Below, piece after piece: positions 1 to 32,000 of a DNA stretch of 32,000 nucleotides (positions within the stretch are counted from its first letter, which is position 1; every line of letters starts with the position of its first letter). A model generated the notes under the pieces. The model searched no databases. It was given only the letters and a program-made list of their open reading frames with translations, and was not told where the DNA came from. The DNA lies in contig NZ_BCZP01000003.1 of NCBI RefSeq assembly GCF_001598795.1, positions 210,001 through 242,000 on the forward strand, in the 5' to 3' direction. Both the position numbers and the translations under genes were made by a program. This stretch comes from Delftia acidovorans NBRC 14950 (GTDB lineage Bacteria; Pseudomonadota; Gammaproteobacteria; Burkholderiales; Burkholderiaceae_C).

Positions 1-135
1 GAACACCGCATGGGCCTGGGCGGCCAGCGCGATGTCGTCGGTGTACTGGCCCGCGCCCGTGAGGAAGCGGTAGTCCTCCTTGCGCTTGACGGGCTCGCCG
101 ATGTGGGGGAGCTTGGAAAAGTCGGATGCACCCAT
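1..135 (-). CDS. Xanthine dehydrogenase / aerobic CO dehydrogenase family molybdopterin-binding large subunit; first 45 codons only, gene runs off the left edge
   Basis: Minus-strand ATG at 135-133 preceded by AGGAGA. Translation MGASDFSKLPHIGEPVKRKEDYRFLTGAGQYTDDIALAAQAHAVF matches the conserved N-terminus (KRxED.RFLTG.G.Y.DD) of CoxL/XdhA-type subunits. Lies 29 nt downstream of the small-subunit gene. Confidence 0.75.
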   Translation of the reverse strand, partial: MGASDFSKLPHIGEPVKRKEDYRFLTGAGQYTDDIALAAQAHAVF

Positions 136-164
136 GGCTGTCTCCTTGTGGTGACCTGCGGCGC

Positions 165-641
<477 letters not shown>

Positions 642-909
642 CGTGCTGTCTCCTGCCTGTGATCGGCGGTGATCTGGAACGTGGGGGAACGCCGGGAACC
701 TCGCCTGCCATGGTCGCCCTGCCCGCAGGCGCCCGTTCTAGGGTTGACCCGCAAGCCCGGGCCGGGCGGCGCGGATATTCTCAAAATGACACAGTCGTCA
801 CCGCAGCCGCAGCCCGCACCGCTTGCGCCTGCGCGCCCCGGCTTCGACCGTGCCCGCCTGCCAGCCCGTTCGCAATCCCTTGCCAGCCAGCCACAGGAGT
901 TCCCGCCCC

Positions 910-2076
910 ATGTTCGCCCTGAGCCCCGACGCCGCGCAGCCCTGCCCCGCCGATCCGCGCCACCAGCAGGTCGCCCGGGCCCGCAGCCTGGTTTTCGGCG
1001 ATCAGGCGCTGGCCGGTTCACCGCCCGGCATCGCACCCTGGCTGTGGCGCTCCTGGCAGCGCTGCCTGGCGGCAGGCCGCCGCCCGGACGAGCGCGTGGT
1101 CTACGAAGCATTGGGGCCGCATGCGCTGCGCCAGACCCGTGATGGCCATGAGATGCTGCTGCAGGCCGCTCGCCCCGTGATGGCCCAGCTGGTGGGCGCG
1201 GTGGGCGCCATGCACTACTTCAGCCTCCTGACCGATGCACGCGGCACGGTGCTGGAGGTGCAGGGGCCGCTGGAGCGCAGCGACATCCGCGTGCAGGCCA
1301 TTGCCCGCGTGGGCGTGGACCTGTCCGAGCAGGGCGTGGGCACCACGGCCATTGGCGCGGCCCTGGCCGAGCACAGCCCCGTCTGGCTGCACCGGGCCGA
1401 GCATTTCTTCGAGGCCAACCGCCACTACAGCTGCGCGGGTGCGCCGCTGTCCGGCCCGGACGGGAGCTGCCTGGGCATGCTGGACATCACGGGCGTGGAT
1501 GTGCCGGAGCGGCCCGAACTCATGCACCTGGCGCTGCGCTGTGCCCGCGCCATCGAGGACCGGCTGCTGCGCGCCCTGCCCCATGCCCTGCTGCTGCACC
1601 TGAACTGGCCCGGCGGGCCGCTGGGCCAGGAGGGCGAAGGCCTGCTGGCCGTGGACGCCGAAGGGCATGTGGCGGGCAGCAATACCCTGGCCCGCCAGCT
1701 CGTGCCCCAGCCGCTATCGCTGCCGGGCCAGCCGCTGCACTGCAGCGAACTGCTGGCCATGCCCTGGACGGCGCTGGTGGACCATGCACGCCAGCGCCCC
1801 AACGAGCCGCTGCGCCTGCCGCTGTGGTCGGGCCTGCGGCTGCAGGCCCTGGTGCAGCCCGGCCCCCAGCTGCGCCAGCTGCTGCCCGCGCTGGGCACGG
1901 CAGCGCTGGCCACAGCCGCCCAGCCCAGCCCGCTGCGCGCCAGCGAGGGCGTGCTGATCGAGCAGGCACTGCAGGACGCCCAGGGCAATGTGACCCGGGC
2001 CGCCCGCGCGCTGGGCATCAGCCGCGCCACGCTGTACCGCAAACTGGGGGCCCGCAAGCCACACACCACCACTTGA
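910..2076 (+). CDS. Transcriptional regulator with AcoR-like N-terminal GAF-type sensor region and C-terminal Fis-type HTH; no AAA+ sigma-54 module
   Basis: C-terminus ALQDAQGNVTRAARALGISRATLYRKLG is a Fis/HTH_8 motif. The central region (GVGTTAIGAALAE..PVWLHRAEHF....SCAGAPL..PDG...GMLDITG) resembles the GAF part of AcoR-family regulators. At ~388 aa it is too short to include an AAA+ domain. Start chosen at the ATG at 910 (AGGAG about 10 nt upstream); the track ORF begins at 823. Confidence 0.7.
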   Translation: MFALSPDAAQPCPADPRHQQVARARSLVFGDQALAGSPPGIAPWLWRSWQRCLAAGRRPDERVVYEALGPHALRQTRDGHEMLLQAARPVMAQLVGAVGAMHYFSLLTDARGTVLEVQGPLERSDIRVQAIARVGVDLSEQGVGTTAIGAALAEHSPVWLHRAEHFFEANRHYSCAGAPLSGPDGSCLGMLDITGVDVPERPELMHLALRCARAIEDRLLRALPHALLLHLNWPGGPLGQEGEGLLAVDAEGHVAGSNTLARQLVPQPLSLPGQPLHCSELLAMPWTALVDHARQRPNEPLRLPLWSGLRLQALVQPGPQLRQLLPALGTAALATAAQPSPLRASEGVLIEQALQDAQGNVTRAARALGISRATLYRKLGARKPHTTT

Positions 2077-2252
2077 ACGGGACGTTTCCTCGGGTTCACA
2101 CGGATTTCTTTTAGGGGGAGCAGGCCGCCTGTGGCGGTCGGGTCTCCGTAGAATCGACGGCTTTGGTCCATGCGCCGACAAGAGCGCTGCGCGCCGGCCT
2201 ACAGGCTGGCGTACGGCGACGGACCCAATACAGCCTACTTTTTGGAGACACC

Positions 2253-2861
2253 ATGCAGGCTTTGCTCAAATTCTCAAGGGGGGTCGACTGGCTCAACAGC
2301 CTGGTCGGGCGATGGCTTATCTGGCTGATCCTGGCCTCCACGGTCATCAGCGGCATCAATGCCATCGTGCGCAAGGTGTTGCACACCAGCTCGAACGCCT
2401 ACCTCGAAGTGCAGTGGTACCTGTTCGCGGCCTCTTTCCTGCTGGCCGCCGGCTACACGCTGCTGCAGGGCGAGCATGTGAAGGTGGATGTGATCGCCAG
2501 CCGCCTGTCCAAGCGCACGCAGATCTGGATCGACATCTTCGGCTTCGTCTTCTTCCTGACCCCCATGGCGCTGGCCATCCTGTGGTTCGGCACGCCCTTC
2601 GTGATCCAGGCCATGCAGACCGGCGAGATGTCGGGCAACGCAGGCGGCCTGGTGCGCTGGCCCGTCTACCTGATGATCCCCATCGGCTTCGGGCTGCTGC
2701 TGCTGCAGGGCATGTCGGAGCTGATCAAGCGCATCGCTTTCCTGAAGGGCCTGATCGACGATCCCACGGCCAAGAAGGGCGAGAAGACCGCCGAGGAAGA
2801 CCTGGCCGACGCCCTGCGCGGGCTGGCAGGTGCCAAGGACAAAAGCGGGCAAAGCGCCTGA
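2253..2861 (+). CDS. TRAP transporter small permease (DctQ-like), with a hydrophilic C-terminal tail
   Basis: Four hydrophobic helices and typical size. Directly precedes the large permease (17-nt gap). Start at the ATG at 2253 after GGAGA; the track ORF starts at 2163. Confidence 0.85.
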   Translation: MQALLKFSRGVDWLNSLVGRWLIWLILASTVISGINAIVRKVLHTSSNAYLEVQWYLFAASFLLAAGYTLLQGEHVKVDVIASRLSKRTQIWIDIFGFVFFLTPMALAILWFGTPFVIQAMQTGEMSGNAGGLVRWPVYLMIPIGFGLLLLQGMSELIKRIAFLKGLIDDPTAKKGEKTAEEDLADALRGLAGAKDKSGQSA

Positions 2862-2878
2862 TCGGGGAAACAGACATC

Positions 2879-4708
2879 ATGGAATTCGTAATCCACAACC
2901 TGGCCCCGATCATGTTCGCGGGGCTGATACTTTTCCTGCTCGTGGGTTTTCCCGTGGCATTCAGCCTGGGCGCCTGCGGCCTGTTCTTCGCCTTTGTCGG
3001 CATCGAACTGGGCGTGCTGCCCGAAGCCCTGCTGCAGGCCCTTCCGCTGCGCATCTTCGGCATCATGCAGAACGAGACGATGCTGGCCATACCGTTCTTC
3101 ACCCTCATGGGGCTGATACTGGAGCGAAGCGGCATGGCCGAGGACCTGCTGGAGACCGTGGGCCAGCTCTTCGGCCCCGTGCGCGGCGGCGTGGCCTTTG
3201 CGGTGATCTTCGTCGGTGCGCTGCTGGCGGCGACCACGGGCGTGGTCGCGGCATCGGTGATCTCCATGGGCCTGATCTCCCTGCCCATCATGATGCGCTA
3301 CGGCTATGACCGCCGGGTGGCCTCGGGCGTGATCGCGGCCTCCGGCACGCTGGCGCAGATCATTCCGCCATCCCTGGTGCTGATCGTGCTGGCCGACCAG
3401 CTGGGCCGCAGCGTGGGCGACATGTACAAGGGCGCCTTCCTGCCGGGCCTGATGCTGACGGGCTGCTATGCGCTGTTCATCGTCGTGCTGGCCATCTTCA
3501 AGCCCGCCATGGTGCCCGCCCTGCCGCCCGAGGCGCGCACGCTGCGCGAGCCCAATGGCAATTCCGGCCTGCCTTCCACCCTGGTGCTGACGCTGCTGTG
3601 CGTGGCCGCCTCCATCGTGGTGGGACAGTACATGCCCCAGCTGCACACCTGGTGGTCCGGCGAGGTGGTGGAGAAGGTCGCTCTGGACGAGACCATCGTG
3701 GTGTCCATGTGCTTCGGCGTGGCCCTGGCCTTCATCGCCGCCATGTTCAACAAGCTCACGGGCCTGCACCTGCTCAGCCGCATGGCCGAGCGCGTGACCT
3801 TCGTGCTGATCCCGCCGCTGCTGCTGATCTTCCTGGTGCTGGGCACCATCTTCCTGGGCGTTGCAACCCCCACCGAAGGCGGCGCCATGGGCGCGCTGGG
3901 CGCGGCCATCATGGCCTTCGCTCGCGGCCGCCTGAACATGGACCTGCTCAAGCAGGCGCTGATGTCCACCACCAAGCTGTCGTGCTTCGTGATGTTCATC
4001 CTGATCGGCGCGACCATGTTCGGCCTGACCTTCCAGGGCGTGGACGGCCCCAAGTGGGTGGAGGAACTGCTGGTGTCCCTGCCCGGCGGCGAGATCGGCT
4101 TCCTGATCGTGGTCAACATCATGATCTTCGTGCTGGCCTTCTTCCTGGACTTCTTCGAGCTGTCCTTCATCGTCGTGCCGCTGCTGGCCCCCGTGGCCGA
4201 CAAGCTGGGCATCGACCTGGTCTGGTTCGGCGTGCTGCTGGCCGTGAACATGCAGACCTCGTTCATGCACCCGCCCTTCGGCTTCGCGCTGTTCTTCCTG
4301 CGCAGCGTGGCCCCCGCCAAGGCCTACGTGGACAAGGTCACCAAGAAGATGACCGAGCCCGTGACCACCATGCAGATCTATGCAGGTGCCATTCCCTTCG
4401 TGGTGCTGCAGCTGTTCATGGTGGCCCTGATCATCATCTTCCCCGGCATCGTCTCCAGCGGGCTGGACAAGAAGGTGGAGTACGACCTGGACAAGGTGCG
4501 CCAGGAGATGGAGGCATCCATGCCCGAGGCCATCGACTTCAACGACCCCATGTTCAACGGCGACGGCGCGAACCAGTCGCCTGCCCCCGGAGCAACGCCT
4601 GGCGAGCCTTCGGCCCCGGGCAGCGAGGACGATGCACTCAAGGCGCTGCAGGACCAGTTGCAGCGCGAGCAACCGGCCACGCCGGGCGAGAGCAAGTCCG
4701 GCAGCTGA
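2879..4708 (+). CDS. TRAP transporter large permease (DctM-like), long form of 609 aa
   Basis: Poly-topic membrane protein beginning MEFVIHNLAPIMFAGLILFLLVGFPVAFSLG. DctM-like blocks include IPFFTLMG, GGVAFAVIFVGALLAATTG, GTLAQIIPPS and FMHPPFGFALFFL. The in-frame part of the track ORF upstream (2312-2878) overlaps the small permease and is not coding. Confidence 0.9.
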   Translation: MEFVIHNLAPIMFAGLILFLLVGFPVAFSLGACGLFFAFVGIELGVLPEALLQALPLRIFGIMQNETMLAIPFFTLMGLILERSGMAEDLLETVGQLFGPVRGGVAFAVIFVGALLAATTGVVAASVISMGLISLPIMMRYGYDRRVASGVIAASGTLAQIIPPSLVLIVLADQLGRSVGDMYKGAFLPGLMLTGCYALFIVVLAIFKPAMVPALPPEARTLREPNGNSGLPSTLVLTLLCVAASIVVGQYMPQLHTWWSGEVVEKVALDETIVVSMCFGVALAFIAAMFNKLTGLHLLSRMAERVTFVLIPPLLLIFLVLGTIFLGVATPTEGGAMGALGAAIMAFARGRLNMDLLKQALMSTTKLSCFVMFILIGATMFGLTFQGVDGPKWVEELLVSLPGGEIGFLIVVNIMIFVLAFFLDFFELSFIVVPLLAPVADKLGIDLVWFGVLLAVNMQTSFMHPPFGFALFFLRSVAPAKAYVDKVTKKMTEPVTTMQIYAGAIPFVVLQLFMVALIIIFPGIVSSGLDKKVEYDLDKVRQEMEASMPEAIDFNDPMFNGDGANQSPAPGATPGEPSAPGSEDDALKALQDQLQREQPATPGESKSGS

Positions 4709-4734
4709 TCGCAAGCTCCCTCAAGGACAGCAAA

Positions 4735-4760
4735 GGCCCCGCAACCGCGGGGCCTTTTTT
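4735..4760 (+). terminator. Rho-independent terminator downstream of the TRAP permease genes
   Basis: GGCCCCGC-AACC-GCGGGGCC followed by TTTTTT, 27 nt after the stop codon. Confidence 0.85.
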
Positions 4761-4798
4761 CGTTCGGGCCCCGGCGTGCGCCGGTCCCCTGCGCCCAT

Positions 4799-4823
4799 GA
4801 AAAAAGCCGGGCAGTGCCCGGCT
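4799..4823 (-). terminator. Rho-independent terminator of the first TRAP binding-protein gene (minus strand)
   Basis: On the minus strand: AGCCGGGC-ACT-GCCCGGCT followed by TTTTTT, about 30 nt after the stop at 4855-4857. Convergent with the terminator at 4735-4760. Confidence 0.8.
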
Positions 4824-4854
4824 TTCCCGCATGACGCCCGAGGGCGCCGCGACT

Positions 4855-5934
4855 TCACAGCTTTTGCGCCGACATGAAGGCGTCGTAGCGCGCCTCGGCA
4901 AAGCGGAACCACAGCACCTCGTCGCGCTGGAAGTTGCGGTAGTCGCCGTAGATCTTCTTCCACGCAGGATTTTTCTCGGCCAGCTCCGCATAGACCGCCA
5001 TGGTGGTCTTGTAGGAAGCATCGAGCACGGTCTGCGGGAAGGCCAGCACCTTGGCCTTGCTGGCCACCAGTTGCTTGAGCGCGCCGGGATTGCGCGCGTC
5101 GTAGCGGGCCTGGGTGACCACATGGGCCTCGTGCGAGGCGGCCTGCACCATGGCGCGCTGCTCGGGCGTCAGCGCGGCCAGCGCCTTCTGGTTCACGTAG
5201 AACTCGAGGTTCAGGCTGCCTTCCCACCAGCCGGGGTAGTAGTAGAAAGGAGCGACCTTGTTGAATCCCAGCTTGAGGTCGTCATAGGGGCCGATCCATT
5301 CGGCCGCATCGATGGTGCCCTTTTCCAGCGCCTGGTAGATTTCGCCGCCCGGGATGTTCTGGGGCACGCCGCCCATGCGCTCGATGATCCGGCCCGCGAA
5401 GCCGCCGATGCGGAACTTCAGGCCCTTGATGTCCTCGGGTGTCTTCACCTCCTTGCGGAACCAGCCCCCCATCTGGGCGCCCGTGTTGCCGCCCAGGAAG
5501 TTGACGATGCCGTATTCGGCATAGAACTCGCGCATCAGCTTGCCGCCGTTGCCGTCCACGATCCACGCCGTGAGCTGGCGCGAGTTCATGCCGAACGGAA
5601 TGGCGCCGCCAATGGCGAAGGCCTCATTCTTGCCAAAGAAGTAGTAAGGCGCCGTGTGCGCGATCTCCACCGTGCCGTTCTGCACGCCATCGACCACGCC
5701 GAAGGCAGGCATCAGCTCGCCGGCCGCATGCACCGAGACCTCGAACTTGCCGCCCGACATCTCCTTGATCGCCTTGGAGAACACCTCGGCCGAGCCGTAG
5801 ATGGTGTCCAGCGAGCGCGGGAAGCTCGACGCCAGGCGCCAGCGTATTGCCGCCTGCGCGTGAACGGCCGGTGCCGCTGCGGCAGTCAACACACCGGCCA
5901 GACCGGCGTGCTTGAGTGCTTTTCTTCTGTCCAT
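4855..5934 (-). CDS. TRAP transporter substrate-binding protein (DctP superfamily), Tat-type signal peptide; paralogue 1
   Basis: Starts MDRRKALKHAGLAGVLTAAAAPAVHA|Q (twin-arginine motif, AxA cleavage site). Conserved WRLASSFP..LDT, GGWFRKE and PYYYYPGWWEG-like blocks typical of TRAP periplasmic components. AGGAGGA upstream of the ATG at 5934. Confidence 0.9.
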   Translation of the reverse strand: MDRRKALKHAGLAGVLTAAAAPAVHAQAAIRWRLASSFPRSLDTIYGSAEVFSKAIKEMSGGKFEVSVHAAGELMPAFGVVDGVQNGTVEIAHTAPYYFFGKNEAFAIGGAIPFGMNSRQLTAWIVDGNGGKLMREFYAEYGIVNFLGGNTGAQMGGWFRKEVKTPEDIKGLKFRIGGFAGRIIERMGGVPQNIPGGEIYQALEKGTIDAAEWIGPYDDLKLGFNKVAPFYYYPGWWEGSLNLEFYVNQKALAALTPEQRAMVQAASHEAHVVTQARYDARNPGALKQLVASKAKVLAFPQTVLDASYKTTMAVYAELAEKNPAWKKIYGDYRNFQRDEVLWFRFAEARYDAFMSAQKL

Positions 5935-5972
5935 CACTGTCTCCTCCTGGTTCGCTCTGCTTGAGAGCATTC

Positions 5973-6005
5973 AAAAAAGGCCGGACTGCTCTTGGCAGCC
6001 CGGCC
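5973..6005 (-). terminator. Rho-independent terminator on the minus strand, between the two binding-protein genes
   Basis: Minus strand reads GGCCGGGCTGC-CAAGA-GCAGTCCGGCC-TTTTTTG (one mismatch in the stem). Only 38 nt upstream of the paralogue-1 start codon. Confidence 0.6.
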
Positions 6006-6023
6006 CACATACATCATCGGAAC

Positions 6024-6114
6024 AAAAAAGCCCCCACGCTACCCTTGCTGCGCAAGGTCCGCTGCCCCCCAAGGGGGCCGCTTTTTGCCTTGGGGCGGCC
6101 CGGCGGCAAAAAAG
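6024..6114. repeat. Copy A of a ~90-bp structured intergenic repeat
   Basis: AAAAAGCCCCCACGCTACCCTTGCTGCGCAAGGTCCGCTGCCCCCCAAGGGGGCCGCTTTTTGCCTTGGGGCGGCCCGGCGGCAAAAAAG. Near-identical to 7333-7424, with about 9 differences by eye. Contains the hairpins CCTTGC-TGC-GCAAGG and CCCCC..GGGGG. Confidence 0.8.
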
Positions 6115-6216
6115 CCCGCCGTCCCCGCTGCATTTCGCAGAGGGGACGCGGGCTTGGCCTGCAGGCTTGGAAGGCATGGACCGTCCTTGTGCGTGCTGCT
6201 GGCTGGAGATCTGGCC

Positions 6217-7299
6217 TTACAGCTTGGCCGTGGTCATGTAGCTGTTGTAGCGGAACTCCGAGAAGCGCTCCCACAGCAGCTGGTCGCGCTGGAAGGTGCG
6301 CAGGCTCTGGTTGATCTTCTTGAACATGGGCGACTTGGCGTCATGCTCGGCCATGATCTCCATGACGGCCTTGTAGCCGGCGTCCATGAAGTCCTTGGGG
6401 AAGGCCTTGAGCTGGGTCTTGTCGGCCACCAGCTTCTTGAGCGCCACGGGGTTGTTGGCGTCGTACTTGGCCGTCATGTCGCGTGCCGCCACGTTGCAGG
6501 CTGCATCGACCATGGCCTTGTACTCGGGCGACAGGGCCGCATACGCCTTGGTGTTGATGAAGAACTCCAGCTCGGCGCCGCCTTCCCACCAGCCGGGGTA
6601 GTAGTAGTAGGGAGCGACCTTGTTGAAGCCCAGCTTCTGGTCGTCGTAGGGGCCCACGAATTCCACGGCATCCAGCGTGCCCTTTTCAAGCGCCTGGTAG
6701 ACCTCGCCCACGGGCATGTTCTGGGCGACCACGCCAAGCTTGAGCATGGCGTCGCCGAACAGGCCGCCGCCCAGGCGCATCTTCAGGCCCTTGAGATCGG
6801 CCACCGACTTGATTTCCTTGCGGAACCAGCCGCCCATCTGGGTGCCCGTGTTGCCGGCGCTCTGGCTCTTGATGTTGTACTGAGCATAGAACTCGTCCAT
6901 GAGCTTGCGGCCGCCGCCGTGCTCCATCCAGGCATCCATCTGGCGGGCGGTCAGGCCGAAGGGCACGGCGCAGCCGAAGGCGAAGATGTAGTCCTTGCCG
7001 GTGAAGTAATAGGGCGCCGTCAGCGCCATCTCGATGGTGCCGTTCTGGATGCCGTCGACCACGCCGAAGGCGGGCATCAGCTCACCGGCCGCATGCACCG
7101 AGACTTCGAACTTGCCGCCCGACATCGCCTTCAGCGTCTTGGAGAACATTTCGGCCGAGCCGAAGATGGTGTCCAGCGACTTGGGAAAGCTCGCAGCCAG
7201 ACGCCAGCGGATCGCCTCCTGGGCATGGACTGCGGGTGCGGCTCCCACAGCCAGCACGCCAGCGATTCCCGCATGTTTGATGATCGAACGACGGTCCAT
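6217..7299 (-). CDS. TRAP transporter substrate-binding protein (DctP superfamily), Tat-type signal peptide; paralogue 2
   Basis: 360 aa, MDRRSIIKHAGIAGVLAVGAAPAVHA|Q. Collinear with paralogue 1 over its full length, roughly 60% identical by eye. Confidence 0.9.
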   Translation of the reverse strand: MDRRSIIKHAGIAGVLAVGAAPAVHAQEAIRWRLAASFPKSLDTIFGSAEMFSKTLKAMSGGKFEVSVHAAGELMPAFGVVDGIQNGTIEMALTAPYYFTGKDYIFAFGCAVPFGLTARQMDAWMEHGGGRKLMDEFYAQYNIKSQSAGNTGTQMGGWFRKEIKSVADLKGLKMRLGGGLFGDAMLKLGVVAQNMPVGEVYQALEKGTLDAVEFVGPYDDQKLGFNKVAPYYYYPGWWEGGAELEFFINTKAYAALSPEYKAMVDAACNVAARDMTAKYDANNPVALKKLVADKTQLKAFPKDFMDAGYKAVMEIMAEHDAKSPMFKKINQSLRTFQRDQLLWERFSEFRYNSYMTTAKL

Positions 7300-7332
7300 G
7301 AATGTCTCTCCGCGATGTGTTGTGTCAGTCAG

Positions 7333-7424
7333 AAAAAGCCCCTACGCCCCCCTTGCTGCGCAAGGTCCGCGGCCACCCCGAGGGGGCCGCTTTTTGCCTT
7401 GGGGCGACCCGGCGGCAAAAAAAA
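7333..7424. repeat. Copy B of the ~90-bp structured intergenic repeat
   Basis: AAAAAGCCCCTACGCCCCCCTTGCTGCGCAAGGTCCGCGGCCACCCCGAGGGGGCCGCTTTTTGCCTTGGGGCGACCCGGCGGCAAAAAAAA. Lies 34 nt upstream of the paralogue-2 start codon and downstream of dxs. Confidence 0.8.
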
Positions 7425-7548
7425 CGCACGTTCGCACGTGCATTCACACTGTATCAGGTGGTATCGATTCTAAAAACGCCGCAAAGCAAGCGCGGACGGG
7501 GTTTTCCCCCGCGTAGTTCTGCTCGGCTGGCCGGCCGCCCGGCGCCGC

Positions 7549-9429
7549 TCAGGCTACCGCGCGCTCGGGTGCCAGATGGGCGCGCACCGAGGCCTCGATG
7601 CCCGCCGCATCCAGGCCCTGCAGGGCCAGCAGCTTGGCGGGATCGCCGTGCTCGATGAACTCGTCGGGCAGGCCCAGCTGCAGCAGCTGGCGCGTGATGC
7701 CGGCGGCCTGCAGCGACTCGGCCACGGCGCTGCCTGCGCCGCCCATGATGCAGCCCTCTTCCACGGTGACGATGAGCTCGTGCGTGGAGGCCACCTGGCG
7801 CAGCAGTTCCTCGTCCAGCGGCTTGGCCCAGCGCATGTTGACCACGGTGGCGTCCAGCGCCTCGGCCGCAGCCAGGGCCGGGTACAGCAGGGTGCCGAAG
7901 GCCAGGATGGCGACCTGCTTCTTGGCAGACTCGCGGCGCACCTCGCCCTTGCCGAAGGGCAGGCCCTCCAGGCTCTCCAGCGGCGCCACACCCACGCCCG
8001 CGCCACGCGGGTAGCGCACGGCCACGGGATGGTCCTGCTCGTAGGCGGTGGTGAGCAGCTGGCGGCATTCGCGCTCGTCGGCCGGGCAGGCCATGCTCAT
8101 GTGCGGAATGCAGCGCACGAAGGCGATGTCATACGCACCTGCGTGCGTGGCACCATCGGCGCCGACCAGGCCTGCGCGGTCCAGCGCAAAGACCACGGGC
8201 AGCTTTTGCAGCGCCACGTCGTGGATCAACTGGTCGTAGCCGCGCTGCAGGAAGGTCGAATAGATGGCGACCACGGGCTTGAGGCCCTCGCAGGCCATGC
8301 CGGCCGCGAAGGTGACCGCATGCTGCTCGGCAATGCCCACGTCGTAGTAGCGGCCCGGAAAGCGCTTGTGGAACTCCACCATGCCCGAGCCCTCGCGCAT
8401 GGCGGGGGTGATGCCCACCAGGCGCTGGTCCTTGTCCGCCATGTCGCACAGCCAATGGCCGAAGACCTGGGTGAAGGTCTGCTTCGGGGGCGTGGCCGGC
8501 TTGACCAGGCCCACGCTGGGATCGAACTTGCCGGGGCCGTGGTAGGCCACGGGATCGGCCTCGGCCAGCTTGTAGCCCTGGCCCTTCTTGGTGACCACAT
8601 GCAGGAACTGCGGGCCCTTGAGGCTCTTGATGTTCTCCAGCGTGGGGATCAGCGAATCGAGGTCATGCCCGTCGATGGGGCCGATGTAGTTGAAGCCGAA
8701 GTTCTCGAACAGCGTGGCCGGCACGACCATGCCCTTGGCCTGCTGCTCCAGCCGCTTGGCCAGCTCCAGCAGCGGCGGCACCTGCTTGAGCACGCTCTTG
8801 CCCATGTCGCGCGCCTTGGCGTAGAACTGCCCGCTCATGAGCTGGGCCAGGTAGCGGTTGAGCGCGCCCACGGGCGGGCTGATGCTCATGTCGTTGTCGT
8901 TGAGGATGACCAGCAGGTTGGCATCGGTCACGCCGGCGTTGTTCAGCGCCTCGAAGGCCATGCCGGCCGTCATGGCGCCGTCGCCGATGACGGCGATGGC
9001 GCGGCGGTCCTCGCCCTTTTGCTTGGCAGCCAGGGCCATGCCCAGGGCGGCCGAGATGCTGGTGGAGGAGTGCGCCGTGCCGAAGGTGTCGTACGGGCTC
9101 TCGGCGCGCTGCGGAAAGCCCGACAGGCCGCCGAACTGGCGCAGCGAGGCCATGCGCTCGCGCCGGCCCGTGAGGATCTTGTGCGGATAGGTCTGGTGGC
9201 CCACGTCCCAGACCACGCGGTCGTAGGGCGTGTCGAACACCGCATGCAGCGCCACCGTCAGCTCCACCGTCCCCAGGTTGGAACTCAGATGCCCGCCGGT
9301 CTTGGAGACGCTGTCCAGCACATAGGCACGCAGTTGCTGGGCCAGGGTCTTGAGTTCGGCACGCGACAGACGCCTCAGATCCGCGGGATCGTCGATGGTC
9401 TGCAGCAGGGAGTAGGTGTTCGTGGTCAT
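7549..9429 (-). CDS. dxs: 1-deoxy-D-xylulose-5-phosphate synthase
   Basis: 626 aa from the ATG at 9429 ([21 protein letters not shown]...). Dxs hallmarks are [35 protein letters not shown] and the TPP motif [18 protein letters not shown]. The track ORF starts 12 codons upstream. Confidence 0.97.
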
Positions 9430-9500
9430 GCTAGATATCTTGATGGCCGCAAGACCATCGCCCATATTTTCGTATCAGTTGCCTGTGGCATCGAACGCCA

Positions 9501-9599
9501 CCCTTGCAAGTAGCGCACCCCCACCAAGGGACACCGAGCAAGGGCCGCCCCGCAGCGAGGGTGTCGTCCCCCTCCCCCGCGAAGCGGGTAGAGAGGGGG
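9501..9599. repeat. REP-like cluster of nested or alternative GC-rich hairpins in the ispA-dxs spacer
   Basis: CCCTTGC(9501-9507)/GCAAGGG(9538-9544). GACACC(9530-9535)/GGTGTC(9560-9565). CCCCCTC..CCCGC-GAA-GCGGG..GAGGGGG (9568-9599). Shares the string ACGCyACCCTTGC with the 90-bp repeat. Confidence 0.45.
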
Positions 9600-9632
9600 A
9601 AGGCGCGAAGCGACTCAGGGGGTGCTTCATTG

Positions 9633-10583
9633 TCAGTGAGTACGGCTCACGACCATGTCGGCCAGTGCCGCCAGGGCCCGCGTGTCCGGCAGGCCGCTGC
9701 GCGCCAGCGCCGCGTGCGCCAGGGCGCACAGCTCGTCGGCATGGGCGCGGGCCTGGTCCAGGCCCAGCAGCGAGACGTAGGTCGGCTTGTCGTTGGCCGC
9801 GTCCTTGCCGGCCGTCTTGCCCAGGGTGGCCGAGTCGGCCACCACGTCGAGGATGTCATCCACCACCTGGAAGGCCACGCCCAGCGCCTGCCCGTAGTCG
9901 GACAGCGCCTGCCAGGCCTGGGCATCCACGCCCTCCTTGCAGGCCGCTCCCATGAGCACGCTGGCATGCAGCAGGGCGCCGGTCTTGAGGCGGTGCATCT
10001 CGCGCAGCTGGGCCTCGCTCAGTTGCAGGCCCACGCTGGCCAGGTCGATGGCCTGGCCACCGGCCATGCCCTGCGCGCCTGCGGCACGGCCCAGCAGCCG
10101 GCACAGCCGCGCCTGCAGGGCGTCCGGCATGCTGCCGGCCTGATCGGGCTCGGGAACGAGCAGCTCGAAAGCCAGCGCCTGCAGCGCATCGCCAGCCAGC
10201 AGGGCCGAGGCTTCGCCGAACTGCACATGCACCGTGGGCTTGCCACGGCGCAGCACGTCGTTGTCCATGCAGGGCATGTCGTCGTGCACCAGCGAATAGG
10301 CATGGATCAGCTCCACCGCGCAGCCGGCGCGCACGGCGGCGGGCTGCAGGCCATCCACGGCCTCGGCGGCGGCCCAGACCAGCAGCGGGCGCAGGCGCTT
10401 GCCGCCATCGAGCACGGCGTAGCGCATGGCCTCGCCCAGGCCCGCAGGCGCATCCACGCCCACCCATTGCGACAGCGCGCTTTCGGTGCGCGCCAGGCGA
10501 TCGGTCATCCAGCAGGGGAAATCCAGCGCGCCGGGGCCGGCCGGCTGGGAAACATCGGAAGCGCAAGTCATCACGGCACTCAT
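9633..10583 (-). CDS. ispA: Farnesyl diphosphate synthase / (2E,6E)-farnesyl-diphosphate synthase
   Basis: Polyprenyl synthase motifs GGKRLRPLL, first Asp-rich motif LVHDDMPCMDND and second motif FQVVDDILD. Start uncertain: ATG at 10583 (8 nt after the xseB stop) chosen; ATG at 10571 or the GTG at 10607 (overlapping xseB) are also possible. Confidence 0.93.
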   Translation of the reverse strand: MSAVMTCASDVSQPAGPGALDFPCWMTDRLARTESALSQWVGVDAPAGLGEAMRYAVLDGGKRLRPLLVWAAAEAVDGLQPAAVRAGCAVELIHAYSLVHDDMPCMDNDVLRRGKPTVHVQFGEASALLAGDALQALAFELLVPEPDQAGSMPDALQARLCRLLGRAAGAQGMAGGQAIDLASVGLQLSEAQLREMHRLKTGALLHASVLMGAACKEGVDAQAWQALSDYGQALGVAFQVVDDILDVVADSATLGKTAGKDAANDKPTYVSLLGLDQARAHADELCALAHAALARSGLPDTRALAALADMVVSRTH

Positions 10584-10591
10584 GGCAATCT

Positions 10592-10828
10592 TCAATCCTG
10601 GCTCCACGGGGCCAGCGTCCCCTCGTCAAGCACCTTGACCTGTTCCTGCACCGCGTCGAGCTGGCCGCGGCAATAGCCGAGCAGCTGCGCCGCGCGCTGG
10701 TAGCCTGTCAGCATCTGCTCCAGAGGCAGCTGGCCCGACTCGATCTGCGCGATGAGCTGCTCCAGCTCCTGCAGCGCGGATTCGTAACTGTTGGGCTCGG
10801 CAAGAGCCTTGGGAGCAGCCTTGGGCAT
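10592..10828 (-). CDS. xseB: Exodeoxyribonuclease VII small subunit
   Basis: 78 aa with [30 protein letters not shown]...C...L, typical of XseB. Conserved xseB-ispA-dxs gene order. Confidence 0.92.
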
Positions 10829-11168
10829 GGTGCGATGGCGGTGCGTTGTGGGGAACCGACGATTCTAGGCGCCCCTCCATGACCGTGCCGCCAATAACCG
10901 GACAGCCCTTGACAGGCGGCATCCGGCGCGCGCAATACACGTACCGGGCATCCGGAAATAACCCCACGGGCTATAATCCCATTCCCCGTCAAACCGGCCC
11001 CTTGCCTGGGCATACGGTCGGGCTCATCGACAAGAGACAGCGCCTCGGGCGCCGCTTCTTTTCACGTCGTGAAGCCTGCCTCCATGTCCAGGAACGGCCG
11101 GTTTTGCTTTTTCCAATCCCGTGCGCACGCGCACCCTCCCTGTGGGGAGTCTTTAGGTCAGGTCACCC

Positions 11169-12311
11169 ATGTCTGATTTAAGTCTTCAACTGCAGCAGGC
11201 CGCAAGCCAACTACCAGTTTCCAGTTACTTCGACCCTGCGTTGTTCCAGCGCGAGTTGGAGACCATCTTTCAACGCGGCCCGCGCTACGTGGGCCACCAA
11301 CTGGCCGTTCCCGAGATAGGCGACTACTACGCCCTGCCCCAGGAAAAGGAAGGCCGCGCTCTGGTGCGCAATGCCAGGGGGCAGGTGGAGTTGATCTCCA
11401 ACGTCTGCCGCCACCGCCAGGCCGTGATGCTCAAGGGCCGGGGCAATCTGATGACCGAAGGCAAGGGCCATGCGGGGGGCAACATCGTCTGCCCGCTGCA
11501 CCGCTGGACCTACAGCACCAGCGGCGAGCTGCTGGGCGCACCGCACTTCAGCCACGATCCCTGCCTGAACCTGAACAACTACCGGCTGCGCGAGTGGAAC
11601 GGCCTGCTGTTCGAGGACAACGGCCGCGACATCGAGTCCGACCTGGCCGGCATGAAGCTGCGCGAGCAGCTGAGCTTCGAGGGCTTCGTGCTCGACCATG
11701 TCGAGATGCACGAGTGCAACTACAACTGGAAGACCTTCATCGAGGTCTACCTCGAGGACTACCACGTGGGCCCCTTCCACCCGGGCCTGGGCAACTTCGT
11801 GACCTGCGACGACCTGCAGTGGGAGTTTGCCAAGGAGTACTCGGTTCAGACCGTGGGCGTGGCGCCCGGCTTTGCCCAGCCCGGCTCGGACACCTACAGG
11901 AAGTGGCACGACGTGCTGCTGGCCTACCGCAACGGCGAGCTGCCCGAACGCGGCGCGATCTGGCTGACCTACTACCCGCACATCATGGTGGAGTGGTATC
12001 CGCACGTGCTCACGGTCTCGACCCTGCACCCGCTGGCGGTGGACCGGACGCTGAACGTGGTCGAGTTCTACTACCCCGAAGAGATCGCGGCCTTCGAGCC
12101 CGAATTCGTGCAGGCGCAAAAGGCCGCCTACATGGAGACCTGCATCGAGGACGACGAGATCGGCGAGCGCATGGACGCCGGCCGCAGGGCACTGTATGAG
12201 CGCGGCGACAACGAGGTCGGCCCCTACCAGAGCCCCATGGAAGACGGCATGCAGCACTTCCATGAGTGGTATCGCGGCGTGATGGGTGACGCAGCAGTCC
12301 CCGCACGCTGA
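11169..12311 (+). CDS. Rieske (2Fe-2S) non-heme iron oxygenase, alpha-subunit-like
   Basis: Rieske motif CRHRQAVM...(x)...CPLHRWTY and mononuclear-iron motif EVYLEDYHVGPFH (D-x2-H-x4-H). 380 aa. Confidence 0.88.
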   Translation: MSDLSLQLQQAASQLPVSSYFDPALFQRELETIFQRGPRYVGHQLAVPEIGDYYALPQEKEGRALVRNARGQVELISNVCRHRQAVMLKGRGNLMTEGKGHAGGNIVCPLHRWTYSTSGELLGAPHFSHDPCLNLNNYRLREWNGLLFEDNGRDIESDLAGMKLREQLSFEGFVLDHVEMHECNYNWKTFIEVYLEDYHVGPFHPGLGNFVTCDDLQWEFAKEYSVQTVGVAPGFAQPGSDTYRKWHDVLLAYRNGELPERGAIWLTYYPHIMVEWYPHVLTVSTLHPLAVDRTLNVVEFYYPEEIAAFEPEFVQAQKAAYMETCIEDDEIGERMDAGRRALYERGDNEVGPYQSPMEDGMQHFHEWYRGVMGDAAVPAR

Positions 12312-12328
12312 TCTGCTCCCGCTCTCCC

Positions 12329-12354
12329 GACGGCCCGCATTCGTGCGGGCCGTC
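12329..12354 (+). terminator. Hairpin terminator candidate after the Rieske oxygenase gene
   Basis: GACGGCCCGCA-TTCG-TGCGGGCCGTC (11-bp stem), 18 nt after the stop. Only a weak U-tract follows (TGCATT). Confidence 0.5.
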
Positions 12355-12634
12355 TGCATTAGGCCGCTGGCATTGGGCCGTCTGCATTGAGCGGCAGGCC
12401 TGCTGCCCAGCTCCTCTGAATGCAAGCGCCCTGATGTGCCCAATGGGCAGGGCTGGCGGCGGCAATGCATCCCGAGGCAAGTCCAATGTCTTGGCTTATG
12501 CAATACAGTTCCTTGCGCGTGTCCCTGCCACGGCCCTGGGCCGTACGCAGCCAGGCGGCATGCGCCAAAAACAAAACCCAACCCTTTTCTCGTCCAGCGC
12601 CGCGGTCCTTGTGCGGCTCTATCCGGTCATTTAT

Positions 12635-13540
12635 ATGCAAGCCCTGTGGATGGTGGCGGCCGCATTCGTTTTTGCGGTCATGAGTGTGTGTGTGAAGTTC
12701 GCCTCCCAGGATTTCAACGCGGCGGAAATCGTCTTCTACCGCGGGCTGGTCAGCATGGTGGCGCTGTGGTGGCTGGCGCGCCACCAGGGCATCTCGCTGG
12801 CCACGCGCTATCCGCGCGAGCATGCCTGGCGCAGCTTCGTGGGCGTGACGTCCATGGGCGCCTGGTTCTACTCCATCGGCCATCTGCCGCTGGCCACGGC
12901 GGCCACGTTCAACTCCATGAGCAGCATCTGGATGGCGGTCTTTCTGATCGGCCAGGGCCTGCTGCTGCGCCACCAGCTGCGCCGCCAGCCCGAATCGCAT
13001 GCGCTGCGCGCGCTGCCGCCGTTTCCCTGGAGCCTGGTCGCCACCGTGGCCCTGGGCTTCGTGGGCGTGATCCTGGTGCTGCGCCCCAGCGCGGCGCCGC
13101 AGGAATTCGTGGCCAGCGCGGGCGGCCTGATCGGCGGGGTGTTCGCCGCCATGGCCTATATGCAGGTGGCCACGCTGTCGCGCATGGGCGAGCCCGAGGC
13201 GCGCGTGGTCTTCTACTTCGCACTGGGCTCGGCCGTGGCCGGTGCCCTGGCCATGTGCTTCACGGGCGTGTCCGCCTGGCCGGGCTGGCGCGCGCTGTGG
13301 CTGCTGCCCGTGGGCGTGCTGGCCGCCGTGGCCCAGGTCTGCATGACGGCGGCCTACGCCTCGGCCAGCAACAGCCGCAACACCCTGGTCGTGGCCAACC
13401 TGCAGTATTCGGGCATCGTCTTCGCGGCCCTGCTGAGCCTGGCGATGTTCGGCGAAAGCGTGCCGCTGATCGGCTGGGCCGGCATTGGCCTGATCGTGGC
13501 CAGCGGCGCCCTGGCCACGGCCCTGCGTTCGCGCGGCTGA
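12635..13540 (+). CDS. EamA/DMT-superfamily transporter (10-TM drug/metabolite exporter type)
   Basis: 301 codons, two repeated 5-helix halves, begins MQALWMVAAAFVFAVMSVCVKFAS. Start uncertain: the ATG at 12560 is an alternative, and the track ORF begins at 12434. Confidence 0.8.
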   Translation: MQALWMVAAAFVFAVMSVCVKFASQDFNAAEIVFYRGLVSMVALWWLARHQGISLATRYPREHAWRSFVGVTSMGAWFYSIGHLPLATAATFNSMSSIWMAVFLIGQGLLLRHQLRRQPESHALRALPPFPWSLVATVALGFVGVILVLRPSAAPQEFVASAGGLIGGVFAAMAYMQVATLSRMGEPEARVVFYFALGSAVAGALAMCFTGVSAWPGWRALWLLPVGVLAAVAQVCMTAAYASASNSRNTLVVANLQYSGIVFAALLSLAMFGESVPLIGWAGIGLIVASGALATALRSRG

Positions 13541-13633
13541 CGCCGCCGGCCCGCCTGGGGCCGTCGCATAATGGATCGGATCTTTTGCCGCAGGCGCACC
13601 ACCGCCTGCACAGGCCTTCGGAGTTCCGCATCC

Positions 13634-14539
13634 ATGACTTCCAACACCTCCTACCAGACCCTGATCTCCGTCCAGGAGCTGGCCGCGCTGCAGGCCAGCG
13701 GCCGTCCGCTGATGGTCTTCGACTGCAGCTTCGACCTGACCCAGCCTGCGGCCGGCAAGGCCCAGTACCTGCAGGCCCATGTTCCAGGCGCCGTCTTCGC
13801 CGATCTGGACCATGACCTCAGCGCAAAACACGGCGTGCCCGGCGCCCATGGCAGCGTGGCGGCCAGCGAGCAGGCCGCCTCGGGCGGCCGCCACCCGCTG
13901 CCCAACCGCGAACGCTTTGCCGTGTGGCTGTCCAGCATCGGTTTTTCCAACGACATGCAGGCCGTGGTCTATGACCGCAACGGTGCCAACCACTGCGGGC
14001 GCCTGTGGTGGATGCTGCAATGGGCCGGCCATGGCGATGTGGCCGTGCTCGACGGAGGTCTCCAGGCCTGGCAGGCCGCAGGCCAGCCCGTGGCATCGGG
14101 CGAGGAAAGCGCGCGCTTCCAGTCCAACTTCGAGCTGCGCGAGCCGCTGCAGCAACTGGCAACGGCGCAGCAGGTGCTCGATGCACTGGGCAGCGCAGGC
14201 CAGACCGTGGTCGATGCTCGCGCCCCGGCCCGCTACCGCGGGGAGGTCGAGCCGCTGGACCCTGTGGCCGGCCACATCCCAGGCGCGCTCAACCGGCCCT
14301 TCACCGAGAACATCGCCGCCGACGGCCGCTTCAAGCCTGCCGCCCTGCTGCGCGCGGAGTTCGAACAGCTGCTGGCAGGCCGCGATCCGGCCAGCGTGGT
14401 GCACCAGTGCGGCAGCGGCGTGAGCGCGCTGCCCAACCTGCTGGCCATGCGCATTGCGGGACTGCCGCCTGCAAGGCTGTTCGCGGGCAGCTGGAGCGAG
14501 TGGTGCAGTGACCCGAAGAGGCCGGTGGAGCGCGGCTAA
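13634..14539 (+). CDS. sseA: Two-domain rhodanese, 3-mercaptopyruvate sulfurtransferase type
   Basis: Tandem rhodanese domains. Active-site loop HQCGSGVSA (CG[ST]GV type characteristic of 3-MST/SseA). GHIPGA motif. GGAG lies 10 nt upstream of the ATG at 13634. Confidence 0.85.
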   Translation: MTSNTSYQTLISVQELAALQASGRPLMVFDCSFDLTQPAAGKAQYLQAHVPGAVFADLDHDLSAKHGVPGAHGSVAASEQAASGGRHPLPNRERFAVWLSSIGFSNDMQAVVYDRNGANHCGRLWWMLQWAGHGDVAVLDGGLQAWQAAGQPVASGEESARFQSNFELREPLQQLATAQQVLDALGSAGQTVVDARAPARYRGEVEPLDPVAGHIPGALNRPFTENIAADGRFKPAALLRAEFEQLLAGRDPASVVHQCGSGVSALPNLLAMRIAGLPPARLFAGSWSEWCSDPKRPVERG

Positions 14540-14859
14540 TTCGGCTTATGCCTCCCCTTGGGGAGGCTGCACAATGACAGCACTGTGTCAAAAGGCCGAC
14601 ATGCAACAACGCCACTGCAGCGGCCTGCTCCCAAGCCCCCAGACGGCCTGGCCTGAGCGAAATCGAGTCATCCAAACCTTGCTACAGGTGTAAGGTAAAT
14701 CTTACAAACGCCGTCTCACAACCAGACATCCGGCGCAGACCTGCCCCGACTTCAACGGCGAAGGGCCCTCCTCCACAATCCATCTCAACAGATCGCAACA
14801 GGTTGAACATCTTGTTTCTACCCGGGCGTTGCGGCTGCCGAGATGCAAAGGATGGTCCT
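14540..14859 (+). promoter_or_regulatory. flhDC upstream/leader region (320 bp, non-coding)
   Basis: Long non-coding stretch ahead of flhD, lower in GC around 14680-14720. Begins with the hairpin GCCTCCCC-TT-GGGGAGGC (14551-14568) just after the sulfurtransferase gene. Promoter elements not confidently identified. Confidence 0.4.
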
Positions 14860-15186
14860 ATGAACAATGAACAGCTGCTTGCCGAAATCCGCGAAGCCAA
14901 CCTCACTTACCTGATGCTGGCCCAGACCCTGATCCGCCAGGACAAGGCCGAAGCGGTGTTCCGCCTGGGACTGAACGAAGAATCGTGCGACCTGCTGGCC
15001 GCACTGTCGGCAGCCCAGGTGCTGAAGCTGGCCTCGCGCAACACCTTGCTCGCCAGCTTCCGGGTCGACGACGAAATGGTCTGGAGCTTGCTGACCAACC
15101 ACAGCAGCAACAAGATCGGCAACGGTGCGACCAACACGCTGCACGCCAACATCCTGATGGCCAGCCGCGTCTCCGAAGTCCTCTGA
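14860..15186 (+). CDS. flhD: Flagellar master regulator FlhD
   Basis: 108 aa. LLAEIREANLTYLMLAQTLIRQDKAEAVFRLGLNEE aligns with E. coli FlhD ([36 protein letters not shown]). Confidence 0.95.
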   Translation: MNNEQLLAEIREANLTYLMLAQTLIRQDKAEAVFRLGLNEESCDLLAALSAAQVLKLASRNTLLASFRVDDEMVWSLLTNHSSNKIGNGATNTLHANILMASRVSEVL

Positions 15187-15213
15187 TCCGCCTGAAGAAC
15201 TCTGGAGCCCGCC

Positions 15214-15756
15214 ATGTCCACCCCCGCCAAAAGTGTCCTGAACGAGTCCAAGCAGATCGAGCGCGCCGCCATGCTCATCGAGATGGGTGCACGCATGCAG
15301 GTGCTCGAATCCGAGACCACGCTGTCCTACGAGCGCCTGATCCGCCTGTACAAGGAGATCGCCGGCAAGTCGCCTTCCAAGGGCCAGTTGCCGTTCTCGA
15401 CCGACTGGTTCCTGACCTGGCAGGAGAACATCCACAGTTCGCTGTTCCTGAATATCTACGAATACCTGTCCAAGGGCGCCGAGCTGGATGCCGTTGAACA
15501 ATTGACCAAGGCCTACCGTCTCTATACCGAGCAGATCCAGGCCGCCGAGCTGGAAGCGCTGCTGTCCTTCACCCGCGCATGGCGCCTGGTGAAGTTCGTC
15601 GATGCGCAGATGCTGACCCGCACCCAGTGCACGGTGTGCAAGGGCCAGTTCGTGACCGAGCCCTACGAGAACGAGCGCCACTACCAGTGCGGCCTGTGCA
15701 ATCCGCCCGCACGCGCCGGCAAGAGCAAGAGCGCCGGCTCGCTGATGCTGCACTGA
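15214..15756 (+). CDS. flhC: Flagellar master regulator FlhC
   Basis: 180 aa. GARMQVLESETTLSYERLIRLYKEI and KGQLPFSTDWFLTWQENIH align with E. coli FlhC. Zn-binding cysteines C..C...(x)...C..C are present (CTVCKG...CGLCNPP). Confidence 0.95.
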   Translation: MSTPAKSVLNESKQIERAAMLIEMGARMQVLESETTLSYERLIRLYKEIAGKSPSKGQLPFSTDWFLTWQENIHSSLFLNIYEYLSKGAELDAVEQLTKAYRLYTEQIQAAELEALLSFTRAWRLVKFVDAQMLTRTQCTVCKGQFVTEPYENERHYQCGLCNPPARAGKSKSAGSLMLH

Positions 15757-15769
15757 TGATCTGCACTGC

Positions 15770-15787
15770 GCATCGCACCCGCGATGC
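15770..15787. terminator. Shared hairpin in the 51-bp convergent gap between flhC and the EIIC-EAL gene
   Basis: GCATCGC-ACCC-GCGATGC (7-bp stem). No U-tract on either strand, so terminator function is uncertain. Confidence 0.3.
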
Positions 15788-15807
15788 CGCCACAGGAATC
15801 CAGGAAT

Positions 15808-17916
15808 CTAGACCGTCCCGCCGCCTGCCCTGGCGGCGCAGTCCCTGGCGAACTGCGGCAGTTTCTCGCCCGGCAGGGCGCGGCTGAAGTACCAGCCCTG
15901 CACCAGCAGATCGCCCTCGAAGCCCAGGGCCTGCAACTGCGCCTCGGTCTCCACGCCCTCGGCCACCACATTCAGCTGCAGCGCCTCGCAAAAGCGCAGC
16001 AGGCCGTCCAGCACCAGCTCGCCCTTGGCATGGCCGCTGGCCACGACGAAGCTGCGGTCGATCTTGATGGCATCCACATCGAACTGGTGCAGGTAGCTCA
16101 TGGAAGAGAAGCCGGTGCCGAAGTCATCGATGGACACCTTGGCGCCCAGCGCATGGATCTGCCCTATGGCGCGGCGGATCGCCTCCACATCGCCCACCAT
16201 TTCTTCCTCCGTGATCTCCACGCCGACCTGCCCCCTGGCCTGGGCCAGCAGCAGCATCAGGCGCGAGCAGTACTCGGGCGAGGTCAACGTGGCACCCGAC
16301 ACATTGATGCTGATCGGCATGGCAAAGCCCTCCTGGCGCCAGTGCCGGCTCTGGCGCACAGCAGCGCCCGCCACCCACAGGTCCACCTCGCGCATCAGCC
16401 CCGCATCAGCCAGCCAGCGCAGGAAACTGCCGGGCTGCTGCAAGCGGCCCTGCGCGTCCCGCGCGCGCAGCAGGGCCTCGCAGCCCAGGCACAGGCCGCT
16501 GCGGTGCGAGACCTGGGGCTGGAATTCCAGGTGGAACTCGTACTCGCTGATGCGACGGATATGCGCCAGCATGGTCTCGCGCCGGGCCTGCGCCTGGTGC
16601 GCCTGCACCAGCGGATCGCGCACGATCAGCCCGGCCTCTTCGGGCAGGCGCGAGAACGTGGTGTCCAGCGCGTGCAGCACGATGGCACCGTCGTCCTGGC
16701 CCAGCCGGTCGATGGCCCGCACGTAGGGCGCATAGATCAGCGCTCCCAGGGCCGTCAATGCCAGTTGCAGCACCACGGCCGCCATGTCCCCGCCCGTGCT
16801 CACATAGGCATTGAAGACCACGGGCGCAGTCAGCGGCAGCACCATGGAGGCCGGTGCCACCCAGCCTGCCTGCACCACCGTGACGGCCACGACCAGGTTG
16901 ATGGCGGGTACCGCGAGAAACGGCACGAGCAGGCGCAGGTTCAGGATGATCGGCAGCCCGAACAGCAGGATCTCGTTGACGTTGAGCAAGGAGATGGGCA
17001 GCGCCGCCAGCGCCAGCACGCGCAGGCCCCGCCCCCGGCAAAACAGCAGCACGGCCAGCGCCAGCGACAGCGTTGCACCGGAGCCGCCGATGAAGACGAA
17101 GGAGCCCATCAGCCCGCCGCTGAGCGCCCAGGGCGCCTGCAGCCCCTGCGCCATCGCGGCGGCATTGGCCACCACCGCCTGGTCCAGCACCTGGAAGAAG
17201 GGTTGCATGGCGTAGTACCCCTGGACGCCGAAGAACCAGAGCACGGAATTGAGCAGTGCCAGCGTCAGCCCGCTGCGGTAGGGGGTCTCTGGGCCCGCGA
17301 TGGCCAGCGGCAGTTCGGCCCGCGTGAGATCCGGCAGCACCTGTTGCAGGCCCAGCAGCAGCAGCACGAGCAGCACGGCAACAAGGGCGCCGGGAACGAC
17401 GAGGTTCATGACCTCGCGCACGTTCTCGCTCACGAAGCCGGTGCGCGCGATGCGCGTCCAGCGCAGCCGGCTCAGGCGCGCCATCAGGGGCACAGTGATC
17501 AGGGGGGAGGCGATGGAGATGAACAGCACCAGGGTGGCCGCCGCGCGCGGATGCTCGCTCAGCAGATAAATGGCCATCTGCACATGCGCGAAGCACAGAA
17601 AGGTCACCGGCAGGCGCGGCAGCCGGTGGCGTATGGAGAGCATGTAGCCGATGGACGCGGCCACCAGCAGCGGCAGGATGCTGCCGATCTCCGCGTGCAG
17701 GCCCGCAAGCACCCGCACCACGGGTTCGGGCTGGCCGGACATCTGCGCCAGCGCCGACAGGATGAGGAACAGGGCCGAGACCAGCAGACAGGGAACCAGC
17801 CAGAGCAGGCCCTCGCGTATGGCCCGCATGGAGTTGGCGCCGGCCAGCCTGGCCAGGCGCTGTGTCAGGAACAGTTGCACGTCCGGAAAGCCGGCCCGTG
17901 ACCTCTTGTTGCCCAT
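15808..17916 (-). CDS. Membrane protein with N-terminal PTS EIIC-like (lactose/cellobiose type) domain fused to a C-terminal EAL c-di-GMP phosphodiesterase domain
   Basis: N-terminal ~430 aa are polytopic, with EIIC type-3-like blocks WFFGVQGYY, FIGGSGATL and NVNEILLFGLPIILN (compare ChbC FFGIHG / GGSGATL / NEPxxFGLPIV.NP). The C-terminal part carries the complete EAL catalytic set: EALLR, ISINVS, VEITEE, IDDFGTGFSSMSYL, IKIDRSF, AEGVET, QGWYFSRA. Start taken at the ATG at 17916; the track ORF starts at 17970. Confidence 0.85.
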   Translation of the reverse strand: MGNKRSRAGFPDVQLFLTQRLARLAGANSMRAIREGLLWLVPCLLVSALFLILSALAQMSGQPEPVVRVLAGLHAEIGSILPLLVAASIGYMLSIRHRLPRLPVTFLCFAHVQMAIYLLSEHPRAAATLVLFISIASPLITVPLMARLSRLRWTRIARTGFVSENVREVMNLVVPGALVAVLLVLLLLGLQQVLPDLTRAELPLAIAGPETPYRSGLTLALLNSVLWFFGVQGYYAMQPFFQVLDQAVVANAAAMAQGLQAPWALSGGLMGSFVFIGGSGATLSLALAVLLFCRGRGLRVLALAALPISLLNVNEILLFGLPIILNLRLLVPFLAVPAINLVVAVTVVQAGWVAPASMVLPLTAPVVFNAYVSTGGDMAAVVLQLALTALGALIYAPYVRAIDRLGQDDGAIVLHALDTTFSRLPEEAGLIVRDPLVQAHQAQARRETMLAHIRRISEYEFHLEFQPQVSHRSGLCLGCEALLRARDAQGRLQQPGSFLRWLADAGLMREVDLWVAGAAVRQSRHWRQEGFAMPISINVSGATLTSPEYCSRLMLLLAQARGQVGVEITEEEMVGDVEAIRRAIGQIHALGAKVSIDDFGTGFSSMSYLHQFDVDAIKIDRSFVVASGHAKGELVLDGLLRFCEALQLNVVAEGVETEAQLQALGFEGDLLVQGWYFSRALPGEKLPQFARDCAARAGGGTV

Positions 17917-18018
17917 GGCTCCCACCCTTTTCTTCCCGGCAGAAGTCAGGCGCTCCTGTCCGGAGCACATCGTACAACGCCGGCCGCAAAGGGCTGTTGC
18001 GGCCTCCAGAGAGCAGGA

Positions 18019-20868
18019 TCAGCCCGTGTTGCGCACCCCGGCCGCGATGCCGTTGATGGACAGGTGGATGCCGGTCTTGATGCGCTCATCGGTCTGGCCT
18101 GCGCGCCAGCGCCGTACCAGCTCCACCTGCAGATGGTGCAGCGGATCGATGTAGGGGAAGCGATGGCGTATGGAGCGCGCCAGCGCTTCGTTGTGGGCCA
18201 GGCGCTGCTTGTCGCCCGTGATGCGCGCCAGCGCATCGACGGTGCTGTGCCACTCGGCCTCGATGGCGCTGAAGATACGGCGGCGCAGGCGCGCGTCCGG
18301 CACCAGGTCGGCATAGCGCGAGGCCAGGTTCAGGTCGCTCTTGGCCAGCACCATGTCCATGTTGGACAGCAGGGTACGGAAGAACGGCCACTGGCGGTAC
18401 ATCTTCTGCAGCAGGGCCAGCTGGGCCTTGCCATCCTTGCCAGGCTGGTCGATGAAGGCCTTGACCGCGGCGCCAAAGCCGTACCAGCCCGGCAGCGTGA
18501 GCCGGCACTGGCCCCAGCTGAAGCCCCAGGGAATGGCGCGCAGGTCCTCGATCTTCTGCGAGGGCTTGCGCGAGGCCGGGCGCGAGCCGATGTTCAGCTC
18601 GGCAATCTCGCGGATGGGCGTGCTGCTGAAGAAGTAGCTGGTGAAGCCGGGGGTCTCGTACACCAGGGCGCGGTAGGCGCCCATGCTGGCGTCGGACAGG
18701 AAGGCCGCCGCATCCAGGAAGGCGCGCGTGGCCGGCTTGGTCGGCTGCAGCAGCGTGGCCTCCAGCGTGGCGGCCACCAGGGTCTCCAGGTTGCGCCGGC
18801 CGATCTCGGGGTTGGCGTACTTGGAGGCGATCACCTCGCCCTGCTCGGTCAGCCGGATCTGGCCGCGCACCGTGCCCGGGGGCTGGGCCAGGATGGCCTG
18901 GTAGCTGGGGCCGCCGCCCCGGCCCACGGTGCCGCCGCGGCCATGGAACATGCGCAGGCTGATGCCATGGCTGTCGGCCAGCTCGTCGAACAGCTCGACC
19001 AGCGAGATCTCGGCGCGGTACAGCTCCCAGTTGCTGGTGAAGATGCCGCCGTCCTTGTTGCTGTCGCTGTAGCCCAGCATGATGTCCTGCTCGCCGCCGC
19101 TGCGCTGCACCATGGCCGCCACGCCGGGCAGCTGGAAGTAGCGGCGCATGATGGGCGAGGCGCTTCGCAGGTCGCCAATGGTCTCGAACAGCGGCACGAC
19201 GATCACATCGCAGATGGCGCCGTCGTCCAGCGTGCCGCGCAGCAGCCCGGCCTCCTTTTGCAGCAGCAGCACCTCCAGCAGGTCGCTGACCGATTCGGTG
19301 TGGCTGATGATGCAGTGGCGTATGGCCTCGGCGCCCAGGGCCGCGCGCAGGCGGCGCGCGGTCTCGAAGATGGCCAGTTCGCCGCGCGCATGCTCGGAAT
19401 AGTCGGCGCCCACCACGCGCAGCGGCCGCGCCTCTTCCAGCAGGCGCACCAGCAAGGCGCACTTGGCGTCTTCCTGCAGGCCCGAGTAGTCGGGCTCCAG
19501 GCGCGCGGCAGCCAGCAGCTCGGCCACCACTTCCTCATGCTTGTCCGAGCTTTGGCGCAGGTCCACCGTGGCCAGGTGGAAACCGAAGACCTGCACGGCG
19601 CGCATCAGCGGGCGCAGACGCTGGGGTGCCAGCACCTCGCCGTGGTTGCGGCTCAGGGAATCATCGATGACGCGCAGGTCGGCCAGGAATTCCTCGGGCG
19701 AGGCATAGGCGTTCTGCGGCGCCACGGCATGGCGCGCAGCCTCGCCGCCCGTCAGCCCCTTGAGCGTGGCCGCCAGGCGCGCGTAGATGCCGGTGAGCGC
19801 GCGGCGGTAGGGCTCGTCGGAGCGGTGCTCGTTGGTGTCGGGCGAGCGCTCTGCCAGGGCCTGCATCTCGGTGGACACATCGGTCAGGCGCTGGGACAGC
19901 GACAGCTCGCCGCCCAGGTAGTGCACCTCACGAAGATAGTGGCGCAGCGCCACGTCGGCCTGGCGCGACAGCGCCAGCTCAAGGCTCTGGGCCGTGACAT
20001 TGGGGTTGCCGTCACGGTCGCCGCCGATCCAGTGGCCCATGCGCAGGAAGCTGTGCACGGGCAGGGTGTTGCCCAGCTCCTGCTCCAGCTGCGCATACAG
20101 CTTGGGGATCTCGCGCAGGAAGGTGGCTTCGTAGTAGGACAGCGCGTTTTCGATCTCGTCGGCCACGGTGAGCTTGGAGTAGCGCAGCAGGCGTGTCTGC
20201 CACAGCTGGCTGACGCGGGCACGCAGCTGGGCCTCGTTGCGCTCCAGTTCACGCGGGGTGAGCGCGTCCTTGGCGCTGTTGTACAGCTGGGCGCGGGCCA
20301 CGATGTCCTCGCGTGCGGCCAGCAGTTGGGAGATGTCGCGCTCGGCCACCAGAATGCTCTGGCGCTGCACTTCCGTGGGGTGGGCCGTGAGCACGGGTGC
20401 CACATAGCTCTTGGCCAGCGTCTGCGCCACGGTGCCGGCCGAGATGCCGGCCCAGCGCAGGCGCGCCAGCGCCACTTCGATGCTGCCTTCCTGGGTGTTG
20501 CCCGCGCGCTCGTGCACGGCGCGGCGGCGGATGTGGTGGCGATCCTCGGCGAGGTTGGCCAGATGGCTGAAATAGGTGAAGGCGCGGATCACGCTCACCG
20601 TCTGGTCCGTCGTCAGGCCCTTGAGCAGACGCTTGAGCGCGCGGTCGGCGGTCTCGTCGGCATCGCGGCGGAAGGTCACCGACAGCTGGCGCACCTGCTC
20701 GATCAGCTCGAAGGCCGCCACGCCTTCCTGCTCGCGGATCACATCGCCCAGAATGCGCCCCAGCAGGCGTATGTCCTCGATCAGCGGCAGGTCCTTGTCC
20801 GTCTTGCGGACAGGCTTGTCATCACGCCTGTCATCTCGCGCATTGCTCTTGCGGGGGGCGGTGGCCAT
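18019..20868 (-). CDS. ppc: Phosphoenolpyruvate carboxylase
   Basis: 949 aa. PEPC signatures [32 protein letters not shown] and C-terminal ...[12 protein letters not shown] at 20868 has AGGAG 8 nt upstream (the track start at 20871 is a TTG). Confidence 0.97.
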
Positions 20869-20980
20869 CAACGAATCTCCTGGAATCGGTCAGCGTATCG
20901 GTTTGCTTGGGCTTCGGTCCTGGTGCCGGGTTTACTGCGGCGCAGCATGCTAGCATCCCGCGCTCCCCCCGAGGCACCTG

Positions 20981-21919
20981 ATGAACACCAAACCACTTCT
21001 CCCCCACTCCATCGTGATCGCCACGCGCGAGAGCCAGCTGGCACTGTGGCAGGCCGAGCATGTCCAGGCGCTGCTGCGCGCCCGGGGGCATGAAGTGGAA
21101 TTGCTGGGTATGACCACCAAGGGCGACCAGATCCTGGACCGCACGCTGTCCAAGGTGGGCGGCAAGGGCCTGTTCGTCAAGGAGCTGGAAGTGGCGCTGG
21201 AAGAAGGGCGCGCCCACATCGCCGTGCACTCGCTCAAGGACGTGCCCATGGAGCTGCCCGAAGGCTTTGTGCTGGCCTGCGTGATGGAGCGCGAAGACCC
21301 GCGCGACGCTTTTGTCTCCAATCGCTACGCCACGCTGGCCGAGCTGCCGCAGGGCGCCGTCGTCGGCACATCGAGCCTGCGCCGCCAGGCACTGCTGCAG
21401 GCCCTGCGCCCCGACCTGAAGATAGAGCCGCTGCGCGGCAACGTGAACACCCGCCTGCGCAAGCTGGACGAAGGCCACTACGACGCCATCGTGCTGGCCG
21501 CCGCAGGCCTGATGCGCCTGGGCCTGGCCGACCGCATCCGCGCCAGGTTCGAGCCCACCGGCATGCTGCCGGCCGCAGGCCAGGGCGCGCTGGGCATCGA
21601 GGTGCGCGCCGACCGCCAGGACCTGATCGACGCGCTGGCCCCGCTGGCCCACCAGACCACCTGGCTGACCGTGACCGCCGAGCGCGCCGTCAGCCGCTGC
21701 ATGGGCGGCAGCTGCTCCATGCCGCTGGCGGCGCACGGCACATTCGACGGCCAGCAACTGCGCCTGGACGCAGCCTGGGGAGACCCGGAAGGCCGGCTGC
21801 CGCTGGTGCAGGTGCACGCCGACGCCACCGTCACCGACTTCGCCAGCGCCGACGCGCTGGGCCAGCACGTGGCTGCGCTGCTGCAGGCGGCGGGCGCCCA
21901 ACCGGCCCCCAAGCTCTAG
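20981..21919 (+). CDS. hemC: Hydroxymethylbilane synthase (porphobilinogen deaminase)
   Basis: [49 protein letters not shown] and RGNVNTRL are typical HemC blocks. Confidence 0.96.
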
Positions 21920-21932
21920 ACGGCACGCCCAC

Positions 21933-22742
21933 ATGCCACCGCGCATACTCGTCACCCGCCCGGCCCATGACGCAGCCGCGTGGGTGGATGCGCTGCAGGC
22001 TCGTGGCCTGCCGGCCCAGCCGCTGGCGCTGATGGCCATAGGCCCCTGCCGCGATGCGACCACGCAACAGGCCTTGCAGGCCGCCCGCAACGCGCTGCGC
22101 GAAGGCCGGGGCTACCGCGCCGTGATGTTCGTCAGCGGCAATGCCGTCCAGCATTTCTTCGGCACCGACCCCGCACAGCTTCCGGCCTCCACCCGCGCCT
22201 GGACGCCCGGCCCCGGCACCGCCCAGGCGCTGCTGGCCCTGGGCATTGCGCCAGCACAGATCGACGGCCCGCCACCGGACGCCGCCCAGTTCGAATCCGA
22301 AACGCTATGGCAGCGCGTGCATGACCAGATCCATGCGGGCGACCGCGTGCTCATCGTGCGCGGCGACAGCCAGGCAGGAGCGCCCAGGACCGTGCCGGCC
22401 ACGGCAGGCGCCGGCCGCGATTGGCTGGCCGCCCGACTGCGCGAGGCAGGTGCCCAGGTCGAAATGCTGGCCGTCTACCAGCGCGAACTGCCTGCCTGGG
22501 ATGCAGCCCAGACGGCACTGGCACGCCTGGCGGCCGAAGATGGCTCGCTCTGGCTGCTCAGCAGCGCCGAATCCGTTGCCAACCTGCAACAGCTCTTGCC
22601 CGGCCAATCGTGGCAAAAGGCGCGAGCGCTTGCTACGCACGAGCGAATCGCCGCCCAGGCCAGACAACTGGGATTCGGATATGTCAAGCAATGTCGGCCG
22701 GCTCTGGAGGACGTGGTTGCGTCGATAGAATCGACGCCATGA
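21933..22742 (+). CDS. hemD: Uroporphyrinogen-III synthase
   Basis: 269 aa, position in a hemC-D-X-Y cluster. ILVTRP start and ...FVSGNAV.HFF block typical of the HemD family, which is generally weakly conserved. Confidence 0.85.
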   Translation: MPPRILVTRPAHDAAAWVDALQARGLPAQPLALMAIGPCRDATTQQALQAARNALREGRGYRAVMFVSGNAVQHFFGTDPAQLPASTRAWTPGPGTAQALLALGIAPAQIDGPPPDAAQFESETLWQRVHDQIHAGDRVLIVRGDSQAGAPRTVPATAGAGRDWLAARLREAGAQVEMLAVYQRELPAWDAAQTALARLAAEDGSLWLLSSAESVANLQQLLPGQSWQKARALATHERIAAQARQLGFGYVKQCRPALEDVVASIESTP

Positions 22743-23881
22743 GTTCCGACGCAGCGCAAGACCGCCCCACCCCGCAGGACCTGACGCCACCAGCCTCCGC
22801 CGCAGCATTCGCTGCCGGCTCCGCCCAAAGCAGCCCCGCTGCAGACCTGCGCAGCGGCTCCTCTGCCCTGGTCCTGGGCGTGGGCGCCGTGGCCGTGGCG
22901 GCGCTCATTGCCTGCGGCATGCTCTGGCAGCGCCTGGGCAATATCCAGGAACAATTGGCCCGCCAGTCCGCGCAGTCCGGCTCCCAGTCGGTCGAGGCCC
23001 GCACCCTGGCGCGCGACGCCCAGGACCTGGCCCGCGACAGCGCGGCGCGCACCTCGGTCATGGAAGCGCGCATTGCCGAGCTGTCGCTGCAGCGCACGCA
23101 GCTCGACGAACTCCTGCAAAGCATGTCGCGCTCGCGCGACGAGAACCTGGTGGTGGACATAGATTCCTCCATCCGCCTGGCCCAGCAGCAGGCCGAGCTG
23201 TCCGGCAGCCTGCAGCCGCTGGTGGCCACGCTCAAGAACGCCCGCCAGCGCATAGAGCGCGCCGCACAGCCCCGTCTGGCTCCCGTGATGCGGGCGCTGG
23301 ACCGCGACCTGGAGCGGCTGGCCCGCATGAGCGTGACCGACACCGCCGGCCTGCTCACCCGCATCGAGGACCTGGTGCGCCTGGTCGACGAGATGCCCCT
23401 GCTCAACGCCGTGGCCCAGCCACGCGCCAGCCGCCATCGCGGCGTGGCCGGCCAGGCGGCCCGCCAGCCCGAGCCCGCCCCCATCGAGGGCAGCCCCACC
23501 GAGTGGAGCTGGTGGCAGTCCTGGGGTGAGCGCGGCTGGACGGCCGTGCGCGAAGAGGCCCAGGACCTGCTGCGCGTCAGCCGCATCGACCACCCGGACG
23601 CCATCTTGCTGGCGCCCGAGCAGGCCTATTTCCTGCGCGAGAACCTCAAGCTCAAGCTGCTGAACTCGCGCCTGGCCCTGCTGTCGCGCCAGTGGGATGC
23701 GGCGCGTGCCGACTTGGCCGCCTCGGGCATGGCCGTGAACAAATACTTCGATCCTGCCGCGCGCCGCACCCAGATCGTGCAGGCCCAGCTGCAGCAGATC
23801 CAGGCCAATCTGCGCACCACCGAACAGCCGGCGCTGCAGGAAACCCTGGCGGCGCTGGCAACAGCCGCCGCAGGCCGCTGA
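22739..23881 (+). CDS. hemX: HemX-family membrane protein (often annotated as uroporphyrinogen-III C-methyltransferase)
   Basis: ATG overlaps the hemD stop (ATGA at 22739-22742). Low-complexity N-terminus, one TM helix (ALVLGVGAVAVAALIACGMLW), then a coiled-coil-rich periplasmic domain, as in HemX. The track ORF extends spuriously upstream to 22421. Confidence 0.8.
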   Translation: MSSDAAQDRPTPQDLTPPASAAAFAAGSAQSSPAADLRSGSSALVLGVGAVAVAALIACGMLWQRLGNIQEQLARQSAQSGSQSVEARTLARDAQDLARDSAARTSVMEARIAELSLQRTQLDELLQSMSRSRDENLVVDIDSSIRLAQQQAELSGSLQPLVATLKNARQRIERAAQPRLAPVMRALDRDLERLARMSVTDTAGLLTRIEDLVRLVDEMPLLNAVAQPRASRHRGVAGQAARQPEPAPIEGSPTEWSWWQSWGERGWTAVREEAQDLLRVSRIDHPDAILLAPEQAYFLRENLKLKLLNSRLALLSRQWDAARADLAASGMAVNKYFDPAARRTQIVQAQLQQIQANLRTTEQPALQETLAALATAAAGR

Positions 23882-23900
23882 GCAGCCGGGAGACAGACGA

Positions 23901-25208
23901 ATGCGCGCTGCACTGTGGTTGATCGGTTTGTTCGGCATGGCCGTTGCGGCCGCCTTGTTCGCGGGCTCCAACCAGGGCACGGTGACCCTGTTCTGGGCGC
24001 CCTACCGGCTGGACCTGTCCCTGAACCTGGCCATTGCCATCATCGTGCTGGCCTTCGTGCTGCTGTATGCCGCGCTGCGCGCCCTGGCTGCGCTGCTGCA
24101 GATGCCGCACCAGGCACGGCGCTGGCGCAGCCAGCAAAAAGAGCGCGCCATGCACCACAGCCTGCTGGAAGCCCTGTCGCACCAGCAGGCCGGCCGCTTC
24201 CTGCGCGCACGCAAGTCGGCACTGGCCGCGCTGGCGATGGAGGAGTCCCTGGCCGAGGCACATGCCGCCGTGCCACACGGCACGCGGCTGCGTGCAGCCG
24301 CCCACATGGTGGCCGCCGATGCCTCCCACGCCCTGCAGGACAGCCCGCAGCGCGACCACCACTGGCGCGAAGTCCTGGCCAATGCACCGGCCCAGGGCAA
24401 TGCCCAGGAGCAGGAAATGCGCGAAGGCGCCCAGATGCGCGCCGCGCGCTGGGCCCTGGACGACCGCGACGCAGTTGACGCGCTGCGCCGCCTGGCCGAA
24501 CTGCCCCAGGGCGCGGCACGCCGCACGATCGCGCTGCGCATCCGCCTGAAGGCCTCGCGCCTGGCCGGCCAGACATCGACGGCGCTGGACACGGCGCGCC
24601 TGCTGGCCAAGCACCGCGCCTTCTCGCCAGCGGCCGCCGCCAGCGTGGTGCGCGGCCTGGTGCTGGAGAGCATCAACGAGGCACGCGACACCACGCAGCT
24701 GCAGCACTTCTGGCTGTCGCTGGACGGTGAGGAACGTGCCATGCCCGAGATCGCGCTGCCGGCCGCATCGCGCCTCATGGCCCTGGGCGGCGAGGCCGCG
24801 CAGGCCCGCGCCTGGCTGCTGCCCGTGTGGGAACGCCTGCTGTCCCATGCCGGCCCGCGCAGCGAATCGCATCTGCCGCGCCTGGTCCAGGTGCTGGAGC
24901 CCTGCCTGGACGGCCTGGACGGCAGCTGGCTGGCACGCATCGAGGCGGCCACCAACAGCCATCCGCGCGAACCCCGCCTGCAATACCTGGCCGGCATGGC
25001 CTGCGTGCAGCGCCAGCTCTGGGGCAAGGCCCAGCAACTGCTGCTGCGCGCTGCGCCCCATCTGCAGGAAAGCGCACTGCGCACCCGTGCCTGGCAGCGC
25101 CTGGCCCTGATGGCCGAGCACCGGGGCGATGCCGACGCAGCCGCCGCCGCCTGGAAGCAGGCGGCGCAGGCCGTGGTCATGCTGCCCGCCGATCCCGCCC
25201 GGCCCTGA
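23901..25208 (+). CDS. hemY: HemY-family protein (heme biosynthesis-associated, N-terminal TM helices plus TPR-like C-terminal part)
   Basis: MRAALWLIGLFGMAVAAALFA... with two N-terminal TM helices and a helical repeat C-terminus. GGGAGA lies 7 nt upstream. Conserved position after hemX. Confidence 0.8.
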   Translation: MRAALWLIGLFGMAVAAALFAGSNQGTVTLFWAPYRLDLSLNLAIAIIVLAFVLLYAALRALAALLQMPHQARRWRSQQKERAMHHSLLEALSHQQAGRFLRARKSALAALAMEESLAEAHAAVPHGTRLRAAAHMVAADASHALQDSPQRDHHWREVLANAPAQGNAQEQEMREGAQMRAARWALDDRDAVDALRRLAELPQGAARRTIALRIRLKASRLAGQTSTALDTARLLAKHRAFSPAAAASVVRGLVLESINEARDTTQLQHFWLSLDGEERAMPEIALPAASRLMALGGEAAQARAWLLPVWERLLSHAGPRSESHLPRLVQVLEPCLDGLDGSWLARIEAATNSHPREPRLQYLAGMACVQRQLWGKAQQLLLRAAPHLQESALRTRAWQRLALMAEHRGDADAAAAAWKQAAQAVVMLPADPARP

Positions 25209-25436
25209 ACTCCTGCAGCCCGCGCGTAACGCGGGTACTGCGGGTACCACCGGTGCTGCGGCCTTCATCTTTTTTGAATTGAGCCGTCAATACCGCTGAA
25301 CTCTTTTGGATTTGCCGCTTCCTACACTGCACGTTGTCCGCAGTGCACGAAGTTCTCGCAGAGCGCACCGCACCCTTTTTGCCATCCAGGGCCCCTTCAC
25401 AGGGGCCCTGAACGGTTCCAAAGCCTGCCGCCATCC

Positions 25437-26030
25437 ATGACAGAGTCCTCAGCCCGCGCCAACGCGCCAGCAAAATCCTCCTTCAGAGCCACGCGCTATA
25501 CCGGCGTGGCCATGGCCGCCCACTGGGTGCTGGCCCTGGGCCTGATCGCCGCCCTGGGCCTGGGCTGGTACATGACCGGCCTGCCGTTCTCCCCTTCGCG
25601 CCTGAAGCTGTACAACTGGCACAAGTGGCTGGGCGTCACGCTTTTGTCGCTGAGCCTGCTGCGCCTGCTCTGGCGCGTCACCCACCGCCCGCCCGAGCTG
25701 CCGCCCGCCGTGGCCCGTGCCATGCCGCAATGGCAGCACTGGGCCCACAACGGCACCCACCACGCCATGTACCTGCTGTTCTTCGCCGTGCCCCTGCTGG
25801 GCTGGGCCTACAGCTCGGCGGCCGGCTTTCCCATCGTCTTCCTCGGCATGCTGCCCCTGCCTGACTTCGTGAGCGCCAGCCCCGAACTGGCGGAAACCCT
25901 CAAGCCCCTGCACGGCTGGGCGGCCTGGGCCCTGGTCGTGCTGATTGCCATGCATGTGGGCGCCGCCCTCAAGCACCAATTCATCGACCGCGACGGCCTG
26001 ATCTCCCGCATGCTGCCGGGCCGCGCCTGA
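25437..26030 (+). CDS. Cytochrome b561 family protein (CybB/YceJ type)
   Basis: 197 aa, 4 TM helices. Heme-ligand histidines in HWVLA, WHKWLG, HHAMYLLFF and MHVGAALKH contexts. Confidence 0.9.
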   Translation: MTESSARANAPAKSSFRATRYTGVAMAAHWVLALGLIAALGLGWYMTGLPFSPSRLKLYNWHKWLGVTLLSLSLLRLLWRVTHRPPELPPAVARAMPQWQHWAHNGTHHAMYLLFFAVPLLGWAYSSAAGFPIVFLGMLPLPDFVSASPELAETLKPLHGWAAWALVVLIAMHVGAALKHQFIDRDGLISRMLPGRA

Positions 26031-26063
26031 ACCTTTCGCCAACCTTTCGCCAACCTCTCGCCA
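26031..26063. repeat. Three tandem 11-bp repeats directly after the cytochrome b561 stop codon
   Basis: ACCTTTCGCCA ACCTTTCGCCA ACCTCTCGCCA, followed by the hairpin GGGCCGG-TGTCCAT-CCGGCCC (26068-26088). Confidence 0.7.
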
Positions 26064-26132
26064 GCCAGGGCCGGTGTCCATCCGGCCCCAGCAACCCCTG
26101 ACCGGATTTTCCCGACCCCTAGGAGTTTCGCC

Positions 26133-26705
26133 ATGCGCTTTTCCTCCACGCTGACCACCATCGCCCTGGCCGCTGCGGCCCTGGCTTCCCAAGCGGCACT
26201 GGCCGAGCAAAAGCTCGTCCCCGCCCAGAGCGCCGTGAACTTCACGGCCAAGCAGATGGGCGTGCCCCTGCAGGGCCACTTCAAGAAGTTCGATGCCCAG
26301 GTCCAGTTCGACACGGCCAAGCCCGACACCAGCAAGATCCGCTTCACCGTGGACACCGGCAGCGCCACCATGGGCGCCAAGGAAACCGACGCCGAACTGC
26401 CCAAGGCGGATTGGTTCAACGTCGCCAAATTCCCGCAGGCCGTGTTCGACTCCACCGCCGTCAAGGCGCTGGGCGGCGGCAAGTACCAGGTGGACGGCAA
26501 GCTCAGCATCAAGGGCCAGGTCCAGAACGTGAGCATTCCCGTGCAACTGGCCCAGTCCGGCACCACGACCACGGCCACCGGCACGCTGCCGCTCAAGCGC
26601 CTGCAATTCAAGATCGGCGAAGGCGAATGGGGCGATACCTCCATGGTGGCCGACGAGGTGCAGGTGCAGTTCAAGCTGGCATTGACCGGCGTGGGCAAGC
26701 TGTAA
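26133..26705 (+). CDS. YceI-family periplasmic lipid/polyisoprenoid-binding protein, copy 1
   Basis: Signal peptide MRFSSTLTTIALAAAALASQAALA|E. YceI blocks S.V.F..KQMGVP..G.F..F and ...WFNVAKFPQAVF.S. TAGGAG Shine-Dalgarno. Confidence 0.9.
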   Translation: MRFSSTLTTIALAAAALASQAALAEQKLVPAQSAVNFTAKQMGVPLQGHFKKFDAQVQFDTAKPDTSKIRFTVDTGSATMGAKETDAELPKADWFNVAKFPQAVFDSTAVKALGGGKYQVDGKLSIKGQVQNVSIPVQLAQSGTTTTATGTLPLKRLQFKIGEGEWGDTSMVADEVQVQFKLALTGVGKL

Positions 26706-26774
26706 GCCGCGTCCCTGCCCAAGATCGGCCATTTTCTTTCCCGTTTCGTGCAACCCCAACCTAGGAGTTCTTTC

Positions 26775-27353
26775 ATGCGCACTTCCGTGTTTGCCCTGGC
26801 CATTGCCGGCCTGTTTGCCACCGCTGTCCAGGCTGCTCCCGCAACCTACGCCATCGACCCGACGCACACCTTCGCCACGTTCGAGATCGACCACAACGGC
26901 GCCTCGACCAACCGCGTGCGCTTCGACAAGAAGAGCGGCACCGTGGAATTCGACCGTGACGCCAAGGCCGGCAAGGTCGAAGTCGTGCTGGAAATGGAAT
27001 CGCTGAGCTCGGGCACCGCCGCCTTCGACAAGCACCTCAAGAGCGCCGACATCTTCAACGTGGCCAAGTTCCCCCAGGCCAAGTTCGTCTCCGACAAGTT
27101 CGTCTTCGACGGCGACAAGCTCAAGGAAGTCACCGGCCACCTGACCATCCTGGACAAGACCCAGCCCGTGACCATCAAGGCCAACAAGTTCACCTGCTAC
27201 CCCAACGCCATGCTGCAAAAGCGCGAGACCTGCGGCGGCGACTTCGAAGCCGTGATCGACCGCACCGCCTTCGGCGTGAACTACGGCGTGGACTATGGCT
27301 TCCCCAAGCAAGTGCGCCTGGTGATGTCCATCGAAGCGGTCAAGCAGCAGTAA
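26775..27353 (+). CDS. YceI-family periplasmic protein, copy 2
   Basis: Signal peptide MRTSVFALAIAGLFATAVQA|A, YAIDPTHTFATFEIDHNG and ...FNVAKFPQAKF. TAGGAG lies 8 nt upstream of the ATG at 26775 (track ORF from 26748). Confidence 0.9.
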   Translation: MRTSVFALAIAGLFATAVQAAPATYAIDPTHTFATFEIDHNGASTNRVRFDKKSGTVEFDRDAKAGKVEVVLEMESLSSGTAAFDKHLKSADIFNVAKFPQAKFVSDKFVFDGDKLKEVTGHLTILDKTQPVTIKANKFTCYPNAMLQKRETCGGDFEAVIDRTAFGVNYGVDYGFPKQVRLVMSIEAVKQQ

Positions 27354-27396
27354 ATCCGCATTCGCCGCAGTGCCTTTCAGGGCGCTGCCGCCCAAA

Positions 27397-27432
27397 GCCC
27401 GTGATCCGCAAGCCGGTCACGGGCTTTTTTTT
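27397..27432 (+). terminator. Rho-independent terminator of the cytochrome b561-yceI-yceI unit
   Basis: GCCCGTGA-(12-nt loop)-TCACGGGC followed by eight T. Confidence 0.8.
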
Positions 27433-27664
27433 GCCTTTTCTGAATTCCCGGAAAAGACCTTGCCAATGCCCTCCATTCGCACCCGCTCCACAGAGGAACA
27501 GCGGGCACATTGGCGGCCTTTGCAAATGCATCAAATTGATAGCGATTTCACGGTCATTGAGAAGTCGCAGCATAACGATTCCTCGATATCGATAGATACA
27601 AATAGACATACTCCAAAAAACTTACTTTAAATTTCATTTTCCGATCACTCCCTGGCATTCACCC
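27433..27664 (+). promoter_or_regulatory. AT-rich upstream region of the giant repeat-protein gene
   Basis: I counted 52 G+C in the 140 nt at 27521-27660 (about 37%), in a window that is otherwise about two-thirds G+C. Contains the palindrome TCGATATCGA (27583-27592). No clear Shine-Dalgarno before the ATG at 27665. Confidence 0.4.
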
Positions 27665-30600
27665 ATGAAGCAGATCTCCATTGCCCCCGCCGTTGTCGCC
27701 GCCATTGCCGCCCATTCATTCCCAATGGCCGCCAATGCCCAGAGCATCACGGTCGCTCCGGCTGCCGCCGTCGCGGCAACCGCGATTCCGGTGGACAACC
27801 CTTGGAGTCTGTTGGCCCTTGCCATAGGGCTGGCCATGGCCGCCTGGCTGGTGCTGCGCAACCGGCAGCACCGGGCGCTCTTCATGGCGCTGTGCACCAG
27901 CGCCATCGTGTGCGCCACGCTGTGGCACAGCCCCGATCTGCGTGCCCAATTGACGGGCAGCTTTACCAACCCGGCGGGCGAGACACGGCCATTGCTCGTT
28001 GCGCAAATTGTCAATGGCGGCAATATCAATGGATTTTCTGCAGAAGATTTCACCAATGATTCCGGTGTGGCACTGAAAATCACCGCCATTCAGCCACCGA
28101 ATTTGAATCAGTGTTTTCCCTCGGGCTTCACCCATCTCATGCCGCCAGGGGCACCGCCCGCATCGCCCCCGCCTCTTTGCGCCGTGGGCAACACCATTGC
28201 GCCCAATGGCACATGCCGGGTGAATGTGGAAACCATTTGCCGCGCCGAGGCAGCCCAGGCCACGGCCGGCGCCAGCCCCACCACGCTCAGCGTTCCCGGC
28301 GCCGGCCTGTCATTTGCCGCAGGCAGCACCGGCACGGTGAACGTCAGCAACAGCGGCGGCTCGGCAGCGCTCAATGTGCAGGCCACCATTCCCGCAGGCA
28401 GCGGCATCACCATCTCCTCCAACAGCTGCGCGGCAACACTGCCTGCGGGCTCCAGCTGCGCCATCACCCTGACGGCACCCGCAGCGGAAGGCCCGACCAC
28501 CGTCAGCATTGCCGGCAGCAACGCCGCAGCCACCACCACCCCGGTCACCGTGACAGGTGGCCCGGCCCCGACCACCACGCTGAGCATTCCCGCCACGCCG
28601 CTGTCGTTTGCGGCGGGCAGCACGGGATCGGTGACCATCACCAACAGCGGCGGCGCAAATGCGCTCAATGTGCAGGCCAGCATTCCTGCGGGCAGTGGCA
28701 TCACGGTGTCCAACACCACCTGCCCTGCCGCCCTGGCACCCTCTGCCAACTGCACGATCACGTTGACCGCCCCCTCGGCGGAAGGCCCGACCGCCATCGG
28801 CTTCGGCGGCAGCAATACGGCGTCCACTTCCGTGCCGGTCACGGTGTCGGCAACCGGCACGCCCACCACGCTGAACATTCCTGCGACGTCCGTGTCCTTC
28901 GGAGCGGGCGGCGCCGGCTCGGTGACCATCACCAACAGCGGCAGCGCACCTGCGCTCAATGTGCAGGCCGGCATTCCAGGGGGCAGTGGCATCACGGTGT
29001 CCAACACCACCTGCTCCGCCATCCTGGCTCCCTCGGCCAGCTGCACGATCACGCTGACAGCCCCCTCGGCGGAAGGCCCGACCCCCATCGGCTTCGGCGG
29101 CAGCAACACGGCTTCCACGTCCGTGCCCGTCACGGTGACGACTGCCGTCCTGCCCGCCACGCTGACCATTCCCTTGGCGTCCCTGTCCTTCGGAGCGAAC
29201 GGTGCTGGCTCGGTGACCATCACCAACAGCGGCAGCGCACCTGCGTTCAATGTGCAGGCCAGCATTCCGGCGGGCAGTGGCATCACGGTGTCCAACACCA
29301 CCTGCGCCGCCATCCTGGCTCCCTCGGCCAATTGCACGATCACGTTGACTGCCCCTTCGGCCGAGGGCCCGACCAACATCGGCTTCGGCGGCAGCAATGC
29401 GCCCGCCGCTACCGCACAGGTCACGGTCACCGCACCCGTCGCGCCAACCGCGCCTACCGTTCCCCCTGCACCCGTGCTGTTCGGCGCCTACGGCGCAGGC
29501 TCGGTGACCATCACCAACAACGGAACGGCGCCCGCGTTCAACCTGCGGGCCATCATTCCGGTCGGCAGCGGCATCATGGTGGCCTCCTCCACCTGCCCGG
29601 CGTCACTGCCGGTGGGCGCAAGCTGCACCATCACACTGACGGCGGCAGGACCGGAAGGCCCCACGAACATCAGCGTTGGCGGCAGCAACACGCCGGCCAC
29701 GGCCGTGCCTGTGACAGTGACTGTCCCCGTCACGCCGACTACGCTGAACATTCCCACCACCCCCGTCTCCTTCGGCACTGGCGGTGCAGGCTCGGTGACC
29801 ATCAACAACGGTGGAAGCGCACCCGCGTTCAACGTACAGGCCAACATTCCGGCCGGCAGCGGCATCACGGTGTCCAACTCCACCTGCGCCGCCATCCTGG
29901 CCCCCGCTGCCAGCTGCACGATCACGCTGACGGCCGCTGCGGCCGAAGGTCCGACCGCCATCAGCTTCGGCGGCAGCAACACGCCGGCCACGACCGTGCC
30001 GATCACGGTGACAGCCCCCGTCGCACCCACCACGCTGAACATTCCCACGACCCCCCTGTCGTTCGGCACCAGCGGCGCAGGCGCGATCACCATCGTCAAC
30101 AACGGAACTGCACCCGCGTTCAATGTGCAGGCCACCATTCCGGCCGGCAGCGGCATCGCGGTGTCCAACACCACCTGCCCCGCCATCCTGGCCCCCGCTG
30201 CCAGCTGCACGATCACGCTGACGGCCACTGCGGCCGAAGGTCCGACCGCCATCAGCTTCGGCGGCACCAACACACCGGCGACGACGGTGCAGGTCACGGT
30301 GACGGCCCCCGTCACGCCGACCACGCTGGACATTCCCGCCGCACCCGTGTCGTTTGGCACCAGCGGAGCGGGCACGGTGACCATCACCAACAACGGGTCC
30401 GCACCGGCGTTCAACGTGCAAGCCACCATTCCGGTCGGCAGCGGCATCACGGTGGCGTCCAGCACCTGCCCTATCTCCCTGCCCCCCGGGGCCGACTGCA
30501 CGATCACGCTGACGGCTGCGGCCGCAGAAGGCCCGACCGCGGTCAGCTTTGGCGGCAGCAACACGCCCACCACGACCGTGCAGGTCACGGTGACGGTGCC

Positions 30601-31855
30601 CGTTCCCACCGCCACGCTCTCGATACCCGGCGCTCCGCTGTCGTTCGCTGCGGGCGGTTCGACAACGGTCCTTATCAGCAACACCGGCGCTTCTGCGGCC
30701 TTCAACGTGACCGCCACGGCGCCGGCCGGTAGCGGAATCACCGTGCAGTCGAACACGTGCGGTGCCGCACTCGCCTCTCTGGCCAGCTGCGGCATCACCC
30801 TGACTGCGGCCGCCGCCGAAGGCCCCACGGCCATCAGCTTCGGCGGCAGCAATACGCTGGCCACGACCGTGCCGGTCACGGTGACGGCGCCCGTCACGCC
30901 GACCACGCTGGGTATGTCCACCACGCCCGTGTCGTTCAACACAGGGGCAACGGGCTGGGTGACCATCACCAACAACGGTGGGGCCCCTGCGCTCGACGTT
31001 CAGGCCACGATTCCGGTAGGCAGCAGCATCACGGTGTCGGCCAACACCTGTGGTTCATCGCTGGCAGCGGGGGCCAATTGCACGATCACGCTGACTGGAG
31101 CCACACCGGAAGGTCCGACGGCCATCAGCTTCGCTGGCAGCAATACCCCGGCAACGTCCGTGCAGTTCACCGTGACGGCGCCCAGCACCACGACCACGCT
31201 GGGGATCTCTGCACCAACTCTGACGATTGCTTCTGGCGGCACAGGCTCCGTGACCATCACCAACACGGGATCGAATGCCGCCACCGGCATCGGCGCCACC
31301 ATCCCCGGCGGCAGTGGGCTGTCCGTTTCCGGCAACACCTGCGGGCTGTCGCTGCCGGCCGGGGGGACCTGCACGGTGACCTTCACCGCAGGTGCGGACG
31401 AGGGGCCGACCAATGTCACCATCCAGGGCAGCAACACCGACACCGCAGCCTTGTCGATCACGGTCTCGGGTTCCATCGACATTGGCGCCTACCACCTCGA
31501 TGGCAGCTGTGGTGTGCTTGGCGTCCTTGGCCCCGGCTTCACCCTCACGGCAGGCTCTGCGCCGCTTCCCGTCGGCACCACGGTGACCATCACCGGTTCG
31601 GGAGTTGCCAACATCGGTGTGTTCAGTGTGACGGGAGGCACAGCCAGTGTGTCGGTGCTTTCCCCAACCTCCCGCCAGGTCACCCTGACCTCGGCACTGC
31701 CGGCAGGGGCCACGATCGCGTTCAGAACCACGCTGTCCATCAGCGTCGCCTTCACGCTGAATGGCTCGACGACGCTGCCCAACGGCTATGCGGGCACAGG
31801 CGGGAAGCCCGCTGGCAGCGTGAGTTCCACGCTCATTCTCTGCAGCGCCACCTGA
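27665..31855 (+). CDS. 1396-aa secreted/surface repeat protein: signal peptide, N-proximal IPTL-CTERM-like sorting signal, second TM helix, 11 tandem ~97-aa modules, unique 126-aa C-terminal domain
   Basis: Single uninterrupted ORF with strong in-frame periodicity. Signal peptide MKQISIAPAVVAAIAAHSFPMAANA|QS. Details are given in the sub-features and findings. The other long ORFs across this span (both strands) are repeat-driven artefacts. Confidence 0.85.
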   Translation: MKQISIAPAVVAAIAAHSFPMAANAQSITVAPAAAVAATAIPVDNPWSLLALAIGLAMAAWLVLRNRQHRALFMALCTSAIVCATLWHSPDLRAQLTGSFTNPAGETRPLLVAQIVNGGNINGFSAEDFTNDSGVALKITAIQPPNLNQCFPSGFTHLMPPGAPPASPPPLCAVGNTIAPNGTCRVNVETICRAEAAQATAGASPTTLSVPGAGLSFAAGSTGTVNVSNSGGSAALNVQATIPAGSGITISSNSCAATLPAGSSCAITLTAPAAEGPTTVSIAGSNAAATTTPVTVTGGPAPTTTLSIPATPLSFAAGSTGSVTITNSGGANALNVQASIPAGSGITVSNTTCPAALAPSANCTITLTAPSAEGPTAIGFGGSNTASTSVPVTVSATGTPTTLNIPATSVSFGAGGAGSVTITNSGSAPALNVQAGIPGGSGITVSNTTCSAILAPSASCTITLTAPSAEGPTPIGFGGSNTASTSVPVTVTTAVLPATLTIPLASLSFGANGAGSVTITNSGSAPAFNVQASIPAGSGITVSNTTCAAILAPSANCTITLTAPSAEGPTNIGFGGSNAPAATAQVTVTAPVAPTAPTVPPAPVLFGAYGAGSVTITNNGTAPAFNLRAIIPVGSGIMVASSTCPASLPVGASCTITLTAAGPEGPTNISVGGSNTPATAVPVTVTVPVTPTTLNIPTTPVSFGTGGAGSVTINNGGSAPAFNVQANIPAGSGITVSNSTCAAILAPAASCTITLTAAAAEGPTAISFGGSNTPATTVPITVTAPVAPTTLNIPTTPLSFGTSGAGAITIVNNGTAPAFNVQATIPAGSGIAVSNTTCPAILAPAASCTITLTATAAEGPTAISFGGTNTPATTVQVTVTAPVTPTTLDIPAAPVSFGTSGAGTVTITNNGSAPAFNVQATIPVGSGITVASSTCPISLPPGADCTITLTAAAAEGPTAVSFGGSNTPTTTVQVTVTVPVPTATLSIPGAPLSFAAGGSTTVLISNTGASAAFNVTATAPAGSGITVQSNTCGAALASLASCGITLTAAAAEGPTAISFGGSNTLATTVPVTVTAPVTPTTLGMSTTPVSFNTGATGWVTITNNGGAPALDVQATIPVGSSITVSANTCGSSLAAGANCTITLTGATPEGPTAISFAGSNTPATSVQFTVTAPSTTTTLGISAPTLTIASGGTGSVTITNTGSNAATGIGATIPGGSGLSVSGNTCGLSLPAGGTCTVTFTAGADEGPTNVTIQGSNTDTAALSITVSGSIDIGAYHLDGSCGVLGVLGPGFTLTAGSAPLPVGTTVTITGSGVANIGVFSVTGGTASVSVLSPTSRQVTLTSALPAGATIAFRTTLSISVAFTLNGSTTLPNGYAGTGGKPAGSVSSTLILCSAT
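27785..27874 (+). other. Internal exosortase-type sorting signal (IPTLxxWG-like motif + TM helix + basic cluster), residues 41-70
   Basis: IPVDNPW-SLLALAIGLAMAAWLVL-RNRQHR. It is immediately followed by a second hydrophobic helix, ALFMALCTSAIVCATLW (residues 71-87, to nt 27925). Confidence 0.6.
28286..31474 (+). repeat. 11 in-frame tandem repeats of ~291 bp (97 aa) inside the giant CDS
   Basis: Module consensus: L.IP..P(L/V)SFG..G.GSVTITN.G.APA(L/F)NVQA.IP.GSGITVSNTTC.A.LAP.A.CTITLTA.(A)AEGPT.I.FGGSNT.AT.V.VTVT.PV.PTT. The 45-nt string gccatcctggcccccgctgccagctgcacgatcacgctgacggcc is identical at 29891-29935 and 30182-30226, an offset of exactly 291. Confidence 0.95.
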
Positions 31856-31898
31856 TTGCAGGCGCTACGGCAATACCCGGAAACCTCAGCGTCGGCAA

Positions 31899-31927
31899 GG
31901 CGGGGCCTCGAAGGCCCCGCCTTTTTT
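31899..31927 (+). terminator. Rho-independent terminator of the giant gene
   Basis: GGCGGGGCC-TCGAA-GGCCCCGCC followed by TTTTTT, 43 nt after the stop codon. Confidence 0.85.
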
Positions 31928-32000
31928 CTGTCCATCCCGCACCACACCTGCCAGCCTGCGCACCCCTTGCTCGATGGCCTGCGGCTGCAGGCTCGCATAG

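Follow-up and report, generated by a model that had tools for sequence, protein, structure and literature searches.

What does a sugar-permease fold do on a c-di-GMP phosphodiesterase (PDE), and does a place beside flhDC tie such an enzyme to motility? These questions arise from a minus-strand gene (15808..17916) in the window, the 32-kb stretch of Delftia acidovorans DNA analysed here as a whole. The gene was defined from the ORF list, from Pfam matches to PTS_EIIC and EAL and from its Delftia homologue, and its translation is a 702-aa product beginning MGNKRS. An alternative in-frame ATG lies upstream at 17970 and would give a product of 720 aa; comparison with homologues supports the start codon at 17916. 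The first-pass annotation had read the product as an EIIC domain joined to an EAL domain, with a Pfam scan as the check, and both domains scored above their cut-offs in that scan (PF02378, E 3e-21; PF00563, E 2e-58). The motifs on which the reading was based were all found in the protein in the order claimed, namely WFFGVQGYY (residues 227-235), FIGGSGATL (275-283) and NVNEILLFGLPIILN (312-326) in the EIIC part, followed by EALLR (480-484), ISINVS (535-540), EITEE (567-571), DDFGTG (597-602), KIDRSF (618-623), EGVET (653-657) and QGWYFS (673-678) in the EAL part. An assembly or frameshift artefact as the source of the fusion was ruled out, since proteins of 690-700 aa built in this way are found in hundreds of genomes.

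The nearest annotated relative, a protein of Delftia sp. JD2 (P0001), is 99% identical over 100% coverage and also 702 aa long, and the product name given to the Delftia relative by NCBI is 'PTS sugar transporter subunit IIC/EAL domain-containing protein'. At least 514 species genomes contain relatives, including many members from the Pseudomonas fluorescens group with 57-61% identity to the window protein. The best 150 matches among 50%-identity representatives are almost all full-length, and the PTS_EIIC and EAL architecture was constant in all ten divergent representatives scanned. A census review of c-di-GMP enzymes (Randall et al. 2022, PMC8846402) includes the PTS_EIIC+EAL architecture and counts PTS_EIIC among the rare partner domains. 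Given this review and the NCBI product name, the EIIC-EAL fusion type is not new. The window protein is a member of this annotated family, within which the Delftia clade is marked by a His-to-Gln change in the predicted sugar site and by its location adjacent to flhC. A search of the searchable literature for a member with a characterised ligand, transport or enzyme activity returned the census mention only, in agreement with the earlier remark that no biochemical characterisation was known.

The EIIC-like membrane domain (residues about 23-405; 16702..17850, minus strand) was delimited by phmmer against ChbC, the N,N'-diacetylchitobiose EIIC of Bacillus cereus (3QNQ; TC 4.A.3 family), by TIGR00410 and by AF2 modelling with Foldseek. 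The PTS_EIIC match (76.3 bits against a cut-off of 30.7) covers residues 35-337 and model positions 2-319 of 319, and phmmer aligned residues 23-404 to positions 15-424 of the 442-residue ChbC chain (E 4e-26). The domain, of the Lac/cellobiose/chitobiose family, has ten TM helices and two re-entrant hairpins, and phmmer, Foldseek and the AF2 helix pattern together recovered the full EIIC fold, with a scaffold (TM1-5) and a transport domain (TM6-10) carrying the two hairpins. The AF2 model, built on a 96-sequence alignment, reached a pLDDT of 90.5 and a pTM of 0.82; it superseded a model from a shallower 26-sequence alignment (at least 56% identity), in which pLDDT was 70, the EIIC domain was poor and the TM-score to ChbC was 0.42. 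ChbC was the sole transporter match of the AF2 model in Foldseek (E 1.5e-15, probability 1.0, about 436 columns), with a TM-score of 0.49-0.52; this value of about 0.5 could reflect another conformational state of the model or genuine divergence. The two proteins align over their full length and share the WxxGxHG, GGSGATL and NxNE...FGxPIxxNP motifs at about 22% identity, and differ in a Gln in place of ChbC H250, in the C-terminal EAL fusion and in the lack of an EIIA/EIIB partner nearby. The distribution of Lys and Arg favours a cytoplasmic location for the N-terminus, the TM4-5 loop and the C-terminal linker. As shown by these alignments and the model, the first ~400 residues are predicted to form the whole of a Lac/chitobiose-family EIIC fold with both of its ends on the cytoplasmic side (N-in, C-in), which places the EAL domain in the cytoplasm. 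The match to the lacE-subfamily model TIGR00410 fell short of the cut-off (149.6 bits, against 236); TIGR00359 likewise gave 149.6 against 434, and the chitobiose and lactose equivalog EIIC models stayed far under theirs. Since all equivalog EIIC models and TIGR00410 fell below cut-off, the sugar specificity of these models cannot be transferred to the EIIC-EAL protein.

In GFL-superfamily EIICs, the only sugar-coordinating residues in common are those represented by ChbC H250 and E334 (PMC11393339). Alignment to 3QNQ places E334 at E315 of the window protein, in the NVNE motif (codon 16972..16974, minus strand), where the glutamate is retained, and H250 at Q232 (codon 17221..17223, minus strand). 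The Q of WFFGVQGYY is thus the replaced substrate-site His, a detail overlooked when the motif was first listed. Among 134 family representatives, drawn from clusters as low as 23-25% identity, position 315 is Glu in 129, while position 232 is His in 120, Asn in 10 and Gln in 3, these three being the window protein and its two nearest Delftia relatives in the set; Gln232 was also seen in the alignment of close Delftia relatives (P0002-P0005). W227, G230, H232, G233, G277, G278, G280, N312, E315, P322 and N326 are invariant or occur in at least 90% of family sequences, and the GGSG, NxNE and WxxGxHG motifs are almost invariant across family clusters of 23-30% identity. On sequence grounds, Gln for His in the Delftia clade fits a ligand-binding site freed from phosphoryl-transfer chemistry; with Q232, the predicted binding site of the window protein may also be impaired or unlike that of other members. 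The substitution would in addition suit a membrane domain that is a ligandless fossil, serving as an anchor that dimerises a constitutive PDE and tethers it to the membrane, as would the score under the TIGR00410 cut-off and the lack of a known ligand. A mere anchor, however, would not be expected to keep substrate-site motifs near-invariant across clusters of 23-30% identity, and we consider this explanation unlikely.

A cytoplasmic linker (residues about 406-455; 16552..16701, minus strand), recognised from the alignment, AF2 pLDDT and the K/R count, connects the two domains. Within it are LDTTFxRLxEE, a motif conserved in the subfamily, and a helix that precedes the EAL domain (435-456); T420, F421, L424, E426 and, less certainly, D418 are invariant columns of the alignment, and residues 410-425 have low pLDDT in the AF2 model. 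The EAL domain (residues about 456-702; 15808..16551, minus strand), delimited by PF00563, alignment to 4RNI and Foldseek, matched PF00563 with 197.8 bits against a cut-off of 31.3 (E 2.2e-58; residues 455-679, model positions 7-235 of 236). Its catalytic and metal-binding set is complete (E480, R484, N538, E567, E570, D597, D598, K618, E653, E656 and Q673), bearing out the earlier claim of intact catalytic elements, and these residues align with the same motifs of the MorA PDE domain (4RNI); we take them to be equivalent to the corresponding residues in RocR numbering. The catalytic residues are invariant or almost so in the 134 family representatives. Loop 6 is intact, with DDFGTGFSS at 597-605, the pattern required for dimer-dependent activity being DFG(T/A)GYSS. 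The modelled domain, mostly above pLDDT 90, adopts the EAL barrel fold, with Foldseek TM-scores of 0.83-0.88 to MorA, BifA, MucR, PdeA and TBD1265. A degenerate c-di-GMP receptor of the LapD/FimX kind was rejected, because the catalytic residues are all present and invariant. Compared with stand-alone or sensor-linked EAL PDEs of solved structure (MorA 4RNI, BifA 8ARV, MucR 5M1T and RocR 3SY8 of P. aeruginosa; TBD1265 2R6O/3N3T of T. denitrificans), the window domain is 29-32% identical and has metal-binding and catalytic motifs and a loop 6 of identical type. The difference lies in the input, which in the EIIC-EAL protein is an EIIC permease fold instead of a sensor of the PAS, GGDEF, REC or MHYT type.

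No EIIA, EIIB, HPr or EI was found in any scanned gene of the 32-kb window, as the first-pass annotation had observed, and neither EIIA nor EIIB was seen among the genes that recur around 88 family loci, the search covering the window and these loci. Sugar-catabolic genes were not linked in any lineage examined. In P. putida, the PTS-Fru and PTS-Ntr branches are the only ones known to run (PMC3312210), and by extension a minimal PTS may extend to the fluorescens group, the hosts of many EIIC-EAL members. These observations bear on whether the protein might be a true transporter or transceptor, in which the EIIC domain moves sugar by facilitated diffusion or with an unlinked EIIB/EIIA, and the EAL domain reports flux or controls uptake by binding c-di-GMP. 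Such a role would agree with the family-wide retention of the whole transporter core, with its two hairpins and the conserved Glu/His pair, and uniport is possible for elevator transporters. Nevertheless, EIIA, EIIB and sugar-catabolic genes are unlinked in all lineages examined, pseudomonad-type hosts have, partly by extrapolation, a minimal PTS, the phosphoryl-transfer His is lost in the Delftia clade, and the EAL domain is of the catalytic type, without degeneration towards a receptor. We therefore judge a transport function improbable.

A further explanation is that the EIIC domain docks an EIIB-like or PTS-Ntr protein and reads the phosphorylation state of the PTS, with no external ligand. 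In the PTS, the phosphorylated partner is EIIB and not EIIC. The EIIC domain itself has no phosphorylation site, a Lac-type EIIB gene was unlinked in every locus examined, and conservation falls on the sugar site rather than on any obvious docking surface, all of which makes this reading very unlikely, even though a review terms PTS_EIIC a 'phosphoreceiver' and EIIA-Glc controls the EAL PDE PdeS in Vibrio cholerae (PMC8846402). The EIIA-Glc/PdeS system resembles the EIIC-EAL protein in tying carbohydrate status to c-di-GMP hydrolysis; there, a soluble EIIA signals in trans through its phosphorylation state, whereas here a membrane EIIC is fused covalently and has no evident phosphorelay partner.

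Taken together, the sequence comparisons and the model point, with a probability of about 0.6, to an inner-membrane, dimeric, c-di-GMP-specific PDE that uses its EIIC domain as a ligand input detached from the PTS, and whose place beside flhDC results from a slot insertion (see below). The earlier proposal holds for the two-domain architecture and the intact EAL catalytic set; the re-use of a transporter fold as a ligand sensor is plausible, because the substrate-site motifs are strongly conserved in a very diverse family and EIIA and EIIB partners are absent from the neighbourhood. In the proposed mechanism, an EIIC module would have been detached from the phosphotransferase system to become an input domain. 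The conserved substrate site would take up a small ligand of carbohydrate type, with a beta-linked di- or oligosaccharide, or something related, as the likeliest candidate, and binding would move the elevator-type transport domain (TM6-10), which is tethered to the EAL domain by the linker of ~50 residues. The shift would alter the geometry of the EAL dimer and with it the rate of c-di-GMP hydrolysis, and a lowered c-di-GMP level would favour motility over attachment.

The first-pass annotation had further paired the enzyme with the top of the motility hierarchy. Beside the EIIC-EAL gene, on the plus strand, is the operon of the flagellar master regulator (14860..15756), made up of flhD (14860..15186; PF05247, 3.6e-36) and flhC (15214..15756; PF05280, 2.4e-83). 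As had been claimed, the two genes converge with 51 bp from stop to stop (15757..15807), the flhC TGA ending at 15756 and the EIIC-EAL stop occupying 15808-15810; being convergent, EIIC-EAL and flhC are not co-transcribed. The spacer contains a small GC hairpin (GCATCGC-ACCC-GCGATGC), which folds no better than shuffled sequences (z -1.6 and -0.5); no intrinsic terminator was called in the 51 bp, and the spacer sequence is unconserved among three Delftia lineages. On the other side, ppc (PEP carboxylase; 18019..20871, minus strand; PF00311, 1080 bits) lies upstream of the EIIC-EAL gene on the same strand with a gap of 102 bp, and in every Delftia and Acidovorax-like locus ppc is likewise followed by EIIC-EAL after about 65-220 bp. 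Neither a sigma-70-like promoter nor a T-rich terminator was found in the ppc/EIIC-EAL gap, both intergenic scans being at chance level, and the EIIC-EAL gene may share a transcript with ppc. In Comamonadaceae, flhC and ppc belong to the backbone as ancestral, convergently oriented neighbours, and the variable slot between them measures from 24 bp to 9.1 kb. Of 47 such slots, 9 contain an EIIC-EAL gene and 6 a (PAS-)GGDEF-EAL gene, whereas 32 lack any EAL gene; 5 slots are shorter than 450 bp. FlgO-like genes and an MCP were among its other cargo.

Synteny with flhDC, to which the pairing had been linked, is not conserved across the family: flhDC is within reach in only 11 of the 88 loci, all from Comamonadaceae (Delftia or Acidovorax-like), and 9 of the 47 slots hold the gene. 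The homologues in Pseudomonas, Achromobacter and Vibrionaceae have unrelated neighbours and lie away from flhDC, as do the closest non-Delftia homologues, from Comamonas (loci L001 and L086) and Acidovorax (L002). In three Delftia lineages with 74-99% identity the gene directly adjoins flhC in convergent orientation, at a distance of 30-51 bp. The adjacency is thus real, but the functional pairing was overstated, given that the gene is variable-slot cargo and most members sit far from flhDC. We interpret the adjacency as mostly an accident of gene order, produced by insertion into the flhC-ppc slot and not by dedicated regulatory pairing; in annotation, adjacency to flhDC should not be taken as functional pairing.

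This interpretation has to be weighed against a dedicated partnership, in which the two loci are jointly regulated by convergent-transcription interference or by FlhDC/FliA control and the protein is a PdeH-like PDE of the Delftia flagellar regulon. PdeH (YhjH) is the EAL PDE of the flagellar regulon in enterobacteria (E. coli, Salmonella), and so provides a precedent; like it, the EIIC-EAL protein has a catalytic output of EAL only that would reduce c-di-GMP in a motile cell. PdeH is, however, soluble, without a sensor domain and expressed from a FliA-dependent promoter, and no such promoter was seen for the EIIC-EAL gene: no sigma-28-like site (TAAA-N15-GCCGATAA) or near match lies upstream, a weak test as the consensus is enterobacterial. 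The close adjacency in the three Delftia lineages, and the PAS-GGDEF-EAL (6 loci), FlgO-like and MCP genes found in the slot elsewhere in Comamonadaceae, hint at motility-related cargo. Set against these, convergent genes preclude co-transcription, the spacer is unconserved, most slots carry no EAL gene and five are under 450 bp, and the family resides largely elsewhere, so that a dedicated partnership appears improbable.

More tentatively, EIIC-EAL proteins might constitute a PTS-independent receptor class, in which an elevator sugar permease has been turned into a ligand-gated switch of c-di-GMP hydrolysis and through which minimal-PTS bacteria sense beta-linked oligosaccharides and switch to motility; breakdown products of chitin, cellulose or matrix would be candidate ligands. 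If so, the EAL, flgO and MCP genes that recur in the slot next to flhC in Comamonadaceae would reflect real selection for motility-linked cargo. The family bears on the role of 'orphan' EIIC domains without a matching PTS and on elevator-type transporters as receptors. The input signal is known for only a minority of the many bacterial GGDEF/EAL enzymes, and a permease-derived input with a conserved sugar site is a tractable case, in which ligand guesses can be drawn from the Lac/chitobiose EIIC family, point mutants made at E315 and Q232 (Q232H), and c-di-GMP hydrolysis and motility easily scored. As a separate observation on the window, the 1396-aa plus-strand gene at 28-31 kb is real, and the two minus-strand ORFs in that region, which a GC3-based gene filter wrongly favoured over it, are shadow ORFs.

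The gene at 15808..17916 (-) encodes a protein of 702 aa according to the window ORF list, in which a PTS_EIIC domain is joined to an EAL domain. In a Pfam scan, PTS_EIIC (PF02378) matched residues 35-337 with 76.3 bits, spanning the whole model, and EAL (PF00563) matched residues 455-679 with 197.8 bits, both far over their gathering scores. This bears out the fusion described in the first-pass annotation, and all of the motifs quoted there were found where expected. A second in-frame ATG lies 54 nt upstream and would add 18 residues; the MGNKRS start is favoured because a 702-aa database protein, 99% identical, aligns end to end. A 705-aa ORF at 15784..17901 (+), antisense to nearly all of the gene, was rejected as a typical high-GC shadow ORF.

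The predicted structure of the protein was of high confidence (pLDDT 90.5, pTM 0.82), and its EAL part matched solved EAL phosphodiesterases with TM 0.83-0.88 in Foldseek. The catalytic set, earlier reported as intact, is complete, comprising E480, R484 (EALLR), N538, E567, E570 (EITEE), D597, D598, K618, E653, E656 (EGVET) and Q673. Loop 6 is intact (DDFGTGFSS), and the alignment matched the phosphodiesterase domain of P. aeruginosa MorA motif for motif. Among 134 full-length family members, mostly representatives of separate 50%-identity clusters, eight of the 11 catalytic positions were identical in 134/134, the others being K618 (133/134), E653 (133/134) and E656 (127/134). The residue set, its conservation and the model match therefore make a degenerate, receptor-type EAL domain unlikely.

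For the N-terminal part, the sole non-EAL structure match in phmmer was ChbC, the N,N'-diacetylchitobiose EIIC of Bacillus cereus (PDB 3QNQ), residues 23-404 aligning to ChbC residues 15-424 (E 4e-26). When the model was searched with Foldseek, ChbC ranked second overall (E 1.5e-15, probability 1.0, ~436 columns), with a TM of only 0.49-0.52, which could reflect a different elevator state or real divergence. The NCBIfam Lac/cellobiose subfamily model TIGR00410 scored 149.6 bits, under its cut-off of 236, and all NCBIfam equivalog EIIC models were far under threshold, so that the domain, judged by these scores, has the Lac-type EIIC fold in a divergent form. An identity as cellobiose, chitobiose or lactose permease was not recognisable at scores below the cut-offs.

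According to a recent structural paper (PMC11393339), no sugar-coordinating residues other than Glu334 and His250 of ChbC are shared by the EIICs of the glucose/fructose/lactose superfamily. In the alignment to 3QNQ, Glu334 is retained as E315 (NVNE), a position occupied by Glu in 129/134 family members, and His250 corresponds to Q232, the Q of WFFGVQGYY. At the latter position, 120 of the 134 members have His, 10 have Asn and 3 have Gln; Gln was found in the Delftia clade only, in the window protein and its homologues P0002-P0005. Even where overall identity falls to 23-30%, conservation of the WxxGxHG, GGSG and NxNE...P...N motifs is complete or at least 90%, which argues that the EIIC binding and translocation core is still in use. 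This conservation speaks against a domain serving as membrane anchor only, which we regard as unlikely, and a role of the protein as a transceptor or true transporter also appears improbable to us. Lys and Arg residues number 5 in the N-terminus, 5 in the TM4-5 loop, 6 in the post-TM10 linker and 0 in the presumed periplasmic loops. From this distribution, the first three segments are predicted to be cytoplasmic, and the EAL domain would then lie on the cytoplasmic side of the membrane, together with its substrate. Within the linker are an LDTTFxRLxEE motif, invariant in the subfamily, and a long helix ahead of the EAL domain.

In absolute numbers the fusion cannot be called rare: relatives are present in at least 514 species-representative genomes. 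Hosts among the matches listed include the Pseudomonas fluorescens group, Achromobacter, Acidovorax, Comamonas, Bordetella ansorpii, Dechloromonas, Azonexus, Marinobacterium, Corticimicrobacter, Vibrio tapetis and Grimontia. When 50%-identity representatives were searched exhaustively, nearly all of the 150 top-ranking matches were 650-750 aa long and aligned over both domains, down to 25% identity, and Pfam detected PTS_EIIC plus EAL in 10/10 divergent representatives. In one homologue of 1243 aa (P0130), EIIC is accompanied by a truncated EAL (model positions 8-176) and RTX calcium-binding repeats; this protein represents an unusual fusion or else a chimera produced by the assembly. The window copy has a named database entry at 99% identity and belongs to an already annotated and catalogued architecture, its product name at NCBI being 'PTS sugar transporter subunit IIC/EAL domain-containing protein'. 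The first-pass annotation had considered the fusion type uncharacterised, and this holds: the full-text literature covered yielded no study of a member protein, whether genetic or biochemical.

Within the PTS it is EIIB that becomes phosphorylated, EIIC being the component that binds the sugar and moves it across the membrane. [quoted passage not shown] A domain that receives the state of the PTS, as this term would imply, is very unlikely on the same grounds. As previously noted, no PTS component was found among the scanned genes of the window, nor was any EIIA, EIIB, HPr or EI gene among the flanks examined of 88 family loci.

Sequence and model together thus describe a polytopic EIIC-fold domain followed by a cytoplasmic, catalytically complete EAL domain, an architecture conserved with its substrate-site motifs over a deep family and lacking linked PTS partners in the loci examined. 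We propose, with a probability of about 60%, that the EIIC module is a PTS-independent, ligand-binding input that controls the EAL phosphodiesterase. It is established that EIICs dimerise and have a transport domain of the elevator type (TM6-10), and that EAL domains depend on a defined dimer geometry; with the EAL domain tethered to TM10 via the ~50-residue linker, ligand occupancy could be passed on to phosphodiesterase activity in a simple way. The replacement of His by Gln in Delftia would fit a site that has kept ligand binding and lost the catalysis of phosphoryl transfer. Membrane input domains are known to be varied, so that an EIIC input, though unusual, would not startle a c-di-GMP specialist; the family offers a clean, testable case for the idea of an orphan EIIC as receptor.

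Clustering of all flanking ORFs of the 88 loci showed that neighbours are genus-specific, with no gene family except generic ones recurring across genera. Pseudomonas copies adjoin a T6SS and PP2C/kinase block plus oxidoreductases; Achromobacter copies have an ECF sigma/TonB receptor pair on one side and a Band-7 protein and M4 peptidase on the other; the neighbours in Vibrio tapetis, Marinobacterium and Dechloromonas are unrelated. In Grimontia marina, a chitinase-like gene (GH18 + CBM5/12 + Big_7; L079 9334..11913) lies ~300 bp downstream of the gene after the homologue, and MCP genes lie directly upstream of the Marinobacterium and Dechloromonas homologues (L076 4059..5690, L052 4102..5811). 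These are possible hints to ligand or pathway, anecdotal in that each occurs in one or two loci.

The first-pass annotation had also paired the gene with flhDC. In the window, Pfam identified flhD at 14860..15186 (+) and flhC at 15214..15756 (+), and the flhC and EIIC-EAL stop codons are indeed convergent and exactly 51 bp apart. The order ppc, EIIC-EAL and converging flhC-flhD is kept in Delftia lineages of 74%, 78%, 91% and 99% protein identity, with flhC/EIIC-EAL spacers of 30-51 bp that are not conserved in sequence and contain a GC-rich palindrome in each version. Both flhDC and ppc are absent near the closest non-Delftia homologues, from Comamonas sp. (71%) and Acidovorax sp. SDU_ACID1 (70%), and near all Pseudomonas, Achromobacter and Vibrionaceae members examined. 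Acidovorax-like relatives (59-72% identity) have the same backbone with ~3-4.3 kb of other genes separating the EAL gene from flhC, namely an AI-2E transporter or a cytochrome c/flavocytochrome pair, a hypothetical gene and a FlgO-like gene. The FlgO-like lipoprotein gene lies directly beside flhC, and in L085 and L087 it follows a conserved hypothetical gene without Pfam match (regions L085 10946..12114, L087 10808..12153, L165 10642..11190); the pair is missing from the Delftia window.

In the reverse approach, from flhC, ppc lies within 10 kb in 47 of the 80 metagenomic loci that encode a close relative of FlhC (at least 85% identity). The two genes are convergent in 47/47, and the slot between them measures 24 bp to 9.1 kb. 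It holds EIIC-EAL in 9/47 loci, 7 of them Delftia-like duplicates of the window arrangement, and an unrelated (PAS-)GGDEF-EAL gene in 6/47 (Pfam-confirmed in L138 and L165); the other 32 slots have no EAL gene, 5 being shorter than 450 bp. The (PAS-)GGDEF-EAL gene, from another Comamonadaceae lineage, encodes ~790-805 aa (L138 7043..9460, L165 14938..17301; also L156, L164, L166 and L168) and is convergent with ppc, alongside Spherulin4-like and AI-2E transporter genes. The invariable convergence and varied slot contents therefore mark the flhC-ppc junction, on comparative grounds, as an ancestral feature of the Comamonadaceae backbone and a site of gene turnover, and EIIC-EAL adjoins flhC in Delftia because it is the sole cargo there. 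The pairing with flhDC largely dissolves on this comparison, and a dedicated partnership, posed as a separate question, seems doubtful. Two different c-di-GMP genes together with FlgO-like and MCP genes in the slot are mildly suggestive of motility-related cargo.

No sigma-28-type -10 box, sigma-70-like promoter or canonical terminator was detectable around the EIIC-EAL gene. With a gap of 102 bp, the gene may be co-transcribed with ppc (18019..20871 (-)). Right after the ppc stop, at 17972..18018 (-), lies an 8-bp GC-rich hairpin (GGCCGCAA...TTGCGGCC) without a T-run, no more stable than shuffled controls.

The remaining window genes are housekeeping, with a TRAP transporter, dxs, ispA, a Rieske oxygenase, an EamA permease and a rhodanese on one side, and ppc, hemCDXY, cytochrome b561, two YceI genes and a large Ig-repeat protein on the other. 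The last, a 1396-aa ORF at 27665..31855 (+) with Ig-like matches (Ig_GlcNase 6e-15, ASH 3e-11), probably encodes a large surface or adhesin-type protein. The two long overlapping ORFs 28108..29487 (-) and 29488..30999 (-) pass a GC3 filter; neither is matched in Pfam, and both resemble shadow ORFs. Between 25 and 32 kb of the window, the GC skew is strongly negative. Near the other end, 790..2076 (+) encodes 428 aa whose sole Pfam match is a C-terminal Fis-type HTH_8, ~380 N-terminal residues having no match and no AAA+ or receiver domain being detected by Pfam; it adjoins the TRAP cluster (DctQ 2115..2861, DctM to 4708, DctP paralogues 4855..5970 and 6217..7341).

What the first reader, a model, noticed from the sequence alone, without database searches (positions are those of the whole stretch)
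27665..27925. Exosortase-type (IPTL-CTERM-like) sorting signal placed near the N-terminus of a 1396-aa protein instead of at its C-terminus
Seen in sequence: residues 1-25 form a standard Sec signal peptide with an ANA|Q cleavage site. After a 15-aa Ala/Val-rich spacer comes IPVDNPW + SLLALAIGLAMAAWLVL + RNRQHR (residues 41-70). That is the tripartite layout (short signature motif, TM helix, Arg-rich cluster) that defines PEP-CTERM/exosortase substrates, here in the IPTLxxWG flavour. Established knowledge: such signals normally sit at the extreme C-terminus, and the exosortase removes them while the protein body stays outside. Here the signal precedes more than 1300 residues of extracellular-type modules. 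It is directly followed by a second hydrophobic helix (ALFMALCTSAIVCATLW), which would return the chain to the periplasmic side. The true C-terminus (...STLILCSAT) has no anchor. Inference: cleavage at the motif would release only a ~15-aa N-terminal peptide, or transfer it to an acceptor, and would leave the body on a helical hairpin. That inverts the canonical logic. I recall that NCBI family curation includes a product name 'midcut-by-XrtH protein' for proteins with an internal IPTL-like signal. If this ORF belongs there, the architecture is catalogued but, to my knowledge, experimentally unexplored. No exosortase gene lies in this window; the right flank beyond 32000 is unseen.
Basis: partly seen in the sequence, partly recalled or inferred. 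Interest (0 to 1): 0.8.

Follow-up and report, generated by a model that had tools for sequence, protein, structure and literature searches.

The report
Catalogued "midcut-by-XrtH" surface protein of Delftia
This gene encodes a large Delftia surface protein whose exosortase-type sorting signal sits near the start of the chain instead of the end; NCBI already catalogues this layout as "midcut-by-XrtH protein", but nobody has tested it experimentally.

Summary
ORF 27665-31855 (1396 aa) starts with a signal peptide (ANA|Q), then a 15-aa peptide, IPVDNPW, a 17-aa helix, RNRQHR and a second helix.

It scores 111 bits (cutoff 45) on NCBIfam NF033207 "midcut-by-XrtH protein". RefSeq gives that name to its Delftia acidovorans orthologue (WP_034391257.1). 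The finding is therefore real but already catalogued. No paper on it was found.

In 56 divergent relatives the cassette is conserved:
- Q26 56/56, P42 55/56, R65 44/56
- helix 1 always 17 residues
- cytoplasmic loop always net positive

New here:
- An A-x-A|Q-like site after helix 2 (A94 54/56), so the loop plus helix 2 resembles a second signal peptide.
- The gene lies on a 4.5-kb segment present in six and absent from two of the eight sister Delftia assemblies shown.
- Midcut genes are not linked to XrtH: 1 of about 17 loci, and 0 of about 110 XrtH loci.
- Trimmed at its Arg cluster, the motif scores 18.5 bits on IPTL-CTERM (cutoff 20.5), like a genuine tail encoded beside XrtH.

Not testable here: whether Delftia has XrtH, and whether any cleavage occurs.

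Interest is moderate. The short N-terminal fragment could reveal what an exosortase attaches to its substrates.

The parts
27394..27427 (+). Intrinsic terminator of the upstream yceI gene. It marks the left edge of the variable segment.
   Evidence: Stem-loop plus T-run. Homology with the Delftia assemblies that lack the gene stops at about 27430.
27431..31933 (+). A 4.5-kb presence/absence segment holding the upstream region, the midcut gene and its own terminator.
   Evidence: Present in L032-L036 and L039. Replaced by about 22 bp in L037 (CP065668.1) and L038.
27431..27664 (+). AT-rich upstream region, presumably holding the promoter.
   Evidence: No sigma-70 consensus and no sigma-54 consensus was found. 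The function is inferred.
27665..27739 (+). Sec signal peptide 1 (residues 1-25), with predicted cleavage ANA|Q.
   Evidence: Sequence and hydropathy. In the family A25 is 50/56 and Q26 is 56/56.
27740..27784 (+). Short periplasmic N-terminal peptide (residues 26-40) with the conserved Q-S/T-I-T-T/V-x-P motif. It would be the fragment upstream of an XrtH cut.
   Evidence: I28 51/56, T29 40/56, P32 45/56. Family length 11-19, median 14. AF2 predicts a beta-strand at 27-32 for this protein but not for a distant member.
27785..27805 (+). Signature motif IPVDNPW (residues 41-47), a diverged IPTL-type exosortase motif.
   Evidence: Position 41 is aliphatic in 56/56, P42 55/56, V43 35/56, P46 36/56, W47 28/56 (L 12). 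As a trimmed 35-mer ending at the Arg cluster it scores 18.5 bits on TIGR04174.
27806..27856 (+). Transmembrane helix 1 (residues 48-64), running from outside to inside.
   Evidence: Hydropathy peak 2.49. Exactly 17 residues in all 56 homologues. AF2 helix 46-65.
27857..27874 (+). Basic cluster RNRQHR (residues 65-70), the cytoplasmic loop. It could double as the n-region of a second signal peptide.
   Evidence: R65 44/56. Loop net charge is +1 to +5 in all 56, median +3.
27875..27925 (+). Transmembrane helix 2 (residues 71-87), running from inside to outside and returning the chain to the periplasm.
   Evidence: Hydropathy 2.2. AF2 helix 70-87, and the hairpin is reproduced in a distant member.
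27926..27949 (+). HSPDLRA|Q (residues 88-95), a conserved A-x-A-like candidate signal-peptidase-I site after helix 2.
   Evidence: S89 23/56, P90 25/56, L/V92 49/56, A94 54/56, Q95 38/56. AF2 models it as a short helix. Cleavage is a hypothesis.
27950..28249 (+). Conserved globular beta-domain of the cassette (residues 96-195), with an FTNPxGET motif and four invariant Cys.
   Evidence: F100, N131, C150, C172, C184 and C192 are invariant in 39 sequences. AF2 pLDDT is 91-97 across most of residues 101-195. Foldseek found no PDB match for the 195-residue N-terminal model and phmmer found none for the full-length protein.
28250..31489 (+). Passenger: 11 tandem 97-aa Ig-like repeats (choice-of-anchor D / ASH type), each with one Cys pair.
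   Evidence: TRF period 291 bp, 10 copies. NF012200 scores 74.9 bits with 10 stretches, and PF15780 and PF18368 also hit. Repeat register and Cys pairs.
31490..31855 (+). C-terminal region of about 120 aa with no recognisable sorting signal, plus the stop codon.
   Evidence: No TM segment and no family hit.
31897..31923 (+). The gene's own intrinsic terminator, which makes it a monocistronic unit.
   Evidence: 12-bp stem with 9 GC pairs plus a T-run.

Best explanation
The ORF is the Delftia acidovorans-group orthologue of the NCBI-curated 'midcut-by-XrtH' family. It is an accessory, monocistronic gene for a large surface protein of the adhesin type. A portable N-terminal cassette of about 190 aa carries an exosortase-H-type sorting signal.

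Proposed working:
1. Signal peptide 1 takes the N-terminus across the inner membrane and is cut at ANA25|Q26. This is inferred from sequence; Q26 is invariant.
2. Helix 1 and helix 2 insert as a hairpin with the positive loop RNRQHR in the cytoplasm. Both the 15-aa N-terminal peptide and the whole 1300-aa body are then periplasmic. This is supported by the positive-inside rule, the conserved Cys pairs and AF2.
3. IPVDNPW, a 17-residue helix and a basic cluster now have the same geometry at the membrane as a canonical C-terminal IPTL-CTERM signal. Exosortase H recognises this and cuts at the motif, that is, in mid-chain. This step is inferred from homology and taxon-level co-occurrence and is not shown.
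4. The acyl side of the cut is only a short conserved peptide. The body is on the leaving-group side, so it cannot be anchored through its own C-terminus as canonical substrates are thought to be.
5. The body either stays tethered by the remaining hairpin or is released by a second cut after helix 2 (see rivals).
For: Family membership:
- NF033207 scores 111.1 bits against a cutoff of 45, over model positions 9-174 of 175.
- All 39 aligned relatives hit the same model.
- The orthologue cluster contains WP_034391257.1, 'midcut-by-XrtH protein [Delftia acidovorans]'.

Conservation in 56 sequences:
- Q26 56/56, P42 55/56, R65 44/56.
- Helix 1 is a constant 17 residues.
- The loop is always net positive.

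Homology of the motif region to genuine C-terminal tails:
- P0075 ends ...AVPVNNPWALLALAVGMTSLSAMLLRRRRAR and aligns to query residues 26-69.
- The relative P0076 passes TIGR04174 internally, 23.7 bits against 20.5.
- XrtH-adjacent true tails cross-hit midcut model positions 21-64. Our trimmed segment scores 18.5 bits, against 17.0 for the tail encoded 81 bp upstream of XrtH in L085.

Link to XrtH:
- A verified XrtH (TIGR04177, 181 bits) and XrtH_assoc lie 5.8 kb from a midcut gene on one contig.
- XrtH is named in Gilvimarinus, Ottowia, Halieaceae (Chromatocurvus) and Acidobacteriota, the same taxa that carry midcut genes.

Other support:
- AF2 gives a TM hairpin in two members.
- The cassette is under stronger constraint than the body among Delftia strains: 5 nonsynonymous to 18 synonymous changes, against 243 to 307.
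Against: - No XrtH was found or could be searched for in Delftia. There is none in the window or in the 5-9 kb beyond it seen in sister genomes.
- No gene linkage: XrtH lies within 10 kb of 1 of about 17 midcut loci, and there is no midcut module in about 110 XrtH loci covering 643 kb.
- The canonical IPTL-CTERM model is not passed here, and by only 3 of 39 relatives at E<=0.01.
- W47 is only 50% conserved.
- No experiment or publication exists.
- Even for canonical exosortase substrates the chemistry is unresolved (bioRxiv 10.1101/2023.06.07.544157).
Confidence: 0.6

Rival explanations
1. Two-site processing, or hairpin excision. XrtH cuts at IPVDNPW, and signal peptidase I also cuts after helix 2 at L-R-A94|Q95. 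In this reading the basic loop acts as the n-region, helix 2 as the h-region and HSPDLRA as the c-region of a second signal peptide. The body is freed from the inner membrane and the hairpin is discarded. This refines the best explanation on the fate of the body.
For: - A94 is 54/56, and position 92 is L/V/A/I in 55/56, which satisfies the (-3,-1) rule.
- S89/P90 act as a helix breaker.
- Q95 is 38/56, mirroring the invariant Q26 at +1 of the first site. This hints that both positions become N-termini.
- The loop is always positively charged.
- A 1300-aa rod of 11 Ig-like repeats is hard to reconcile with permanent inner-membrane tethering (inference).
Against: - The uncharged run up to A94 has a median of 20 residues, longer than typical h-regions.
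- AF2 models residues 90-97 as a short helix in both members, whereas signal peptidase needs an extended site.
- SignalP and DeepTMHMM could not be run.
- The SPxLRAQ conservation could equally reflect an interfacial helix.
Confidence: 0.3
2. An uncleaved two-helix membrane anchor. In this reading the IPTL-like motif is an evolutionary relic or a docking element, XrtH does not process the protein, and the body simply hangs from the hairpin.
For: - The motif has diverged from the canonical model.
- There is no genomic linkage to XrtH.
- XrtH is unverified in Delftia.
- The gene is dispensable, being absent from two of the eight sister assemblies shown.
Against: - A mere anchor does not explain several features: an upstream cleavable signal peptide with an invariant Q26, a near-invariant P42, a helix of exactly 17 residues in 56/56, or the resemblance to tails encoded next to XrtH.
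- The taxa carrying midcut genes also carry XrtH.
Confidence: 0.22
3. An annotation artefact. In this reading the true start is downstream, as in the 1209-aa gene calls in some assemblies, and the N-terminal 'signal' is untranslated or a chance resemblance.
For: Two sister assemblies call the gene as 1209 aa starting 187 codons later, and some records name it 'hypothetical' or 'beta strand repeat-containing protein'.
Against: - The upstream 187 codons are intact and in frame in those assemblies.
- They are conserved at protein level across phyla.
- They show 18 synonymous to 5 nonsynonymous changes among strains.
- The HMM E-value is 6e-32.
Confidence: 0.02

Closest known systems
NCBIfam NF033207 'midcut-by-XrtH protein' (e.g. 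WP_034391257.1 of Delftia acidovorans, WP_354441426.1 of Ottowia thiooxydans)
   Same: Full-length match at 111 bits. The protein falls in the same 90%-identity cluster as the RefSeq-named Delftia protein. The cassette order is identical in all relatives.
   Different: Nothing essential. The passenger differs between members: 11 choice-of-anchor D repeats here, TIG domains in Ottowia, and an Lcl-like C-terminus in L004. The family name states a mechanism that has not been tested.
IPTL-CTERM sorting domain / exosortase H system (TIGR04174 / TIGR04177, with XrtH-associated membrane protein NF041730)
   Same: The tripartite layout and spacing are identical. Compare LPTLSQW-SQLLLLILLAGFGMRAV-QRRKT (L026) with IPVDNPW-SLLALAIGLAMAAWLVL-RNRQHR. 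The two HMMs cross-hit each other's sequences.
   Different: The signal lies at residues 41-70 of 1396, not at the C-terminus. It is followed by a second helix and the whole body. It scores below the TIGR04174 cutoff. The motif flavour is (I/V)PV(D/N)xP(W/L) rather than IPTLxxWG.
PGF-CTERM / archaeosortase A of Haloferax volcanii and PEP-CTERM / XrtA
   Same: Same enzyme superfamily (Cys-Arg-His) and same signal logic. For ArtA, removal of the C-terminal helix is coupled to lipid attachment at the new C-terminus (as summarised in bioRxiv 10.1101/2023.06.07.544157).
   Different: In those systems the mature protein is upstream of the cut and receives the new anchor. Here the upstream piece is a peptide of about 15-20 aa and the mature protein is downstream.
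LPXTG / sortase A
   Same: An analogous tripartite signal and a Cys-based enzyme, with transpeptidation to an amine nucleophile (established knowledge).
   Different: Unrelated fold and a Gram-positive cell wall context. The signal is always C-terminal.
Choice-of-anchor D domain proteins (NF012200)
   Same: The passenger consists of this domain (74.9 bits, 10 stretches). From my own recollection, not tested here, the domain's name reflects that it occurs with alternative C-terminal sorting signals.
   Different: Here the 'anchor' is supplied by an N-terminal cassette instead of a C-terminal tail.

Membership tests
NCBIfam NF033207 midcut-by-XrtH protein | Whole-protein HMM score at or above the curated cutoff of 45 bits, covering the model | tested here: met
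   111.1 bits, E 6e-32, residues 9-188 matching model positions 9-174 of 175. The N-terminal 195 aa alone score 117.6 bits.
NCBIfam NF033207 midcut-by-XrtH protein | Cassette at the N-terminus behind a signal peptide, with an IPTL-like motif, TM helix, basic cluster and second helix | tested here: met
   Sequence, hydropathy and a 56-sequence alignment.
NCBIfam NF033207 midcut-by-XrtH protein | Exosortase H encoded in the same genome | not testable with these tools
   The source genome is not in the collections. Sister Delftia genomes are reachable only as 20-kb slices. Indirect evidence: both genes on one contig in L004, and XrtH named in Ottowia, Gilvimarinus, Halieaceae and Acidobacteriota.
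NCBIfam NF033207 midcut-by-XrtH protein | Actual mid-chain cleavage by XrtH | not testable with these tools
   No experimental literature found.
IPTL-CTERM sorting domain (TIGR04174) | HMM score at or above 20.5 bits | tested here: not met
   8.6 bits for residues 30-75. 18.5 bits, E 0.0019, for the 35-mer trimmed to end at the Arg cluster. The relative P0076 passes with 23.7 bits.
IPTL-CTERM sorting domain (TIGR04174) | [quoted passage not shown] | tested here: not met
   Residues 41-70 of 1396. The true C-terminus has no TM segment and no basic cluster.
IPTL-CTERM sorting domain (TIGR04174) | Signature motif, then a hydrophobic TM segment, then a cluster of basic residues | tested here: met
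   IPVDNPW, a 17-aa helix and RNRQHR, with the same spacing as the true tail in L026 and conserved in the family.
IPTL-CTERM sorting domain (TIGR04174) | Multiple occurrences of the signal in one genome | not testable with these tools
   The Delftia genome cannot be scanned. No canonical tail occurs in the roughly 45 kb of Delftia sequence held. One MAG carries two midcut paralogues (L002 and L005).
Sec signal peptide / signal peptidase I site (applied to loop + helix 2 + LRA|Q) | Positive n-region, hydrophobic h-region, and a c-region obeying the (-3,-1) rule | tested here: inconclusive
   n-region charge +1 to +5. -1 is Ala in 54/56. -3 is L/V/A/I in 55/56. However, the h-region is long (median uncharged run 20) and AF2 makes the site helical. 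No SignalP is available.
Choice-of-anchor D domain (NF012200) | HMM score at or above 45 bits | tested here: met
   74.9 bits with 10 stretches. There are 11 repeats of 97 aa.

The most novel reading that the evidence does not exclude
The cassette is an 'inside-out' anchor that is spliced out. In this reading XrtH cuts at IPVDNPW and signal peptidase I cuts at A94|Q95, which excises the TM hairpin. The short conserved N-terminal peptide (pyroGlu-SITVAP...) now carries whatever moiety XrtH installs on its new C-terminus. It stays attached to the body either as an added beta-strand of the 4-Cys domain or by XrtH-catalysed transpeptidation onto the new Q95 amine. An N-terminal cassette would then achieve what C-terminal sorting signals normally do.
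Probability: 0.1. Interest if true: 0.85.

Novelty: already known. Interest (0 to 1): 0.45.

Why it matters
For canonical exosortase substrates, the product of the reaction (hydrolysis versus transpeptidation, and what gets attached) is still unresolved. One reason is that the modified C-terminus sits on a large, probably glycosylated protein.

In midcut proteins the acyl-donor fragment would be a conserved peptide of about 15-20 residues, which is easy to follow by mass spectrometry. Delftia acidovorans is culturable, and natural strains with and without the gene exist at an otherwise identical locus.

The family therefore offers a clean handle on exosortase chemistry. It also tests whether a sorting signal can work from the 'wrong' end of a protein.

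In practical terms, some assemblies call the gene 187 codons short and lose the cassette, so the family is under-annotated.

Tried and rejected
- **Word-indexed homology search.** Searching with the N-terminal 190 aa and with the 39-sequence alignment found nothing. My guess is that Ala-rich words swamp the index. The exhaustive HMMER scan was needed.
- **Exact look-ups.** The ORF and the adjacent 201-aa YceI are not on record. FlhC and the 190-aa YceI worked and led to sister Delftia genomes.
- **The 222-aa gene call upstream of the midcut gene in L015.** I suspected it was XrtH. It has no family hit and its translation looks non-coding, so I rejected it.
- **The 221-aa membrane ORF next to P0075 in L023.** It is glycosyltransferase-like, not an exosortase.
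- **The recurrent neighbour in four midcut loci.** It is a generic SDR, so it is not meaningful.
- **N-terminal strand docking onto the 4-Cys domain.** It is predicted for the Delftia protein but not for a distant member. I kept it only as a weak lead.
- **Sigma-54 promoter upstream, by analogy with RpoN-dependent PEP-CTERM genes.** None was found.
- **Finding a Delftia XrtH with a GC-biased DNA probe.** The probe recovered about 110 XrtH loci, but none could be assigned to Delftia.
- **Shared synteny between betaproteobacterial XrtH loci and the Delftia region.** None was found.
- **The founding exosortase/archaeosortase paper (PMC3256604).** It is not held in the library.
Full report
**Observation.** ORF 27665-31855 on the + strand encodes 1396 aa.
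- a signal peptide ending ANA|Q (residues 1-25|26)
- an Ala/Val-rich 15-mer
- IPVDNPW (41-47)
- SLLALAIGLAMAAWLVL (48-64)
- RNRQHR (65-70)
- ALFMALCTSAIVCATLW (71-87)

Hydropathy shows three N-terminal peaks and no C-terminal one. Intrinsic terminators bracket the gene at 27394-27427 and 31897-31923, so it is monocistronic.

**Identity.** The protein scores 111.1 bits (cutoff 45, E 6e-32) on NCBIfam NF033207, 'midcut-by-XrtH protein', over nearly the whole model. The body is 11 tandem 97-aa Ig-like repeats of the choice-of-anchor D / ASH type. Each repeat has a Cys pair, and the body has almost no charged residues.

The rest of the window is housekeeping: dxs, ispA, flhDC, ppc, hemCDXY, cytochrome b561 and two yceI genes. 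There is no exosortase.

Exact look-ups of FlhC and YceI led to sister genomes with identical synteny. The orthologue cluster contains WP_034391257.1, which RefSeq names 'midcut-by-XrtH protein [Delftia acidovorans]'. The source is therefore a Delftia acidovorans-group chromosome, and the architecture is already catalogued. No paper on XrtH, midcut proteins, or exosortases in Delftia was found.

**Family anatomy.** An exhaustive HMMER scan of 1.84 billion representatives with the first 195 residues found only 75 clusters. The domain is N-terminal in nearly all of them. A 56-sequence alignment (39 sequences) shows a fixed order:
- signal peptide ending A|Q (A25 50/56, Q26 56/56)
- Q-S/T-I-T-T/V-x-P
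- a linker, so that the mature N-peptide is 11-19 aa
- (I/V)PV(D/N)xP(W/L), with P42 55/56
- a helix of exactly 17 residues in all 56
- a loop that is always net positive (R65 44/56)
- a second helix
- S-P-x-L-R-A-Q (L/V92 49/56, A94 54/56, Q95 38/56)
- FTNPxGET
- a beta-domain of about 100 aa with four invariant Cys

AlphaFold2 gives a TM hairpin, a short helix and a confident beta-domain, both for this protein (pLDDT 83.6) and for a 37%-identical member. Foldseek found no PDB match for the N-terminal model, and a PDB sequence search with the whole protein found none. Passengers differ between members (TIG, Lcl-like, choice-of-anchor D), so the cassette is portable.

**Is the motif really an exosortase-H signal?**

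Evidence for:
- One hit (P0075) is a 213-aa protein whose extreme C-terminus...AVPVNNPWALLALAVGMTSLSAMLLRRRRAR, aligns to residues 26-69.
- The 65%-identical relative P0076 passes the IPTL-CTERM model internally, 23.7 bits against 20.5.
- True tails encoded near verified XrtH genes (L068 37.7 bits, L026 23.4 bits) cross-hit positions 21-64 of the midcut model.
- Our segment, trimmed to end at its Arg cluster, scores 18.5 bits (E 0.002). A genuine tail, PIPVNSPL..., encoded 81 bp upstream of XrtH in L085 scores 17.0 bits.

Evidence against:
- In context our segment scores only 8.6 bits.
- Only 3 of 39 relatives reach E<=0.01 on TIGR04174.

The signal is therefore homologous to IPTL-CTERM but belongs to a diverged flavour.

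**Link to XrtH.**
- Of about 17 distinct midcut loci examined with flanks of up to 10 kb, only one has XrtH. In L004 it scores 181 bits on TIGR04177 and is followed by XrtH_assoc (NF041730), 5.8 kb from the midcut gene. That proximity is lineage-specific synteny.
- A codon-biased probe for the catalytic G-C-N-G-(I/V)-E-A motif recovered about 110 high-GC XrtH loci covering 643 kb. None contains a midcut module, and five have canonical tails.
- XrtH is much commoner than midcut, with 3,779 clusters at 90% identity.
- XrtH is named in Gilvimarinus, Ottowia, Halieaceae (Chromatocurvus) and Acidobacteriota, all taxa in which midcut genes occur.
- Whether Delftia has XrtH could not be tested. The sister genomes show none in the 5-9 kb to the right of the gene.

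**Population context.**
- Six of the eight sister assemblies shown carry the gene, at 97-99.5% nucleotide identity. Two (CP065668.1 and JBHSIH010000001.1) lack a 4.5-kb segment, window ~27431-31933. That segment comprises the upstream region, the gene and its terminator.
- Amino-acid differences among strains lie almost entirely in the repeats: 0-2 in residues 1-200 against 5-54 in residues 201-1250. Nonsynonymous to synonymous counts are 5:18 in the cassette and 243:307 in the rest.
- Two assemblies call the gene 187 codons short although the N-terminus is intact. Those records lose the cassette and the name.

**Mechanism.** The topology is well supported: a cleaved signal peptide, an out-in-out hairpin, a positive loop inside, and the body with its disulfide-forming Cys outside. 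The step that gives the family its name, an XrtH cut at the motif, rests on homology and taxon-level co-occurrence only. I rate it at about 0.6.

If it happens, the acyl side is a peptide of about 15-20 aa and the body is the leaving group.

The conservation there is stronger than in the motif itself, and Q at +1 mirrors the invariant Q26. The body may therefore be released rather than left on a hairpin (about 0.3). Against this, the hydrophobic run is long and AF2 makes the site helical.

AF2 also places residues 27-32 as a beta-strand, which can only pair with the 4-Cys domain. A distant member does not reproduce this, so it is a weak lead.

The main rival is an uncleaved anchor with a relic motif (about 0.22). 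An annotation artefact is excluded.

**Verdict.** It is already catalogued by NCBI, and the orthologue carries the name in RefSeq. It remains unpublished and untested. Its value is as a tractable substrate for working out exosortase chemistry.

Noticed in passing
window 15808-17970 (-): A 720-aa fusion of a PTS EIIC (lactose/cellobiose family) membrane domain to an EAL c-di-GMP phosphodiesterase, directly downstream of flhDC. It is conserved at this position in the sister Delftia genomes shown. A sugar-permease-like domain as the input to c-di-GMP turnover next to the flagellar master regulator is an unusual architecture.
   Followed up: partly
window ~27431-31933; L037 and L038 at ~11299-11322: The midcut gene is a clean 4.5-kb presence/absence polymorphism between yceI and a convergent GntR/aminotransferase gene. 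The segment begins right after the T-run of the yceI terminator and ends with its own terminator. No repeats or mobile-element genes were seen at the junctions.
   Followed up: yes
L034 and L036, 11533-15723 (called from 12094); P0205 = WP_239974226.1: Some Delftia assemblies call the gene as 1209 aa, starting 187 codons late although the upstream codons are intact. Those records are named 'hypothetical' or 'beta strand repeat-containing protein' and lose the sorting cassette. The family is therefore under-annotated.
   Followed up: yes
L085 3-1196 (+) and 1277-1798 (+); L020 3805-4446 (P0075): Genuine C-terminal tails of the (I/V)PVNxP(W/L) flavour exist. One is encoded 81 bp upstream of XrtH. 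They score below the TIGR04174 cutoff, or not at all, yet match the midcut model. The curated IPTL-CTERM model seems to miss a sub-flavour of XrtH substrates.
   Followed up: partly
L004 8044-9460; L024 8286-9708; L026 9695-11102: In Cellvibrionaceae and Gilvimarinus, XrtH sits in a conserved three-gene row: acylphosphatase, XrtH, then the XrtH-associated membrane protein, with overlapping or abutting reading frames. The acylphosphatase partner is unexplained.
   Followed up: partly
L015 9309-9977 and 15562-16332: The 222-aa gene called just upstream of the midcut gene looks non-coding (rich in Cys, His, Trp and Arg, with no family hit). That implies a roughly 700-bp upstream region. A PepA-like PEP-CTERM protein lies 4 kb downstream, so that organism uses more than one exosortase system.
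   Followed up: partly
window 28250-31489: Among Delftia strains the 97-aa repeats accumulate nearly as many nonsynonymous as synonymous differences (243 to 307). Many of the changes are swaps among Ser, Thr, Ala, Asn and Gly. This suggests relaxed or diversifying selection, or gene conversion between repeats.
   Followed up: partly
window 2312-4708 (+), 4855-5970 (-), 6217-7299 (-): A 798-aa TRAP transporter protein whose best match to the DctM large-permease model covers only residues 212-438, so it may be a fused permease. It lies next to two paralogous DctP-type solute-binding proteins.
   Followed up: no
(method): The word-indexed protein search returned nothing for this cassette, although a 79%-identical protein is in the same collection. 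Ala-rich signal and TM segments seem to swamp the word index. Negative results from that tool on such sequences are unreliable.
   Followed up: yes
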